DNA of 64,000 nt from an uncultured Acidobacteriota bacterium (lineage in GTDB: Bacteria > Actinomycetota > Acidimicrobiia > Spongiisociales > ZC4RG35). Position 1 is the first letter of the stretch; each line of letters starts with the position of its first letter. Positions 1-64,000 of this stretch are shown one piece after another. The notes under the pieces were generated by a model. The model was not told the origin of the DNA. It searched no databases and saw nothing but the letters and a program-made list of their open reading frames with translations. The position numbers and the translations under genes are program-made. The DNA lies in contig CAVQFU010000007.1 of the NCBI GenBank assembly GCA_963711895.1, positions 93,406 to 157,405 on the forward strand, in the 5' to 3' direction.

Positions 1-1
1 C

Positions 2-226
2 GGCATCGGAGTCGTCCCGGTAACCGATGACTCCGAAGGCCCGGCTGATCTCGCCGTGGCGGTCTACGTCACGAGGAAGGTACCGCGTGATCAGTTGAAG
101 GCCGGCGAGCGCATACCGCCCACGCTCGAGATCCCGAGCCGGGACGGGTCCCAGAATGTCCCGACACGGGTCATCGCCACAGGGGAGTTCGCGCTCGAGG
201 AGCAATTCGACATCGAGCCGGCATAG
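2..226 (+). CDS. 3' end of an unidentified protein-coding gene (partial, enters from upstream of window)
   Basis: Open frame with no stop from position 2 to TAG at 224-226; translation (...DSEGPADLAVAVYVTRKVPRDQLKAGERIPPTLEIPSRDGSQNVPTRVIATGEFALEEQFDIEPA*) has protein-like composition and GC-rich third positions. Not in the ORF track because it lacks a Met. Confidence 0.3.
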   Translation, partial: GIGVVPVTDDSEGPADLAVAVYVTRKVPRDQLKAGERIPPTLEIPSRDGSQNVPTRVIATGEFALEEQFDIEPA

Positions 227-249
227 GCCATCGAGGAAGGAGGGCTGTC

Positions 250-1212
250 ATGCCCAACGGGAATGAGGCGCTGGACAAGGACACACCGGTATCCAGCTTC
301 GACGCGGGCGAGGAGTCGGTTTCGGACGAGATCTCGACCGGTGAGGACGATCAGGTCGAGAAGACTCCGCGGAGCGGGTTCGAGAAGATCGAGGGTTACA
401 AGCCTCCCACACCCCAAACCCACAGTGAGTTCTCAGCGGAGTCGGTTGGAGAGGTGTTGTCGATCCCGGACGAGACCACCCAGTTACCCGACATTGGCGA
501 GGCGTCGTTTGGGCCGCCGGACGCCCGGCCAGAGACGGTGCACGGCGCCGACGATCGGTTTCAGATCACGAACACTGCCGCCTACCCGTGGCGTGTCCAT
601 GCTTCTCTGCGGATCACCGCGGCTGACAACTCGTTGTGGATCGGCACCGGATGGTTCGTGGGGCCGAGGCTGTTGGTGACCGCCGGTCACGTCGTCTACA
701 TCAAGAACAGCGGTGTCGCCGGTCGTGACGGCTGGGTGCAGAAGATCGTCGTCATGCCCGGCCGGAATGGAGGGACCCTCCCCTTCGGGTCGGCGACGAC
801 CTCAAACTTCTGGTCCGTGGTCGGCTGGGCCACCGATGGCGATGGGGAGTACGACTACGGCGCCATCGTCCTGGGCGAGTCGCTGGGCGACAAGACTGGC
901 TGGCTCGGGTTTGGCAACTGGCCAAGTCTCGATGGCGTCCACGCCAACATCTCCGGGTATCCAGGTGACAAGCCCGCCGGTACCCAGTGGTACGCAGCCC
1001 GGACTATCGACTCTGCGAGCACCCGCAAGGTGTTCTACGACATCGACACCGCCGGCGGCCAGAGCGGATCCGCCGTTTACCGGTTCGCCAATGGGTCCAG
1101 ATACGGGATCGCCATCCATGCCTACGGCGGCGCCACGGTGAATTCGGGGACCCGTATCAGCCAACCGGTCTTCAACAACATCAAGGCCTGGAAGGAGGCG
1201 TCCCAGGCGTGA
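250..1212 (+). CDS. Trypsin-like serine protease, S1B glutamyl-endopeptidase-like, with a ~130-aa acidic N-terminal extension
   Basis: Catalytic triad motifs in order: TAGHV (His), DYGAIVL (Asp), GGQSGSAV (Ser), plus IAIHAYGG. No signal peptide visible. Confidence 0.8.
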   Translation: MPNGNEALDKDTPVSSFDAGEESVSDEISTGEDDQVEKTPRSGFEKIEGYKPPTPQTHSEFSAESVGEVLSIPDETTQLPDIGEASFGPPDARPETVHGADDRFQITNTAAYPWRVHASLRITAADNSLWIGTGWFVGPRLLVTAGHVVYIKNSGVAGRDGWVQKIVVMPGRNGGTLPFGSATTSNFWSVVGWATDGDGEYDYGAIVLGESLGDKTGWLGFGNWPSLDGVHANISGYPGDKPAGTQWYAARTIDSASTRKVFYDIDTAGGQSGSAVYRFANGSRYGIAIHAYGGATVNSGTRISQPVFNNIKAWKEASQA

Positions 1213-1478
1213 ACGGTAGAGGCGCCCTGATCGACGGACGGTCCCATCTTGCCGACGACAGCCCGGTGATCGAGGCACGTGTGTTCTTCGGCACGGGGCC
1301 GGTGCCACTGCCCGACATCGCAACTCTCACCGATGACGACGGCCGATTCTCGTTGTACGCACCGGCACCGGGCAGATACGAAGTCGTATGTCACGCCGAT
1401 GGTCTCGAGCCGGCCACCGTTCCTATCGACGTCGATGGAATGTCCAACAGCATCGAGGTGGACATCGAGATGGGTTGA
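1209..1478 (+). CDS. CarbopepD_reg-like (carboxypeptidase regulatory-like) beta-sandwich domain in the -1 frame, probably the C-terminal domain of the S1 protease separated by a frameshift
   Basis: Frame of ORF 987..1478 reads VNGRGALIDG...TDDDGRFSLYAPAPGRYEVVCHADGLEPATVPIDV, a typical CarbopepD_reg motif. It joins the protease frame if one G is restored in caggcg(g)tgaacgg at about 1209. Confidence 0.4.
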   Translation: MNGRGALIDGRSHLADDSPVIEARVFFGTGPVPLPDIATLTDDDGRFSLYAPAPGRYEVVCHADGLEPATVPIDVDGMSNSIEVDIEMG

Positions 1479-1505
1479 ACGCCGCTTGAAACCCGGTGCT
1501 GTGAC

Positions 1506-3677
1506 TCAGGCCAGCCGTTCCGCCAGCCTGGTGGCGCCACGATGGGCGATGGCGCCGATGGAGATCATCGGGTTCACCCCGGAGGCGGTCGGGAAGCAGG
1601 ACCCGTCCATCACATAGAGCCCTGCCGTGTCGTGGGCCTGGTTCTCGGCGTCGACCACCGAGGTGGCCGGGTCGGACCCCATGCGAGCGCTGCCCATCTG
1701 ATGGAACGAGAAATAGGAAGTTCGATTCGGGCCGTATCCGACAGCGTCGGTCCGGGCCATCAGGTCCTCGATAGTGCCCTGGCCCGGGACCCATCTCACT
1801 GGTCGGATCGTCGAGGTGAACACCTCGACCGCTCCAGCCTCGGCGAGCCATTCGGCAGCTCTTCGCACCCCTTCCCTGATGTGGGAACGGTCGTAGTCGG
1901 AGATCCGGTATTTCCATAGCGGGCTGCCGTCTCGCCGAATGGTGACGCGGCCATGATCGCGGTCGCGGAGCAGGATCCCGGCCACCGCGAGGTGGCCGAG
2001 CCCGAGGATGTCGCGTTTGAAGGACTGCCCGTCCTCCCATCCCACGAATGCGGCGGGGAACAGCGGATGGACCGGGGCGGTCTCGAAACGGAACCCGTAT
2101 CCCTTGCCGTCCAGGTCGGCGAACTCGTCGCTGTACCGGGTCTGCAGCCTCCCGGCCCAGGGGTCGACCCGTTCCTCGAATCGTCCCCAGAGGGCGGTCA
2201 CCGGATGGATCCTGAGAAATTGGCCGGCGGCGCGGCCACCGAGCCCGCTTCGCAAGAGCAGAGCCGGGGTGTTGAGCGCCCCCGCTGCCAGCACCACTGC
2301 TTTGGACCGAACGATGAGAACGTGGTCCCCGACCTGGGCGACGACACCCGTGACGCGGCCAATATCCGTGTCGATCCGGCGAACGTCGGCGTCGACCACG
2401 ATTCGGGCCCCTCCCTCGGCCGCATCCCGGAGATAGGTGGCGAGCGTCGATCGCTTGGCGCCGATCCGGCATCCCATGGTGCAATAGCCGCAGTCCTGCT
2501 CGGTGCAACCGTCGACATTGCGGGGCATCTCGTCGACGTGCCATCCGAGGTTGCGCAGACCCTTCTCCATGATCTGGTCGCGGGACGACGGTTCGCCATG
2601 GTCTTGGTTGACTCCCATTCTCTCCTGCACGGATGCGAGGGAGCTCTCGAAGGCATCGCCGGTGAAGACATCGGGGAACCCGGCGACGCGATCCCACTCC
2701 TCCCGGACCGAATCGGGGGTGGCGAAAGACGTTGTGTAGTTGATCACCGTGCCCCCTCCCAGCGTGGACCCGGCCAGCATGAGAACGCCGCCATCCGCGG
2801 TGGACTTGAGGCCTCCGTCTAGATACATCGAGCCATAGGCATCGGACTCCAGGTGGGTGAAGTCCGACTCGTTGTGATAGCCGCCGCGCTCGAGCACGGT
2901 CACAGAGAGGCCGGCGGCGGCGAGGACAGCGGCGGCGATACCACCGCCGGCACCAGAGCCAATGACCACGACGTCGCAGTCGATGGTCCTGTCACTGTCC
3001 ACCACTTCGGTGGTGATCTGCTTGGGTGTTGCCGGGGGAGGGCCATCCGGGCCCGGGTATCCCATCGCAGCCCAGGCCGTGGGCGGGCTGGCGGGGTCGT
3101 CGGTGGTGACCCACAGGAAGGCTGCCAGGGTCTTCAGCGCCCGGATCCCCTTGCGGACGATCTCCACCCGGTTGCCCTCCATGGCGAGCAGGGCAGCGGC
3201 TCGCTGGTCGGGCGCCATGTCGGTGAACTTCTTCGGCCGGCCGAAGAGCACCAGTCCACCCGCCGCCGAGTCGAGGAGACCGAGGAACAGTGCGAGATCC
3301 TTTCGATCGCGCTCGTGGGGGAGTGCTTCGTAGACGTCGGGGAGCCCCGCGGAGAGCCGGAGATCTGCACCAGGAGTGGTCCAGGCGGCGCCTTCGCCGG
3401 GAACAGCAGGGAGGATGGTGTCGACCAACAGGTCGAAGGTGCGCCTGTTGGCCGGGCTGAGGCTCACGTCTCCAAAGATACCTTCATGGTCACCGGGTAG
3501 CTTTCCCTCGAGGTGGATCGGGACGCACTCAGGGACCGTGTGTTCATTCCCGTGGTCATCGACGCCGAGCGGGTTGCTGACGGGGAGGAGATGGTTCGGG
3601 TCACCTATTTCGCAGTCACCACCGACGCCCCGGCAGCGGTGTGGGAGGTCGAGCTTCCTGCTGTTGCGGAACTCCAC
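1506..3677 (-). CDS. GMC-family FAD-dependent oxidoreductase (long-chain alcohol oxidase/choline dehydrogenase-like) with N-terminal extension; true start probably downstream of the ORF start (near 3480-3220)
   Basis: FAD-binding Rossmann motif VVVIGSGAGGGIAAAVLAAAGLSVTVLERGGY, GMC C-terminal region (HQMGSARMG, GSCFPTASGVNP). The ORF 5' end overlaps the convergently unlikely + ORF 3513..4112. Confidence 0.75.
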   Translation of the reverse strand: MEFRNSRKLDLPHRCRGVGGDCEIGDPNHLLPVSNPLGVDDHGNEHTVPECVPIHLEGKLPGDHEGIFGDVSLSPANRRTFDLLVDTILPAVPGEGAAWTTPGADLRLSAGLPDVYEALPHERDRKDLALFLGLLDSAAGGLVLFGRPKKFTDMAPDQRAAALLAMEGNRVEIVRKGIRALKTLAAFLWVTTDDPASPPTAWAAMGYPGPDGPPPATPKQITTEVVDSDRTIDCDVVVIGSGAGGGIAAAVLAAAGLSVTVLERGGYHNESDFTHLESDAYGSMYLDGGLKSTADGGVLMLAGSTLGGGTVINYTTSFATPDSVREEWDRVAGFPDVFTGDAFESSLASVQERMGVNQDHGEPSSRDQIMEKGLRNLGWHVDEMPRNVDGCTEQDCGYCTMGCRIGAKRSTLATYLRDAAEGGARIVVDADVRRIDTDIGRVTGVVAQVGDHVLIVRSKAVVLAAGALNTPALLLRSGLGGRAAGQFLRIHPVTALWGRFEERVDPWAGRLQTRYSDEFADLDGKGYGFRFETAPVHPLFPAAFVGWEDGQSFKRDILGLGHLAVAGILLRDRDHGRVTIRRDGSPLWKYRISDYDRSHIREGVRRAAEWLAEAGAVEVFTSTIRPVRWVPGQGTIEDLMARTDAVGYGPNRTSYFSFHQMGSARMGSDPATSVVDAENQAHDTAGLYVMDGSCFPTASGVNPMISIGAIAHRGATRLAERLA

Positions 3678-4112
3678 GGGATCGGAGCGCTCGGGCTCGC
3701 CGGAGTCGTCTACGGCGCCCTACGGGAGGCGGGCGGTCCGGGGACCGACACCGTGGATTTCGACCTGTTCACGGATGCAGACGACGTCGCAGCCATCTTC
3801 GCCCTCGAGGAGTCGGGTACGCCGCTCACCGTGCAGGTCGAGGATGTGTGGATGCCACGCGCTTGGTTCGACGATGAGCCGGTCCGGGGCGATGTCTACC
3901 GGGTGGCGCTGGAAGTCTTCCAGTCCGCCTACCGGTACACGGCGGGAACGATCGGGCCGGATCTCCTGCACGAGATCGACGTGAGCGGGCAGGTGATCAG
4001 CTCGCCGGTGGAGACCGAGGCCATGACCCAGTGGTCACAGGACCAGATCGAGGCCACCAGGAGGGCATTCCCCGACAAAGAGGTCAAGCTGAGGTGGAGA
4101 GACGATGGCTGA
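3513..4112 (+). CDS. Hypothetical protein, translationally coupled to the downstream MBL-fold gene
   Basis: 199-aa ORF with protein-like composition. Stop TGA overlaps the ATG of the next gene (ATGGCTGA), suggesting an operon. No recognisable motif. Confidence 0.45.
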   Translation: MDRDALRDRVFIPVVIDAERVADGEEMVRVTYFAVTTDAPAAVWEVELPAVAELHGIGALGLAGVVYGALREAGGPGTDTVDFDLFTDADDVAAIFALEESGTPLTVQVEDVWMPRAWFDDEPVRGDVYRVALEVFQSAYRYTAGTIGPDLLHEIDVSGQVISSPVETEAMTQWSQDQIEATRRAFPDKEVKLRWRDDG

Positions 4113-4968
4113 CCTGGCCGTGACGATCATCGATGTCGGATGGGGCGATTCGATCCTCGTCGAGTCGCGAGACGATGCCGGCGATCGTCGCTTCGGTCTC
4201 ATCGACTGCAATGACTATGAGCGCCAGCGCACTGCCCTCCCGTTCGCCAAGCGCTACTTCGAACGGATCGGCCGTGACTGGCAGGGGACCGAGCACAACT
4301 TCGAATGGGTCCTGCTCACCCATGGCCACGCCGACCATGCCCGTGGCCTGAAGGAGATGATGAGCACTTTCGGGACCACCCATTTCTGGTACCCGAAGTC
4401 GGTCGCCTCGACCACCTACGGTGTCCTCCTCGACTTCGCCAATCGGTCGAATCGGGTGCTCCATCACCAGGCTGTGGACGAGACCAAGATCCTCGAGGCG
4501 CCGGAGGTCACGTTTCACTGCGAGATGCGCATCCTGTGGCCCAACTTCGACCAGATCGACACCAATAACGAGAACAACAACTCGGTGGTCCTCGCGCTGA
4601 CTCTCGGTGAGATCACCATCGTGCTCACCGGCGACGCTGAAGCCGAGAACTGGCCGCAGATCGTGGGTCGGCTACCGAGCCAGACCACCTATCTCCAGGT
4701 GCCGCATCACGGTGGGCGCAACGGGCTCTTCGACCCCAATGACGCGACACCGTGGCTCGATCACCTCAATCCTCGTCATACGCGGTTGGTGATGAGCAGC
4801 CACGTCGTTCCCCACGGCCATCCCCATCCCGATGTGGTCACCGAGCTCTCGAACCGCCGCTTCGTCTCCTACCGGACCGACCGCAACTATCACCTCACAC
4901 TGAGCACAGCAGGCGAGAAGGTCACGGTGGGGTATACCCACGTCAGCGGGCGCCTGCCTCGGGGATGA
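4105..4968 (+). CDS. MBL-fold metallo-hydrolase (ComEC C-terminal-like, COG2333 type)
   Basis: IIDVGWGDSILVE...LIDCN and HGHADHARGL (HxHxDH) motif, later HHGG. Confidence 0.7.
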   Translation: MADLAVTIIDVGWGDSILVESRDDAGDRRFGLIDCNDYERQRTALPFAKRYFERIGRDWQGTEHNFEWVLLTHGHADHARGLKEMMSTFGTTHFWYPKSVASTTYGVLLDFANRSNRVLHHQAVDETKILEAPEVTFHCEMRILWPNFDQIDTNNENNNSVVLALTLGEITIVLTGDAEAENWPQIVGRLPSQTTYLQVPHHGGRNGLFDPNDATPWLDHLNPRHTRLVMSSHVVPHGHPHPDVVTELSNRRFVSYRTDRNYHLTLSTAGEKVTVGYTHVSGRLPRG

Positions 4969-4979
4969 GAAGATGACAG

Positions 4980-6434
4980 CTAGCCGGCCGGCTCCAGATT
5001 GCGGTTGATGCGGAACAGATTGTCGGGGTCGTACTCCGCTTTGATCCTGCGCAATCGCTCGTAGTTGCCTCGATATGCGCTCTCGATGCGGGTGACGTCA
5101 TCGTCAGTCGTCTGGAAGTTGATGTAGTTGCCTCCGGTCGAGAACGGTTTGATGCGATCCCACGAGGAGCGTGCCCACTGTTGATGGGTGTCACCGTTGG
5201 GATCGGTCGAGGGCCATGCCGCTGCGGCTCCGACCACGAACGCGGCGTCCCGGTTCCCCACCGCCCCGTCGTCTTCGGCGTGGTCGTTCACCCCGCCCGC
5301 GATGTGAAAGGTGATGACTTGTGACATGGGGGACTCGATCTCGGCAGCATTGGCTCGAACGGACTCGAGGTAACCCTCACTCAGTTCCGGGATGAACTCG
5401 GTCTTCCAGTAGTAGTTGGCTCCCTTCGGCTGGGTCGCGTTGAGCATCGACTGTTGCTCGACATAGGTCTTGGGCATGATGAGATCAGCGATTGGCCGGC
5501 CGAAACCCTTGATCGGGGCCAGGTCCTGCTCTGCTGCATCCGGATCACCGCTGTGACAGGCGATCATCGCCACCATCGGCTTGCCGTGCCAGATCTCAGG
5601 GATGAACGGGGCCGGAGGGGCGAGACGCATCGTGGCGACGAGGGTCATCTCTCGCGGTGCGGAGGCAGTCAGGTCGCGATACAAGCCGAGCACGTCTTCG
5701 GCGTGATCCTCGGCCGGCCATGCGATCAGACCGGCCATGATCCCGGGTCCTACTTCGTGCAGTCGGTAGGTGAACTCGGTGACCACTCCGAAGTTCCCGC
5801 CGCCGCCGCGGATAGCCCAGAACAAATCAGGGTCCGATTCCCGGCTCGTCGTCCGCACCTGGCCATCGGCGGTGACGATCTCGGCCTCGACCAGATCGTC
5901 GACGGTGAGTCCAAAACGGCGGGACAGATACCCGAACCCGCCACCGAGCGTCAGGCCGGCCACCCCGGTCTCCGACACGAAACCCAGAGTGGTGGCCAGC
6001 CCAAGCTCCTGAGTTGCCCGGTCCACATCGCCGAGAAGACAGCCGGCGCCGACATGGACCAGCCGCTGGTCGGGATCGAGCCGGACCTGGCGCATCCGTG
6101 ACATGTCCAGCGTCAAACCTCCGTCGGCCAGCGCCAGACCCGAGATGTTGTGCCCGCCCCCCTTGATCGAGATCAGCAGTCTCTGCTCCCGGGCCAGATT
6201 GACGGCGAAGATCACCTCTGCGGCGTTCTCCGGCTGGATGACCAGTGCAGGCTCTTTGTCGATCAGCCCGTTCCAGATCAACGTGGCGTCGTCGAAGCCC
6301 GGATCACCGGGTCGGAGCCGCCCCGTGGCGGGGATCATCTCGAGGAGGGATGGATCCAGCTCGACCTCGCCGCCATCGAGAGTTCGAAGGTTCAATTTCT
6401 CAGAAGACATGGGCATGGGCCTTTCCGCTGGCAA
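4980..6434 (-). CDS. FAD-linked oxidase, berberine-bridge-enzyme-like family
   Basis: FAD_binding_4 motif SIKGGGHNISGLAL, C-terminal BBE motif YERLRRIKAEYDPDNLFRINRN. Confidence 0.8.
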   Translation of the reverse strand: MPAERPMPMSSEKLNLRTLDGGEVELDPSLLEMIPATGRLRPGDPGFDDATLIWNGLIDKEPALVIQPENAAEVIFAVNLAREQRLLISIKGGGHNISGLALADGGLTLDMSRMRQVRLDPDQRLVHVGAGCLLGDVDRATQELGLATTLGFVSETGVAGLTLGGGFGYLSRRFGLTVDDLVEAEIVTADGQVRTTSRESDPDLFWAIRGGGGNFGVVTEFTYRLHEVGPGIMAGLIAWPAEDHAEDVLGLYRDLTASAPREMTLVATMRLAPPAPFIPEIWHGKPMVAMIACHSGDPDAAEQDLAPIKGFGRPIADLIMPKTYVEQQSMLNATQPKGANYYWKTEFIPELSEGYLESVRANAAEIESPMSQVITFHIAGGVNDHAEDDGAVGNRDAAFVVGAAAAWPSTDPNGDTHQQWARSSWDRIKPFSTGGNYINFQTTDDDVTRIESAYRGNYERLRRIKAEYDPDNLFRINRNLEPAG

Positions 6435-6501
6435 CGGTACCGATGGCCGTTTGTGGCCGCATCGACAGTGGTCAGCCTGATCCCCACGTTTTGGCGCGCC
6501 G

Positions 6502-7818
6502 ATGTCGCCCTATAGACCGACATTGCCGCGCCAGAATGATCTGGTGACAACCGCGCCCAACTTCGCAACGACTCCATATGAGGAGCGGAGAATCGAGGAG
6601 CTGAGGCGCTGGAAGCGGCGAGCAAACCTCTTCCTGCTCGGGGCATTTGTCGTTTTCCTCATCAGTCATTTCTTCGGCAGCGAGGGTGGGGTCAATGGCT
6701 TCATCCGCGCCGCATCCGAGGCGGCGCTGATAGGTGGCATCGCCGATTGGTTCGCAGTCACGGCGCTTTTCCGGCACCCACTCGGCATCCCGATCCCGCA
6801 CACCGCGCTCATACCGAAGAGCAAGGACGAGATCGGACGTGGTCTGGCCGAGTTCGTCCAGCAGAACTTCCTCGATCCGGCCAATCTCGGAGAATGGCTG
6901 ACGAACGCAGACATCGCCGGCCGATTGGCTCAATGGCTGGACTCACCCGACCACGCGACTCTCGCCGCGCGTCGGACCATCGAGACCGGATCCACGATCG
7001 CCCAGTCCCTGGACGATGAGCGTGTCGCTACCGTCATCACCCAGACCTCTCTCGACTGGCTGCGACAGACTCCGGTCACCCCCATCATCTCCCTTGTGGC
7101 GGACGCCTGGCTAAAGGGTGGTCGCACCCGTCAATCGGTGGAGGCCACGCTCCGAGGGCTCGACGTGGTCATCGTCGACAACCTCCCATACTTCAGGGAG
7201 AGCTTCGCCGAGGCCTCCCCGTGGTGGATGCCGGCATGGGCCGGCGAGCTCGTCTTCGAGCGGATCATCGCATCCTTCCGAATCCTGGTGGACGACGTGG
7301 CGTCCGACCCATCGCACCCGATCCGCGCCGACATCGAGATGATGATGTCGAAGATCGCCGACGATCTCCGCAACTCAGCGGATCTGGCGGATCGCATCGA
7401 GGAATCGAAGCTGCACATCCTCGACTCGCCGGAATTAGCCACCGCCCTCCAGACGCAGTGGCAGGTCGTGCAGGAGAGTCTGGGCCGTGCCGCCTCCCGG
7501 CCCGGCTCGGATCTGGAGAAGCGCCTTGCGGAGTTGATCCAGTGGTGGGCGCACCGCGTGCTCGAGGACGAAGCACTCCGGACGCGTATCAACACGTGGA
7601 TAGCCGATGCCGCCGAGCGTCTCGCACATCAGTGGGATGAAGAGGTCATCGGGATGATCGAGACAACTGTGGCTGGCTGGGACGCCACCGAGATCTCCCA
7701 CCGTCTCGAGCTTCAACTGGGCCGAGATCTCCAATTCGTGCGGATCAACGGGACCGTGGTCGGGGCCCTGGTCGGGGTCGCCATCCATGCGTTGCTGGTG
7801 CTGACCGGCAAGGTGTGA
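6502..7818 (+). CDS. DUF445 family membrane protein (YjiN-like)
   Basis: N-terminal TM then AALIGGIADWFAVTALFRHPLGIPIPHTALIPK, characteristic of DUF445; about 440 aa. Confidence 0.7.
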   Translation: MSPYRPTLPRQNDLVTTAPNFATTPYEERRIEELRRWKRRANLFLLGAFVVFLISHFFGSEGGVNGFIRAASEAALIGGIADWFAVTALFRHPLGIPIPHTALIPKSKDEIGRGLAEFVQQNFLDPANLGEWLTNADIAGRLAQWLDSPDHATLAARRTIETGSTIAQSLDDERVATVITQTSLDWLRQTPVTPIISLVADAWLKGGRTRQSVEATLRGLDVVIVDNLPYFRESFAEASPWWMPAWAGELVFERIIASFRILVDDVASDPSHPIRADIEMMMSKIADDLRNSADLADRIEESKLHILDSPELATALQTQWQVVQESLGRAASRPGSDLEKRLAELIQWWAHRVLEDEALRTRINTWIADAAERLAHQWDEEVIGMIETTVAGWDATEISHRLELQLGRDLQFVRINGTVVGALVGVAIHALLVLTGKV

Positions 7819-7821
7819 GGG

Positions 7822-8181
7822 CTATCGGGGCTCGAGACGGAGGGTGGTGCCCAGTGTCTCCGGGAGGAGCATGTTCTCGAGGGAGCGGCCCCGGTACTTC
7901 ATGCGCAATGCCTCCGACGCCGATTCGATCGAGTTCGGGTCGTTCGCCGGCAGCGCGGTGAACTCGAACCGCTTGGCACCAACTCGAAGGGCGACATCGG
8001 GGTCGGCCACGGCCCTTTGGTACCAGCGTCCAGACTCGCCCCGAACCGAGCGCACATAGACGTCATCGCCCCCGACGACGACCCAGATCACCGTGCCGGT
8101 GACCCGGTCTCCGCGCCTTGTTTCGATGACGACCTCCCGAGCCTCCCCTATCTCCTGAAGCTGCTCTGCGGTCAACGACAT
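7822..8181 (-). CDS. DUF2255 family protein
   Basis: 119 aa; VIWVVVGGDDVYVRSVRGESGRWYQ pattern typical of DUF2255. Confidence 0.55.
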   Translation of the reverse strand: MSLTAEQLQEIGEAREVVIETRRGDRVTGTVIWVVVGGDDVYVRSVRGESGRWYQRAVADPDVALRVGAKRFEFTALPANDPNSIESASEALRMKYRGRSLENMLLPETLGTTLRLEPR

Positions 8182-8209
8182 CGTCCGAGACTACGTGCCC
8201 GACCGCACG

Positions 8210-9220
8210 TCAAGCCCGGTGCGCAACGTCCGGACCAGCTCGAACCAGTCTGCCGCTCCGAGCTGTGCAGCCGAGAACCGGGTCGCGATCGGGGAGGAGG
8301 GCTTCGGCGCCAGCCGCCACGGCCACTGTCGATCTGGTGCGGGGCCCGCCATGTGCGCCGCGAAAGTCGGGAAAGTCCGGATCGGCAAACCACCACGCAG
8401 GCAGGGAGAAAACAAATGCGACGTCAGAGGCAACCTTGACCCAGCTCTCTACTCCTTGGACTCTTTCGACCCAGCTCGGCTGGATACCGTCCGGGCCAGT
8501 CAGCATGGCGGCCGTCCCCTCATCCACGACGGTGACGTCTAGGCCGTGTTCCCTGGCAACGGTGCGGAGATCGATCTTCTTGGTTGGGTCGATGGTTTCC
8601 TGATCGTGATCCGATGTGACCAGCACCAGATCCTGGTCCCAGCGAATTGCCGAACCGATCATTCCGAGCGTCGAGTCCAACTCCCGGTATGACTCCACTG
8701 CCTCCTCCGAGTCAGGGCCATGCACGTGGGCGAAGGTGTCGGGGCTGTTCAGCTGAGCGAAGATCATCCCTGGTCTCCGATCGAGCGCCTCGATCACTCT
8801 GTTGGCAACTTCCCGATCGGCCACGTATCCGAACAGGTCCAGCTCGGTGCCGTCGGGAACACCCCCGTCTGGCGGCCAGTGTCGGCCGGCCGTCTGCGCC
8901 GACATCACCCCGATCAGATGCTGGTCGCCCACCACCACCTCGCAGTTCTCGTCGAGGAAGGTGGCGGTTCGGGGACCCACCTCGGACGCCGGTCTGGCCA
9001 CACGCTCGACCATCACCTGATTGGTCATGATCCCGTGTTCGAGTGGCACCCTGCCGGTGACGATGCTTGCGAAATTCGGGTAGGTGCTGGAGCACAACAC
9101 GCTCGTGGCGCCCTCGGGCCGCACGAGACCGCCGGCTGCCCAGCCGGTCAGGGTCGGCATGACCTCGTGTGTCACCGAGCGGGTCCCCAGCCCGTCGAGG
9201 ACCAGGACGACGACCGTCAC
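8210..9220 (-). CDS. Type I phosphodiesterase / nucleotide pyrophosphatase family protein (alkaline phosphatase superfamily)
   Basis: VLVLDGLG...STYPNFASIVTGRVPLEHGIMTN...VTSDHD motifs of PF01663-type enzymes. Confidence 0.7.
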   Translation of the reverse strand: MTVVVLVLDGLGTRSVTHEVMPTLTGWAAGGLVRPEGATSVLCSSTYPNFASIVTGRVPLEHGIMTNQVMVERVARPASEVGPRTATFLDENCEVVVGDQHLIGVMSAQTAGRHWPPDGGVPDGTELDLFGYVADREVANRVIEALDRRPGMIFAQLNSPDTFAHVHGPDSEEAVESYRELDSTLGMIGSAIRWDQDLVLVTSDHDQETIDPTKKIDLRTVAREHGLDVTVVDEGTAAMLTGPDGIQPSWVERVQGVESWVKVASDVAFVFSLPAWWFADPDFPDFRGAHGGPRTRSTVAVAAGAEALLPDRDPVLGCTARSGRLVRAGPDVAHRA

Positions 9221-9224
9221 CAGC

Positions 9225-10004
9225 TCATACTTCGAAAATCGCTCCGTGCGTCCCGGGGACGATCTCGTAGTCCTGACCAGTGGCCTGTAGCCGCTCGTGC
9301 GCCTCGTCGAGCTTCTGATCGCTGTGATCCGGATCGTGGTGGAACGTCATGAGGGCCCCGACATCGGTCATGGCGGCGAAGGCGAGCACATGGCTGTACG
9401 AGCTGTGGCCCCACCCAATGCGCTGGGAATACTCCTCGTCCGTGTATTGGGAATCATGGATCAGCAGGTCCGCGCCGGCGGCCAGGTCGTAACCGGAGGT
9501 CCACTCCGCGTTCTTGGGGAAGTTGTGCATGCCCAGTGCAGGCTCATGGTCGGGGAGATAGGTGAGCACCTTGCCTGCCTCCTCGAGGCGGTAGCCGAGG
9601 GTTGGGCCGGGGTGGGAGACCAGGTCGGCAGTGACCCGGATCCCATCGATGTCAAAACTGCCCGGTGGGACGTCGTGGAAGTCCACGTTGGACAGGTCCC
9701 GCACGCGCAGCGGGAAGAGTGGTGGGGACAGATATCGGTTCAGCCGTTCCTTGAGGGTCTGTGTCGTCGAGATCGGTCCCCACACATCGACCCGGATGTC
9801 GGGGTCGTGCAATGGGGCGAAGAAGGGCAGTCCCTGGATGTGATCCATGTGGAGGTGCGTGATGAGCACATCGACCCGTTCCACCGATTCGACGTTCGCC
9901 CCGAGCGCCCGCATCCCGCTGCCGGCGTCGAGGACGAGGAGCCTCCCGTCCTTCCCTGCAACCTCGACGGCCGAGGTGTCGCCGCCGTATTTGGCCGTGT
10001 CCAT
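9225..10004 (-). CDS. MBL-fold metallo-hydrolase
   Basis: VLITHLHMDHIQG motif. ORF extends to 10262 but the upstream 86 codons are Arg/Pro-rich and overlap the PAS gene, so the start is taken at internal ATG (MDTAKYGG). Confidence 0.7.
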   Translation of the reverse strand: MDTAKYGGDTSAVEVAGKDGRLLVLDAGSGMRALGANVESVERVDVLITHLHMDHIQGLPFFAPLHDPDIRVDVWGPISTTQTLKERLNRYLSPPLFPLRVRDLSNVDFHDVPPGSFDIDGIRVTADLVSHPGPTLGYRLEEAGKVLTYLPDHEPALGMHNFPKNAEWTSGYDLAAGADLLIHDSQYTDEEYSQRIGWGHSSYSHVLAFAAMTDVGALMTFHHDPDHSDQKLDEAHERLQATGQDYEIVPGTHGAIFEV

Positions 10005-10048
10005 CCCGGCGCTGGCGATCGACCCCCTCGTCCCCCAAAGTCGCGCCC

Positions 10049-10447
10049 TCAGCCTTCGACCTCCCAGAACGTGGCGAGGACGCCGAGGAATCTCCCGCCC
10101 TGACCTTCGATCGGGAGCGCAGTCACCTCGACCGCCCGCCACTCTCCGTCCATTCCCTGGAAGCGGACGGCTCGATGGGCCGGCTTCCTCTTGCTCAGCG
10201 CCACGACGACCGGGAAGTCGTAGTCGGGGACTGGCGACCCGTCGAGCTGAGTCACGTTCCACGCCCCGACCAGTTGCTCGGCTGCCATCGGGCCTACATC
10301 ATCGAACTGCACCCCGAGCAGGCCTTCGGCGGACTCGTTGTAATAGATGAGGTTTCCCGCTTCATCCATCATCCACATCGGGATGGCCAAATAGCTCGCG
10401 AGCTGCCTGAGGAGGATCATCTCCACAGGCTGTTGCTGATGCGGCAT
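10049..10447 (-). CDS. PAS domain-containing protein
   Basis: 132 aa, PAS-like fold pattern (MWMMDEAGNLIYYNESAEGLLG...). Confidence 0.55.
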   Translation of the reverse strand: MPHQQQPVEMILLRQLASYLAIPMWMMDEAGNLIYYNESAEGLLGVQFDDVGPMAAEQLVGAWNVTQLDGSPVPDYDFPVVVALSKRKPAHRAVRFQGMDGEWRAVEVTALPIEGQGGRFLGVLATFWEVEG

Positions 10448-10479
10448 GGGGAGAACCTACCGCCGCCCGCGCTCGAATG

Positions 10480-11451
10480 TCACCTCGGTAGCAGCCGGTA
10501 TGTCAGGCCGTCGTTGTCCACGGCCGCCGCCCGGATCGAGCCACCGGGGAGGTAGATGGCGGTGTCGACAGCCACGAGTGGATTGCCATGCAGCCCGTGG
10601 GGGAGCGGCTCGATGGTGGCCCATTCGTCGCTATCCAGCTCCAGTATCTCCACCGAGGTCAGAGCTTGGTCAGGCGAGAACACCTCGCCGCCGGCCACCA
10701 CGATGGCCCCGTCGACCACGGCCGCGCCAAACCCGGAACGGGCCTCGCCGAGAGAGGGTCCTGCCCGCCAGGCTTGTGTTTCCGGGTCGAAGACCTCGGT
10801 GGTGTCGAATACCTCGTCCCAGCGCCCGGCGATCGCCCAGATCTCCCCTTCGAGAACGACTGCGGCGACATGCTCCCGCTTGGTGCCCGATGGAGGCAGG
10901 GTCGTCCAGGCGTCACCCTCGACGTCGTAGCGGTAGAGGTTCCCATCGGGGACGCCACCCACCAGGAAGATGCTCTGCCCCATAGTGACTGCTGCTCCCG
11001 CCGCCACCGGTGCCGGGAGAGGTGCCACATCTCTCCATGCCTCATCGACGAGTTCCCAGACGGCTGTCGAAGGGTTGCCACTGGGGGTGTAGCCCCCGAT
11101 GAAGAACACCCGGCCTCCAACCACTGCCGCCATCCCGTGATGACGGGCCTCAGGGAGATCGGAAAGGTCGCGCCAAGTGTCGCTATCGGGCGAGTAGGCC
11201 TCGACCGTAGGGGTAACCCCGGTCCGGCCGACACCCACTTCGATGAAGCCTCCGGCGACCACGACTTCTTCCTCGAGGAGAACGGCGGGATGCTCGCTGC
11301 GTGCCAGGTTCATGGGGGCCAGCTCCACCCAACCGGCCGGAGGCGCCGTGGTCGGGCTCGTGTCAGGTGCCGGCGTGGTCGAGGGGTTGTCGACGACGGA
11401 CGGGGTGCACGCCGTAGACGTGATGAGGAGTAATGCGGCGAGACGTCGCAC
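10480..11451 (-). CDS. Kelch-repeat beta-propeller lipoprotein
   Basis: Signal peptide with lipobox-like LITSTAC. Repeated Kelch-like units (AAVVGGRVFFIGG, AAVTMGQSIFLVGG, GAAVVDGAIVVAGG). Confidence 0.7.
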   Translation of the reverse strand: MRRLAALLLITSTACTPSVVDNPSTTPAPDTSPTTAPPAGWVELAPMNLARSEHPAVLLEEEVVVAGGFIEVGVGRTGVTPTVEAYSPDSDTWRDLSDLPEARHHGMAAVVGGRVFFIGGYTPSGNPSTAVWELVDEAWRDVAPLPAPVAAGAAVTMGQSIFLVGGVPDGNLYRYDVEGDAWTTLPPSGTKREHVAAVVLEGEIWAIAGRWDEVFDTTEVFDPETQAWRAGPSLGEARSGFGAAVVDGAIVVAGGEVFSPDQALTSVEILELDSDEWATIEPLPHGLHGNPLVAVDTAIYLPGGSIRAAAVDNDGLTYRLLPR

Positions 11452-11493
11452 CCACTGCAGCCTACGGGAGGGGTCGGTGATAGCTTCGGCCGG

Positions 11494-11934
11494 ATGACCA
11501 TCGAGGATCGTGCTCTCGACCCGTCACGGCCTCATGCTGCCAAACATGTCCATCAGTACCTCGAGAGCGACGGTGCGGCTGTCGACCATCCGGCGGCGGG
11601 TCATCTGATTCTCCTCTACACCACCGGCCGAGCCTCGGGTGAGGTCCGTCGCACGCCCCTCCGTTTCTTCGAGGGCGACCGAGATCTCGTCGTCGCCGCC
11701 TCGTACGGAGGGTCACCACGACATCCCGACTGGTACCTCAACCTCGTTGAAGACCCCACGGTTTGGGTGCGGCGTGACGCCGACCTCTACGAAGCCGATG
11801 CGATTCCCATCGATAGAGCGGAGCGGGACCTGTTGTGGGAAACCCTGGTGGTGAGCACTGCACCACAATTTGCCGACTATCAGGAGAAGACAGAGCGAAT
11901 CATCCCGCTCGTTCGGTTGGTCGCTCGCACCTGA
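11494..11934 (+). CDS. Deazaflavin(F420)-dependent nitroreductase family protein (DUF385-type)
   Basis: PDWYLNL motif and overall length/profile of the F420H2-dependent nitroreductase family. Confidence 0.7.
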   Translation: MTIEDRALDPSRPHAAKHVHQYLESDGAAVDHPAAGHLILLYTTGRASGEVRRTPLRFFEGDRDLVVAASYGGSPRHPDWYLNLVEDPTVWVRRDADLYEADAIPIDRAERDLLWETLVVSTAPQFADYQEKTERIIPLVRLVART

Positions 11935-11935
11935 C

Positions 11936-12289
11936 TCAGCCGAGGACCCGGTTCGCCTCAGCCAGCAGGTCGTCTATGTCGGTGCCCGATTCCTCTGCCA
12001 GTAGCCGCCGGATCCCGGGGGAGACCTTGTCGAGGACGGTCGTCATCTTGTTCAACACCGAGCGTTGCGCCTTCATGCGTGCCGCCTCGTCGGCGGGTGT
12101 GACCAGATCGTCGACGATAGAACCCTCCGCCCGTGAAGCGACCAGGGGATCTGCTACGCCACGGACCCACACCAGGGATCGTTTCCCGGGGCCGCGTCCT
12201 TCGGTGATCGGCTCGACGGCGGTCACGTCGTCTGAGCGCACGTACGAACCGTATCCCAGGGCGACCAACTGACCGGTCTGTATGCGCAT
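11936..12289 (-). CDS. Hypothetical protein (weak resemblance to DUF370/RemA-like N-terminus)
   Basis: 117-aa ORF with good composition; family assignment uncertain. Confidence 0.4.
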   Translation of the reverse strand: MRIQTGQLVALGYGSYVRSDDVTAVEPITEGRGPGKRSLVWVRGVADPLVASRAEGSIVDDLVTPADEAARMKAQRSVLNKMTTVLDKVSPGIRRLLAEESGTDIDDLLAEANRVLG

Positions 12290-12358
12290 GGTGTCCTCCT
12301 GTGCGTCCCGGAAGCTACCGGGCCCATTCGAACCGGGTCAGGCGCCGGCGTCTGTGGC

Positions 12359-12583
12359 TCAGGCGCGGGCGTCTTCAGCCAGCGTGTAGGCAACGAGGGC
12401 ATTGGCGTGGCCATGCCCCATCTCGTATTCGGTCTTGAGCCAGTTGACCAATTCCATGTGCTTGGTCAGGTCACTGGCGCGGATCAAGTCCTGCCATTCC
12501 TCGATGGGCCGGCCGTACTTCTTCTCGATCGAGGGGAAGTAGGACGCCGGCCCTTGCACACGCCCGGTCTTGTCATCGGTCAT
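12359..12583 (-). CDS. DUF4287 domain protein
   Basis: 74 aa; PASYFPSIEKKYGRPIEEW...GHGHANALVAY matches the DUF4287 pattern. Confidence 0.6.
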   Translation of the reverse strand: MTDDKTGRVQGPASYFPSIEKKYGRPIEEWQDLIRASDLTKHMELVNWLKTEYEMGHGHANALVAYTLAEDARA

Positions 12584-12627
12584 GCCTCGAAGCGTATCCG
12601 GTGGAGGTCGCTGGTTGAATCGGCACG

Positions 12628-13656
12628 GTGTTCACCCCGATCCGCACCGAGCGGCTGCTCATCCGCCCCTTCGAGCTAGACGACCTCGCCGAATACCAGG
12701 CCCGACGCAGCGATCCGGACGTGGCCCGCTATCAGGACTGGGAGCTCCCGTATCCCATGGAACGCGCAGAGAAGGTCGTTTCCGCGCAGGCGGCAATGGA
12801 CGGGCCCGAGAACGACAAGTGGTGGATGGCTGTGGTGTGCGATCCCGATACCGGCGAGGTCTTCGGAGACGTTGGGGCGGAGCTTTCATGGAAGGGTCGT
12901 TCCGCCGAAGTTGGCTACACCTTTGCCAAGGAGCATTGGGGGAAGGGGTATGCGGCAGAGGCATTGCATGCGTTGGTCCGATACCTGTTCGAGGAGCTCG
13001 CCGTGACCAGGGCGTTCGGCATGCTCCATCCGGAAAACCCGGCCTCGGCCATGGTCCTGGAGCGGACGGGATTCCTCTTCGAGGGCGAGACCAAGTCGTC
13101 GTTCTGGGTGGGCGACGAGCTGTCGGACGACTGGATCTACGGGATGACGAGGCCGGATTGGGAGACCTGGCGTGACCGTCCCCGGCATCCGCCTGACTCG
13201 GTGCACCTGATCGAGGTGACCGCCGAGAACGAAGCGACCGTTGCGGGTCTCCGCACCCACCGGACGCAGGAGGACTTCGTGGCCCCGATCCTGCGATCGT
13301 TCGCCGACGCCCTGTTCCCCGAGATGGTCGACGGGGCGCCGGTCGAGCCGTGGATGCGGGCCGTGATCGCCGACGACGTGATTGTTGGGTTCGTGATGCT
13401 GGCCCTGAGCACCGAGCACCATCCGGAGCCGTTTCTCTGGCGTCTCTTGATCGACCGTCTCCACCAGCGGCGTGGGATCGGGGGCAGGATCCTGGAGCTC
13501 GTCGAGGCCGAGTGCCTGGCGATGGGCGACGAGAGCCTTCTCACCAGTTGGGGCGAGGGCAAGGGCTCACCCCGGCCCTTCTACCTGGCTCACGGCTTCG
13601 TCCCCACCGGCAGGGTGGTCGACGAAGAAACCGAAGGTCGCAAGCGGCTGTCGTGA
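12628..13656 (+). CDS. GNAT family N-acetyltransferase (two GNAT-like halves)
   Basis: Acetyltransferase fold motifs (WGKGYAAEAL; QRRGIGGRILE) in both halves. Confidence 0.7.
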   Translation: MFTPIRTERLLIRPFELDDLAEYQARRSDPDVARYQDWELPYPMERAEKVVSAQAAMDGPENDKWWMAVVCDPDTGEVFGDVGAELSWKGRSAEVGYTFAKEHWGKGYAAEALHALVRYLFEELAVTRAFGMLHPENPASAMVLERTGFLFEGETKSSFWVGDELSDDWIYGMTRPDWETWRDRPRHPPDSVHLIEVTAENEATVAGLRTHRTQEDFVAPILRSFADALFPEMVDGAPVEPWMRAVIADDVIVGFVMLALSTEHHPEPFLWRLLIDRLHQRRGIGGRILELVEAECLAMGDESLLTSWGEGKGSPRPFYLAHGFVPTGRVVDEETEGRKRLS

Positions 13657-13671
13657 AGGGTCGGGTACAGC

Positions 13672-13790
13672 GAACCTCAGGTTCCACGGCCCGTATATGA
13701 AACGAACTGCCTCAGGCTCGACGCAGAGCGTCGGACCCTCGGGAGGCTGAGGCAGTTCGGCCCGCATATGAAACGCAGAACCTGAGGTTC
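13672..13790. promoter_or_regulatory. 119-bp dyad element with internal 17-bp direct repeats, 18 bp upstream of the ligD-pol start
   Basis: GAACCTCAGGTTC (13672-13684) and its reverse complement GAACCTGAGGTTC (13778-13790). AACTGCCTCAGG / CCTGAGGCAGTT inner inverted repeats. GGCCCGTATATGAAACG (13688) and GGCCCGCATATGAAACG (13759) as direct repeats 71 bp apart. Central CGACGC...GCGTCG mini-palindrome. Confidence 0.4.
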
Positions 13791-13808
13791 GACCTAGGTT
13801 TGGTGTGA

Positions 13809-14714
13809 ATGGAGGTCAGCAATCCCGACCGTGTGGTCTTCCCCGATGATGGGATCACCAAGGGCGAAGTCGTCGACTATTACGTACGCGTCGCCGATCG
13901 CATGCTCCCCTTCGTCGAGGGCCGACTCCTCTCGGTCGAGCGATTCCCCCGCGGCATCGGGGGTCAGGGCTTCATGCAGAAGAACGTCCCCGACCATGCC
14001 CCGGCGGAGCTGATCGGGCGTCACGAGGTGCCCAAAGAGGGCGGAGGGACCACTGTCTACCCGATGGTCGACTCTGCGGAGGGGATCGCCTTCTTCGCCA
14101 ATCTGGGGGTGATCACCTTTCACGTGCCACCGGTACGAGCGAACGACGAGGAGCACCCGGACTGGGTGATCTGGGACCTGGACCCGCCTGCCGACCGAGT
14201 GGAGCTGGTACGCGAGGCGGCGCGCGAGATGCGCGATGTCCTCAAGTCATTCGGCATCGAGACGGTCCTGATGACCTCCGGTTCGAAGGGTTACCACCTG
14301 CGAGCCACGTTGGAGCCGACCACCGACGTCGACGACGTCGCCCTGGTGGCGAGAGGCACGGCCGCCCTTGGCGCTGCCGCCAACGACGGTCTCCTGACCC
14401 TGGCCTTTCGCAAAGCCGACCGCGGTGATCGGGTCTTCGTCGACTGGATGCGGAACACCTCGCGGTCTACGTCGGTGGTTCCCTGGTCGCTTCGACCGAA
14501 GACCGGAGCACCGGTCGCCACACCGATCGCGTGGCAGGAGTTGGGCGACATCGAGCCGGACGGGGTCAGGCTCAGCAATGTCCAGGATCGATCGCGGAAG
14601 CGACCCTGGTCGAAGCTCGAGTCGATCGACTTGACCCCAACCGTGGAGAAGGTGCGCAGCGCCCTCGACGATGCAGCGATCGAGTTGCCGCCCTTCGACC
14701 GATTCCGGTCCTGA
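13809..14714 (+). CDS. NHEJ DNA polymerase, LigD polymerase/primase (Prim-Pol) domain protein
   Basis: VIWDLDPP and TSGSKGYHL motifs of LigD Pol domain, VFVDWMRN. Stop is 3 nt before the ligase start. Confidence 0.8.
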   Translation: MEVSNPDRVVFPDDGITKGEVVDYYVRVADRMLPFVEGRLLSVERFPRGIGGQGFMQKNVPDHAPAELIGRHEVPKEGGGTTVYPMVDSAEGIAFFANLGVITFHVPPVRANDEEHPDWVIWDLDPPADRVELVREAAREMRDVLKSFGIETVLMTSGSKGYHLRATLEPTTDVDDVALVARGTAALGAAANDGLLTLAFRKADRGDRVFVDWMRNTSRSTSVVPWSLRPKTGAPVATPIAWQELGDIEPDGVRLSNVQDRSRKRPWSKLESIDLTPTVEKVRSALDDAAIELPPFDRFRS

Positions 14715-14717
14715 CCC

Positions 14718-16226
14718 GTGCTCCTGGCCGATCTCGTCGCTGTCTCCGCCTCGGTCTCCGCGACGAGGGCTCGTTCCGAGAAGATCGCGTTGCTCGCCGC
14801 GATGCTTTGCCGGCTCGCCCCAGATGAAGCGGCACCCGCAGTTTCCTTTTTGAGCGGAAAGCCACGACAAGACCGGCTGGGAGTGGGATGGACGACGGTC
14901 TACGCCATCGAAGCCGCCGCTGCGAAGGAACCGTCCCTGGAGATAATCGAAGTCGACGCAACTCTGGAGGACCTGGCAGGCGTGTCCGGACCAGGCTCCA
15001 AGATGACGCGGGAGATGCTCCTCTCCGGGATGTTCGGCCGGGCAACGGAGGCCGAGCAGCGCTTCCTGCGCGATCTCATAGTGCGCAATCTTCGGCAAGG
15101 AGCGTTGGAAGGGGTGATGGCGGACGCCGTCGCAGTTGCCCTGGGAGTGACGCCTGATCGCGTGCGTCGGGCGGCCATGCTGGAGGGCGATCTGGTCACC
15201 GTGTCCTCACGGGCCCTTTCGGAGGGTCCCGACGCCTTGGGGACATCGACGCTTGGGTTGTTCACCCCGGTGCAGCCGATGCTGGCCAAGACCGCCGCCA
15301 CCGCCGGCGAGGCGGTGACCGGGCTGGGTCGCGCCTTCGTTGAGTGGAAGCTCGACGGCGTCCGTATACAGGTGCATCGTGAAGGGACTCGAGTGGCGGT
15401 GTTCACCCGGAACCTGCGAGACATCACCAGCGGAGTTCCCGAGGTAGTCGCGTCGGTGCAGAAATACCCGGCCACGTCGTTCATCCTCGACGGAGAGGCC
15501 CTGTTGTTTGGTCCCTCAGGCCCGGAGCAGTTTCAGGACTCGATGAGCAGGTTCGGAACCGAGGCGTCAGATCAGGCCCCGCCCCTGCGCGCGTTCTATT
15601 TCGACTGCCTCCATCTCGACGGTGTAGATCTGATCGACTTATCGCTTGCCGAGCGCCGGGCCGCGCTGGTGGGCGCGGTACCCGGAGAATCTCTCGTCGG
15701 AGCGGTCCTCACCGATGACCCGGAAGAGGCCGACCGCTTCTTCGAGGATGCGGTAGCCGCCGGGTATGAGGGCGTCGTGGTCAAGGATCCGGACCAGCCT
15801 TATGAGGCCGGTCGACGCGGATCGGGCTGGCTCAAAGTCAAACCGACTCATACCCTCGACCTTCTGGTCCTGGCCGCCGAGTGGGGATCCGGGCGCCGGG
15901 AGGGCTGGCTATCCAACCTGCATCTCGGTGCCCGTGACCAAGAGGGCGGGTACGTCATGCTGGGCAAGACGTTCAAGGGGCTTACCGACGAGATGCTGGG
16001 GTGGCAGACCGAGCGATTTCTCGAAATCGAAGATCACCGCAGCCGGAACACCGTGTTTCTGAAGCCCAGGATCGTCTATGAGATCGCCTTTGACGGCGTG
16101 CAGCGGAGCACGCGTTATCCGGGCGGTGTGGCCCTCCGTTTTGCCCGGGTCAAGCGATATCGCGAAGACAAAGGGCCAGAGGACGCCGACACCATCGAGA
16201 CGGTGCGCAGTTTCGCTCGCAGCTAG
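14718..16226 (+). CDS. ATP-dependent DNA ligase (LigD ligase-domain / LigC-like)
   Basis: Adenylation motif I EWKLDGVRIQVH (KxDG), OB-fold region. GTG start immediately after the Pol gene stop. Confidence 0.85.
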   Translation: MLLADLVAVSASVSATRARSEKIALLAAMLCRLAPDEAAPAVSFLSGKPRQDRLGVGWTTVYAIEAAAAKEPSLEIIEVDATLEDLAGVSGPGSKMTREMLLSGMFGRATEAEQRFLRDLIVRNLRQGALEGVMADAVAVALGVTPDRVRRAAMLEGDLVTVSSRALSEGPDALGTSTLGLFTPVQPMLAKTAATAGEAVTGLGRAFVEWKLDGVRIQVHREGTRVAVFTRNLRDITSGVPEVVASVQKYPATSFILDGEALLFGPSGPEQFQDSMSRFGTEASDQAPPLRAFYFDCLHLDGVDLIDLSLAERRAALVGAVPGESLVGAVLTDDPEEADRFFEDAVAAGYEGVVVKDPDQPYEAGRRGSGWLKVKPTHTLDLLVLAAEWGSGRREGWLSNLHLGARDQEGGYVMLGKTFKGLTDEMLGWQTERFLEIEDHRSRNTVFLKPRIVYEIAFDGVQRSTRYPGGVALRFARVKRYREDKGPEDADTIETVRSFARS

Positions 16227-18193
16227 GCCGGGGTCTTCCAGTCGATGGTGTGGAGCTTCACCGCGCCGTCGATCCCTTTGAGCTCGACGTCCCTTCCCTC
16301 GGAGACGCCGTATGAGATCGAATCGACTGTCTGTAGCGCGGCCTCGGAGATGACGATCTCGTCGGCATCCGCCGCAGCGCTCACCCGGGCGGCGCGATGC
16401 ACACCGAGTCCCCGGTAGTCGCTGCCATCCGTCGTGGCCTCGTCGGTGTGAAGCCCGATTCGGACCGAAGGGGCGAACCCCTGGTCGCGCGAGTGTTCGG
16501 CGAGACGACGCTGGATGGCCACAGCAGCCTCCACGGCATCGGTGCCCCGGTCGAAGCTCACGAAGAAGCCGTCGCCGGTGTGGCTCACCTCGGTCCCGTG
16601 ATGCTCGACGAAGGCAGCCCGCAAGATGCGATCGTGGGACGCGAGAAGCGATTCCCATTTCGCATCCCCGATCAAGCTCACCAGGTCGGTCGAGGTGACG
16701 ATGTCGGTGAACATGAAGGTCTTGGTGACCCGAGAGCGTTCCGCTTCCGCCCCGCCGAGGCCGGAGATGATCGAGTCCAGCCGGCGCAGGTCGAGGGCTG
16801 CGCCGAGCTTCTCGAACACGGATCGGGCAGCGCCGAGCTCCATCCGGGCCTGGCTCTCGTCCCCGGCGCCGAGATAGGCCTCGCCGAGGAGGACCCGGGC
16901 CTTTGCGCCCTCGTAGGGGAACCCGACCTCCCGCCATAGGCGCCCTGCCTTGGTCAACTCGCGAATCGCCCCTGCATGATCGGCTTCGCCCAGCAGCACG
17001 GCTCCTCGGGCGGTCAGTGCCACTGCCTCGAACGCCGGTCGCTGGTATTCCTCCGCGATCCGCTCCAAGTCCTCTGTTGCTACCCGAGCGGTATCGAGGT
17101 CGCCGCGGGTCAGCGCCACCTCCACCTGGGCGGGCAGGGTCCTGGATCTCATGATCAGGTCGGCTCCGAGCCCGTCTTCCCCGCCGGCGAGACTTCGCTC
17201 CAGTGACTTCGCCGCCTCATCGGCCTGGCCCCGGGCCAGCATCAACAAGGCGAGCCCGGGTTGGGGGTCCACACCATGCTCGTAGGCCATGGCGAACGCG
17301 GCCTCGGCGCCGGCGAGATCACCCATGTGGAGTCGGATCTCGCCCACCTCGTACTGCCCGTGCCCGACCCCGTCGAGCATGTGATATCGCTCCAGCTCCT
17401 GACAAGCGCTGAGAGCTTCCTGCTCGGCCTCGGTCCAGTTCCCTTTGAGACGCTTCAGCTCGGCGCGGTGGACCCGGCACACCCCTGAATACCCGCCCAC
17501 CGAGTGCCGGTTCATCCATCGGTCCGCCTCTTCGGTCCACTCTCCGGCACGTCCAAAGTCGCCGACGTCCCGACAGGCCGAGATGGTCACGCAGTAGACG
17601 TCGCTGGCCGATCGGAGGCTGGCGTCCCCGGACAGGGCCACCGAGGTCGCCTCGTCGATCAGGGCAAGCCCTTCTGTCCAATCACCCTTGGCCAGCAAGG
17701 CGTATCCCTTTAACACCTGCGCCTGGGACTCGGCATCGCGGTTTCCGGTGCGGCGGGCGAGCTCTAGGACCTCCTCGGCCACCGCGATGCCCTCGTCCAG
17801 GTCTCTTCGTATCCCGATGGCCTCGAAGACATCCATGACCTTCAACGACGCATGTACGGTCGATTCGGGTTGGCCTTCCAACAACCTCACTGCCCTTGCC
17901 CGCCAACCGTTGGCCACCGAACCCGCCAGCCTCCGCAACGCCAGATAGGCGAGGAGGACGGCGACCCTGGCCGCATCAATCGGCATGTCGGCACCGTCGT
18001 ACCCGTTGAAGGCCCGTTCTAAGGCGTCGACGGACTCGTCGGGGTGGGCGGTCCACCATGCGGCGTCTGCGAGTAGCTCGAGATCCGCCGCTGACAACGC
18101 CTCTTCGCCGTCGGCCTCGGTCAGCGTTTTCCACGCTTCCTCCCAGGCCTCGCGGCCTGCCGCGGCCCTTCCCGACTCCAGTGTTAGCACCAC
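16223..18193 (-). CDS. Adenylate/guanylate cyclase domain protein with N-terminal TPR-like regulatory region
   Basis: C-terminal class III cyclase domain (FMFTDIVTSTDL...HTGDGFFVSF...GLHTDEA), preceded by about 450 aa of TPR-like helical repeats. Confidence 0.7.
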   Translation of the reverse strand: MVLTLESGRAAAGREAWEEAWKTLTEADGEEALSAADLELLADAAWWTAHPDESVDALERAFNGYDGADMPIDAARVAVLLAYLALRRLAGSVANGWRARAVRLLEGQPESTVHASLKVMDVFEAIGIRRDLDEGIAVAEEVLELARRTGNRDAESQAQVLKGYALLAKGDWTEGLALIDEATSVALSGDASLRSASDVYCVTISACRDVGDFGRAGEWTEEADRWMNRHSVGGYSGVCRVHRAELKRLKGNWTEAEQEALSACQELERYHMLDGVGHGQYEVGEIRLHMGDLAGAEAAFAMAYEHGVDPQPGLALLMLARGQADEAAKSLERSLAGGEDGLGADLIMRSRTLPAQVEVALTRGDLDTARVATEDLERIAEEYQRPAFEAVALTARGAVLLGEADHAGAIRELTKAGRLWREVGFPYEGAKARVLLGEAYLGAGDESQARMELGAARSVFEKLGAALDLRRLDSIISGLGGAEAERSRVTKTFMFTDIVTSTDLVSLIGDAKWESLLASHDRILRAAFVEHHGTEVSHTGDGFFVSFDRGTDAVEAAVAIQRRLAEHSRDQGFAPSVRIGLHTDEATTDGSDYRGLGVHRAARVSAAADADEIVISEAALQTVDSISYGVSEGRDVELKGIDGAVKLHTIDWKTPA

Positions 18194-18312
18194 GTCGAGA
18201 GACTACCGAGGAACTTGGGCCACATACCGGCCGGTTGAGATAGGCCGTGCTACACCGTTAGGGTGCCGCACGGTCGCGGGAGGGCGATCTGAAGTCCATT
18301 TCGAGGTCCACC

Positions 18313-19494
18313 ATGCATCGACGAATCTCTGTTCTGCTCGTCCTGGCAGTCGTTGCCACCGCCTGCGCACCGGAAGAAGCGGTCGAATCGACCACATCGT
18401 CCTCACGAGGGACAACGACGAGCACCGTCGGTCAAACAACTACCACCGCACCGGCGTTCACCATCGAGAACGCTCCGCCTGAGCTGACCGCGATGATCCA
18501 GGGGTTCTATGCCTACGCTGCGGGCGCTGCAACCCAGGCGCCCCCGGCTCCGGAGGCGGTCCTGGCGGGTATCACGCCGACACCGAGAGCGACACCGATT
18601 GCCGGTGTGGCGTCTGTCGGGACCTTCAAGGGCCAGGGTGTCGCCACCGTAGAGATGAGCGGTGACCTTTTTCTCACGATCAATGACGGCTCCGGTTGGA
18701 GAGTGGTTGGGGGCAACTGGCCAAATCTCTCGCTGCCTGCCTATTACGGACCCACCCCCCGACTGGTGGCCGTGGTGGGTTCGGATGCCAGGCCATGGGA
18801 AGACATGGTGACCGCCAGAGCCGACAGCATCCATTTCGTCGGGCTCGATGGTGCCGGGCAGGGTGGGATCGTGGGTGTGCCCAGGGACTCCTGGGTCCCA
18901 CTCGCGGGCGGCGGCCGCAACAAGATCAACGCGGTTCTGTCCGACTACGGGGTCGAGGGGATGATGCAGACGTTCCGGGATCTCAGCGGCCTCCCGCTGG
19001 AGGGATACGTCCTCACCGGCTTCCTGGGTTTCCAGGAGATGCTGGGGAATGTGCTCGGAGGCATCGATCTGGTCGTTCCCTATGCCATGAGCGATTCGGC
19101 CTCGGGCGCCGATTTCGAGGCGGGCGCGCAGTACGTGAACGGGCCGGAGGCACTCGCCTTCTCCCGGGCCCGAAAGTCGCTTCCCAACGGTGACTTCAGT
19201 CGCTCGGCCAATCAAGGCCTGGTGCTGATCGATTCCGCCAAGAACCTTCGGACCAAAGGCTACGGGGCCATCCCGCGTCTCATGGAACTGTCAGAAGGGT
19301 GGATGATGACCGATCTCAGCGCGGAACAGTTGCTCACCTTCGCCTCGCTCGTCATCGGGTCGAATCTGGACACGATGCCGAACATGGTGACGCCGGGATC
19401 GAGCGGCACGGCAGGCAGTGCGAGCGTGGTCTATATCTCCGATTCGGTTTCCGCGCTTTGGGCGGATCTGGCCGACGGCCGATTGGGCAGCTGA
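18313..19494 (+). CDS. LCP family (LytR-CpsA-Psr) cell-envelope phosphotransferase, lipoprotein
   Basis: Signal peptide with VVATAC lipobox. LCP core VPRDSWVPLAGGGRNKINAV and ALAFSRARK...GDFSRSANQ. Confidence 0.7.
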   Translation: MHRRISVLLVLAVVATACAPEEAVESTTSSSRGTTTSTVGQTTTTAPAFTIENAPPELTAMIQGFYAYAAGAATQAPPAPEAVLAGITPTPRATPIAGVASVGTFKGQGVATVEMSGDLFLTINDGSGWRVVGGNWPNLSLPAYYGPTPRLVAVVGSDARPWEDMVTARADSIHFVGLDGAGQGGIVGVPRDSWVPLAGGGRNKINAVLSDYGVEGMMQTFRDLSGLPLEGYVLTGFLGFQEMLGNVLGGIDLVVPYAMSDSASGADFEAGAQYVNGPEALAFSRARKSLPNGDFSRSANQGLVLIDSAKNLRTKGYGAIPRLMELSEGWMMTDLSAEQLLTFASLVIGSNLDTMPNMVTPGSSGTAGSASVVYISDSVSALWADLADGRLGS

Positions 19495-19503
19495 ACTCAG
19501 CCG

Positions 19504-19788
19504 TCAGCGAGAGTCGGCGCCCTCCGGCCCGCTCGGCGAATCCTCGAAGAGACGAAGGTCGATCACTTCCTGGTGATCCCGGAAATGCTCCCAGCAAGGG
19601 TCGCAGAATCGCACGCGCCACGTGATGGCACGGCCCGAATGACCCACCACGTACTCACCGCGGTCGGCTTCCCCGCCGTGCTCGCAGTTGGCAGTCAGTT
19701 CGCCGATCAGGGCGTTGCCCACCACCGAGGCGACGACGCTTCCCGAGCCTCGCACCAATGTGACCTTGGTATCAACAGCAGCCATCAC
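19504..19788 (-). CDS. Hypothetical small Cys-containing protein
   Basis: 94-aa ORF with CEHGG...FCDPCWEHF (possible metal-binding). No clear RBS. Confidence 0.3.
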   Translation of the reverse strand: MMAAVDTKVTLVRGSGSVVASVVGNALIGELTANCEHGGEADRGEYVVGHSGRAITWRVRFCDPCWEHFRDHQEVIDLRLFEDSPSGPEGADSR

Positions 19789-19886
19789 ACATATTCAGTC
19801 GGCATATAGGTCCAGCGACCCAAGCGACTTCTGCGAAGTTTTTCGACGGTTTGGTTCCGCCTGGCCCTGGTTAGCGTGCGCTACCC

Positions 19887-20567
19887 ATGGACCGACCGAT
19901 CCGTCTGATGACCGCCAACCTCCTGGCGGGCCGTGCCGATCTCACGCATCTCGCAGGGGTTCTCCACCGGCTCGAGCCCCACATCCTCCTAACCCAGGAA
20001 TTGGGTCACGACGCAGCGGAGATGATCGGCGCCCGCTTCCCCCATCATGATCTGAGACCGAGCGAGGGTTCCCGCGGGCGAGGCATCGCCAGCAGGCTGA
20101 CTGCGGACTTCGGTGAGATCCCTCTCCCCTGGCGGCCAGGGCTCTGGGTTCAGGTGCACGATGGATCGAGGCCGTTCCTCGTCGCCAACATCCACATGCG
20201 GAACCCGATCGTCTTCCCATGGTGGCGGTCGGTTCGAATCAGGAGCGAGCAGCTCGAGGCGTTGTTCGCCTGGGCGGATGAGTCTGCCAACGGAGGAGCG
20301 CCGTTCGTCCTGGCAGGCGACATGAATGCGTCACCCGCCTGGCCGGTTTACAAGGAGTTGGCGGGTCGGTGGGACGACCTGGTGGCGGACCACGCGGCGG
20401 AGTCTGGTGAGGAGACGAACCCGACATGGGCCTGGCGCCCGCGGTGGCCGCGTCTGCTCCGCATCGACCACGTTTTTGGGACTGGAGCGAGAGTGGTGTC
20501 CACTGAGGTGGAGCCGATGCGCGGATCCGATCATGCCGCCGTAGTCGTCGATCTCGTGTTCGACTGA
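19887..20567 (+). CDS. Endonuclease/exonuclease/phosphatase (EEP) family protein
   Basis: LRLMTANL...ILLTQEL...LAGDMNA...GSDHAAVVVDL motifs of EEP fold. Confidence 0.75.
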   Translation: MDRPIRLMTANLLAGRADLTHLAGVLHRLEPHILLTQELGHDAAEMIGARFPHHDLRPSEGSRGRGIASRLTADFGEIPLPWRPGLWVQVHDGSRPFLVANIHMRNPIVFPWWRSVRIRSEQLEALFAWADESANGGAPFVLAGDMNASPAWPVYKELAGRWDDLVADHAAESGEETNPTWAWRPRWPRLLRIDHVFGTGARVVSTEVEPMRGSDHAAVVVDLVFD

Positions 20568-20694
20568 CGGTTTCTGTCCCGCCCTGTGTCGTATCTCGGC
20601 CCCAGCGTGACTGGGTCGCCTGACCTATGGCCTGCTGCTCGCCCGACGCCAGCCTGTCCGACGGGTTGGCCCTCGAGGGGAGGCTTGTTCAAAT

Positions 20695-20925
20695 ATGCGC
20701 GACATGAGTCGCAAGTTGCGGCAGAGTCGCTGTCGTCATCGCACCACCGTTTCCGTCCACACGATGGGCTTCGAACGAGTGGTATGTGAATCGTGCGGGA
20801 AGGTCGACGTCCACCTCCCCGATGGCGGCGGACGGATCGGGACCGAAGTCGACCGAGCTGCCTTCGCACGACCCTCCGATATCGAGTCAGACACGTCTCT
20901 AGGTCGTCACCGATTGGGCGAGTAG
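20695..20925 (+). CDS. Hypothetical zinc-ribbon-like small protein
   Basis: 76-aa ORF with C-x-H...CESCGK. GGAGG 10 nt upstream of ATG. Lower GC than surroundings. Confidence 0.3.
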   Translation: MRDMSRKLRQSRCRHRTTVSVHTMGFERVVCESCGKVDVHLPDGGGRIGTEVDRAAFARPSDIESDTSLGRHRLGE

Positions 20926-20931
20926 CCCGGC

Positions 20932-23229
20932 TCAGGCTTGGAGGGCGGCCTCCAGGACGTCACCCGCAGTGTCGGCGATGGTGAAGGTCATCTCGTCCCG
21001 GACCTTTTCCGGCACGTCGTCGAGGTCGGCCTCATTGCGACGAGGGACGATGACTTCCTTGAGCCCGGCCCGGTGGGCGGCGAGCACCTTCTGCTTGACC
21101 CCCCCGATCGGCAGCACCTTGCCCTGAAGCGTGATCTCGCCCGTCATGCCGACGGTGTCCTTGACCTTTCGCCCGGTGAGCAGCGACACCAGGGCGGTGA
21201 GCATCGCCACGCCTGCCGATGGCCCATCCTTGGGGATGGCGCCGGCGGGGACATGGACGTGGTAACGCTTGGTCAGGGCAGTCGGTTCGATGCCCAGCTC
21301 GTCGGCGTGCGCCTCGACATAGGAGAGGGCGATTCGGGCGGACTCCTTCATCACGTCGCCGAGCTGACCGGTCAAGGTGAGTCCTGGCTCTCCGTCCATG
21401 GCGGTGGCCTCGATGAACAGCACATCTCCTCCGGCGCCGGTGACGGCGAGACCGGTCGCTACACCGGGCACATCGGTACGGTCGGAGGCCTCGTCCTTCC
21501 AGACCTTCGGCTTGCCCAGGTAATCCCTGACTGAATGCTCATCGACCACGACGTGGTCTGCTCCAGATGCTTTGGCGACCTCGGTGGCCACCTTGCGGGC
21601 GAGCTTGCCCAGCTCTCGCTCCAGGTTCCTGACACCCGCCTCTCGGGTATACCTGTCGACCACGGCAGCCAAGGCACCCTCGGTGACCTCCAGCTCCTCG
21701 GGCTCGAGCCCGGTTGCGCGCAGCTGCCGGGGTAGGAGGTGGTCACGGGCGATCTCCACCTTCTCGGCGTCGGTGTACCCGTCGATGCTGATCACCTCGG
21801 TCCGGTCCAACAGCGGGCCGGGGATGGTCTCCAACACGTTGGCGGTTCCGATGAAGAGAACCTGGGAGAGGTCGAGATCGACTTCGAGGTAGTGGTCGCG
21901 GAAGGTGTGGTTCTGGGCAGGATCAAGGACCTCGAGCAGGGCTGACGACGGATCGCCCCGCCAGTCGGCCCCGACCTTGTCCATCTCGTCGAGCAGGAAC
22001 ACCGGGTTCATGGTCTCCGCCTCGGTGAGAGCACGGGCGATCCGCCCGGGACGTGCCCCGACATAGGTCCGGCGATGCCCGCGGATCTCGGCTTCGTCCC
22101 TCACCCCACCGAGGGCGACACGCACGAACTTGCGGCCCAGGGCTCGGGCGACCGATTCACCGAGTGACGTCTTGCCGACGCCGGGAGGGCCAACGAGGAG
22201 GAGGATGGTCCCTGTGTTGCGATCGTCGCCGTCGGTCAGGCCGCGCTCGGCGCGGAGCTTTCGCACAGCGAGGTGCTCGATGATCCGCTCTTTCACGTCG
22301 ACGAGACCGGTGTGATCGGCGTCGAGGACGGTCCAGGCCTCGTCCAGATCGAGCCGATCTTCGGACGAGACGCCCCAGGGCAGGTCGAACATGGTGTCCA
22401 ACCACGTGCGGATCCAGGAATGCTCCGGGGACTGTTCGCTCATTCGCTCCAGGCGGCCTATTTCCCGCTCGATGGACTCGGCGACCTTTTCGGGGAGCTC
22501 TCGTTCGCCCAACTTCGCCCGATACTCGGAAGCGACGTCGGCGTCTTCGCCCAACTCCTTGCGAATGGCTTCCATCTGCTGACGGAGGATGTAGTCCTTC
22601 TGCCCTTTCTCGATCTGCTCGGTCGCCTCGTCTCGCACCTTGCGCCGGAGCTCGAGATCGGCCAGGACTTCACGCATCCAGACCAGGAGCTTGCCGAGCC
22701 GTTGGCGGATGTCGAGGGCCTCGAGGAGCTCCACTTTCTGCTCGAGGGAGAGGTCGGGCGAGTAGACGGCGAGGTCGGCGAGACGCGACGGGTTGTCCAC
22801 GTCGAGTAGTCGCTCGGCCACGCCGGCCATGCCCCGGTTCTCCAATACTGCGATTACAACGGCCCGGTATTCGGCGACGAGGGCGTCGAGCTCGTCATCG
22901 ATGATGTCGACTTCGGGGGAAGACTCGGCGTCGACCCACAGAGCACCGGTCTCGTCGACGGAGCCGGCACCGACTCGCGCCCGGGCAACACCGGACACGA
23001 CGATGTTGCCCTCACTGTCAGCCTCCTGGATTTCGGCAATGGTCCCGACTGCGGCATAGCGCCCTTCAAGGCGAGGGACCAGGAGTAGTCGTCCGTCAGC
23101 TTTGGATGCGGCGGCAATAGCGGTCCGGCCCTCTTCGGTCTCGATCCGGATGGTCACCACCATGTGCGGGAAGACCACACCGTTGGGGAGGGGGAGGACG
23201 GGGAGGGTCAGTTGGGCGGTCTCGGGCAT
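20932..23229 (-). CDS. lon: ATP-dependent Lon protease (endopeptidase La)
   Basis: LON N-domain, Walker A GPPGVGKTS, Walker B, S16 protease domain with PKDGPSAG. Start taken at MPETAQLTLPVLPL. Confidence 0.9.
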   Translation of the reverse strand: MPETAQLTLPVLPLPNGVVFPHMVVTIRIETEEGRTAIAAASKADGRLLLVPRLEGRYAAVGTIAEIQEADSEGNIVVSGVARARVGAGSVDETGALWVDAESSPEVDIIDDELDALVAEYRAVVIAVLENRGMAGVAERLLDVDNPSRLADLAVYSPDLSLEQKVELLEALDIRQRLGKLLVWMREVLADLELRRKVRDEATEQIEKGQKDYILRQQMEAIRKELGEDADVASEYRAKLGERELPEKVAESIEREIGRLERMSEQSPEHSWIRTWLDTMFDLPWGVSSEDRLDLDEAWTVLDADHTGLVDVKERIIEHLAVRKLRAERGLTDGDDRNTGTILLLVGPPGVGKTSLGESVARALGRKFVRVALGGVRDEAEIRGHRRTYVGARPGRIARALTEAETMNPVFLLDEMDKVGADWRGDPSSALLEVLDPAQNHTFRDHYLEVDLDLSQVLFIGTANVLETIPGPLLDRTEVISIDGYTDAEKVEIARDHLLPRQLRATGLEPEELEVTEGALAAVVDRYTREAGVRNLERELGKLARKVATEVAKASGADHVVVDEHSVRDYLGKPKVWKDEASDRTDVPGVATGLAVTGAGGDVLFIEATAMDGEPGLTLTGQLGDVMKESARIALSYVEAHADELGIEPTALTKRYHVHVPAGAIPKDGPSAGVAMLTALVSLLTGRKVKDTVGMTGEITLQGKVLPIGGVKQKVLAAHRAGLKEVIVPRRNEADLDDVPEKVRDEMTFTIADTAGDVLEAALQA

Positions 23230-23415
23230 TAGCCGGTATTCCTTTGAGTCTCGAGTGGAAACCCCTGCAACACACATCCCCGGCGCGCTATTCCGAGATC
23301 TGAGTCGATCTTGCTCAGGTTTGGTCAGCTTCGTCGCGTTAACCGCATTCCGTCAGATCCTTCCCATAGCATGCAGAATGGAAGTGCAGTCAGCGGTGCT
23401 GAGAGGGGAAGGACC

Positions 23416-23733
23416 ATGACGAGCCACGCCAGAGAAGCGGAGTTGTATGCTCGGCTCCAGGAAGTTCTCGGATCGCAACCGGCCGAGACGTTGATGACCA
23501 TGCTGCCAACCACGGATCAATACACCACAAAGGCCGATCTGGCCGATCTGGCCACCAAGGCCGACCTCAGTGATCTTCGGATCGAAATGAAAACCGAGCT
23601 CACTGAGCTCAAGCAGGACATGCGGGAGCTGCGTGGCGAATTGAGTCAGTTCGTGCGTACGTTCATCGTGGCTCAGGCCACGGCCATGGTTGGTCTGACC
23701 GGCATCTTCATCGGGGTCACCAAGCTGCTCTGA
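23416..23733 (+). CDS. Hypothetical tail-anchored coiled-coil protein
   Basis: Coiled-coil heptads (ADLADLATKADLSDLRIEMKTELTELKQDM) followed by a C-terminal TM helix. Start taken at MTSHARE. Confidence 0.45.
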   Translation: MTSHAREAELYARLQEVLGSQPAETLMTMLPTTDQYTTKADLADLATKADLSDLRIEMKTELTELKQDMRELRGELSQFVRTFIVAQATAMVGLTGIFIGVTKLL

Positions 23734-23735
23734 TC

Positions 23736-24566
23736 TCAGAGCCCGGTGGTGTCGGAGTCGACGGCTCCCCGCTCGCCATTGTCCATCGTGGAGAGCGCCA
23801 GCATCTCCTCCTCGCCGAGCGAGAAATCGAACACGTCCAGGTTCGGGGCGAGACGCTCGCGTCGGGCGGTCTTCGGGATCGGGATCAGCCCGAGTTGGAG
23901 ATGCCAGCGAAGCACGACCTGTGCCGGCGTTCGGCCCCGGGCACGTGCCATATCGGCAATGATCGGGTCGCCGAGCAGACCACCGCCTTTCCCGATCGGC
24001 GCCCACGACTCGGTAACGATGCCGTGCTTGCCGTGAAACTCCCTCTCGGCTTCCCGCGACACCCAGGGATTGAGCTGGATTTGATTGACGTGGGGGACAA
24101 CCCCGGTCTCGTCGATGAGTTGATGCAGGTGCGAGGGCTTGAAGTTGGAGACTCCGATCGCCCTGACCTTTTCCTGTTCCAACAACTCGATCATCCCCCG
24201 CCAAGCGTCGACAAACCTCCCCAGAGCCGGATTGGGCCAGTGGATCAGGAACAGGTCGAGGTAGTCGAGCCCGAGACGTTTGCGACTGATCGCGAACGCT
24301 TCCTGGGATTCCTGGTACCCGTGCCACCGCTGGCTGAGCTTCGTCGTGACGAATACCTCCTCGCGCTCGATTCCACTTGCCCGTATTCCCCGCCCCACTC
24401 CCTCCTCGTTCCGATACATCTCGGCGGTGTCGATCAGCCGGTACCCGGCATCAATGGCAGAGGCCACCATCTTCTCGGCATCGCGATCAGGGATGGGCCA
24501 TGTCCCATATCCGATGACGGGCATGGCCACACCGTTGGAGAGGTCGACCTGCTCTTCGGCGCTCAT
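23736..24566 (-). CDS. Aldo/keto reductase (2,5-diketo-D-gluconate reductase-like)
   Basis: LSNGVAMPVIGYGTW, IDTAEMYRNE, AKR C-terminal LQLGLIPIPKT motifs. Confidence 0.8.
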   Translation of the reverse strand: MSAEEQVDLSNGVAMPVIGYGTWPIPDRDAEKMVASAIDAGYRLIDTAEMYRNEEGVGRGIRASGIEREEVFVTTKLSQRWHGYQESQEAFAISRKRLGLDYLDLFLIHWPNPALGRFVDAWRGMIELLEQEKVRAIGVSNFKPSHLHQLIDETGVVPHVNQIQLNPWVSREAEREFHGKHGIVTESWAPIGKGGGLLGDPIIADMARARGRTPAQVVLRWHLQLGLIPIPKTARRERLAPNLDVFDFSLGEEEMLALSTMDNGERGAVDSDTTGL

Positions 24567-24599
24567 GAATCGAACCGGACCCTTCTCCACGTCGTATAG

Positions 24600-25118
24600 G
24601 TGTTGCCCCAACTCAGGAGGAGTTTGGTGAAGACAAGGTATCTGATCGCCGTGCTGGCCGTGCTCGCCATGGTCGTCTCGGCATGTGATGGAGCAGACGA
24701 CACGACGACAACGGCGGCGGCCGAGCCGACGACCACGGGTGGCGCCGAGACCGAAGGCCCGGCCTCCGCCCCGGCATCATTGACTGCTGATGCACAGGAA
24801 TCGGACGGCACGACGATCGTCATCGCCTCGGTGACCCTGCCTTCCGCCGGGTTCATTGCGATCCATGGCGATGCCGAAGGCGAACCCGGGCCCGTGGTCG
24901 GTCACTCCGATCTCCTGCCCGCTGGAGACTCGACGGATGTCACCGTCACGCTCGACGAACCTTTGGCCGAGTCCGGCACGTTGTGGCCGATGGTCCACAT
25001 CGACATCAACGAAAACGGGGAGTACGAGTTCTTCCCGCCCGACGAGACGATCGACACACCGGGCATGGATGATGCGGGCGGGGTCGCGGTGATACCGGTG
25101 GAGATGACAGTCGGCTGA
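24600..25118 (+). CDS. Hypothetical secreted lipoprotein (start possibly GTG at about 24630)
   Basis: Signal peptide plus lipobox (VSAC), Thr-rich linker, then a ~100-aa beta-rich domain. First gene of a putative copper-related cluster. Confidence 0.5.
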   Translation: MLPQLRRSLVKTRYLIAVLAVLAMVVSACDGADDTTTTAAAEPTTTGGAETEGPASAPASLTADAQESDGTTIVIASVTLPSAGFIAIHGDAEGEPGPVVGHSDLLPAGDSTDVTVTLDEPLAESGTLWPMVHIDINENGEYEFFPPDETIDTPGMDDAGGVAVIPVEMTVG

Positions 25119-26527
25119 TGCATTCTCGGCAGAGCCGGTTGTTTGTGAAGAGGCCCGGCGATGCCGGGCCTCTTCACTTGAAGCTGCTTCTCGTGCCACT
25201 GCTCATCCTTGTCCCGGTGTTGGCCGCCGCGGCTCATGGCCTGGAATTCGAGGTGGTGGTCGAGGCGGTGAGTCGATCGGAGAGCCCCGGAGCGATCTCC
25301 TACGGGATCGTTCTCACCTTCGCCGATGGGCATGAGGTCACCGATGCGGCGGTGACTGTGACTGCTCTAGGGGAGGGTGGCGGGCCCGCGGTGGAGACGA
25401 CGGCCCCGATGACCACGCCAGGTGTCTATATCGCCGATCTCACCCTTGCCGAAGGCTCCTGGCAGATGAGCATCGACATCGTGACCGGCGACTCGGAGGG
25501 GACCATCGAGTTCACAGAGGTTGTCAGCGGCACTCCAATGGCCCAGCCCGTGGTGCGGGTCGATACCGCAGATCCTGGGCGGGAGGGCGATGTCGTTGCG
25601 CAATCCTCCGTGTTCCAGCCTTCGGCCGCTCCGGCGGATGGCCCGGTGACCGATATCGATCTGAGAGTGGAGGCTCTGGTGCGCGATGCGGTTGCGCCCC
25701 TGCTCATCGAGTACGGAGTCGCAACCGGGGTCACTGACGCGATCGTGTCGATTTCAGCCCTGTCGGAGGGCTCACAGGTGCTCGGCCCTCTGCCTCTTAC
25801 CCAGTCGGCCGACGGCATCTTCGAGGGTGTCCTCGAGTATCCCGATGGTGGAGTCTGGGAGGTCAGCGTCGGTGTGGAAGGAACTGGCGGGGGTACTGCC
25901 ACGTTCGCCGAGAACTTGCCCTGGCCCCACTACACCACCGAGGCCGGGTCGCCCAAGATCAAGGTCGACACTGCCGATCCGTCCCTCGAAGGAACATTGA
26001 TCGACCTGAGCGAGTCACCGATCTTCGGGGAGGCGGGACCGGCGGCCACCGTTCCGGCCGCGACGACGGTTCCCCATGGCGGCGAGGTGGTGGTGTCCAT
26101 CCCATCCTCCGACTCCGAGATCGGATTCCAGGTGATGCTTCGCTGGACTCATCTGGTCGGGATTGGCGCCTGGGCGGCAGGGATCGCCGCCATCGGACTC
26201 GGTCGCACGCAGGGGATGTGGGCGGTGTTGGCGATTACGGGCATGGTGGCAACCATCGCCACCGGCATCGCCCTCGCCTTGTGGGGAGCGCCAACCGATT
26301 TCCCCGGTATCTTCGACTGGTCGGAGTTGGGCGGCAGGCCCTATGGAGCCGCTTATCAGTCGGCGTACCTGATCAAGATGGCATTTGTCCTGACAGCAGT
26401 CATCGCCACATCGATGCTCATAGCCAAGAGCGGGCGTGGTCGTCTTGCCGTAGCGGCAGGTGGCATGTTGGGGGCCCTGGCCGCCGTCGTGGTGATGGCC
26501 CAGCTTCATGTCTTCGCCCATTTATGA
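25118..26527 (+). CDS. Putative copper-handling membrane protein: extracellular CopC/YtkA-like repeats plus C-terminal 4-TM CopD-like domain
   Basis: Signal peptide ending AAAHG (CopC-like mature His). Repeated beta-sandwich units (VVRVDTADPGREG / KIKVDTADPSLEG). C-terminal about 150 aa with four predicted TM helices. Confidence 0.45.
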   Translation: MHSRQSRLFVKRPGDAGPLHLKLLLVPLLILVPVLAAAAHGLEFEVVVEAVSRSESPGAISYGIVLTFADGHEVTDAAVTVTALGEGGGPAVETTAPMTTPGVYIADLTLAEGSWQMSIDIVTGDSEGTIEFTEVVSGTPMAQPVVRVDTADPGREGDVVAQSSVFQPSAAPADGPVTDIDLRVEALVRDAVAPLLIEYGVATGVTDAIVSISALSEGSQVLGPLPLTQSADGIFEGVLEYPDGGVWEVSVGVEGTGGGTATFAENLPWPHYTTEAGSPKIKVDTADPSLEGTLIDLSESPIFGEAGPAATVPAATTVPHGGEVVVSIPSSDSEIGFQVMLRWTHLVGIGAWAAGIAAIGLGRTQGMWAVLAITGMVATIATGIALALWGAPTDFPGIFDWSELGGRPYGAAYQSAYLIKMAFVLTAVIATSMLIAKSGRGRLAVAAGGMLGALAAVVVMAQLHVFAHL

Positions 26528-26586
26528 GCCGCGAACCCAACAGCGCCGGGGCACGTAATGCACCGACAAGCGAATAAGGAGCATCC

Positions 26587-26931
26587 GTGAAACGTGTTCT
26601 CGTCCTGGGGTTGGTTCTGGCCTTGTTGCTGACGGCGTGTAGCGGGGAGAGCACCGACTCGACCGAATCCGCGGGAGGCGAGGAGCAGAGGGTCGAGATC
26701 GCCGATCAAGCCTTCGACCCGGACACGCTGACCGTGGCCGTGGGCACCACAGTCACCTGGGTCAGCGCCGACCCGAATCTTCCCCACACCTCCAACTCGG
26801 AAGACGAGGTTTGGTTTTCGGGAACCCTCAACGAAGGCGACGACTTCTCGTACACCTTCGAGGAGGCAGGCACTTTTGCCTATTTCTGCGAGGTACACCC
26901 CTCGATGACTGGAACCATCGTCGTCGAGTGA
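26587..26931 (+). CDS. Cupredoxin (blue copper protein, plastocyanin/amicyanin-like) lipoprotein
   Basis: GTG start with AAGGAG RBS. Lipobox LLTAC. Copper ligand pattern H...YFCEVHPSMTG (His, Cys, His, Met). Confidence 0.75.
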   Translation: MKRVLVLGLVLALLLTACSGESTDSTESAGGEEQRVEIADQAFDPDTLTVAVGTTVTWVSADPNLPHTSNSEDEVWFSGTLNEGDDFSYTFEEAGTFAYFCEVHPSMTGTIVVE

Positions 26932-26962
26932 GCGGGGGAATCCCCCGGCCTATCCTCCGCCA

Positions 26963-27355
26963 ATGGATTGGAAGATAGAGCTCGTTGGGATTCCCGTCTC
27001 GGATGTGGAGCGGGCCAAGGCCTTCTACACCGAGCAGGTCGGGTTCGTCCTCGACCACGATCACAAGATCAGCGATGACCTCCGCTTCATCCAACTGACT
27101 CCACCGGGATCGGCGTGCTCGATCACCATCGGCGTCGGCGTGATCGATACGCCTCCGGGGTCGGTTCAAGGGGTACAGATGGTCGTTTCCGATGTCCAAG
27201 CAGCACACGACGAGCTCGCGGGCAGGGGAGTCGAGGTGAGCGACGTCCAGCACTTCGACTGGGGCGATTTCGTCTTCTTCAGCGACCCCGACGGCAACGG
27301 CTGGGCGGTACAGCAGCTGCCCTCGTGGAGGTCGGGCGGCCCGGGGGGTAGCTGA
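26963..27355 (+). CDS. VOC family protein (glyoxalase/bleomycin-resistance fold)
   Basis: 130 aa; IELVGIPVSDVERAKAFYTEQVGF typical VOC N-terminus. Confidence 0.75.
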   Translation: MDWKIELVGIPVSDVERAKAFYTEQVGFVLDHDHKISDDLRFIQLTPPGSACSITIGVGVIDTPPGSVQGVQMVVSDVQAAHDELAGRGVEVSDVQHFDWGDFVFFSDPDGNGWAVQQLPSWRSGGPGGS

Positions 27356-27390
27356 GGAGGACATTTCCCTACGAGGGCAGTATTGGGGGT

Positions 27391-28713
27391 ATGAACGCCG
27401 GGTTGGCCCAGGAGCTTTCGACGCTGGCATATCGCAAGGGTGCCGCCGGCTTCGGTGTGACCGGGGCGGAAGTCTTCACCCGGGAGAGGGCGGCACTTCA
27501 CGCTTCGCATGAGACGGGCCGTTCGGGACCGCTTCGCTTCACCTACGACGACCCCGATCTGGCCACCGACGTCTCACAATCGTTCCCGTGGGCCAAATCG
27601 CTGGTCGCGGTGAGCTACGACTATCTGCCGGAGGCCAATACGCCCGCAGGCGAGGGAGCGGTGGTGGGCCGATTCGCCACTGCCGACCAATACGAAGGGG
27701 TGCGCCGCATCACCGGAGCGGTCGCCGAATACCTCCGTCGCCGAGGGCACCGAGCCGAGATCCTGAGTGACGACAATCGTCTCGTCGATCGGGCAGCCGC
27801 GGTTCGGGCCGGTGTGGGTTGGCTGGGAAAGAGCACGATGGTGCTTGCACCCGGGCATGGCCCCTGGATGCTGCTCGGGACCGTGGTGACCGATGCGTCG
27901 ATCCCTGCCGACAGCCCCATGCAGCGGGACTGCGGAACCTGTTCGGCGTGCATCCCGGCCTGTCCAACCGGGGCCTTGGGGGAGTGGGGGCTCGACGCAC
28001 GCCGTTGTCTGTCGACCTGGCTGCAGACCCCCGGCTCGATCCCGCAGTGGATCCGGCCCATCATGGGACGGAGGGTCTACGGATGCGACGACTGCCTCAC
28101 TGCATGCCCACCGGGTGGCCGCGCTCTGGTCGCGGCAGGAGAGAGACCGAGGCAACTCCCTTTCTCCGATTTGCTCGCGCTGTCTGACCACGACCTGCTC
28201 GATCGATTCGGGTGGTGGTACGTGCCGAGGAGACAGGGTCGCTTCATCCGGCGCAACCTCCTTGTGGCCGCCGGCAACTCGAGGGAGCGGGCGGCCAGGG
28301 AGGCGGTCGAGGCCCACACCCGCCACCCATCCTCGATGATCAGGGGTCATGCCTATTGGGCGATGGCCCGGGGATTCGAGGGGCAGGGGGTTCTCCGGGA
28401 CACCCTGGAGACCGAGAGTGTGCCGGAGGCTCGTGACGAGCTCTTGCTCGCCCTGCTCATGACCGAGCACGCCGGGGCGCATGCCGCGGTGCTGGAGGCC
28501 GACGAAAGGGCTCGCAGCGATGAATCGATACGGGGCCTGGCCCTGGTTGGCCCCCATGCCTCGGCAGAGGGTCGAAGCGATGAGGATCTGGACCTCGTGT
28601 TTGTCGGTCGGGATGGCGCGGGGATCGACCGGATCGAAGTGCCGATGGTCAGGGTCTATGACCCGGACCGGGCTCTCGAAGGGCGACGCCGGGCGGTCTT
28701 GTCGCCTGGTTGA
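27391..28713 (+). CDS. queG: Epoxyqueuosine reductase QueG (tRNA queuosine biosynthesis)
   Basis: DUF1730-like N-terminus, two 4Fe-4S ferredoxin motifs (CGTCSACIPACP; GCDDCLTACPPG), C-terminal HEAT-like repeats. Confidence 0.7.
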   Translation: MNAGLAQELSTLAYRKGAAGFGVTGAEVFTRERAALHASHETGRSGPLRFTYDDPDLATDVSQSFPWAKSLVAVSYDYLPEANTPAGEGAVVGRFATADQYEGVRRITGAVAEYLRRRGHRAEILSDDNRLVDRAAAVRAGVGWLGKSTMVLAPGHGPWMLLGTVVTDASIPADSPMQRDCGTCSACIPACPTGALGEWGLDARRCLSTWLQTPGSIPQWIRPIMGRRVYGCDDCLTACPPGGRALVAAGERPRQLPFSDLLALSDHDLLDRFGWWYVPRRQGRFIRRNLLVAAGNSRERAAREAVEAHTRHPSSMIRGHAYWAMARGFEGQGVLRDTLETESVPEARDELLLALLMTEHAGAHAAVLEADERARSDESIRGLALVGPHASAEGRSDEDLDLVFVGRDGAGIDRIEVPMVRVYDPDRALEGRRRAVLSPG

Positions 28714-28757
28714 TTGGCCCGAGATCCCTCAACGGCGGCGAGTTGAGCCCGCAGCGA

Positions 28758-29129
28758 TCAGGTCTTGTCGCTGGTGTCGGTCTCGACCGGGATGACCGTC
28801 ACGTCTCCCGATGGTGGTGTCGGCTCAGCCTCACTCACGACAGGCTCTTGGGGAGATGCCTCTTCGGCGGCGGGTGTGTCGGTCTCCTCACCATCATCGA
28901 CGGCCGCCCAACGCTCCTTGGCGGCGGCGATGCCCTGGTCGATCACCTCGCCCAACTCCTGAGCGGCCTGCTTGGCCGACTCGAGGGCGGCCATGCGACT
29001 GTCACGGGTGGCGTCCCAGGCGGTGCGAAGGGCATCTCCGGTGCGATCCAGCGCCTCCTGCACGTCGGCAAACCACCTCTGCTGCTTGCTCTCATTTGTG
29101 TCGGTCGATTTGTCGGTTTGGTCGCTCAT
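28758..29129 (-). CDS. Hypothetical acidic protein
   Basis: 123-aa ORF, acidic/low-complexity C-terminus; no recognisable motif. Confidence 0.4.
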   Translation of the reverse strand: MSDQTDKSTDTNESKQQRWFADVQEALDRTGDALRTAWDATRDSRMAALESAKQAAQELGEVIDQGIAAAKERWAAVDDGEETDTPAAEEASPQEPVVSEAEPTPPSGDVTVIPVETDTSDKT

Positions 29130-29220
29130 CGCGTCCTCCTTCGTGGTCCCGTTGGCTCATTCTTGTCCCAATTCGGAGTTGATGCGCTCGTGAGGACTGG
29201 AGCGTCGATATCGTCGCCCC

Positions 29221-29691
29221 GTGGACGGCTTCCCCGCCCGACCGGTTTCCGTGTCGGCGCACATCCCGGCTCCTCCGGACGAGGTGTTCGCCTTCGTCTC
29301 AGACACACGCAACGATCCGTTGTGGTGTGAGAACGTGGAGAGGGTGGATCTGGTCGAGGGGAGCAAGGTCGAGCCGGGCGCCCGGTTCCGGTTTCACCAG
29401 CATCTCGATCGACCCGGCGCGGGACGAGTGCAATTCGACGTCGATGTCGAGGTCATTGAGATGGGGGAGCGTTCGATCAGGTGGCAGGCCAACGATCGGT
29501 TTCAGACCAGAGAGATCAATCTCGCCGTCGAGCCCCATGGATCAGGATCGCGAATCACCCAGGTCACAAGGGCCACCTTCCTTCGTTCTCCGGGCATGGC
29601 CAAATGGTTCTACCCGTTGTTGGCCCGCCGCATCTTCGGGAAGCAGTTCCGGGACCTTGCCGCCTACTTCGATCAGGCTCAGTCCCGCTGA
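29221..29691 (+). CDS. SRPBCC family protein (polyketide cyclase/dehydrase-like)
   Basis: Bet v1-like pattern (VSAHIPAPPDEVFAFVSDTRNDPLWCENV). Confidence 0.65.
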   Translation: MDGFPARPVSVSAHIPAPPDEVFAFVSDTRNDPLWCENVERVDLVEGSKVEPGARFRFHQHLDRPGAGRVQFDVDVEVIEMGERSIRWQANDRFQTREINLAVEPHGSGSRITQVTRATFLRSPGMAKWFYPLLARRIFGKQFRDLAAYFDQAQSR

Positions 29692-30344
29692 ACGACTTCT
29701 CCTGAGCCGCTCACATCGCTGTCGACGCTTGGCGACCCGAGATACTCGATGTCGCCGGATCCGGAGACGTCCACCTCGAGTGAGTCGGTCACGTTGACGA
29801 CCGCATTGCCCGACCCGGATACCTCGATATGTCCCACCGGGGCGGTGAGAGACTCGCCGTCGAACTCCCCGGACCCGCTGATGGACACCGAGAGCAGACC
29901 GGTGATGGTCCCCTCGACCGAGACGTCGCCGGACCCACTGATGTCGGCCCTGAAATCGGTGGTGTCGACACCGGACGCCTCGACCACCCCGCTGCCGCTG
30001 ATGGAAAGGCCGTCGAGGGTGGCGGCGGTGATGGTGTAGATGATCTCTTCGTTCGGAGCGATGTTCCGGGTGGTGTCGAGCACGAGACGGCCGTTCCTGA
30101 CCCGGGACTCCAGGACTGGCATGATGTTGTCTTCGGCCTCGATGGTGAGGGACTCGGTCCCGGTCACCTCGACTTCGACCCGGCCGATCCCACCGAGCAC
30201 GATCTCGTTGAACCCGCTGACATCGCGGTTCTCGGTGATGACGTTGCCAGACCCTTCGACACCCGGCCGGATGCACGACAGAGTGGCAAGTGCGGCGAGG
30301 AGCACGACAAGGGAGCGAAGCAGGGCGCGTGACGGAGTCGTCAT
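29679..30344 (-). CDS. DUF2807 / head GIN domain lipoprotein
   Basis: Signal peptide plus Cys. Repeated SGSG[DN]V motifs of the putative auto-transporter adhesin head GIN domain. Confidence 0.65.
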   Translation of the reverse strand: MTTPSRALLRSLVVLLAALATLSCIRPGVEGSGNVITENRDVSGFNEIVLGGIGRVEVEVTGTESLTIEAEDNIMPVLESRVRNGRLVLDTTRNIAPNEEIIYTITAATLDGLSISGSGVVEASGVDTTDFRADISGSGDVSVEGTITGLLSVSISGSGEFDGESLTAPVGHIEVSGSGNAVVNVTDSLEVDVSGSGDIEYLGSPSVDSDVSGSGEVVQRD

Positions 30345-30397
30345 CGGGCGAACCCTATTCCGGTGGCGCGCCCGGAGGAGGGGATAACGTCAGGCCC

Positions 30398-30589
30398 ATG
30401 GAGATGGAGCCGACCGATCGATACGAGTCTCTGCCAGAGCGCTTGATTCGCGAAGCGATCGAGGCAGGTGAATTCGACCGCCTCCCCGGCGTCGGTGAGC
30501 CGTTGCCGGGCGCGGGTGTGGCGGACGACGACCTGTGGTGGGTCCGCAAGTGGCTGGAACGAGACACGGTCGAGAAGGAACAGGGTTGA
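30398..30589 (+). CDS. DUF1992 domain protein
   Basis: IREAIEAGEFDRLPGVGEPL motif. Stop overlaps ATG of next gene (TGATG). Confidence 0.5.
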   Translation: MEMEPTDRYESLPERLIREAIEAGEFDRLPGVGEPLPGAGVADDDLWWVRKWLERDTVEKEQG

Positions 30590-31615
30590 TGGAGCTGGGG
30601 ATCACCACCTTCGCCGAGACCTATCCCGACCCGAGGACCGGGGAGAAGGTCGGCCACGGCGAGCGCCTTCGCAACGTCCTCGAGGAGATCGTGCTCGCGG
30701 ATCAGGTCGGTCTCGAGGTGTACGGCGTCGGGGAGCACCATCGGCCAGACTTCGCCTCCTCCTCGCCTGCGGTCGTCCTCGCCGCCGCCGCCGGGATGAC
30801 CAGCAAGATCCGTCTCACCCCGGCGGTGGTCATCCTCTCTTCCGACGATCCGGTTCGTGTGTTCCAGGACTACGCCACGCTCGACCTGGTGTCGGACGGC
30901 CGGGCAGAACTGTTGGTGGGGCGGGGATCCTTCATCGAGTCCTTCCCCCTGTTCGGCTACTCCCTATCCGACTACGACGAGCTCTTCTCCGAGAAGTTGG
31001 ACCTCCTCTTGGCGATCCGGGACCAGGAGCGGGTCACCTGGTCGGGCAGGTTCCGCCCGCCACTCCAGGACCAGGCCATATATCCGAGGCCCCAGCAGGA
31101 CCCCTTTCCCATCTGGGTCGGGGTCGGAGGCAGCCCGGAGTCGATCGTCCGGGCGGCCACCCGGGGGCTCCCGGTCGCTCTCGCCATCATCGGGGGCAAC
31201 CCGGACCGTTTCGCTTTCTTCGCCGACCTCCATCGCAAGACCCTGGTCGAATCAGGGCACGATCCCGCCTCGGCTCCGCTGGCCGTTCATGCCCACGGGT
31301 ATATCGCCGACAGCGACGAACAAGGCGGCCGACGAGTACTACAACGCCTACGCGGTGGCGATGACCCAGCTGGGGAGAGAGCGCGGGTGGGGACCGATGA
31401 CGCGCCCTCAGTTCGAGATGATGCGCTCCCCAGAAGGATCGTTGGTGCTCGGCGACGTGGAGACAGTGGCGGCGAAGATCAATCGGATGAGGGAGGTCCT
31501 CGGCATCGACCGGTTCATGCTCCACATCAGTGTCGGCACCCTGCCCCACGAGCAAGTGCTCCACGCCATCGAGCTGTTGGGGACGAAGGTGGCCCCGCTG
31601 TTGAAGACGTCGTAG
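30589..31615 (+). pseudogene. LLM class flavin-dependent (F420/FMN) oxidoreductase, disrupted by a +1 frameshift at about 31324
   Basis: N-terminal 245 codons in frame 1 (MELGITTFAETYPD...HAHGYIADSDEQ). C-terminal 97 codons continue in frame 2 (AADEYYNAYAVAM...ELLGTKVAPLLKTS). Removing one G from caaGGcgg restores a continuous LLM protein. Confidence 0.6.
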
Positions 31616-31616
31616 C

Positions 31617-31907
31617 TCAGCCCTCCGCGACCGCCAAAGAGTCGAGGATGAGCTCGGCGTAGTAGGCCGGCCAGTGCTGTTCCGGATCGCCTTCCGCCCG
31701 GTATTTCTCATCGGCCTCTTGGAGCCACCCGGTGATCTCCTCGACGCTGGGCTCGAAACCGACGAAGGAGCCCATTTCGGGATGGAGCCTCGTGGCGTAC
31801 CACTCGGCCCATCGAGGGCTCGGGTCGCTCCCGTGGGCCTCGTGGTGTTCTCTCGCCGTTTGGGCGAGGAGGTGCCTCAACTGTGTCACTCGATCCTGGT
31901 CTGCCAT
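31617..31907 (-). CDS. Hypothetical protein
   Basis: About 97-aa ORF from MADQDRV; upstream part of the long ORF is Arg-rich and probably not translated. Confidence 0.4.
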   Translation of the reverse strand: MADQDRVTQLRHLLAQTAREHHEAHGSDPSPRWAEWYATRLHPEMGSFVGFEPSVEEITGWLQEADEKYRAEGDPEQHWPAYYAELILDSLAVAEG

Positions 31908-32275
31908 GACGCCGGAGGTTAGAAGTCGCCCGGTGGTAGTCCTATCCGCGGGGTCGCGAAGAAGAGAGCTAAGTCGCGAAATTTCATCTGCGCTTCGACT
32001 TGCTCCCCGGAGATAGGCAGACCTATGGTGGCGGAGCCGACTTGGAGGCAACTCCAGATCGGAGTCGAAGTGACCGAGAGGTGACTTTGAGACCTAGCTG
32101 GGAGACCAGTCCTTCGGGGCCGGAGTGTCAGCAAGGTCGAGAACCCCGAGAGGGTGACGGCTTCGGCCAGCACTCCCTCGGGGTTTTTCGCGTCACGGGG
32201 CGCGGCTCCGGGTCTCCATTGTCGAAGGCGATCCCGCAAGTGACGGAGCTCATAGCTCCCAGTTCGTAACGGCGG

Positions 32276-32902
32276 TCAGCTCTCGAGACGCGCCGCCAGC
32301 CCGGCGATGATGATCTCGAGCCCGAAGGCGAACTCGGTCCCGAACTCGCAGTTGGCGAGATAGGGAGCAAGCGCTGCCACATTGGGGAAGACCGAAAGGT
32401 CGGGGAGTCTCGATTCCCACCCGTGTTTGTCGTCCCCACCCGACGCCTGCTGGAAGGCATAACCCATGGTGTGGCTGGCCAACATCTGCCAGGCGTGATG
32501 GGCATCCTCCTCGGTGAAGCCGGCGTCCCGGAACAGGCCGAGGACGCGGTCCATGAATCGGAGCGATGTCGGTCCGTAGGTACCCCGTTGCATGAGCAGG
32601 TTGACCATCCAGGGGTGCTCGACGAACTGGTCCAGGGCGGCCAATGCCGCCTCCCGGATCGAGAAGCGCCAGTCGGAGTCTGAGGCGGGCAACGGAATGG
32701 CACGAAAGACGTGATCGATCATGCCGTCGAGGATGTCGTCCTTGTTCGCGACGTGGTTGTAGAGCGACATCGCCTCTACGCCGAGCTCGGCGCCGAGCTT
32801 GCGCATTGACAACTCGTCGACTCCGCCGGTGTCCGCCAGGACGACAGCGGCATCGATGATCCGATCCCGGGTGAGCGGGGCACGGGTCCCGGTGCTGATC
32901 AT
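32276..32902 (-). CDS. TetR/AcrR family transcriptional regulator
   Basis: N-terminal HTH (LTRDRIIDAAVVLADTGGVDELSMRKLGAELGVEAMSLYNHVANKDDIL) and TetR C-terminal domain. Divergent from the MMPL transporter. Confidence 0.8.
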   Translation of the reverse strand: MISTGTRAPLTRDRIIDAAVVLADTGGVDELSMRKLGAELGVEAMSLYNHVANKDDILDGMIDHVFRAIPLPASDSDWRFSIREAALAALDQFVEHPWMVNLLMQRGTYGPTSLRFMDRVLGLFRDAGFTEEDAHHAWQMLASHTMGYAFQQASGGDDKHGWESRLPDLSVFPNVAALAPYLANCEFGTEFAFGLEIIIAGLAARLES

Positions 32903-33009
32903 TTGTCGTCGTCTCCGTCTCGGGTTTCCGTTTCGATTTTGACCGGGCTTACGCCGTATGCATACAGTGTAAACGAGATCTTCCCGGAACGCCACGAGGA
33001 GCGGAGCAA

Positions 33010-35220
33010 ATGTCATTCACCCAGGCCCTGGCCCGAGGCAGCGGCAGACGTCCATGGAGGACGGTGATCATCTGGGCGCTGGCCCTGGTGGCGGCGGTGG
33101 CCCTCACGTCCCAGCTCTTGGACGACGCCCTCACCAGCTCGATTGGTTTCACCGACGAGCCGGAATCGATAACGGCAGCGAACCTGATCGAGGAGGTCCG
33201 GGGGGAGCCGACCGACACCGAATTCGTGGTGGTCACTTCTGAGGGAACTGACGTGTCCGACCCGGCCTATGTGGCCTACGTCACCGAGATCGAATCCACC
33301 CTGCTCGGGCTGGGCTCCGACGTGGTGACCAGCGTCGGCACTTACTTGACCGAGACAGGGCCGGTCTCCGAATCCGGCCGGTCGGCCCTTCTCCCAGTGG
33401 TGGTCGCCGGTGATGGTGTCGACGAAACAGGTGTCAACGCCGGCCTCGTGCGCGACACGCTCGCCGAGGTTCCGGCACCGGAAGGATTTCAGGCACTGAT
33501 GGCAGGCCCGGCCACCCTGAACAACGACTTCAACACGATCGCCGAGGAAGATCTGCGTACCGGTGAGACCATCGGCATTGCGGTTGCCCTCGTCGTCCTG
33601 GTGTTGGTGTTCGGGTCAGTGGTCTCCGGGGTGATCCCGGTCATTCTGGGTGTGGTAGCGATCGGGATCGCCATGGGTCTGGCTGCTCTGCTCGGCCTGT
33701 TCATGGACCTGAGTTTCTTCATCACCAACATGATCACGATGATCGGTCTCGCCGTGGGGATCGACTATTCGCTGTTCATCGTCTCCAGGTACCGGGAGGA
33801 ACGGCTTCGGGGGTTCGAGAAGCTCGACGCCATCTCACGTGCCGGCGCCACGGCCACCAGGGCTGTCTTTTTCTCGGGCCTGACCGTGGTCCTGGCGCTT
33901 GTTGGATTGTTGATTCTTCCCAACACTCTCTTCCGGGCCCTGGGTTTGGGGGCAATCCTGGTGGTGATCGTTGCAGTCCTGGCCTCGATGACCCTCCTCC
34001 CCGCAGTGCTTTCGCTGCTCGGCGACCGGATCGAGGCGCTGCGGGTCCGACGCCGTCGCAGCCTCGACGAACAGGGCCGGATGTGGGATCGGATCACCAA
34101 CATCGTCATGGGCCGGCCGGTCCTCAGCGTCGTCTTCGCCGGCGGAATCCTCCTCCTCGCCGCCAGCAGCCTGTTCTCGATCAACAAAGGCCTGTCGGGT
34201 GTCTCGACGCTGCCCGAGGAGATGGAGTCGAAGCAGGCTTTCGAGATCCTGACAACCGAGTTCGCCGGAGGCTTCACGTCACCAATCGAGGTGGTGGTGA
34301 CGGGGGCCGATGTTTCGGGCACGGTGACCAACCTGGAGGCGAATGTCGCCGCCGACGGGGGATTCGGGCCGAGCTTCGTCGACCCGTTGTCGACCGACGA
34401 TGTCGCCATCGTGTCGGTGCAGACTCTCGGCGACGTCAATTCGATCGAGTCACAAGAGGCGTTGCGGCACTTGAGAGCAGACATTGTCTCCGGTGCGATC
34501 GTTGGCGACACGGAGGCCTACGTGGGCGGCGAGACCGCGATCACCGTGGACTTCCTCGACCAGGTGGACAACTACACGCCGATCGTGTTCGCCGTTGTGC
34601 TCGGGCTCAGTTTCATCCTGTTGTTGCTGGCTTTCCGCTCTGTGGTGATCCCCGGCAAGGCGATCGCCATGAACCTGCTTTCGGTCGGCGCCGCCTACGG
34701 GCTGGTGGTGGCGACGTTCCAATCCGATATCGGTCCGGCCTGGCTGAAGGACGTCGCAGCCTTCCTCGGTTTCGAACAGGTCGAGACCATCGAGGCCTGG
34801 CTGCCCCTGTTTCTCTTCTCCATTCTCTTCGGCCTTTCGATGGACTATCACGTATTCCTGCTGTCGCGGATCAAGGAGCGCTTCGACCAGACCGGAGATA
34901 ACACCGAGTCGGTGGCGTTCGGGCTGCGCTCGACGGGAGCCCTCATTACCGGTGCTGCCGTGATCATGGTTGCGGTGTTCGCGGGGTTCGCCGCCGGGCG
35001 TCTGGTGATGTTCCAACAGTTGGGCTTCGGCCTAGCCATCGCCGTCCTCCTCGATGCCACCATCGTCAGGTCGATCCTTGTCCCGGCGTCGATGAAACTG
35101 CTGGGCAAGTGGAACTGGTACTTCCCATCGTGGCTCGAGTGGATTCCGAACATCAGCATCGAAGGCCACATCGACGATGTCGTGCCCCAACCGGGACCCG
35201 TCGAGCCAGCGAACGCGTGA
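33010..35220 (+). CDS. MMPL family transporter (RND superfamily)
   Basis: Two 6-TM bundles each followed by periplasmic domains; MMPL signature regions (GIDYSLFIVSRYREE; SMDYHVFLLSRIKE). Confidence 0.85.
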   Translation: MSFTQALARGSGRRPWRTVIIWALALVAAVALTSQLLDDALTSSIGFTDEPESITAANLIEEVRGEPTDTEFVVVTSEGTDVSDPAYVAYVTEIESTLLGLGSDVVTSVGTYLTETGPVSESGRSALLPVVVAGDGVDETGVNAGLVRDTLAEVPAPEGFQALMAGPATLNNDFNTIAEEDLRTGETIGIAVALVVLVLVFGSVVSGVIPVILGVVAIGIAMGLAALLGLFMDLSFFITNMITMIGLAVGIDYSLFIVSRYREERLRGFEKLDAISRAGATATRAVFFSGLTVVLALVGLLILPNTLFRALGLGAILVVIVAVLASMTLLPAVLSLLGDRIEALRVRRRRSLDEQGRMWDRITNIVMGRPVLSVVFAGGILLLAASSLFSINKGLSGVSTLPEEMESKQAFEILTTEFAGGFTSPIEVVVTGADVSGTVTNLEANVAADGGFGPSFVDPLSTDDVAIVSVQTLGDVNSIESQEALRHLRADIVSGAIVGDTEAYVGGETAITVDFLDQVDNYTPIVFAVVLGLSFILLLLAFRSVVIPGKAIAMNLLSVGAAYGLVVATFQSDIGPAWLKDVAAFLGFEQVETIEAWLPLFLFSILFGLSMDYHVFLLSRIKERFDQTGDNTESVAFGLRSTGALITGAAVIMVAVFAGFAAGRLVMFQQLGFGLAIAVLLDATIVRSILVPASMKLLGKWNWYFPSWLEWIPNISIEGHIDDVVPQPGPVEPANA

Positions 35221-35843
35221 CCTGTCGTCTGAGCACCGAGCAGGTGCGTCGGCGTTACGACGACATGGCCGGCAACTGGCGGCTGCTCGGGATCAGCGAC
35301 ACCTTGCTCCTGATCAACCGCTTGCGGCGCAAGCAATTCTCGGGGGCACGCGGCGACGTTCTCGATGTGGGCTGCGGGACCGGCGAGAACTTCGAATACT
35401 TGGACAGGGCCTCGTCGGTCACGGCCCTCGATCTCTCCTCGGAGATGATCGAAGAGGCACGTCGCCGCCAACGTCAGATGGGGGCGGACATCCGGCTGGT
35501 GATCGGCGACGCAGAGAAATTGCCGTTCTCTTCTGGCGGCTTCGACACCGTGATCTCGGCGTTCTCTTCATGCACGTTCCCCGACTACGCCGCCGCCTTT
35601 CGGGAAATGGTGCGGGTCACCAGGCCCGGCGGGCGAGTTCTGCTTGTGGAGCATGGGCGATCGTCGGTGGGTTGGATCGCCCGGCGCCAGGACCGGAACA
35701 TCGAACGGGTCTACGAACGGTCGGCGTGCCGCAACAATCGGGACGTTGCCGCCGATCTGGGCGAAGCGGACCTGGAGCCGGAAGCGCATGTCGTGAGCCA
35801 TCTCGGCATGATGAACCGGATCACCATCGAGGTGGCGACTTAG
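35217..35843 (+). CDS. Class I SAM-dependent methyltransferase
   Basis: Motif I VLDVGCGTGEN, post-I and PGGRVLLVEHG. GTG start overlapping MMPL stop (GTGA). Confidence 0.75.
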   Translation: MTCRLSTEQVRRRYDDMAGNWRLLGISDTLLLINRLRRKQFSGARGDVLDVGCGTGENFEYLDRASSVTALDLSSEMIEEARRRQRQMGADIRLVIGDAEKLPFSSGGFDTVISAFSSCTFPDYAAAFREMVRVTRPGGRVLLVEHGRSSVGWIARRQDRNIERVYERSACRNNRDVAADLGEADLEPEAHVVSHLGMMNRITIEVAT

Positions 35844-36355
35844 CGGGTGTCCAACCGGCGATACCCGCTTCGGAAGTGGACCATCGGGTCGTCGAGATCG
35901 GATACCTCGACCTGATCGATCAGGCCAATGACCAGACCCGACCATCCGACCTCATCACGGGATTCGAATCGGCAGTAGGCGCGATCGGGGAAATCGGTCA
36001 GAACAGGGCCCCACTGGCTCTCTGTGACCGCCATGCCGGCGAAGAGCCCACCCGGCGAGGGCGACAAACCGGCGAAGACATCCGCGGTCTGGCGGTCTTC
36101 GTACCGGCAGATGTGAATCACGAAGTGCTCGCTTTCTGCGGCGATGTCCCACAGGTCCGTGGTGGGGCCGACCACCAGATGGGCCAATGCCGGGTCTCCC
36201 TGGACCACGAGCAGGGAGGACACGGTCAGACCGGTGCGATCCGACCCGGAACCCGCAGTGACGATCGTCACGCCGGCGGCGAGACGCCCCCGAAATCGGC
36301 GCGCCAGGTCCCGATCCGCCGGTTCGGGCCGGAACGGGTGCTCGGAATGAATCAT
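35840..36355 (-). CDS. Flavin reductase family protein (HpaC-like, NAD(P)H-dependent)
   Basis: Flavin_Reduct domain pattern (LAAGVTIVTAGSGSDRTGLTVSSL...). Confidence 0.75.
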   Translation of the reverse strand: MIHSEHPFRPEPADRDLARRFRGRLAAGVTIVTAGSGSDRTGLTVSSLLVVQGDPALAHLVVGPTTDLWDIAAESEHFVIHICRYEDRQTADVFAGLSPSPGGLFAGMAVTESQWGPVLTDFPDRAYCRFESRDEVGWSGLVIGLIDQVEVSDLDDPMVHFRSGYRRLDTR

Positions 36356-36394
36356 GGGCGCACCCTAGGGAAATCTGGGCTCATCGCGATTGGC

Positions 36395-37000
36395 GGTGGT
36401 TTAGCCCGGTTGGTGTTGGGTGATTGCTAGCACTTTGTTGCGGTAGCGGTGGTTGTTGCGGTGTCCGTAGCCGCGTCGTTTGAGCACTTTGATCTTGTTG
36501 GTGATCCCGTGCGGCAGATGAACTCGGATTTCGAACGACGACTCGTCTAATGACACCACTCTTGGAGCTGTTCCTGCGACTGGGAGCGAGGATCGCCAAG
36601 TGTCGAAACTGTCAGCGATCCGCCACCACGACACTCCCTCCCGAGATGCGATATCCGACCAAGGTTGAGAGCAAGCCGCATCAGCAAGAGATGATGCGGA
36701 ACCGGGCGGTGAGCCGTTTCGAGCCCAGCGTTTCGGGATGACGTTCCCTCGAAGTCCGGCCACAGTCCCGGCATCGGTAGCGGCGTTGCTCCCAGACCAG
36801 GGTCGTCGGATAACCATGAGCCCGATCCCGGAGCCGACGCCGGCACCTGCCATGACCGATGACGTCGACCGAACCGCATTGGAAGCAGGCCCGAGGGAAG
36901 GTGGACCTCACCGTCACCTCGAGCTGACCGTCGACCAGGTCGGTGCCGACCACCTGGAAATGGGCTAGTTCAAGCGGCACCTGAATACGATCGCCCATCT
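36395..37000 (-). mobile_element. ISL3-family transposase remnant (frameshifted and internally deleted pseudogene)
   Basis: Minus ORF 36681..36998 encodes an ISL3 N-terminal zinc-finger region (CFQCGS...RRYRCRDCGRTSRERHPE). Another frame continues ...EGVSWWRIADSFDTW...PRVVSLDESSFEIR then jumps to the ISL3 C-terminus HGITNKIKVLKRRGYGHRNNHRYRNKVLAITQ (ending 36401). About 250 aa of the middle are missing; region has lower GC than flanks. Confidence 0.55.
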
Positions 37001-37105
37001 GGGCCCTCCTTGTTTTCGGCGGTTTGTCACCAACCGAAAGTAGGAGGGCTCAGCCCTCACCCACCGTCTTTCGCGTAGAAGGGAAATCTGTCACACCCAC
37101 CCGTC

Positions 37106-38173
37106 ATGATCTCTTCCATGAACACCGAGACAATCACACTCGTCATTGCAATCACTTCTGCAGCCGCCGTAATCGGCCTCATGGTCCTGCTCCTGATCTC
37201 GGGCAGGCGACAGGCGCGGCTCGATGGTTCCGGTCCGGATCTGGGGACGCGTCTCGACGAGCTCCAGCTTTCGATCGCCAATCGGGAGGGGGCCCTTGGC
37301 GCCCAGGTGGCCCAGATCGACTCCAAGCTGGCACTTCTTCAGGAATCGGTCACCGGACGCGAGGCCTCTCTCGACGAGCAGGTGCGGGGGATCGGCACCC
37401 AGATGCAGGGCATCACCGCCCTGTTCACCAACGATCGAGCCCGCGGTGGATGGGCCGAGATCGGGATGAAGAGGATCTTGGAGCACGGCGGGTTGGTCGA
37501 GGGGCGTGACTACGTCTGTCAGGTGAGCCACGGGGACCTCCGGCCCGATGCGGTGGTCTATCTCCCGGGTGGTCGAAACATCGTCATCGATGCCAAGTTC
37601 CCCACCGCCCGGTTCGCAGATGCGCTGGCCGAAGAAGATCCCGAGCGCAGGGCCCGTCTGCTGGCAGAGCAGGGGAAGGACCTGGAGCGCATTGGGAAGG
37701 GTCTGGCCGCGAAGGGGTATGGCGACCTTGCTTCGGGCGGTTACGTCGTGATGTACCTGCCATCCCAGGCGGTGTACGAGGCTGCAGCGTCGGCCCATCC
37801 CGACCTCATTGACCGGCTGATGGCGAACCGGGTGATAGTCGCCGGCCCCAGTGCCCTGTATGCCTTGTTGCTGAGCGTCGGGTCATTGCTCACCGAGTTC
37901 CGGGCGCTGCAGCAAGCCGACCAGATCCTCGATGACGCTCGCGAGTTGCGCCGTCGCATGAGTGGGTTCGTCGACCATCTTCAGCGGGTCGGGACCGGGT
38001 TGACGGGGGTGGTTCGGGCGTTCAACGGGGCGGTCGGCTCGTGGGAGAGCCGTCTGTCACCGCAGCTCGATCGGATGAGCGAGCAGAGCGGAGGGGGTGA
38101 CATCGTCGGCCCAGCCCCGATCGAAGAGGCTGTCCGGGAGATGCAGGAAGCGAGTCTCAGAGTCGCCGGTTAG
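37106..38173 (+). CDS. rmuC: DNA recombination protein RmuC
   Basis: N-terminal TM helix, long coiled-coil, C-terminal RmuC domain (GGYVVMYLPSQAVYEAAAS). Confidence 0.8.
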   Translation: MISSMNTETITLVIAITSAAAVIGLMVLLLISGRRQARLDGSGPDLGTRLDELQLSIANREGALGAQVAQIDSKLALLQESVTGREASLDEQVRGIGTQMQGITALFTNDRARGGWAEIGMKRILEHGGLVEGRDYVCQVSHGDLRPDAVVYLPGGRNIVIDAKFPTARFADALAEEDPERRARLLAEQGKDLERIGKGLAAKGYGDLASGGYVVMYLPSQAVYEAAASAHPDLIDRLMANRVIVAGPSALYALLLSVGSLLTEFRALQQADQILDDARELRRRMSGFVDHLQRVGTGLTGVVRAFNGAVGSWESRLSPQLDRMSEQSGGGDIVGPAPIEEAVREMQEASLRVAG

Positions 38174-38295
38174 CTGATTCCGGACGAGGGTCCTTGGAGA
38201 CCGTCGAAGAATCGGGAACCATATCCTTTGCCGGCGAGTCTGAAGTTTGTCGACGGCGGGGCGTGGGAAACGATTCTGCGATACGGGAGTGCAAG

Positions 38296-38481
38296 GTGAG
38301 CAGCGACATTCATCAGATCTCGACCGAGAGAGAACGGCAGTCCGAACTCGAGTTCGCCAGGCAGGCGGTCGACTATCTCGGGAAAAAGGGTCTCGGCCCC
38401 GAGGAAGTCATCGAATACCTGGTCGAGGAATTCAACCTGGATCGCGACACCGCCCGGGCCTTGGCGGCCAGAGCCGCCTGA
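38296..38481 (+). CDS. Hypothetical small protein
   Basis: GTG start with GGGAG 8 nt upstream; 61 aa. Confidence 0.3.
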   Translation: MSSDIHQISTERERQSELEFARQAVDYLGKKGLGPEEVIEYLVEEFNLDRDTARALAARAA

Positions 38482-38499
38482 CTCGAAATAGCGGGGAGC

Positions 38500-38868
38500 T
38501 CAGCCTCGGGAGACCCGGGCGGCGAGTCGAGCCGGCGCCACGGTGATATAGGCGTCCACGACGATCTCCTCCAAGGCATCCCAGTCGACCTCGACGTCCA
38601 GGTAACACCCCACCCATCCCCGCCCCCCGACGTAGGGCGGGACGAAGTAACGATCACGGTCGGTAGAGGTGAGGACGTGTTGCGCCCCCTCGGGGGCAGC
38701 GCCCCAGAAGGCGACTCGGTCGTCATGGTGGTGGTCGGCGAAGGTCACAAACTGTCGCTTACCTCTGATGAACCAGGCGGGTTCGCCATGGCTGATCCGT
38801 TCCACGACCTCGGGCAGGGACATGCAGAGACTCCGAAGCCGGGACAAACTATCTGCGGTCGTCTCCAT
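38500..38868 (-). CDS. MmcQ/YjbR family DNA-binding protein
   Basis: LRSLCMSLPEV...HGEPAWFIRGKRQFV...VPPYVGGRGWVG matches the YjbR-like family. Confidence 0.6.
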   Translation of the reverse strand: METTADSLSRLRSLCMSLPEVVERISHGEPAWFIRGKRQFVTFADHHHDDRVAFWGAAPEGAQHVLTSTDRDRYFVPPYVGGRGWVGCYLDVEVDWDALEEIVVDAYITVAPARLAARVSRG

Positions 38869-39047
38869 ACGCGTTCCCAATGCGACTTCCGATCACATGG
38901 TATTTGTCGGGGTCGATCGGACGCTTCTCGTGGGTTCGCTACCTTCTGACTTCGCTCGCCCGGAAGGAGGAGGCATGAGCGAGCATCCCAACGCTGCCTT
39001 CGACACCCAGGCCATAATCGATTTCTTCGCCAGTTTCGACTGACGTC

Positions 39048-39647
39048 ATGGGGCGGCGGCCGACAATCGGGGTGATCACTCTGACCCTGGTCACTGCCTG
39101 CACCGGGTCTGGCGCAGCCGTGACCGAGACCACGGGGTCGGCAGTTACGACCGCACCTCGAACTGCGACGACGACAACGGCCAACGCGACCACGACCGTG
39201 ACGACGGCTGTGACGACAACCGCGGTGTCTCCAACCACCACAGCACCCGACGGGCCATCGGGCTCCGGTTGCACCCCGGGTGACGCGGTCTCTCTTCCCG
39301 AAGGGGAGTGGTACGGAGTTGTCGTGAGCGCATCGCCGAGCAGCATCGAATTCGATCTGGCCTGTTGGTTCACAGGTGATGCTGCGATCGCGGCTGCCGC
39401 AGAGGATGGCGCCGAGCCCCCGCCGAATGTCTCCTACGTACGAAACGACAACTCCCAGGTCCGCTCGCTACCCGTCTCTGCCGAGACCGAGGTCATCTGG
39501 TATCCCACCGGTGACCCGGCATCGGAGGCAACCGCAACATTCGCGGAATGGGTCGAGGGAACGACCTCGAGAGGTCTCCTCTTCGGCGTGTGGCTCGACG
39601 TGATCGACGGAGAAGTGTTCCGCATCCGGGAGCAATGGGTCCCCTGA
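39048..39647 (+). CDS. Hypothetical secreted lipoprotein with Thr/Ala-rich linker
   Basis: Signal peptide plus lipobox (LVTACTG), low-complexity TT(A)T linker, C-terminal globular about 120 aa. Confidence 0.5.
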   Translation: MGRRPTIGVITLTLVTACTGSGAAVTETTGSAVTTAPRTATTTTANATTTVTTAVTTTAVSPTTTAPDGPSGSGCTPGDAVSLPEGEWYGVVVSASPSSIEFDLACWFTGDAAIAAAAEDGAEPPPNVSYVRNDNSQVRSLPVSAETEVIWYPTGDPASEATATFAEWVEGTTSRGLLFGVWLDVIDGEVFRIREQWVP

Positions 39648-39651
39648 GCCC

Positions 39652-40710
39652 TTACCGCTTTTTGCCGAGATGCCCCCAGCGCTCGAGATCGCTCATGGTG
39701 TCGAGGATGGTCTGATCGACATCCCGGAACTCGATCTCCAGCTCTCTTCGGGCCTTGGAGTTGTCGAACCGCATCTCCCCGCCGAGATGGTTTCTCATGT
39801 AGTCCCGGGTTCCCGGTGCCTGGAACCTGGCCGCAAACCGTGTCAACGCAACACCAACCGCATTGTCGAGCCTGATCGAGGGCAGCTTGTAGCGGTCCCC
39901 ATAACCATTGGCTCGGAGCAAGTCGATCACCTGACGCACGGTCCGTGTCTCGGCGGCAATGATGTAGCGACCTGCAGCGGCCGGGTTCTCCATGGCCAGG
40001 ATGTGTGCCCGGGCCACGTCGCGAACATCCACCAATGGCCATTCGAGACCTATTACGGCGGGGATCTGGCCGTTGGTCAAGCCGATCAACGACGTGTGGG
40101 TGGGGTTGATGCCAGGGGCCAGGGAAGGGCCGATGACGAAGAAAGGGTTGATGACGACCAGGTCGAATCCGCGTTCGCCGTCCTCAATGAACTGCCAGGC
40201 CGCCTGCTCGGCCAATGTCTTCGAGTAGTAGTAGGGATTTCGAGTCAATGACGAGCGGGTGTTCCAGTCGCTCTCCGTGTTGAGGTGCCCGTCTGCCTGG
40301 TCGGTTATCGCTGCCACCGATGAGGTCAGGACCACCCGTCTGATCGAAGGCGTCTCCCGACAAGACTCGAGAACGGAGATCGTCCCTCTCACCGCTGGGT
40401 CGACCAGATCCCGCTGTGGATCATCGACATCGATCGCGTATGGCGAGGCGGTGTGAATCACGAACTCGCAATCTCGAACGGCGATATCGAAGGCACCCGG
40501 GGCGAGAAGGTCGGCGGCTGTCAACTCGAGCCGCTCGTCTGCTCCCGCCAGGCCGGTCAGGTGCCCTTTTGTACAAGTCTTCGCCGGGTCGCGCACGGTG
40601 CCCCGCACCCGGTATCCGCCCTCGAGCAGTTGCTGGACGATCTGGGAGGCGATGAACCCCGAAGCCCCGGTGACGAGGACCGGCGAATCTGTGACCGGGC
40701 CGGCGGTCAT
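39652..40710 (-). CDS. NAD(P)-dependent epimerase/dehydratase (extended SDR) family protein
   Basis: VLVTGASGFIASQIVQQLLEGGYRVRGTVR Rossmann motif; YxxxK present. Confidence 0.75.
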   Translation of the reverse strand: MTAGPVTDSPVLVTGASGFIASQIVQQLLEGGYRVRGTVRDPAKTCTKGHLTGLAGADERLELTAADLLAPGAFDIAVRDCEFVIHTASPYAIDVDDPQRDLVDPAVRGTISVLESCRETPSIRRVVLTSSVAAITDQADGHLNTESDWNTRSSLTRNPYYYSKTLAEQAAWQFIEDGERGFDLVVINPFFVIGPSLAPGINPTHTSLIGLTNGQIPAVIGLEWPLVDVRDVARAHILAMENPAAAGRYIIAAETRTVRQVIDLLRANGYGDRYKLPSIRLDNAVGVALTRFAARFQAPGTRDYMRNHLGGEMRFDNSKARRELEIEFRDVDQTILDTMSDLERWGHLGKKR

Positions 40711-40717
40711 CCGGTTG

Positions 40718-41344
40718 TCAGTCGCCGTGGGCGCGGTCGTCCGCCCCCCGGCCCACTACGAACCAGATGGCGTGGACCGGCTCGTCGCCCATGTTGAAAA
40801 GACGATGGGGCTCGGTGGAGTCGAACGCGATGGAGTCACCTGGTTCCAACTCGAACAATTCGAATCCGAGTTGGATCCCCATCTTCCCCGAGACGACGTA
40901 GCCGTATTCCCGACCGTGATGCCTCATCAGTGACTCGTCGGGTGTCGAGGCTCCACCCACCTCGTAGATGGCATGGAGGAAGTCGACACCTTCCTCGGTG
41001 TCCGCCGTGAGCTGCTCCCAACGGACGCCGGAGGCGAGGTCAATCACCTTGCGCTCCTCGGGGTGGACGAGAGGGCTTACGCGGCCGTTCGGGCCAACCG
41101 AGCCAGGTTCACCGTCGCTGCGACCGGCGTGCTCATCGCCACGTAGGAGCTTGTCGAGTGATAGATCTAGCTCGGTCACTATGGCATACAGGGTCCCCAC
41201 CGAGGGCTTGGATAGACCGCTCTCCAACTGGGAGATGAGGCTGGCCGACAGACCGAGACGGCGCGCCAGCTCCCGTTGGCTGATTCCGGCCTTGGTCCTC
41301 TCGGCGCGGAGCCGGTCGCCTATCCCGTCCAGTTCCTCGATCAT
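40718..41344 (-). CDS. XRE-family transcriptional regulator with C-terminal cupin domain
   Basis: HTH_3 (RTKAGISQRELARRLGLSASLISQLESG) plus cupin_2 C-terminal domain. Confidence 0.75.
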   Translation of the reverse strand: MIEELDGIGDRLRAERTKAGISQRELARRLGLSASLISQLESGLSKPSVGTLYAIVTELDLSLDKLLRGDEHAGRSDGEPGSVGPNGRVSPLVHPEERKVIDLASGVRWEQLTADTEEGVDFLHAIYEVGGASTPDESLMRHHGREYGYVVSGKMGIQLGFELFELEPGDSIAFDSTEPHRLFNMGDEPVHAIWFVVGRGADDRAHGD

Positions 41345-41365
41345 TTACGGAGCACCCTCATCTGG

Positions 41366-42058
41366 CTACATCATCAACCAGCCGCTGTCGACATAGAGGT
41401 TGATCCCGTTCACCGATCGGTTCTCCAGGAGGAAGACGGTGGCCTCGACTACATCCTGCATCGTGGCGAGTCGCTTGGTCGGGGTTCGTTCCAGCACAGT
41501 CTCCAGCGGCTTGCCCTCCCAGAATGGGCTGTCGCCAACTATGCCGGGATGGATGGCATTGAACCTGATGGGCGCAAGTTCCAGCGCAAACGTCGTGATC
41601 ATCGTGGCGACTGCGCCATTGACCGCGGTCACGGTCGTCGAGCCGGGATAAGGCCGGTCTTTCGCCCTTCCCCCGAAGAGCACCACCGAGCTGTCGTCCG
41701 AAAGCCTTCCGAGAAGTGTGTGAACGACCTCGGTGTAGCCCACGACCTTCATGATGGCCAGCGTCTGCGCGCTTCCGATGTCGTACTCACGCACCGGGTT
41801 GTTATCACGGGCTATGGCACTCAGCACCAGCTTGTCGACTTCACCAACGTCCCGGAGCGCAGCGGAAATGGTCTCCGGGGCGGCAAGGTCGAACCCGATC
41901 GCGCTGGTCTTGCCCCCGATGTCGGAGGCGACTTCCTGGGCCCTGGCTTCGTCTCGGCCGGTGATGATGACCTCACGTCCCCGATCGACGTAATGGGCGG
42001 CGAGCTCGCGGCCGATACCACCGGTGCCGCCAACGATCAACACTGTCCCATCGGCCAT
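41366..42058 (-). CDS. SDR family oxidoreductase (classical short-chain dehydrogenase)
   Basis: TGGTGGIG Rossmann motif, YxxxK region. Confidence 0.8.
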   Translation of the reverse strand: MADGTVLIVGGTGGIGRELAAHYVDRGREVIITGRDEARAQEVASDIGGKTSAIGFDLAAPETISAALRDVGEVDKLVLSAIARDNNPVREYDIGSAQTLAIMKVVGYTEVVHTLLGRLSDDSSVVLFGGRAKDRPYPGSTTVTAVNGAVATMITTFALELAPIRFNAIHPGIVGDSPFWEGKPLETVLERTPTKRLATMQDVVEATVFLLENRSVNGINLYVDSGWLMM

Positions 42059-42194
42059 CGATCTGCTCCCTTGGTGGCGAAGTGCGGAGATCCTAACCCT
42101 CAGCCAGCTGCCACTGTGCAGTGAGACTGAGCACTATTGAGCCTCGTGGTTAGTCTGCGCCACCAGCACGCGGTGGTGTGAGGAGGATGCCCGC

Positions 42195-43418
42195 TTGGTC
42201 TATGACGTCTGCATCATCGGCGCTGGCCTAGTCGGCCTCGGCGTCGCCCGTGCCCTGGGCGAGAGCCATCCTGGCATTGGCATGGTCATTTTGGACAAGG
42301 AAGAGACGGTGGCGGCCCACCAGAGCAGCCATAACAGCGGAGTGGCCCACTCCGGTCTCTACTACCGGCCCGGCTCGCTCAAGGCGCGGCTCTGCGTGGA
42401 AGGCAGACGTCGGCTAAAGGACTACTGCGAGATGACGGGCATCGCATTCGAGGAGTGCGGCAAGCTGGTGATCGCCACCAAGCCGTCTGAGCTCGAGCCT
42501 CTGGCCGAACTGGAGCGGCGGGGGAGGGCGAATGGCCTTTCTGGAATCACTCGGCACGACGTCGACGGGATTCGAGAGCTGGAGCCTGAAGCGGTCGGAC
42601 TCGAGGCTCTGCATGTGCCGGAGGCGGGGGTGGTCGACTTCCCGGCGGTGGCCGCGCGTCTAGCCCGCGATCTGGTCGAAGGAGACGCTGACATCCGCAC
42701 CGATTTCGAGGTGGAAGGTATCCACCATCATGGGGACGGTGCCCGCATTCGCTCGGCGGATCATGAGATTCAGGCCAGAGTCGTGGTGAACTGTGCCGGT
42801 CTTCACTCCGACCGGGTCGCTGCCCTGGCCGGGGTGAGAAGCGAGGTGAGAATCGTCCCCTTCCGTGGCGAGTACTACACCCTCCAGCCCGAGGCGGAGC
42901 ATCTCGTCCGAGCGTTGATCTACCCGGTGCCCGACCCCCGTTTCCCCTTCCTAGGGGTGCACTTCACCCGCAGGATCGATGGCAGGGTCGAGGTCGGTCC
43001 GAACGCAGTCCTGGCCCTCGGTCGCGAGCACTATCGCGATGCCGATCCTGATTGGGCCGAGGTCCGGGAGACCATCGGTGACCCGGGCTTTCGCCGACTG
43101 GCGATGAGACACTGGCGCACCGGCGCCGTTGAGATGATCAGGTCTCGCTCGAGGTCGCTCTATGCCCGGTCGGCGCAAGCCCTGGTTCCGGCGATTCGCC
43201 CCGAGCATCTCGCACCCGGTGGGGCGGGAATCAGGGCGCAGGCCGTCTCTCCCGATGGTGCGTTGGTGGACGATTTCGTCATCGAAGAGGCAGGGTCGAC
43301 GGTTCATGTGCTCAATGCACCGTCTCCGGGAGCCACTGCCAGCCTGGCCATCGGGTCCCATGTCGCGGCCATCGTCGCTACCCATCTGGGCAAGGGGGGT
43401 CGGACGCAAAGTGTGTAG
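42195..43418 (+). CDS. lhgO: L-2-hydroxyglutarate oxidase LhgO (FAD-dependent)
   Basis: Full-length similarity to E. coli LhgO as I recall its motifs: YDVCIIGAGLVG, HQSSHNSGVAHSGLYY, FRGEYYTLQPE, IYPVPDPRFPFLGVHFTRRIDG, GIRAQAVSPDG. Confidence 0.8.
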   Translation: MVYDVCIIGAGLVGLGVARALGESHPGIGMVILDKEETVAAHQSSHNSGVAHSGLYYRPGSLKARLCVEGRRRLKDYCEMTGIAFEECGKLVIATKPSELEPLAELERRGRANGLSGITRHDVDGIRELEPEAVGLEALHVPEAGVVDFPAVAARLARDLVEGDADIRTDFEVEGIHHHGDGARIRSADHEIQARVVVNCAGLHSDRVAALAGVRSEVRIVPFRGEYYTLQPEAEHLVRALIYPVPDPRFPFLGVHFTRRIDGRVEVGPNAVLALGREHYRDADPDWAEVRETIGDPGFRRLAMRHWRTGAVEMIRSRSRSLYARSAQALVPAIRPEHLAPGGAGIRAQAVSPDGALVDDFVIEEAGSTVHVLNAPSPGATASLAIGSHVAAIVATHLGKGGRTQSV

Positions 43419-43484
43419 TGTCACTAAGCACGGTGCGTGTTCGACGGCCTCGAGGGTGCGAGTAGGAACGACAAGGAGACATCG

Positions 43485-44741
43485 ATGAACGTTGAGTTCC
43501 CCGTGGCCACCAGCCCCGCCCCAGGCGTGATCGGGGTCGATTGGGAAACGAGAGTCGATTTCGAGCGTCTGCGTCAGCACCGCATCGCCCGCACCAGGCA
43601 GTTGATGGCGCAAGAGGATCTGGCGGCCCTTCTCCTCTTCGAGACGTCGAACATCCGGTACGCCACTTCGACGCAGATCGGCTACTGGGCCTTCAATAAA
43701 GGAGAGCGGTACGCCCTCGTGACCCAGGAGGGACGGCCTCGTATCTGGGACTTTGGCTCGGCTGCGAAAGCTCACCGTCTTCAGCTGCCCCACATGTACG
43801 ACACCACCAACTCGGTAGGCGGCAACACTGGTTTGCAAGGGGCCATCGGCCCCGAGGCCGGTCTCCACACGCGTGCTGCGGCCGAGCTGCGGCAGGTCCT
43901 CGAATCAGAGGGACTCGCCGGGGAGCGGATCGGACTGGACATGGCGGAGACCGGGGTGTTCCTGGCATTGCAGGCCGAAGGTCTCAACGTGGTGGACGGC
44001 CAGCAGGCGATGATGAAGGCCCGAGAGATCAAGAGCCCCGATGAGATCATCCTGCTCACTCAGGCCTGCGCCATGGTCGACGGTGTCTATCAGGACATCT
44101 TTGAGGCCCTTAAGCCGGGAATCCGCGAGTCCGATGTGGTGGGCCTCGCCCACGCCCGTCTCTTCCAGATGGGCTCGGAGTTCGTCGAGGCGATCAACTC
44201 GATCGCCGGCGAGCGATGCAGCCCGCACCCGCACGTCTTCTCCGACCGGCTGATCCGGCCTGGCGACCAGGCTTATTTCGACATCATCCATGTCTTCAAC
44301 GGCTATCGCACCTGCTACTACCGCACATTTGTGGTGGGCCGGGCCACGCAGGCCCAACGGGACGCCTTCAAGCAGTCGCGGGAGTGGATGGACGCCGCGA
44401 TCGACCTGGTCAAGCCTGGTGCCAGCACCGACGAGATCGCCAAGGTGTGGCCTAAAGCCGAGGAATTCGGGTTCGAAAACGAGATGGACGCCTTTGGCCT
44501 CCAATTCGGCCATGGGGTGGGGGTCGGTCTCCACGAGCGCCCGATCATCAGCCGTCTCAACTCCATCGATGCCCCGATCGAGATCCAGGAGGGCATGGTC
44601 TTCGCCCTCGAGACCTACGCACCCGCTGCCGACGGGCGCTCCGCGGCCCGCATCGAAGAGGAGGTCGTCGTGACCGCTGATGGCTGCAAGATCATCACCC
44701 TCTTCCCTTGCGAGGAGTTGATGGTCGCCAACGCCTACTGA
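43485..44741 (+). CDS. M24 family metallopeptidase (Xaa-Pro peptidase/creatinase-like)
   Basis: Creatinase_N-like N-terminus, C-terminal pita-bread fold with metal ligands (HGVGVGLHE). AAGGAGA RBS before ATG. Confidence 0.75.
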   Translation: MNVEFPVATSPAPGVIGVDWETRVDFERLRQHRIARTRQLMAQEDLAALLLFETSNIRYATSTQIGYWAFNKGERYALVTQEGRPRIWDFGSAAKAHRLQLPHMYDTTNSVGGNTGLQGAIGPEAGLHTRAAAELRQVLESEGLAGERIGLDMAETGVFLALQAEGLNVVDGQQAMMKAREIKSPDEIILLTQACAMVDGVYQDIFEALKPGIRESDVVGLAHARLFQMGSEFVEAINSIAGERCSPHPHVFSDRLIRPGDQAYFDIIHVFNGYRTCYYRTFVVGRATQAQRDAFKQSREWMDAAIDLVKPGASTDEIAKVWPKAEEFGFENEMDAFGLQFGHGVGVGLHERPIISRLNSIDAPIEIQEGMVFALETYAPAADGRSAARIEEEVVVTADGCKIITLFPCEELMVANAY

Positions 44742-44771
44742 ACCCGTTTCGAGGCTGCTTAGGCTGTCTCG

Positions 44772-45482
44772 ATGAAACTGGCGCCGTCTTTGCATCGCAT
44801 CGGATCCGACCTGGTCGCCGTGTATCTGGTCGAAGACGCCAACGGCGTGACCATTGTCGACGCCGGGCTCCCGGGTCAGTGGGACGAGCTCGAGCCCGAG
44901 CTGGCCGCCATGGGACGCTCCCTCGACGACATTCGAGGCGTGATCCTGACCCATGGCGACACCGACCACATCGGTTTCGCCGAGCGGCTGCGTCGTGAGC
45001 GAGGAGTACCTGTCTTCGTCCACGAGCTGGACGCAACGCGGGCCCGGGGTGAAGTGAAGAAGGAGATCTCATGGGGCAAGATCAAGATCGGCCCCTTGAT
45101 GCGGTTCCTCTCATACAGCGCCCGTCACGGCGGACTGAAGATCACCCCCATCTCAGAGGTGGCCACCTTCACCGATGGTCAGGTCCTCGATCTGCCCGGC
45201 GCTCCGGTCGTCATCCACATCCCCGGTCATACCCCGGGAAGTGTCGCCTTCCATTTCTCCTCGGTCGAGGCGCTCTGCGTCGGTGACGCGATGACCACAG
45301 GGCATGTCCTCACCGGCGTCCTCGGGCCTCAGCCGGCTCCGTTCACTCTCGACACCGAACAGGCCCTCGCCTCACTCGATCGACTCGAGGCGCTACCGGC
45401 GAAATGGGTGCTCCCCGGGCACGGTGCGCCGTGGGGCGATGGGGTGACAGAGGCGGTCCGTCTCATCCGCGAGGCCGCATAG
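44772..45482 (+). CDS. MBL-fold metallo-hydrolase
   Basis: ILTHGDTDHIGF motif and later HTPGS. Confidence 0.75.
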   Translation: MKLAPSLHRIGSDLVAVYLVEDANGVTIVDAGLPGQWDELEPELAAMGRSLDDIRGVILTHGDTDHIGFAERLRRERGVPVFVHELDATRARGEVKKEISWGKIKIGPLMRFLSYSARHGGLKITPISEVATFTDGQVLDLPGAPVVIHIPGHTPGSVAFHFSSVEALCVGDAMTTGHVLTGVLGPQPAPFTLDTEQALASLDRLEALPAKWVLPGHGAPWGDGVTEAVRLIREAA

Positions 45483-45492
45483 GCTGAGGGTC

Positions 45493-46596
45493 ATGAGGCG
45501 TTCGCTGAAGACGCTGATCATGTTGCCGATCGTGGCCTGCACTGTCGGAACCGGCGAGACCACGGTCACTTCCACCACGACACCACCACCGTCGTCGACA
45601 TCCATCACGGTCGAGGAGACCACAACGGTCCCGAGCACCGCACCGGAAACGACAACCACCACACCCTCCACAACCCAACCAGCTTCGACCGCCCCTGAGG
45701 ATCTTGTGCTGGAGTCGTTCCCGGTCCCCGCCGGATCCGGCCCCCATGACGTGGCACCGGCCCTCGACGGCGGGGTCTGGTACACCGCCCAGGACACCGG
45801 TGAGTTGGGCTGGCTCGATCCAGCTACCGGAGAGACGAGGCACACCGCTCTGGGCGAAGGCTCCGCGCCCCACGGTGTGATCATCGACGACGCAGGCACT
45901 GCATGGGTGACCGACGGGGGGCTCAACGCCATCGTCGCTGTCGACCCGGTGAGTCTCGAGGTGACGGTTTACCCCCTTCCCGACGACCGCCCCGACGCCA
46001 ATCTCAACACGGCCAGTTTCGGCGGCGACGGGATGCTGTGGTTCACCGGGCAGAACGGGATCTACGGCTGCGTCGATCCCGATAGTGGTGAGGTGATCGT
46101 GTTCGACGCCCCGGAAGGGCCGGGACCGTATGGAGTCACCACCACCCCTGACGGCGTCGTCTATTACGCATCACTTGCAGGGTCTCATATCGCCCGGATC
46201 GAGAGTGACCGGTCCGCCACAGTCATCGAGCCGCCCACACCGGACCAAGGGGCTCGACGCGTGTGGTCGGACTCCCTGGGGGCGATCTGGGTGAGTGAGT
46301 GGAACGCGGGCAACCTGAGTCGGTACACCCCCGAAACCGACATATGGGACACCTGGCATCTCCCGGGCGACAGTCCCGAGACGTACGCCGTGTTCGTCGA
46401 TGACACCGACATCATCTGGGCGAGCGACTTCGGGTCGAATTCCATGGTCCGATTCGACCCGACGACCGAGGAGTTCCACACGTACGTGCTGCCCCACGAC
46501 CCGGGGAACGTCCGCCAGATCCTGGGACGACCCGGTGAAGTGTGGTTCCCCGAGTCTGCCGCCGACAACCTGATTGTGATCAGAACCAGCACCTGA
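45493..46596 (+). CDS. Vgb-family (streptogramin lyase-like, COG4257) beta-propeller lipoprotein
   Basis: Lipobox IVACT, Thr/Pro linker, repeated GPHDVAPALDGGVWYT / GPYGVTTTPDGVVYYAS blades. Confidence 0.5.
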   Translation: MRRSLKTLIMLPIVACTVGTGETTVTSTTTPPPSSTSITVEETTTVPSTAPETTTTTPSTTQPASTAPEDLVLESFPVPAGSGPHDVAPALDGGVWYTAQDTGELGWLDPATGETRHTALGEGSAPHGVIIDDAGTAWVTDGGLNAIVAVDPVSLEVTVYPLPDDRPDANLNTASFGGDGMLWFTGQNGIYGCVDPDSGEVIVFDAPEGPGPYGVTTTPDGVVYYASLAGSHIARIESDRSATVIEPPTPDQGARRVWSDSLGAIWVSEWNAGNLSRYTPETDIWDTWHLPGDSPETYAVFVDDTDIIWASDFGSNSMVRFDPTTEEFHTYVLPHDPGNVRQILGRPGEVWFPESAADNLIVIRTST

Positions 46597-46672
46597 TCCG
46601 TCCCCGTGTATCAGAGTCGGTTCGACCGCCTCTCCCCGTCTGCAAGATCACAACGATTTGGGGAGGGAACGG

Positions 46673-46876
46673 ATGAGCTCTTATTTGAACGAGGCGCTGG
46701 CTTTCGAAAAGATGCAGCGCTATCAGGCCGAAGCCGCGGAGTACCGGCGGATGAAGGCCGCACGCTCGGATGAGCCCGGGGCCATGGAGCGGATGATCCA
46801 GGCCATCGGTCGGGGTCTCATGTCGATCGGCGAGTCGTTCAAGGTCGATCGCCGGCCGCGCATCCCCGCAGTCTGA
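46673..46876 (+). CDS. Hypothetical small protein
   Basis: GGGGAGGG 5 nt upstream of ATG; 67 aa, helical composition. Sits between the Vgb-like gene and the TPR-CHAT gene. Confidence 0.4.
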   Translation: MSSYLNEALAFEKMQRYQAEAAEYRRMKAARSDEPGAMERMIQAIGRGLMSIGESFKVDRRPRIPAV

Positions 46877-46976
46877 CGTCTGGGATGGCCGTCGGGCATT
46901 GACACCGACGGTCTGGGGGCCAGAAACGGACCGACCCTCGGGAGTTTCCCGGGGGTCGCTCCGTGTTCGGACAAGG

Positions 46977-49676
46977 TCAGGCACCGAACACGACGAAGGA
47001 CGATCGGAGGGCTCTCTCTGCGTCATCGTCGGAATCCCCATACACCAAGGCCTTGGCCAGGGCCACGGGAGTGGGGTCGCCGGCGGCCAGTCCACGGTGA
47101 AGGGTGACCATCAGATCGGTGGCGGCCTCGTCGTCAATCGGTACCACGGGGGCGACGAGGCTGGAGACGCCCATGCCGATCAGGGCCGACGAAAGCCCCA
47201 GAAGCTCGTCGCCGGCCACGACTTTGGTCACGGCGGTGTCACATGAGCTGAGGACCATCACCGACGGGGGCGTCTTGATCTGCTCGAAGTCATAGACGGT
47301 GAGCGGGCCGTCGTGCATCTGAAGCGATGAGAACGACGGGTTGTCGTGGCGAAAAGTGCCGTGGGCAGCGAGATGAGCGACATCGGACCCCTCGATGTCC
47401 CTCAGCACCAGATCGGTCGTGGCATTGCGGCCGGTTCGCCGTCGATGTCTCTCGTAGAGCCGGGCGATCCTCGCGACCTCCTGGACTGCCCCGGGCAGAT
47501 CGGGCCCGGCAACGAGCGAGGCCATCGGAGTGCCTTTCAGCGTCTTCATCCTGGAAGACGCAACTGTCCAGCTCTCGAGAGAGGGCACGACGGTGAGGAT
47601 CCTCCCCGGGTCCAGCGCCGGCCACGGCAGCCGATGCAAGGCCGCCGTCGGCACCACAGTGATCTCCTCGCCATCGCTTGTCAGGGGATCCAGGAGCCAT
47701 TGCCGCAGCAGCTGGAGAGAACTGTCGATGCCGACCGCAGCCGCCTCGAGGGATCGGGGCGAGCCGGCTCCATGGGCGAGTCTGGTCAGCGAGAAGAGAA
47801 GCGACGAGACCTCATTGGCTGTGCGATCGGCCTCGACCAATCGCTTCAAGCCGATGGACCCGCGGTGCACCGACACCGCGTGGATGTCTCCTCCGTACTT
47901 GAAGTAGGAGATCAATCGTCGATCACCCAACCGATCGACGATGTCCTCGCGGCTGTTCGGGGTGGTGGCCCGAGCTGGACCGTAACCACGGAGATGACGG
48001 CTCACCGCCTTGATCTGGGCTTCGATCTTCGACTCCTGCACGATCAGAGAGTGGGTCGAGCCTCCGGTCACCGCCACCTCCCGGATCTCGGCGTTGATCC
48101 TCCGCAGCTCCGAGAGGAGACGGGTCAGCTCGGGGTCCGATGGCGGCCGCACCGCGGCCACCTGGCTGCTCTCGGATCGCCATGACTCCACCGCCTTCAA
48201 GACGCGCCATGGCGAGCCTGAGGCGACCCCTTGCTCGATGGCGAGGACCGCGAGATCCAGACCGTGGGTGGCGGCATGAGAGCGCAGGTCTGCAGCTCCC
48301 AGAGTCAGCCGGTAATCCCTGATCGCCTTGAAACCGGCCTCGATCGCCCTGGTCGATCCAATCGCGTTTCCCTCAGCCTGGCGGAGCAGGGCCTCAGCGT
48401 GCCAGGCCTTGGCCCGATCCAGCGAGGTTCCTCTCCTGCGAGCTCCCGAAGCGGCGCCGAGTTGCCGACGAGCCTCATCGATGGCGCCATCGCGCATGGC
48501 GATCCGACCGGCCAGCAGCCGACAATGCTGGGACTCGGAGATGAGGCCGATCCCGGCCAGGTCGTCGGCGAGGTGGGCTGCCTTCGACGACGTTCCTCCA
48601 TTCGATTTCTTGGTCTCGAATCGGGCCCGAAGCGAGGCGTATTCGGCCAGAAGGCGCCATGTATGCCGATCTTGCTCGGTGAATTCCGAGGCCGCGATTG
48701 ATGCCGCTTCGAGGGCCTCCTCCGGGCGCCGCGCGGCCAGCGCCACTTCGGCAGCGAGGAGACGGGTTTCGGAGAGATCCGTTTTGTTGTCGGTTCTCTC
48801 CAATCCGGAGATGGCGGCTCGCACCGCCTCCTCGGCCTCCGTATAGAGACCAGCGGCGAGGAGCATCTCGGCGCGATTGGCCCAGAGCACCTCGACCATT
48901 CCCGGTGGACGACCAAGTGCCTCATAGGCTGCCTCGGCACGATCGAACCAGGCGAGTGCTGCTGGCACATCACCCCTTCTCCCTTCCAGAAAGCCGAGAT
49001 TGTGGGCGCATCCAGCCACGATCAAGTCTTGTCCGAGCCGTTCCCCGATCTGGCGAGCCATCTCAAGGTCGGAAACTCCGAGGTCAAGTTCACCGCGATA
49101 GCCGTGGAGCACGCCGCGATTGGAGAGGAGTCGGGCTTCGGCCAGGTGGTCGCCGCTCCTTCGGAGGCCGGCCAAAGCCGATCGGTAACGAACCAGTGCC
49201 TCATCCAGCCGGCCGAGGCGTTGCAGGATCAGCCCGATCTGCATTTCGTTGCGAGCCAGGTCAGCTCCAGACAGGCCTCCTATTGCTTGTTCCGCTTCGT
49301 CCAGGGCTCCCTGCGTATCACCCACGTACAGGAGGACTAGAGCGAGACTCGAGCGGATCTGACTGACGCGCCGGGCCAAGCCTGAGTCGTCTGCGATGGA
49401 CAACGCTCTCCGCAGGGCCTCTTCCGCATCTTCGAGGTCGTTGAGCTGTCGCGCGGCGAGACCTGCTGCCCACCAAGCGACCGCCGTAGCTTCGGGATCG
49501 AGGTCTTGACGAGTGAGCAGTGAGCGCGCGTCTTCGCGGGCCCGCTTCGGATGGTCCTGAACCGAATCGACCACGCGCAGGGCGGATTCCAGGTTGGGAA
49601 TCGGAGGCGCATCGATCACGCCTTGGAGACTAGGTTTTGCCGGTTGCGCCTTGGGGCGCAATACGTGGGAGGCCAA
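46977..49676 (-). CDS. TPR-repeat CHAT-domain protease (caspase-like); alternative GTG start at about 49619
   Basis: About 600 aa of TPR repeats, then C-terminal CHAT domain with His-Cys dyad (DVAHLAAHG ... VMVLSSCDTA). Confidence 0.8.
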   Translation of the reverse strand: MASHVLRPKAQPAKPSLQGVIDAPPIPNLESALRVVDSVQDHPKRAREDARSLLTRQDLDPEATAVAWWAAGLAARQLNDLEDAEEALRRALSIADDSGLARRVSQIRSSLALVLLYVGDTQGALDEAEQAIGGLSGADLARNEMQIGLILQRLGRLDEALVRYRSALAGLRRSGDHLAEARLLSNRGVLHGYRGELDLGVSDLEMARQIGERLGQDLIVAGCAHNLGFLEGRRGDVPAALAWFDRAEAAYEALGRPPGMVEVLWANRAEMLLAAGLYTEAEEAVRAAISGLERTDNKTDLSETRLLAAEVALAARRPEEALEAASIAASEFTEQDRHTWRLLAEYASLRARFETKKSNGGTSSKAAHLADDLAGIGLISESQHCRLLAGRIAMRDGAIDEARRQLGAASGARRRGTSLDRAKAWHAEALLRQAEGNAIGSTRAIEAGFKAIRDYRLTLGAADLRSHAATHGLDLAVLAIEQGVASGSPWRVLKAVESWRSESSQVAAVRPPSDPELTRLLSELRRINAEIREVAVTGGSTHSLIVQESKIEAQIKAVSRHLRGYGPARATTPNSREDIVDRLGDRRLISYFKYGGDIHAVSVHRGSIGLKRLVEADRTANEVSSLLFSLTRLAHGAGSPRSLEAAAVGIDSSLQLLRQWLLDPLTSDGEEITVVPTAALHRLPWPALDPGRILTVVPSLESWTVASSRMKTLKGTPMASLVAGPDLPGAVQEVARIARLYERHRRRTGRNATTDLVLRDIEGSDVAHLAAHGTFRHDNPSFSSLQMHDGPLTVYDFEQIKTPPSVMVLSSCDTAVTKVVAGDELLGLSSALIGMGVSSLVAPVVPIDDEAATDLMVTLHRGLAAGDPTPVALAKALVYGDSDDDAERALRSSFVVFGA

Positions 49677-49693
49677 GAGAAAGTGGGGCCGCC

Positions 49694-51067
49694 GTGATCC
49701 CGTTCGACGCCGCGGAGTACGCCGAATCCATCAATGCCCGGTTGTCAGATCGGCGTATCCGCATCTCGCCCGGAGGTGGTTTTGCCTTCCGATCGGACCA
49801 AGTCAATGTTCGGGTGACACACGGAGCCGGGCAACCGGACTTCCCTGGCTCTCTCGTCCATGATGGCCCGCCGCTTTTTCCTGGGGGGGATTGGGACTAC
49901 TTCCTATTCCAGGTAGGTGACGACGAAGATCCCATTGACGCCGTTGCATCCTGGAACTCCGATCCCATCAACACTGCCACACCGGCCTTCCTCAACCGTG
50001 TGTTCTTCGGCGAGCCGGTCTACTTCGGCAACCCGGTCTACTTCGGCAACCCGGTCTACTTCGGCAACCCGGTCTACTTCGGCAACCCGGTCTACTTCGG
50101 CAACCCCTTCGACCGAAACAGCGCTCGGCCGGCGCTACTCCCCCCGCAGTGGGGGCCGGTGACAGATTGCAGTGCACTCGGGAGACAGCCACGAGTCCTG
50201 ATCGTCGACACCGGGCTCGCCACCGAGCTGATCGATGAAGAGCTCAGGGAGCCGGAACATCCGAGACTGAAGGACTGCGTCAGGGTCCATAGTGAGTGGA
50301 CGACAGCCGACAATGTCTCTGCACCTACCTTCGATTGGTCGAGAACCGACGAAGACGAGGTGGATTACGACGGGGATGGATTCCTCGACAGGCAGGCTGG
50401 GCATGGCACGTTCATTGCCGGGATAATCCGGAGCATCGCTCCCAACGCGGAGATCTGGATCCGTGGCGGTATCTCCAGCTTTGGCGACGGTGACGACTAC
50501 GACATCTCGGCGGCCCTCGTTGCCGCTAGCGAGTTGGCGAAAACCACGGACGGCATTCCGATCGACGTCGTAAATCTGTCGTTGGGCTGCTTCACCGAGG
50601 ATGACCAGAGCCCTAGCCCTTCGATCCTCGCCGACACGATCGTCCCGATGCAGGCTCAGGGAACCGTGTTCGTGGCCGCTGCCGGGAACGCGGGTTCCTG
50701 CCACAAGTTCTGGCCGGCTGCACTCGACGGTGTGATCGGAGTAGGCGCCACCTACTGCGGAAAGAGAGCATGGTTCTCCAATTTCGGTGAATGGGTCAAA
50801 GCTTGTGCTCCGGGGGTGGATGTCGTGAGCACCTTTCTGTTCCATGACGGTCCGGCATCGAGCATCGCCGGCGTCGATCCGGATCAATACGAAGGCTGGG
50901 CTGTGTGGTCGGGCACGTCGTTTGCAGCGCCGAAGGTCGCAGCCGAAATCGCCAGACGGATGTGCACCGAGGGGGAGGATGCCCTCGCCGCTGCAGCTGC
51001 GGTATGTCCGGATGACCCGGAGCCGCGTCTCGTTGTGGAAGGTCTGGGAATTCACATAGACGTCTGA
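49694..51067 (+). CDS. S8-family subtilisin-like serine peptidase with N-terminal (PVYFGN)x5 repeat region
   Basis: Asp (VLIVDTGL), His (GHGTFIAGIIRS), Ser (GTSFAAPKVAAEIAR) catalytic motifs. Start placed at GTG (VIPFDAAEY) because the ATG at 49637 would overlap the divergent CHAT gene start. Confidence 0.8.
   Translation: MIPFDAAEYAESINARLSDRRIRISPGGGFAFRSDQVNVRVTHGAGQPDFPGSLVHDGPPLFPGGDWDYFLFQVGDDEDPIDAVASWNSDPINTATPAFLNRVFFGEPVYFGNPVYFGNPVYFGNPVYFGNPVYFGNPFDRNSARPALLPPQWGPVTDCSALGRQPRVLIVDTGLATELIDEELREPEHPRLKDCVRVHSEWTTADNVSAPTFDWSRTDEDEVDYDGDGFLDRQAGHGTFIAGIIRSIAPNAEIWIRGGISSFGDGDDYDISAALVAASELAKTTDGIPIDVVNLSLGCFTEDDQSPSPSILADTIVPMQAQGTVFVAAAGNAGSCHKFWPAALDGVIGVGATYCGKRAWFSNFGEWVKACAPGVDVVSTFLFHDGPASSIAGVDPDQYEGWAVWSGTSFAAPKVAAEIARRMCTEGEDALAAAAAVCPDDPEPRLVVEGLGIHIDV
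50015..50104 (+). repeat. Five perfect 18-bp tandem repeats (ccggtctacttcggcaac) inside the S8 peptidase gene, encoding PVYFGN x5
   Basis: Read directly from sequence at 50015-50104; copies are identical at DNA level. Preceded by a degenerate copy (FFGE) and followed by PF. Confidence 0.85.
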
Positions 51068-51093
51068 TCCGGAGGCGTGAAAGATTCCCGTAT

Positions 51094-51732
51094 TTGGCGG
51101 CGGGACGGAGCGTCTTCCTTCATACCATGACGCCCATGGCATCCTTGGCGCGAGCCACCCATGGCGAACTGTTGACGCTGGCTGCCGCCGGTGATCAACC
51201 TGCCTGGAACGAATTGGTCGACCGGTTCAGCCAGATGGTCTGGTCCATCGCCCGCAGTTTCAGACTCGACGACGCCACGGCCAAGGATGTGAGCCAGACG
51301 GTCTGGCTTCGTCTCGTCGAGAACATCCAACGCATCGACGACCCGGAGCGGTTGCCGGGATGGCTCGCCACCACCTGTCGCCGTGAGGCCCTTCGAGTGA
51401 GGGGGATACGCGAGCGCTCGGTTCCGACCGACTTCCAGTACGACATCCCCGACGAATCTCCGTCGCTGGAAGCGATGCTGGTCGAGGACGAGGAGGCCAG
51501 GGAGGTGGTCGCTGCCTTCGCCACCCTCAGCGAAGACTGCCAACAGCTCCTCCGGCTGCTGACGACCGACCCGCCCCTGAGCTACGAAGAGATCTCAGAG
51601 ATCATCGGTCGGCCGATCGGCAGCTTGGGGCCGACCAGATCCAGGTGTCTCGAGCGGCTCAAGGCTGCTTTTTCGGCGCGTATCAGCGGGGCCGGAAACG
51701 ACTCTTTCGACTCAGGAGATGATGCCGAATGA
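51094..51732 (+). CDS. ECF-type sigma-70 family RNA polymerase sigma factor
   Basis: Region 2 (LAAAGDQPAWNELVDRFSQMVWSIARSF...DVSQTVWLRLV) and region 4 HTH (LSYEEISEIIGRPIGSLGPTRSRCLERLK). Confidence 0.8.
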   Translation: MAAGRSVFLHTMTPMASLARATHGELLTLAAAGDQPAWNELVDRFSQMVWSIARSFRLDDATAKDVSQTVWLRLVENIQRIDDPERLPGWLATTCRREALRVRGIRERSVPTDFQYDIPDESPSLEAMLVEDEEAREVVAAFATLSEDCQQLLRLLTTDPPLSYEEISEIIGRPIGSLGPTRSRCLERLKAAFSARISGAGNDSFDSGDDAE

Positions 51733-51920
51733 TGGAGTCGACACCGCAGCACGAAGAGATGTTGGTATCGCTGATCCAGCAAGGACTGGAGGAAGCCGAT
51801 AGACCGCCGGCGGATGTGACCGCTTTCGCCAAGGCGGTTTTTTCGTGGCGTACCATCGACGCTGAATTGGCTTGGGTCTCCTACGACCTTCCGAACGAGG
51901 AGATGAGCCCCGATGAGTGA
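51729..51920 (+). CDS. Small protein, truncated paralog of the downstream gene (possible anti-sigma-like factor)
   Basis: ATGA overlap with sigma factor stop. 63 aa closely similar to the N-terminal 55 aa of 51913..52371 (STPQHEEMLVSLIQQGLEEADRPPADVTAFAKAVFSWRTIDAELAWVSYD vs STSQHEERLLSMLRQGLDESDPAPADVTDFAKVALSWQTIDADLAQLTYD). Confidence 0.45.
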   Translation: MMESTPQHEEMLVSLIQQGLEEADRPPADVTAFAKAVFSWRTIDAELAWVSYDLPNEEMSPDE

Positions 51921-52371
51921 ATCGACCAGCCAGCACGAAGAGAGGCTTCTGTCGATGCTTCGTCAGGGACTCGACGAATCGGACCCGGCGCCGGCCGATG
52001 TGACCGATTTCGCCAAGGTCGCCCTGTCTTGGCAGACCATCGACGCCGACCTGGCCCAGCTCACCTACGACTCGATCGAGGAGTCGAATTCGTCCACGGT
52101 TCGGGGCGTTGCCATTGCCCGCATGCTCGCCTTCGAGGCTGGGGAATGGACGATCGACCTCGAGCACGATCCGGCCACCGGCTACCTGATGGGCCAGATC
52201 GAGCCAGCAGGCGTGATAACCGTCGAACTGCATGTTCTCGACACCGTCCTCGTCGCCGATACGGACGAGCAGGGCCGTTTTTCCTTCGAGGGGATCCAGT
52301 CCGGGCCCTTTGCGCTCGTCATCCGTTTCCAAGGGGACGAAACCGTCAAGACTGAGTGGGTCATCCTCTGA
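51913..52371 (+). CDS. Protein with N-terminal domain shared with the upstream paralog plus C-terminal CarbopepD_reg-like beta-sandwich (possible anti-sigma-like factor)
   Basis: ATGAGTGA overlap with previous ORF. C-terminal VLVADTDEQGRFSFEGIQSGPFALVI resembles the CarbopepD_reg motif. Confidence 0.55.
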   Translation: MSESTSQHEERLLSMLRQGLDESDPAPADVTDFAKVALSWQTIDADLAQLTYDSIEESNSSTVRGVAIARMLAFEAGEWTIDLEHDPATGYLMGQIEPAGVITVELHVLDTVLVADTDEQGRFSFEGIQSGPFALVIRFQGDETVKTEWVIL

Positions 52372-52475
52372 ACCCTGGACGGGTCTCACTTTCGGTATCA
52401 GCGCCGGGGCCATCTCCTCTCCATTGATGAATCGTCGTCAACCGACGACGAGCCGTCAGCGAGGAAAGGCGCGAC

Positions 52476-52661
52476 ATGACCAACATGTCCGAATCCCAGG
52501 AACCGAGGAACACCCGGCGCTGGGCTTGGACGGTTCGCCCCATCGAGCAGCTCGACAACCCCGTGCAGAGGTGGTTGGGCAACCGCTCGAAGGAGAACCG
52601 GCTCCAGGTGAAGCACCGGTCTCAGCTCCTGCCACGCCTCATTGTTCGCCCCGCCGTCTGA
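52476..52661 (+). CDS. Hypothetical small basic protein
   Basis: GAGGAAAGG RBS 8 nt upstream; followed by a strong terminator hairpin at 52697-52726. Confidence 0.3.
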   Translation: MTNMSESQEPRNTRRWAWTVRPIEQLDNPVQRWLGNRSKENRLQVKHRSQLLPRLIVRPAV

Positions 52662-52696
52662 GAATGGCTGAGGCACATGCCTCGCTAACGGAGTAG

Positions 52697-52726
52697 GAAG
52701 ACCCCCACCCTCGGGTGGGGGTCTTC
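52697..52726 (+). terminator. Rho-independent terminator hairpin (GAAGACCCCCACCC-TCG-GGTGGGGGTCTTC) followed by TCTT
   Basis: Perfect 13-bp GC-rich stem, 3-nt loop, U-rich tail on + strand; lies between convergent gene ends. Confidence 0.5.
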
Positions 52727-52809
52727 TCTTGCCGGAGGCTTTGACCGTCGTTCCTGCAATAGAGAAAGGCCGCCATGCGGCGGCCTTTCTCCTGTTGATG
52801 ACGTTCCCG

Positions 52810-53253
52810 TCAGGGCATCCGGTTGTCCCATTCCGGCTGATTCAGCTCGGTCGGCTGCGACACGGTGGTCGGTTGGACGATGCTCGGAACGTAGATCTGC
52901 TCATCGAGTTTGTCGATCAGCATGCTCGTCCGGGTCTCGGGGTTTGTCCCGGGATACGCATTGTTCTGCCTGGCCAACTCCATCTTGGTCGCCTCGATGT
53001 TGAAGGCCGGATGTGACTCCGCCTTGACCTGTGCGGCCAGCTCGTTGAGCCGGACCAGTTCGTCGTAGCGAGCGTCAGCGATCTGAGCCGCTCGGGTCTG
53101 GGCATCGGTGGCGGTGACGTCAGGCCCCTGATTGACAGCGAACACGAAGCCGGCGGCGATGACGACGGCCAGACCGGCCGCCGCAAAACCGAGGCCCTTG
53201 CCCGAACGCCCCGCTCTGGTGGTGGTACCCGAATGGGTAGCACTTGTGGACAT
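52810..53253 (-). CDS. Hypothetical membrane-anchored protein
   Basis: N-terminal TM helix (GLGFAAAGLAVVIAAGFVFAV) then about 100 aa extracytoplasmic region. Confidence 0.5.
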   Translation of the reverse strand: MSTSATHSGTTTRAGRSGKGLGFAAAGLAVVIAAGFVFAVNQGPDVTATDAQTRAAQIADARYDELVRLNELAAQVKAESHPAFNIEATKMELARQNNAYPGTNPETRTSMLIDKLDEQIYVPSIVQPTTVSQPTELNQPEWDNRMP

Positions 53254-53346
53254 GGTCTCTCCCTTCCCGTACAGGGGGCGATTTGCCCCCGTCGATTGGT
53301 AGGAGTCGGAGTGGCACGTCCTGATACATGCTCTCGACGCAAAAGA

Positions 53347-53370
53347 AAGGGGTCGTCCGGAGACGACCCC
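53347..53370 (-). terminator. Rho-independent terminator-like hairpin (AGGGGTCGTC-CGGA-GACGACCCCT) with T-rich tail on the minus strand
   Basis: 10-bp stem; on the minus strand it is followed by TTCTTTTGCG. Sits downstream of the PPOX-family gene. Confidence 0.45.
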
Positions 53371-53487
53371 TTCTTCCGCCCTCTTGGTCGGGAGCTAATG
53401 GCCCGCGACCTCCCCCACCTCTCAGGAGAGAGGGGCAGTCGGCCTCCTTGATACCTGGCCCGCGACTGTCCGCTGGTGACGGCGTGT

Positions 53488-53892
53488 TTACCAGGAACGA
53501 AGACGGCGGATGGTGATGCGGATCAGGGCGGAGTAATCGTCGGAGAATTGCTCTGGCGTCCAGCCGAGCCTCTCGATCTGGCCCTGGTACTTGGCGAAAT
53601 AGGCATGGTGCGCATGGGGCGGTGTCGGTGAGTCGACCACGCTGGCGGTCCCCTCGAAGGTGGCCATCGAGTCTCCCATCTCGTCGCCGCGCAGATTGAA
53701 GGCGACGTTCGGATTGGCGACGATGTTGCCCAATTTGCCGGCGTCGGGCTTGCTGTACACCAACAGGTCGTCGCCGTCACGTAGGAACCAGACCACTGAG
53801 CTCTGCGGCTGGCCATCTGGGGAGACGGTGGTCAGCCAGCCAACCAGGTCCTGATCCAACGTCCCAACCAGCTCGGGTCGGTTCTCCAGCAT
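53488..53892 (-). CDS. PPOX class F420-dependent oxidoreductase / pyridoxamine 5'-phosphate oxidase family protein
   Basis: Split-barrel FMN/F420-binding family pattern (LVGWLTTVSPDGQPQSSVVWF...). Confidence 0.7.
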   Translation of the reverse strand: MLENRPELVGTLDQDLVGWLTTVSPDGQPQSSVVWFLRDGDDLLVYSKPDAGKLGNIVANPNVAFNLRGDEMGDSMATFEGTASVVDSPTPPHAHHAYFAKYQGQIERLGWTPEQFSDDYSALIRITIRRLRSW

Positions 53893-53901
53893 GGCGGCAA
53901 A

Positions 53902-55284
53902 CTAGCGATTGGTGGCGAGGACCCCGACCGACCCGATCATCTCCAATGTCTCGGTGCCTTCAGCGGTGGAGAGGAATTCCCCGGTGGCCATCTCGATGGC
54001 ATGCACCCTCGGACTTTGCACCCAGGTCGAGGCGTAGGCGATCGACCCGGAGTCGCTGAAGGTCATTGGCCCCCACCATTGTTCGGGGGTCTCTGGCGGA
54101 TAGTGAAATCGAACGCTGAGGTCCGATGGATCGAGCAAAGACAGGCCGGTCGACTCCGACAAAGAAACCGACTCCGATTCCTCGGTTGTGTATCCGGACC
54201 CGAGCAGGGTCCCGCTGGGCGAGACCCAGATGTCGGAGATCGGCTCGTCGTTGCGACCCACGAGCTCCCATGTGGTGGTATCGATGGCCTTGACCCCGGC
54301 GGGCCTCGTTATCACCATCCAGTCGTCATCGTCTTCGATCAACTCCACGGAGCGGGTGGCGACGTGGAGGAACCGAGCGTCGGGGCTGAGGGCGCTCATT
54401 CGTCTGGTTCCGGTTCCAAGGTCAACTGTCCCAGCTACCGCGTGCTCCACGACGGCGCCTGTTATTACGTCGACCTCGGAAACCACATCCTCGTCACCAT
54501 GTGCCACCAGGAGTCGTGTCCCGGCTGGGTCCCAGGTGAAGGAGGGCGAGGTGTAGAGATACCCGGCCCAGGGGCCCTGGCTGACCGGGTCGACCGTGCC
54601 GATCCGGACCTGGGGTACGGGGATCTCGTTGACGACTGCCCCAGCCTCGTTGAGGCCGATGGTGGCTACGAACACCTGCTCTGCTTGCCCCGATCCTTGG
54701 TCTGCCGGCTTGGTGCCATAGAACAGGAAAAGAGCCTCTGTCACCGGCTCAGCCCCCCATACCGCGTAATGGGCGGGTAGAGAGGCGATCAGCGTCGATC
54801 CGGTTGAGTCGGTTGCGGCAAAACGAAATTCGACACTTGATCGGTAACTGATGTAGAAGACACTCCCGAACTCGTTGACATGGAAGATGAAATCGCCAGA
54901 CTCGGGCCACGTCATCACCGGCCGCCAAGACTGGAGATCAACGAGACGCATCTCGGGAGCCCCGCTTCCGGCTGCGTCGACCGTTGCCGCAAGATATCTG
55001 CCATCGGGCGAAGCAACCCATCCCCAGAGGGCGTCGCCCATCGGGATCGGGGCGAAGGCGGTCATCGGCTCCAACGACACAGGGTCCACTCTTTGCAGCA
55101 CGACCCGCTCCAGATCCAGTGTCGTGGTGGGCGCCGGCCTAGTGGTGGTCGACGGTCCGATGGTCGGTGTCGGTGCGAATGCGTCGGGTGGCGCAGTCGG
55201 TGGTGGGGGTGACGCCGACTCGGTGCAGGCGGCGAGGATCAGCAGGGGGGCGACAAGTAGGGCCAATCCTTGGCGTGACGCCAT
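53902..55284 (-). CDS. Hypothetical secreted lipoprotein (beta-propeller-like)
   Basis: Signal peptide plus lipobox (LILAACTE), Pro/Thr linker, about 400-aa beta-rich domain. Confidence 0.5.
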   Translation of the reverse strand: MASRQGLALLVAPLLILAACTESASPPPPTAPPDAFAPTPTIGPSTTTRPAPTTTLDLERVVLQRVDPVSLEPMTAFAPIPMGDALWGWVASPDGRYLAATVDAAGSGAPEMRLVDLQSWRPVMTWPESGDFIFHVNEFGSVFYISYRSSVEFRFAATDSTGSTLIASLPAHYAVWGAEPVTEALFLFYGTKPADQGSGQAEQVFVATIGLNEAGAVVNEIPVPQVRIGTVDPVSQGPWAGYLYTSPSFTWDPAGTRLLVAHGDEDVVSEVDVITGAVVEHAVAGTVDLGTGTRRMSALSPDARFLHVATRSVELIEDDDDWMVITRPAGVKAIDTTTWELVGRNDEPISDIWVSPSGTLLGSGYTTEESESVSLSESTGLSLLDPSDLSVRFHYPPETPEQWWGPMTFSDSGSIAYASTWVQSPRVHAIEMATGEFLSTAEGTETLEMIGSVGVLATNR

Positions 55285-55347
55285 CTAGTACTCCCGGAGG
55301 TCAAGGCTATCAACGCAGGGCTGCCCGGTTCCGGTTCCGAGCGCTTG

Positions 55348-56943
55348 CTACTTCTTCTTGGCCAGGTCCCCGAGAATCTGTTGTGAGGCGAAACGGCCGG
55401 GGGCACCCATGACGCATCCGCCGGGATGGGTTCCCGAGCCGCACTGGTAGTAGCCCTCGATCGGGGTGCGGTATTGGTTCCAGCCGGGTGCAGGGCGGAA
55501 GAAGAACATCTGGGGGGCGAGGAACTCTCCAGCGAAGATGTTGCCTTCGGTGAGACCGACCACTCTCTCTATGTCGAGTGGGGTGACCACCTCCCGGTGG
55601 AGCACCAGATCGCCGAACCCCGGAAAGAAACCCTCGAGGGTCCTCTGCACCACATCTCCGAAGCGGTCCCGCTCCGTGTCCCAGTCACTCTCCTTCAGGT
55701 GATACGGCGCGTACTGGATGAAGCAAGACATCACCGCCTTGCCCGGAGGAGCCATGTCCGGATCGACATTGGACTGGATGCACCCGTCGATGTATGGCTT
55801 CTGTGAGTACCACCCGTACTTGGCGTCATCGAAGGCACGCTCCAGATAGTCGAGTGAGGGGCCCATGTTGATGAATCCCCGGTACTGGTCTGACCTGCCT
55901 TCGAGACCCGGGTAGGTGGGGTTGGCGTCGAGGGCGAAGTTGACTTTGGCCGATGTCCCCTGGAACTTGAAACGGCGGATGTTCTCGACGAGATCGGTCG
56001 GCAACTCCCGGGGATCTACGAGCTGCATGAAGGTGCGCCGGGGGTCGACGGCGCTGACCACGGTCTTCGCCTCCAACTCGGTCCCGTCTTCCAGCATCAC
56101 CCCGGTGGCCCGTCCGTTCTTGGTGACGACATGGTCGACCGGCGACTCGAGCCTGATCTCTGCGCCGAATGACTCGGCGGCCCGAGCCAGAACCTGGGTG
56201 AACCCGCCGTTGCCTCCCTTGTGGAATGCCCAGGCGCCATATGCGCCGTCGTGTTCGCCGAACGAGTGATAGAGGAGGACCAGACCGGAGCCCTGAGAGC
56301 GAGGCCCGACCTTGGTGCCGATGATGCCTGAGGAGGCGTGAAGACCCTGCATGAGGTCGGACTCGAAGTAGTCCTCGAGGATGTCGGCGGCGCTTCCTGT
56401 CATCAGCCGGATCATGTCGTGCAGGACGCCCGGGGGGAGATCGGCGAGGTATGAGCCGATCGCTGCCATGCGAGCTCGTTCCTCGGGGTCCTTCGAGGTG
56501 ATGTCGGGTGGAATCGAGTCCATCAACGGCCTGATGGCGTGGACCACTTGTTCCATCATGTGCCCGTAGGCGTCGTAGGCATCCGCGTCGTGAGGCGAGT
56601 GCCGGGAGATCTCGTGGTGGTTCTCGTTCTTGTCTTGCCCCAGCAGGATGTAATCGCCGTCCTCGGTGGGGGCGAAGGTCGACGGCATGAGCAGCGGCAT
56701 GAACCCGTGCTTGGTCAGCTCCAACTCATGGATGATCTCGGGGCGGAGCAGGCTCAAGGCATATGAGAAGGTGGTGAAGCTGAACCCCGGATGCAATTCC
56801 TCGGTGATGGCGGCGCCGCCGACCAGATGCCTGCGCTCGAGGATGAGGGTGCTCAGGCCCGCCCTGGCCAGATAGGCCCCATTGACCAGACCGTTGTGAC
56901 CGCCACCGATGACGATTGCATCGAACTTCTTCTTGGCCGGCAT
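55348..56943 (-). CDS. Phytoene desaturase-family FAD-dependent oxidoreductase (CrtI-like)
   Basis: N-terminal FAD motif DAIVIGGGHNGLVNGAYLARAGLSTLILERRHLVGGAAITEE; amino-oxidase domain length. Confidence 0.75.
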   Translation of the reverse strand: MPAKKKFDAIVIGGGHNGLVNGAYLARAGLSTLILERRHLVGGAAITEELHPGFSFTTFSYALSLLRPEIIHELELTKHGFMPLLMPSTFAPTEDGDYILLGQDKNENHHEISRHSPHDADAYDAYGHMMEQVVHAIRPLMDSIPPDITSKDPEERARMAAIGSYLADLPPGVLHDMIRLMTGSAADILEDYFESDLMQGLHASSGIIGTKVGPRSQGSGLVLLYHSFGEHDGAYGAWAFHKGGNGGFTQVLARAAESFGAEIRLESPVDHVVTKNGRATGVMLEDGTELEAKTVVSAVDPRRTFMQLVDPRELPTDLVENIRRFKFQGTSAKVNFALDANPTYPGLEGRSDQYRGFINMGPSLDYLERAFDDAKYGWYSQKPYIDGCIQSNVDPDMAPPGKAVMSCFIQYAPYHLKESDWDTERDRFGDVVQRTLEGFFPGFGDLVLHREVVTPLDIERVVGLTEGNIFAGEFLAPQMFFFRPAPGWNQYRTPIEGYYQCGSGTHPGGCVMGAPGRFASQQILGDLAKKK

Positions 56944-56950
56944 GTCTACC

Positions 56951-58151
56951 TCAGGCTGTCTTTCTGGGTGGGTTGAAGAAGGGGAGACGGCTCACATTGG
57001 CTTTCACCACGTCATATCGATGATCGATGGTGACCTCGAGGCTCACCTCGGTCCCGAGTGCGGCGTGCTCGGGACGGACCCGGGCGATTCCCACGTGACG
57101 TTGTGCCATCGGTGAGTAGACGAAGCTCGGCGTGTACCCGATCCGCTCCAGTTTCTCGTCGTAGATCATCATCCCGCCGTGCTCGGGGGTGTGGTCCTTG
57201 GGAGGGATGACGCCACGTTCGTTGTAGACCCGGTTCCAGTCCTCGTAGTCGACCATGATCCCGACCGTTTTCCACCTGGACGTGCCGTCGGCCAATTCGC
57301 GCTCGATGGCGCGTCGGCCGATGAAGGCTCTGTCATCGGAAGGGAGGTCACGGAGCATCCACCCCAGCCCCAACTCTTGGGGAGTGGTCCGCTGGTCGTC
57401 GTTCCAGGCATAGCGAGCGGAGTGGAAGTCGACATCGATCAGGACCAGACCTGCCTCGATCCGGGCGATGAGCAGAGCGGTCTGGCCGGCCGGGATCACC
57501 CCGTAAGGAGCCGCCGCGTCGAAGAGGGTGTCCCACACCCCGACAGCGTCGTCCCGATCCACCCAGATCTCATAGCCAAGGTCCCCCGTGTAGCCGGTGC
57601 GGGAGATGGTCACAGCGGCACTGCCCACCTTGGCCGGTGTGAGATGGAAATAGCCGATCTGTTCCATCTCCGGGGCAAGCTGCTTGAGGATCTCCCTGGC
57701 GTACGGGCCCTGCAAGGCGAGTGCTCCAATATCGTCCGAGACGTCTTCGATCTGGACCGCCATCCGACCGGCCAGGTCCTGCAGATAGGCCATGTTGGGC
57801 TCGGCGGCGGTGAGAAGGAACTCGTTATCGCTGTGACGGAGGATCGACCCCGTCTTCGACTACCCAGCCGTCGTCGTCGCACCAGACTGTGTAATGGGCC
57901 TGCCCGGGACGGCATTTACGGATGTCGCGGGCCAGCACACCCGCAAGGAAGGTCTCGGCATCAGAACCGATGATCCGATACTTGTAGAGCGGGGAGGTGT
58001 CGATGACCGCCGCCGAGTTCCTGATGGCGAAGTACTCGAACTTGTCCGACATCTGATACCGGTCGGTGGCGAGATATCCCGACCAATGACTCCACAACCC
58101 GGTCTGATTGGCGGCGCTAGTCCTGGGATGGAACGGTGTCTCGCGGATCAA
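56951..58151 (-). pseudogene. GcvT-family folate-binding aminomethyltransferase, split by a frameshift at about 57840
   Basis: N-terminal 108 codons (57825..58151) end ...WCDDDGWVVEDGVDPPSQR*. The next frame reads ILRHSDNEFLLTAAEPNMAYLQDLAG... continuing into ORF 56951..57793. One extra base (gtcGatc on the coding strand) separates them. Confidence 0.6.
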
Positions 58152-58295
58152 ATCTCGAACCTCGGCTCGGTCGGGTCACTGTAACCGGGGAAGGCTGAAT
58201 CGTCATTCAGGATTCGACCTCATGCGAAACGACGTCACGTGTCGGCCGACGCCGATACATTCTCCCGTGTCAAAGCTGAATGGAGAGTCAAATAC

Positions 58296-60056
58296 ATGAG
58301 ACGTCTCGTCGTGTCGATCATTGCCGTCCTGGTCGCGGTGTCCCTGGTCCCCATCGCCTCGGCCCAGGAAGAAGGGGACGAGGTGGTTCTGACGGTCGGA
58401 TACGCCGGAGCAATCGACAACCTCAATCCGACTGCCGGTTTTCTGGTAGGCGAATACGAGATCTGGAACCTCCACTACGCGACGTTGACCGACAAGAGTG
58501 CGGAGAATTTCGACACCGTCCGCGGACTTGCCGAGTCCTGGGAGGAGAATGAACCAGGGCTGAGTTACACCTACACGCTCCAGGACGGATTGACCTGGTC
58601 CGACGGTGAGCCGCTGACCGCTGACGACGTGGCCTGGAACATCAACACCTCCGTCGAGCAGGGATGGGCGAACCACATATCGACTACCCAGAACCTGACC
58701 GCTACGGCCATAGACGAGCGGACGGTCGAGATCGTCTCATCCGTGCCCGACCCGAAACTCCCCACTCTGGACGTCTACTTGATGCCCCGGCACATCTGGG
58801 AACCGATCGCCGTGGATGGCGAAGCAGTGGCCACGTACGAGGGTCTCGATGGGGTGGGCAGCGGGCCATTCGTCATCGAGGAATTCGTGGAAGAGCAGTC
58901 GGTCAGCATGGTGGCGAACCCGAGTTACTGGGGATGGAATGGCGAGGAACCTCCGATCGACCGCATCGTGTTCCAATTGTTCACCAACCCCGACGCCATG
59001 GTCGCTGCCTTCCAGAACGGTGAGCTCGATGTAGTGAACGACGTGCCCCCGGGGACGGTGGAGTCGTTGCAAGCAGACGACGCGGTCGAGGTAGTGGTAG
59101 GGGCGCAGGGAGGGTTCTACGAGCTGGCCATCAATGGCGGTGCGGTCGAGGGCCAGCCCCACCCGGCGCTGATGGATATTGAAGTTCGGCGCGCCATCGG
59201 CCACGCCATCGATGAGCAGGCATTCATCGACGATGTCTGGTTTGGCATGGTCGAGCCGATCGAGACGATCAGTCCAAGCGCAGAGGCGTTGTGGATCCCT
59301 GAGATACCTGAGGATCAGCGGTACGACTTCGATCCGGACCTGGCCAACCAGATTCTCGATGATGGTGGATACCTGGACGTCGACGGGGACGGGATCAGGG
59401 AGATGCCGGACGGCTCCAGCCCCATCGTGCTGCGGCATGGTGTTCTCACCACCGACGAGACGGCTCAGCCTTTCGCCGAGCTCTTCACCGGATGGATGGG
59501 CGAGATCGGGATCGGTGTGGAATTGCTGGCTCAGGACAGCGACCAGTTGTTCCAGACCATCATCGACGGCACGTATGACACGTTCTTCTGGGATTGGGTG
59601 CCCTTCGTCGATCCGGACCCATTGCTCTCGTATTTCACCGCGGCCGAGTTGGGCAACTTCAACGACGCCAACTGGACCGACCCCAGATATGACGAGCTCT
59701 ATCTGGAGCAGAAAGAGGAGCTCGATCCCGATCGTCGGGTGGAGATCGTGCACGAGATGGTGACACTCTTCCACGATGCGGCGATCTACTTCCCCGTTTT
59801 GGGCGAGGCCGAGATACAGGCGTATCGCGTCGACAGATTCGAAGGATGGGTTCGCCAGCCCGCCGACACCGGCCCGATCATCTTCAGCAACACCTCGCCC
59901 AGCTATGCCCTATTGACCCCGGTCGGAGGTGAGGCAGGTGCCGAGGGCTCGGGCACCAACTGGCTGCTCTGGGGAGGCATCGCTGCAGGGGTGGTCGTGA
60001 TTGGGGGGATCTTCCTGGCGATGCGAAATCGGTCCACGGCCGACGACCGGGAGTGA
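58296..60056 (+). CDS. ABC transporter substrate-binding protein, family 5 (peptide/nickel), with C-terminal TM anchor
   Basis: GGAGAG RBS before ATG. Signal peptide, SBP_bac_5 core, terminal hydrophobic helix WLLWGGIAAGVVVIGGIFLAM. Confidence 0.8.
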   Translation: MRRLVVSIIAVLVAVSLVPIASAQEEGDEVVLTVGYAGAIDNLNPTAGFLVGEYEIWNLHYATLTDKSAENFDTVRGLAESWEENEPGLSYTYTLQDGLTWSDGEPLTADDVAWNINTSVEQGWANHISTTQNLTATAIDERTVEIVSSVPDPKLPTLDVYLMPRHIWEPIAVDGEAVATYEGLDGVGSGPFVIEEFVEEQSVSMVANPSYWGWNGEEPPIDRIVFQLFTNPDAMVAAFQNGELDVVNDVPPGTVESLQADDAVEVVVGAQGGFYELAINGGAVEGQPHPALMDIEVRRAIGHAIDEQAFIDDVWFGMVEPIETISPSAEALWIPEIPEDQRYDFDPDLANQILDDGGYLDVDGDGIREMPDGSSPIVLRHGVLTTDETAQPFAELFTGWMGEIGIGVELLAQDSDQLFQTIIDGTYDTFFWDWVPFVDPDPLLSYFTAAELGNFNDANWTDPRYDELYLEQKEELDPDRRVEIVHEMVTLFHDAAIYFPVLGEAEIQAYRVDRFEGWVRQPADTGPIIFSNTSPSYALLTPVGGEAGAEGSGTNWLLWGGIAAGVVVIGGIFLAMRNRSTADDRE

Positions 60057-61056
60057 AGGTCTGACGACGGATCGAGCAGAGAGGCGGGGGCGGGGACGGC
60101 TCATCGGCCGCAAGGTCCTGGGCTCGCTCCTCACCCTCGTCTTCGTGCTGGTTTTCAACTTCTTCTTGTTCCGGGTGGTGCAGACCGACCCCATCGGCTC
60201 GCTCTTCCGGGGCCGCAACGTCCCGCAGGAGACCCTTGACAATCTGAGAGCCTCCTTTGGGCTCGACCAGCCCATCGGCACCCAGTTCTTGTTGTACGTG
60301 AGGGAAACCGCCCAACTCAACTTCGGCATCTCGTATCAGAGTCGGCGCGCTGTATGGGATGAGATCGTCACCGCCATCCCGCCGACTGTGGCACTGGTCG
60401 GGGTGGCAGCGGCCTTCTCCGCCGTGATCGGGACGATCGGAGGGATCATCGCCGCCTGGAGGCGGAACTCCTGGAAGGACCACACCATCACCTCGGGGAC
60501 GATGGTGTTCTACTCGATGCCCGACTTCTGGCTGGGGATGCTTCTGTTGGTTGGGTTTGCGGTAGTCCTGGGGTGGTTCCCCGTCGGCGGGATCACCGAC
60601 CCCGGTTCCAACGAAACCGGTATACCGCTTCTGTTGGACCAACTGCACCATCTATTCCTTCCCGCCCTGACCCTCACCCTGGCCTATCTGGGTGAGTACA
60701 CGCTGGTGACCAGGAGCTCGCTGCTCGACGTGATGGGCGAGGACTACCTGACCGTTGCCCGGGCCAAAGGGCTTCGTGACGTCCGGGTCCGCAACCGGCA
60801 TGCCGTCCCCAACGCCCTACTCCCGGTAGTCACCTTGACCGCGATCAACTTCGGCTTCGTCCTCTCAGGCGCCATCGCCGTGGAGGCGGTCTATTCCTGG
60901 CCCGGGCTGGGCAAGGCCACCGCCGATGCCATCCGGGGGCCCGACCTCCCGATGTTGCAGGGGTTGTTTCTCCTCTTCAGTGCGGCAGTCATCGTCTTCA
61001 ACCTGATCGCCGATCTCACCTACAGCTGGCTCGACCCCCGGGTGGCCGACCAGTGA
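60001..61056 (+). CDS. ABC transporter permease (DppB/OppB-like); start uncertain (no in-frame ATG/GTG downstream of the SBP stop)
   Basis: BPD_transp_1 permease with EAA-like loop; 6 TM. Confidence 0.7.
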   Translation: MGGSSWRCEIGPRPTTGSEGLTTDRAERRGRGRLIGRKVLGSLLTLVFVLVFNFFLFRVVQTDPIGSLFRGRNVPQETLDNLRASFGLDQPIGTQFLLYVRETAQLNFGISYQSRRAVWDEIVTAIPPTVALVGVAAAFSAVIGTIGGIIAAWRRNSWKDHTITSGTMVFYSMPDFWLGMLLLVGFAVVLGWFPVGGITDPGSNETGIPLLLDQLHHLFLPALTLTLAYLGEYTLVTRSSLLDVMGEDYLTVARAKGLRDVRVRNRHAVPNALLPVVTLTAINFGFVLSGAIAVEAVYSWPGLGKATADAIRGPDLPMLQGLFLLFSAAVIVFNLIADLTYSWLDPRVADQ

Positions 61057-61946
61057 CCAGTCTCGCCATGCGGCGAAGGCGGGCCACCGCCGGGCGGGTC
61101 TGGAAGCAGTTCCGTAGCTCCAAAGGCGGCATGATCGGCCTCGGCGTCCTCCTCCTGTTCGTCTTGATGGCGCTGGCCGCCCCGCTCCTGGTCGACATTC
61201 GGGAGCTGAGCCCGGTCTATGCCCGGGCCCAGGGCAACCCACAATGGGCACCCCCAAGCGAGTTCCCGCCGCTCGGCACCGACTACATACGCCGCTCGGT
61301 GTGGGCCCAGTTTGTCTGGGGATCGCGGGTCAGCCTGTTCGTGGGCCTCGCGGCGACGGTGCTAACCATCTTGATCGGCTCGGTCATTGGCATCATCTCC
61401 GGGTTTGCCGGCGGCAAGCCCGACGCCGTCCTCATGCGAATCACCGAATGGTTCCTCGTCATCCCGTTCCTACCCCTGGCCATCGTGCTCGCCTCGGTGC
61501 TGGGGAGGAACGTGTGGAACATCATCTTCGTGATCGGGATCACATCGTGGCCATCGACAGCCCGGCTGGTGCGGGCCCAGGTGCTCACCGTGAAGCAGCG
61601 CCTTTTCGTCGATCGGGCCCGTTCCCTGGGGGCGAGTGGGAGTCACATCGTGGGCCGGCACATCCTGCCAAATGTCAGCGGACTGATACTGGCCAACGCG
61701 ACGCTGGCCGTGCCGATCTCGATCCTGACCGAGACGACCCTCTCGTTTCTCGGCTTGGGTGACCCTTCGGCTGCCTCCTGGGGAAAGACACTGGAGGAGG
61801 CTTTCGTCAACGGGGCAATGACCCGCAACGCATGGTGGTATTTCGTGCCGGCGGGTCTTGGGATCCTTGCCGTGGTCCTCGCCTTCACAATGATCGGGCG
61901 CACGCTCGAGGAGATCGCCAACCCACGACTGAGCAGAGGTCGATGA
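61053..61946 (+). CDS. ABC transporter permease (DppC/OppC-like)
   Basis: N-terminal OppC_N-like region, permease core; stop/start overlaps with neighbours. Confidence 0.8.
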   Translation: MTSLAMRRRRATAGRVWKQFRSSKGGMIGLGVLLLFVLMALAAPLLVDIRELSPVYARAQGNPQWAPPSEFPPLGTDYIRRSVWAQFVWGSRVSLFVGLAATVLTILIGSVIGIISGFAGGKPDAVLMRITEWFLVIPFLPLAIVLASVLGRNVWNIIFVIGITSWPSTARLVRAQVLTVKQRLFVDRARSLGASGSHIVGRHILPNVSGLILANATLAVPISILTETTLSFLGLGDPSAASWGKTLEEAFVNGAMTRNAWWYFVPAGLGILAVVLAFTMIGRTLEEIANPRLSRGR

Positions 61947-62905
61947 GCGAGACGTTGCTCTCGGTGCGGGATCTGACCGTGACCTACCACGGGCAGGGTG
62001 GGGCCGTGCCCGCCGTGCGGGGAGTCAGCTTCGATCTGGAGAAGGGTGACTCGTTGGGTCTTGCCGGCGAGTCCGGTTGCGGGAAGTCGACTATGGCCAA
62101 CGCGATCCTTCGTCTCCTCCCGGCCGGCACCGAGGTGACCGGTGAAATCATGCTGGACGGCAAGGACGTGCTCGGTCTCTCCCCGGGTGGGTTGAGGGCA
62201 CTGCGATGGACCTCCGGAGCGATTGTGTTCCAGGGGGCGTTGCACGCCCTGAATCCGGTGCAGACGATCGGCGAGCAGATCGCAGAGCCGATGCTGGTCC
62301 ACCGGACGGTCGCGGATGAGGCCGCGGCCAGGAACCGGGTCGTGGAGCTGTTGGGCCGGGTGGGACTGCCTGCGGCGCGGACCGACGCCTACCCGCATCA
62401 GCTGTCGGGTGGTCAGCGGCAGCGGGTGCTCATCGCGATGGCACTGGCCTGTGACCCGCATCTGCTCATCGCCGACGAACCGACGACCGCCCTGGACCTC
62501 ATGGTGCAGGCCCAAGTGCTCGCCCTGCTCGACGATCTCAAGCAAGAGCGGGACCTGACGCTGATGTTTATAACCCACGACCTATCGGTGCTCACCTACG
62601 CCTGCCGACGGCTGGCTGTGATGTATGCAGGGCGGATAGTGGAGGAGGGGCCGGCGTGGGAGGTCTTCGAAAGCGCCGCCCATCCCTACACGAGGGCACT
62701 GGCCGCCGCCTTCCCCACTATTGGCGATCACACCTCGCGGATGACCCCGTCGGGATTGGGTGGTGACCCGCCCACCCCTGGCAGCCTGCCCCAGGGCTGT
62801 CCCTTTCACCCCCGATGCCCGCTGGCTCATGAGGCCTGTCTGCCGGCCGAGCCCGGCCTGCGTACTTCAGGGGTGGGGAGGAGTGCGGCGTGCGTACTGG
62901 TGTGA
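61943..62905 (+). CDS. ABC transporter ATP-binding protein (DppD/OppD-like)
   Basis: Walker A GESGCGKST, signature LSGGQRQR, Walker B LLIADEPTTALD, C-terminal oligo_HPY. Confidence 0.85.
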   Translation: MSETLLSVRDLTVTYHGQGGAVPAVRGVSFDLEKGDSLGLAGESGCGKSTMANAILRLLPAGTEVTGEIMLDGKDVLGLSPGGLRALRWTSGAIVFQGALHALNPVQTIGEQIAEPMLVHRTVADEAAARNRVVELLGRVGLPAARTDAYPHQLSGGQRQRVLIAMALACDPHLLIADEPTTALDLMVQAQVLALLDDLKQERDLTLMFITHDLSVLTYACRRLAVMYAGRIVEEGPAWEVFESAAHPYTRALAAAFPTIGDHTSRMTPSGLGGDPPTPGSLPQGCPFHPRCPLAHEACLPAEPGLRTSGVGRSAACVLV

Positions 62906-63885
62906 CCAATCTCGTCGAAGTCGAGGATCTCCACGTCCATTTCGGGGCTGCCCGTGCCGTGGACGGCGCCTCACTCCATGTGGCGCCGGGTGAGGTCCTG
63001 GCTCTGGTTGGTGAGTCGGGCTCGGGGAAGACGACGTTGATCCGGGCGATCCAGGGTTTGCAGAAGCCGACCTCGGGGGCGATCCGCGTCGAAGGCGACG
63101 AAGCCGGGTCGGCAAGGCCCAAGATCCAGACAATTTTCAACTCGACGGTTCAGATGGTGTTCCAGGACCCGACCGGCGCCCTCAACCCCCGGCAATCCAT
63201 CTACGAGATCGTGGCGGAGGGCCTTCGCATCCAGCATGATGCCGGAGGCGAGGAGGAGCGGGTCGCACAGGCGCTATCACGAGCTGGTCTTCGTCCGCCG
63301 GAACGATTCTTCCCGCTCTATCCCCACGAGGTCTCGGGCGGACAGCGTCAGCGCGTTGTCATCGCCGGGGCGATGGTCATGGAGCCGCGGCTGCTGCTTG
63401 CGGACGAGCCGGTCGCCAGTCTTGACGCCTCGATCCGTGGCGAGATCCTGGCCTTGATGCGTCGTCTCGTAGACGAGACCGGGCTGGCCATCCTCGTGGT
63501 CACGCACGATCTCGGGCTTGCCTGGAACATCGCCGATCGGGTAGCCGTCATGTATCTGGGCCGGATAGTCGAGACCGGGCCGACCGAGCAGATCCTGGAG
63601 AACCCCCGTCACCCCTACACGCGCGCCTTGCTCTCGGTCGTCCCCGAGACGAGGGAGATGGAGCAACAGATCCTCATCGGGGAAATACCGGACCCGGCCC
63701 GGATCCCGTCGGGGTGCCGTTTCCATCCCCGCTGCCCTCTGCTCCAGTCCGGGACCCTTCCCCCGGAAATCTCTGCCCGATGCCCCACCGACGACCCCGG
63801 CCCCACAGCAGTGGGCGCCCTGTCGGCGGCTGCCTGCTGGGCCGTCTCTCCCCACAGCGAAGCGTTGGGTGGAGTACCGGCGTAG
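62890..63885 (+). CDS. ABC transporter ATP-binding protein (DppF/OppF-like)
   Basis: Walker A GESGSGKTT, signature VSGGQRQR, Walker B LLLADEPVASLD. Confidence 0.85.
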   Translation: MRTGVTNLVEVEDLHVHFGAARAVDGASLHVAPGEVLALVGESGSGKTTLIRAIQGLQKPTSGAIRVEGDEAGSARPKIQTIFNSTVQMVFQDPTGALNPRQSIYEIVAEGLRIQHDAGGEEERVAQALSRAGLRPPERFFPLYPHEVSGGQRQRVVIAGAMVMEPRLLLADEPVASLDASIRGEILALMRRLVDETGLAILVVTHDLGLAWNIADRVAVMYLGRIVETGPTEQILENPRHPYTRALLSVVPETREMEQQILIGEIPDPARIPSGCRFHPRCPLLQSGTLPPEISARCPTDDPGPTAVGALSAAACWAVSPHSEALGGVPA

Positions 63886-63905
63886 CCGGGAAGGGGGCGC
63901 TTTTC

Positions 63906-64000
63906 GTCACACCATGTAGGACCGCGCCGGCTCCTTTTCCCGGAGGATGGGGCGGTCGGCGGCGAGGGCTGAGATGTCATGGGGAGTGGTGCCGTCGAGG
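63906..64000 (-). CDS. 3' end of a minus-strand gene entering from beyond the window (partial)
   Basis: Open frame ...LDGTTPHDISALAADRPILREKEPARSYMV* ending at 63906. Confidence 0.25.

Follow-up and report, generated by a model that had tools for sequence, protein, structure and literature searches.

A widespread actinobacterial protein family encoded beside ECF54-type sigma factors is a candidate soluble, protease-controlled sigma-binding regulator

In the window, that is, the whole 64,000-nt stretch of DNA that was analysed, a gene for an ECF sigma factor is followed by two tandem genes encoding related proteins of 63 and 152 aa (Table 1). Profile searches indicate that the 152-aa gene is a member of a large, widespread and uncharacterised actinobacterial family, for which we propose, with a probability of about 0.5, the role of a soluble, protease-controlled sigma-binding regulator acting in an ECF54-type module. 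For the full-length gene itself, a soluble sigma-binding regulator is a plausible reading and the best supported one. The 63-aa gene, judging from its alignment with the longer copy, goes back to a single, young tandem duplication of 184 nt in a narrow Acidimicrobiia clade, of which it is the truncated first unit, and it is of lesser importance than the full-length family.

Table 1. Genes, promoter-like motifs and duplication units of the sigma factor locus, by position in the window
Feature	Position	Strand	Description
Exact motif followed by orf67	46608-46633 (motif); ATG 46673 to 46876 (orf67)	+	Conserved 67-aa ORF
TPR-CHAT (caspase-like) protease	46977..49676	-	899 aa; PF12770 (CHAT) 109.6 bits, TPR_12 73.3 bits
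Cytoplasmic S8 subtilase	49637..51067	+	476 aa as longest ORF; PF00082 71.5 bits
Degenerate motif	51090..51115	+	Two mismatches (GTATT-N17-GTCT); immediately ahead of the sigma start; read from the sequence
ECF sigma factor	51127..51732	+	~201 aa from ATG 51127; TIGR02937, PF04542
Motif	51680..51705	+	GTATCA-N16-ACTCT; inside the sigma 3' end, 24 nt before the short-copy ATG
Two tandem duplication units	51709-51892 and 51893-52076	+	184 nt each; 126/184 identical
Short paralogue	51729..51920	+	63 aa; helical hairpin and following strand, without linker or beta-sandwich
Full-length family member	51913..52371	+	152 aa; family profile searches, AlphaFold2
Second exact motif copy	52395..52420	+	55 nt upstream of orf61
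orf61	52476..52661	+	Conserved basic protein of 61 aa (12 K/R); follows the family gene
orf147	52810-53253	-	One predicted membrane helix (residues 22-40); exact motif upstream at 53429-53454

The gene preceding the paralogues had been taken for a sigma factor in the initial annotation, and this is indeed the case: it scores 76 bits against TIGR02937 (cut-off 42.9) and 40.8 bits against PF04542 (cut-off 24), as expected of the ECF (group IV) sigma-70 family. Its sigma-4 region scores weakly (13.2 bits versus a cut-off of 24.1), and ECF SigE is its nearest match among PDB sequences. The longest ORF opens earlier, at TTG 51094, and close homologues are 198-201 aa long. Both overlaps that had suggested translational coupling are present: the ATG of the short ORF (51729-51731) overlaps the sigma stop codon TGA (51730-51732) as ATGA, and the ATG of the long ORF at 51913 begins 5 nt before the short ORF stop (51918-51920), within the overlap ATGAGTGA.

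The association of the family with sigma factors recurs in many Actinomycetota orders: in 77 of 80 loci, the family gene directly follows an ECF sigma gene of the same strand. The genome scan for family loci relied on the alignment subset containing WRTIDAEL. The distance from the sigma stop to the family start has a median of 8.5 nt across 82 gene pairs; it does not exceed 50 nt in 66 of them, and the two genes of 37 pairs share bases, in most cases 4 nt. A tight head-to-tail or overlapping pair is the classic arrangement of sigma and anti-sigma genes. The 48 loci with full 6-kb flanks divide into 38 with sigma, S8 and CHAT genes, eight with sigma and CHAT, and two with sigma only, so that TPR-CHAT is found in 46 and S8 in at least 38 of them; the invariant core is therefore the sigma-partner pair. 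A query concatenating the sigma factor and its partner recovered no natural fusion among the best 120 matches listed. Three fusion candidates were dismissed: P0259 and P0327 are longer only by N-terminal extensions of the sigma factor, and in P0178 a frameshift artefact has fused the family protein with a broken sigma-4 region.

The 152-aa protein is strongly acidic (28 D/E versus 8 K/R) and has 51 close homologues; the family as a whole counts 2,321 representatives at E<=1e-3, nearly all of them 145-170 aa long. An AlphaFold2 model based on a 146-sequence alignment (mean pLDDT 87.3) replaced an earlier model, in which a shallow alignment of 39 sequences had left the N-terminus unreliable (pLDDT < 50). 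The newer model predicts two helices (residues 3-23 and 28-42), a strand (46-53), a linker (~58-69) modelled with lower confidence and a beta-sandwich (70-147) modelled with high confidence. Three residues reported with the linker region, D53, S54 and R64, are near-invariant across the family. In this better model, the strand after the helices seems to join the sandwich; instead of a free sigma-binding module with a sensor attached, the protein may thus form a single compact domain.

No Pfam or NCBIfam model, anti-sigma models included, matched the N-terminal region or the short copy at E<=1. Searches of PDB sequences with two family profiles yielded nothing meaningful and no known anti-sigma family, and Foldseek comparison of two models with the PDB recovered generic Ig/FN3-like sandwiches only, none at E<=1e-3. 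Two helices are predicted by AlphaFold2, as opposed to the four of a class I (ZAS) anti-sigma domain. The HxxxCxxC zinc motif, looked for in both proteins, does not occur, as neither copy contains a single Cys, and the maximum Kyte-Doolittle 19-mer values of 0.67 and 1.37 reveal no membrane-compatible stretch; the original remark that both copies lack a zinc anti-sigma motif and a transmembrane segment is thus correct. By hydropathy, membrane segments are absent from all four proteins, namely, the sigma factor, the 152-aa partner, TPR-CHAT and S8.

The CarbopepD_reg-like label given earlier to the long copy may apply to the fold, which in these Pfam families is a seven-stranded transthyretin-like or Ig-like beta-sandwich and in the model is a confident beta-sandwich with generic FN3/Ig-like Foldseek matches, and it is weak at the level of sequence: the protein matches PF13715 (CarbopepD_reg_2; E = 1.3e-4, 22.3 bits) and PF13620 (CarboxypepD_reg; 20.2 bits) below the gathering cut-offs of ~32 (32.3 and 32.2, respectively), and PF13620 reaches E<=0.01 in 18 of 39 family members. 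As described in the initial annotation, a CarboxypepD_reg-like ORF (987-1478; PF13620, E = 1.9e-6) follows the trypsin-like ORF of the S1 protease at the start of the window in another frame. The suggestion that this domain and the long copy share a protease-associated module had to be abandoned: the similarity of the two is only generic and at the fold level (hhalign probability 22.6% over 26 columns), and the common 'TDxxGRF' is likewise generic.

Two protease genes precede the sigma gene. The TPR-CHAT protein has no membrane segment and keeps the catalytic His (…HLAAHG, H771) and Cys (…LSSCD, C811) motifs. The S8 subtilase carries the DTG/HGT/GTS motifs at Asp191/His256/Ser428, its N-terminus is not hydrophobic, and its N-terminal region includes a sixfold (F)GNPVY repeat (50009-50113); because the longest ORF overlaps the start of the CHAT ORF by 40 nt, the true S8 start probably lies further in. 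PADLOC assigned weak BovA and subtilase matches only to the proteases and had no match for the sigma factor, the short copy or the long copy. The adjacency of S8 and CHAT in most loci might signify that the family protein serves the proteases, as an inhibitor, chaperone, adaptor or preferred substrate of S8 or TPR-CHAT, with the sigma factor as the proteolytic target, as has been proposed for ECF54 in the literature. Such a role would fit the C-terminal sandwich of the CarboxypepD_reg/Ig-like type, a common companion of peptidases, as well as the precedent of PCi, a small protease inhibitor encoded by a sigma gene whose product is cleaved (bioRxiv 10.1101/2023.06.23.546230). However, it is the sigma gene, and neither protease gene, to which the family gene is tightly linked, often with an overlap, and the protease genes vary in position and strand among loci; two full-flank loci contain the sigma factor and partner with neither protease, eight have no detectable S8, and the family protein displays no similarity to subtilase propeptides or inhibitors known in Pfam. 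We thus regard service to the proteases as unlikely and sigma binding as the preferable reading.

A promoter-like motif, GTATC-N17-CTCT, connects the genes of the locus. It occurs at five sites in the window versus 0.57 expected, and at 221 sites in 150 loci versus ~8 in shuffles (~26-fold enriched). Of the 150 non-redundant loci, 60 (40%) have an exact copy no more than 130 nt ahead of the family gene, compared to 1.5% of control segments; that the share is only 40% is a point against the regulatory scheme proposed below. Counts of loci by the gene that follows the motif are 64 for the family gene, 32 for orf61, 23 for the sigma gene and 12 for S8. As it stands ahead of the sigma gene and the family gene as well as of small neighbours, the motif is probably the sigma factor's own promoter. 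The degenerate copy ahead of the sigma gene is a possible autoregulatory promoter, and 23 of 137 related loci (for instance, L097, L014 and L104) have an exact motif ahead of their sigma gene. The copy within the sigma 3' end is followed by a Shine-Dalgarno sequence, AGGAG, at 51714-51718. Among the small neighbours, orf61 was called as a gene in all six loci L001-L006 and detected in 40 loci, some of them outgroups that have no short copy, with the motif upstream in 32 of the 40; homologues of orf147 are preceded by 23 motif sites in 17 loci; and a 67-aa gene was called in the equivalent position of L001, L002, L004 and L005, with a motif link in six loci. Accordingly placed motifs make orf61, orf147 and orf67 probable members of the sigma regulon. 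A second promoter candidate that had emerged from the dyad count, TGGGC-N15-17-TCGT, proved to be coding sequence at the S8 catalytic serine (…W.GTSFAAP).

The GTATC-N17-CTCT motif bears on another explanation, under which the family protein would be a mere regulon member or effector, and the short copy a non-functional by-product of duplication that is either young or helps translational coupling. A sigma-type promoter-like motif belongs to the family gene itself and to other small genes nearby, and an ordinary regulon member would be just as likely to have a motif in this position, which counts against the sigma-binding reading. By contrast, an invariant head-to-tail coupling to the sigma gene across the phylum would be unusual for a mere target. 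Taken with the evidence on the short copy given below, we judge this explanation improbable.

The short copy aligns without gaps to the first 60 residues of the long one, with 35/60 identities (58%; BLASTP, E = 1e-22), in line with the paralogy recognised at the outset. Each duplication unit consists of a ~20-nt leader with a Shine-Dalgarno sequence and of codons 1 to ~55, and the units can be aligned over ~205 nt, leader included; the second ATG/stop overlap exists because the duplication carried the leader and Shine-Dalgarno sequence along. Loci with a short copy, whose orthologues are 48-63 aa long, form a single clade in the tree of long copies, and neither the nearest outgroups nor ~140 other loci have the two-copy arrangement. 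The initial annotation had asked whether homologous loci always contain two copies, and the condition that it named as refuting, absence of the pair from related loci, largely applies: the pair is limited to one narrow Acidimicrobiia clade and is degraded in ~10 loci within it.

Within the clade, frameshifts or decay affect the short copy in nine loci and one further locus has lost it, in all ~10 of 26 loci on at least four branches. Given that several lineages lost it, the short copy is weakly constrained and dispensable, which favours the view of it as a by-product. In L098, L103 and L105, an open frame still spans the gap although the peptide is no longer recognisable, as might be expected of a frame that only helps coupling; this argument is weak because ~53 codons would stay open by chance in ~26% of cases at the local G+C (an estimate). 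On the other hand, intact short copies have pN/pS of 0.34-0.63, significantly below 1 (Fisher p 8e-6 to 0.046), and among them the helix-2 motif PPADVTAFAxAVFSWRTID hardly varies. Intact short copies are under moderate purifying selection and may act as a decoy or modulator.

The short-copy region could also function as RNA, with a stable hairpin and U-run inside the short ORF (~51797-51845) attenuating transcription from the internal promoter before it reaches the long copy. A terminator-like site at 51818-51839 is followed by TTTTTCG, the hairpin folds at -24.8 kcal/mol (z = -2.47), and most intact short copies, unlike the long copies, retain both hairpin and T-run. However, covariation is found in 1 of 18 hairpin pairs, essentially none, and conservation of the hairpin is explained by the coding sequence (…PPADVTAFAKAVFSW); the U-run is partly paired in the predicted structure, and terminator-like matches are not enriched in the region (6 versus 3.7 expected). 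Attenuation is hence a very improbable account of the short copy. Whatever its role, the short paralogue is a clean natural case of a partial tandem duplication that yielded a domain-only gene and was repeatedly lost.

Returning to the full-length protein as a sigma-binding regulator, the module would comprise an autoregulated ECF sigma factor, its cognate ~150-aa cytoplasmic partner, TPR-CHAT and the S8 subtilase. The N-terminal helical hairpin of the partner would bind and hold the sigma factor, whereas the linker and beta-sandwich would render the partner a substrate or sensor for both proteases. A cytoplasmic signal sensed by TPR-CHAT would lead to cleavage or degradation of the partner, and the freed sigma factor would then transcribe from GTATC-N17-CTCT promoters its own operon, the partner gene, orf61, orf147 and orf67. 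Placement of the partner gene under the sigma promoter would create negative feedback. The short copy, if it binds sigma, could be a protease-insensitive buffer or could mimic the cleaved N-terminal fragment. In this scheme, we infer sigma binding, proteolytic control, promoter function and the role of the short copy; paralogy, the structure of the duplication, conservation of the gene linkage, enrichment of the motif, the predicted fold and the pattern of selection come directly from the analysis. More speculatively, and with doubts that outweigh our confidence, the hairpin might define a new class of soluble anti-sigma factors, CHAT and S8 might form a CRISPR-independent, caspase-like sigma-releasing switch across Actinomycetota, and the 63-aa copy might be a fragment mimic that tunes the threshold in one Acidimicrobiia clade.

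In the AlphaFold2 model, the N-terminal hairpin is comparable in size and secondary structure to NepR and CnrY, with no sequence similarity detected between them. NepR and the class II anti-sigma domain of CnrY are two-helix sigma-binding units of ~45-55 residues without a zinc site; CnrY is membrane-anchored, and NepR works by partner switching with PhyR.

The closest counterpart of the locus as a whole is ECF54, a group that was reportedly described by Huang et al. in 2015 and is said to have been treated by Casas-Pastor et al. in 2021. ECF54 is among the few ECF groups without an assigned regulator, and the available literature includes no studied member. According to the accessible text of the published descriptions, ECF54 genes neighbour those for a CarboxypepD_reg-domain protein, a subtilase and a CHAT protein, no anti-sigma factor is known, and proteolysis has been proposed as a possible mode of regulation (PMC8999054; PMC7826278). 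By gene context rather than by ECF Hub models, the locus studied here matches this type: it is actinobacterial, it lacks a protein with an anti-sigma domain, and the set of sigma factor, CarboxypepD_reg-like protein, subtilase and CHAT is common to ECF54 and 38 of the 48 full-flank loci. The family is, therefore, not new in the sense first suggested, since, as far as the accessible text goes, both the gene family and its neighbourhood already figure in the published ECF54 context, although the CarboxypepD_reg-like protein is not singled out there as the sigma partner (PMC8999054; PMC7826278). The 4Fe-4S protein mentioned as an ECF54 neighbour in the accessible text (PMC7826278) was not seen in our loci, whereas the short paralogue and the GTATC-N17-CTCT motif go unmentioned in those parts of the ECF54 descriptions. 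The sigma-linked 150-aa protein, the accompanying proteases and the common motif make the mechanism of ECF54 directly testable.

Protease-controlled release or processing of sigma factors is known from CalpL-CalpT-CalpS and from SAVED-CHAT/PCaspase with PCc-sigma, where PCi, the small PCaspase inhibitor, is encoded beside PCc-sigma, itself subject to cleavage (bioRxiv 10.1101/2023.06.23.546230). As in the present locus, small soluble partner proteins adjoin the sigma gene in these systems. Their partners are unrelated in sequence to our family, and they are activated by cyclic oligoadenylates via SAVED, in CRISPR/CBASS loci, whereas no such sensor was seen here.

The proposed mechanism has its nearest parallel in Craspase (type III-E CRISPR, with Csx29, Csx30, Csx31 and CASP-sigma), in which the TPR-CHAT protease Csx29 cleaves Csx30, a soluble inhibitor of the ECF-like CASP-sigma; the N-terminal part of Csx30 binds CASP-sigma, C-terminal cleavage lifts the inhibition, and CASP-sigma autoregulates the locus (PMC10028731). 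Both systems place a TPR-CHAT protein with catalytic His and Cys (here HLAAHG and LSSCD) beside an ECF-type sigma factor, and in both a soluble non-zinc partner is encoded next to the sigma gene, its role as an inhibitor being established for Csx30 and proposed for our family. Cleavage likewise was observed for Csx30 and is hypothetical for the partner described here, which is much smaller than Csx30 and has no sequence similarity to any PDB chain. Neither Cas7-11/gRAMP, any other cas gene nor a crRNA activator was noticed in the Pfam context of six loci (L001-L006), and the family profile had no match among PDB sequences, which would cover Csx30 and Csx31 if these are deposited; instead, TPR-CHAT is stand-alone here, with an S8 subtilase as its companion. 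Should the partner prove to be an anti-sigma factor cleaved by proteases, the logic of Craspase would represent an ancient and widespread form of CRISPR-independent signalling rather than a CRISPR accessory.

The conserved module of an ECF sigma factor, its partner protein, a TPR-CHAT protease and an S8 subtilase is of more interest than the paralogue pair singled out in the initial annotation. The sigma gene (TIGR02937, 76 bits versus a cut-off of 42.9; the PF04542 cut-off is also passed) is followed by a short and a long copy of the partner gene. The sigma stop overlaps the ATG of the short ORF (ATGA), and the ATG of the long ORF lies 5 nt before the stop of the short one (ATGAGTGA). The two proteins share 58% identity (35/60, no gaps; BLASTP, E = 1e-22); both are devoid of cysteine, and therefore of the HxxxCxxC motif, and neither has a hydrophobic segment of sufficient length to span a membrane. 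The pair is thus real and was described correctly as to paralogy, gene overlaps and missing motifs. The CarbopepD_reg-like domain ascribed to the long copy is represented by CarboxypepD_reg-type matches in its C-terminal half, but these remain below the Pfam cut-off (22.3 and 20.2 versus ~32 bits).

Features of the sigma factor locus and of the S1 protease region in the window
Feature	Position	Strand	Remarks
Trypsin-like (S1) peptidase ORF	250-1212	+	
ORF with CarboxypepD_reg match	987-1478	+	E = 1.9e-6; other frame, continues trypsin-like ORF
Motif site	46608	+	before 67-aa ORF
Exact motif copy and conserved 67-aa ORF (MSSYLNEALAFEKMQRY…)	46608-46876	+	motif at the start of the interval, ORF after it
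TPR-CHAT protein, 899 aa	46977-49676	-	HLAAHG and LSSCD motifs; divergent from S8 gene
S8 subtilase	49637-51067	+	catalytic motifs DTG/HGT/GTS; protease gene directly upstream of sigma gene
Hexapeptide repeat in S8	50009-50113	+	GEPVYF, GNPVYF x4, GNPF
Two-mismatch motif version	51090-51115	+	upstream of sigma start
ECF sigma gene	51094-51732	+	longest ORF; likely start ATG 51127; TIGR02937, PF04542
Conserved sigma tail (ARISGAGNDSFDSGDDAE)	51680-51732	+	
Motif site	51680	+	within 3' end of sigma gene, 24 nt before ATG of short copy, AGGAG between
Duplication unit 1, 184 nt	51709-51892	+	126/184 identical to unit 2
Short ORF, 63 aa	51729-51920	+	
Hairpin and U-run	51797-51845	+	within short ORF; hairpin followed by TTTTTC
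Duplication unit 2, 184 nt	51893-52076	+	
Long ORF, 152 aa	51913-52371	+	
Motif site	52395-52420	+	before orf61
orf61, 61 aa, basic, conserved	52476-52661	+	directly 3' of family gene
147-aa protein	52810-53253	-	one predicted membrane helix (residues 22-40)
Motif site	53429-53454	-	before 147-aa protein
Motif match	59282-59307	-	apparently within + strand ORF 58239-60056

A genome scan with one genome per species yielded 241 relatives, and 80 loci from Acidimicrobiia, Streptosporangiales, Catenulispora, Pseudonocardia, Frankiales, Acidothermaceae, Jiangellaceae, Egibacteraceae, Solirubrobacteraceae and Thermoleophilia were examined by six-frame HMM and phmmer mapping. In 77 of these, the family gene directly follows a same-strand ECF sigma gene, and the median gap between sigma stop and family-gene start is 8.5 nt (82 pairs, of which 37 overlap, usually by 4 nt, and 66 are no more than 50 nt apart). 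Among 48 loci with full 6-kb flanks, 38 encode both S8 and TPR-CHAT proteins, eight CHAT without S8 and two neither. The arrangement of the sigma-partner pair is constant, whereas the protease genes vary in order and strand; a rival reading nevertheless casts the 150-aa protein as a protease-side factor, for example an inhibitor or adaptor like PCi. Neither of the two proteases encoded just upstream of the sigma gene in the window has a signal peptide or membrane segment. The longest ORFs of their divergent genes overlap by 40 nt at the 5' ends (49637-49676), so that one or both of the true starts must be internal to these ORFs. The subtilase also has a perfect hexapeptide repeat in its N-terminal region.

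Judging from sequence, the full-length gene is a member of a large family that has yet to be characterised. A word-indexed search returned 51 close relatives, all from Acidimicrobiia (57-100% identical, 150-153 aa) and all named 'hypothetical protein', as are family members throughout. An exhaustive profile search recovered 2,321 cluster representatives at E ≤ 1e-3 (989 at E ≤ 1e-10), almost all of 145-170 aa and matching end to end. The consensus, …DPVPxxVxxAAxAAxxWRTIDAELAxLxxDS…GVRG…RxLTFE…GQLxP…DxLGRF…GP…TxW, includes invariant D53 and G121 and near-invariant P27, W40, R41, S54, R64 and R70, among others; no Pfam, NCBIfam or PDB family covers its N-terminal part. Structure prediction from a shallow alignment left the N-terminus unresolved; with 146 sequences (mean pLDDT 87.3), two helices (3-23 and 28-42) are followed by a strand at residues 46-53, which corresponds to the 'AELAxLxxD' segment. 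A linker of lower confidence (~58-69), containing R64, then leads to a beta-sandwich (70-147) that is predicted with confidence. Foldseek searches of the PDB returned generic Ig/FN3-type sandwiches only, none at E ≤ 1e-3. The hint of a protease-associated module common to the long copy and the S1 protease at the window start did not hold: profile comparison aligned only 26 columns at a generic TDxxGRF motif (probability 22.6%), a sign of a common fold rather than of a specific shared module. The two ORFs of that protease are consistent with a frameshift, real or due to assembly error; many fragmented genes also occur in the related long-read contigs L001 and L004-L006.

A dyad count in the regions upstream of sigma genes brought out the motif GTATC-N17-CTCT. 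With spacers of 16-18 nt, it has five sites in the window versus 0.57 expected (0/100 shuffles reached five), four of them within 7 kb of the sigma locus and each of these upstream of a correctly oriented gene; the fifth, ~6 kb outside the module, is probably due to chance. The exact motif occurs 221 times in 150 non-redundant loci, versus ~8 times in shuffles. Such sites precede the family gene in 64 loci and the sigma gene in 23; 12 loci have one before S8, none has one before a CHAT gene, and orf61 is preceded by one in 32 of its 40 loci. In 40% of loci, versus 1.5% of control segments, an exact copy is found ≤130 nt from the family-gene start, usually 24 nt before the start codon. The motif keeps a fixed spacing, orientation and position and also occurs before the sigma gene, from which we infer that it is a good candidate for the promoter of the sigma factor itself. 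Together, this promoter-like motif and the Shine-Dalgarno site of the next gene encode the C-terminal tail of the sigma factor, whose conservation may therefore reflect DNA-level signals rather than protein function. The 147-aa protein, which has homologues downstream of 23 motif sites (17 loci), may be a membrane-located regulon member. The 67-aa gene, flanked on one side by the end of the TPR-CHAT gene and on the other by a Vgb-lyase-like gene, is called in the same place in L001, L002, L004 and L005. orf61, without a family match in Pfam or PADLOC, is found in 40 loci, including outgroups lacking the short copy.

By alignment, the short gene is the first of two units produced by a tandem duplication of 184 nt: similarity between 51700-51912 and 51884-52096 extends from ~20 nt before each start codon, and therefore includes the Shine-Dalgarno region, to about codon 55. 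Because 184 is not a multiple of three, the short frame ends just past the duplicated start region, hence the overlap with the long ORF. As to whether homologous loci always hold two copies, an N-domain HMM scan of 165 loci found tandem N-domains in 19, all of the window's clade; two further loci with repeated N-domains carry two complete modules each. In the nearest outgroups (L104-L121, L014, L024, L052), the sigma stop overlaps the full-length start or lies ≤31 nt away, leaving no space for a short copy, and the spacer-bearing loci form one clade in the long-copy tree. Duplication of the whole module also occurs, as L032 and L076 have two complete modules each (family gene with S8 and/or CHAT), the latter with a second sigma gene. 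The N-domain duplications recur: P0076, an unrelated family member of 207 aa, has two in-frame N-terminal hairpin domains ahead of the sandwich, an independent event in another lineage.

The short copy is intact in 16 clade loci (with a 6-codon deletion in L003 and L004), frameshifted in L001, L091, L093 and L094, and decayed past recognition in L006, L098, L099, L103 and L105. In L102, which groups with L098 within the long-copy tree, it is deleted, implying that the loss is secondary. Sequencing errors may account for some of the frameshifts in the long-read assemblies (L001, L005 and L006). Such decay accords with a rival reading of the 150-aa protein as a plain regulon member and the short copy as a decaying by-product. 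Intact short copies, however, show purifying selection, weaker than that on the N-domain of the long copy (NG86 dN/dS 0.35 versus 0.19, 65 pairs; pN/pS in five deep pairs 0.34-0.63, Fisher p 8e-6 to 0.046, versus 0.25-0.38). Helix 2 (PPADVTAFAxAVFSWRTID) is their best-kept part, and the following 'DS' motif is missing from some. The region might instead act as an RNA-level attenuator, since the short ORF contains a hairpin (-24.8 kcal/mol, z = -2.47) with a U-run, kept in most intact short copies and missing from the equivalent long-copy part; yet it lacks covariation, and its conservation may thus reflect coding constraint alone. The GTT TTT codons at the hairpin are conspicuous in a high-G+C genome. 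Overall, the pair stems from a partial duplication confined to one lineage and is of modest significance.

For the 150-aa protein, we put the probability that it is the cognate soluble regulator of the sigma factor, with a candidate anti-sigma role, at about one half. Its helical hairpin would bind the sigma factor, and its linker and sandwich would provide the connection to the two proteases, TPR-CHAT and S8. Cleavage in response to a cytoplasmic signal would set free the sigma factor, which would then drive transcription of its own operon, of the partner gene (as negative feedback) and of a few small genes. The short copy, lacking linker and sandwich, would either serve as a buffer insensitive to the proteases or mimic the cleaved fragment. 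No natural sigma-partner fusions occur among the top matches listed.

The proposed mechanism has a precedent in Csx29 (TPR-CHAT), which cleaves Csx30, a soluble protein that inhibits the ECF-like CASP-sigma; for binding, the N-terminal portion of Csx30 is sufficient, but it is unstable alone (PMC10028731). CalpL-CalpT-CalpS and SAVED-CHAT/PCaspase with PCc-sigma and PCi are further precedents. The four-gene set of sigma factor, partner, S8 and CHAT corresponds to the published context of ECF54, described in PMC8999054 and PMC7826278 as an actinobacterial group without a putative anti-sigma factor, whose neighbours bear 'carboxypeptidase, subtilase and CHAT domains' and for which proteolytic regulation was proposed; these sources cite no experimentally studied member. 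The window sigma factor is a putative ECF54 member by its genomic context, and the 'carboxypeptidase' neighbour is evidently the present family, named after the Pfam CarboxypepD_reg domain. The module is already catalogued as ECF54, with its mechanism unexplained. To this picture we add a structural model of the partner protein, proposed as a candidate anti-sigma factor, together with a candidate promoter and a small putative regulon.
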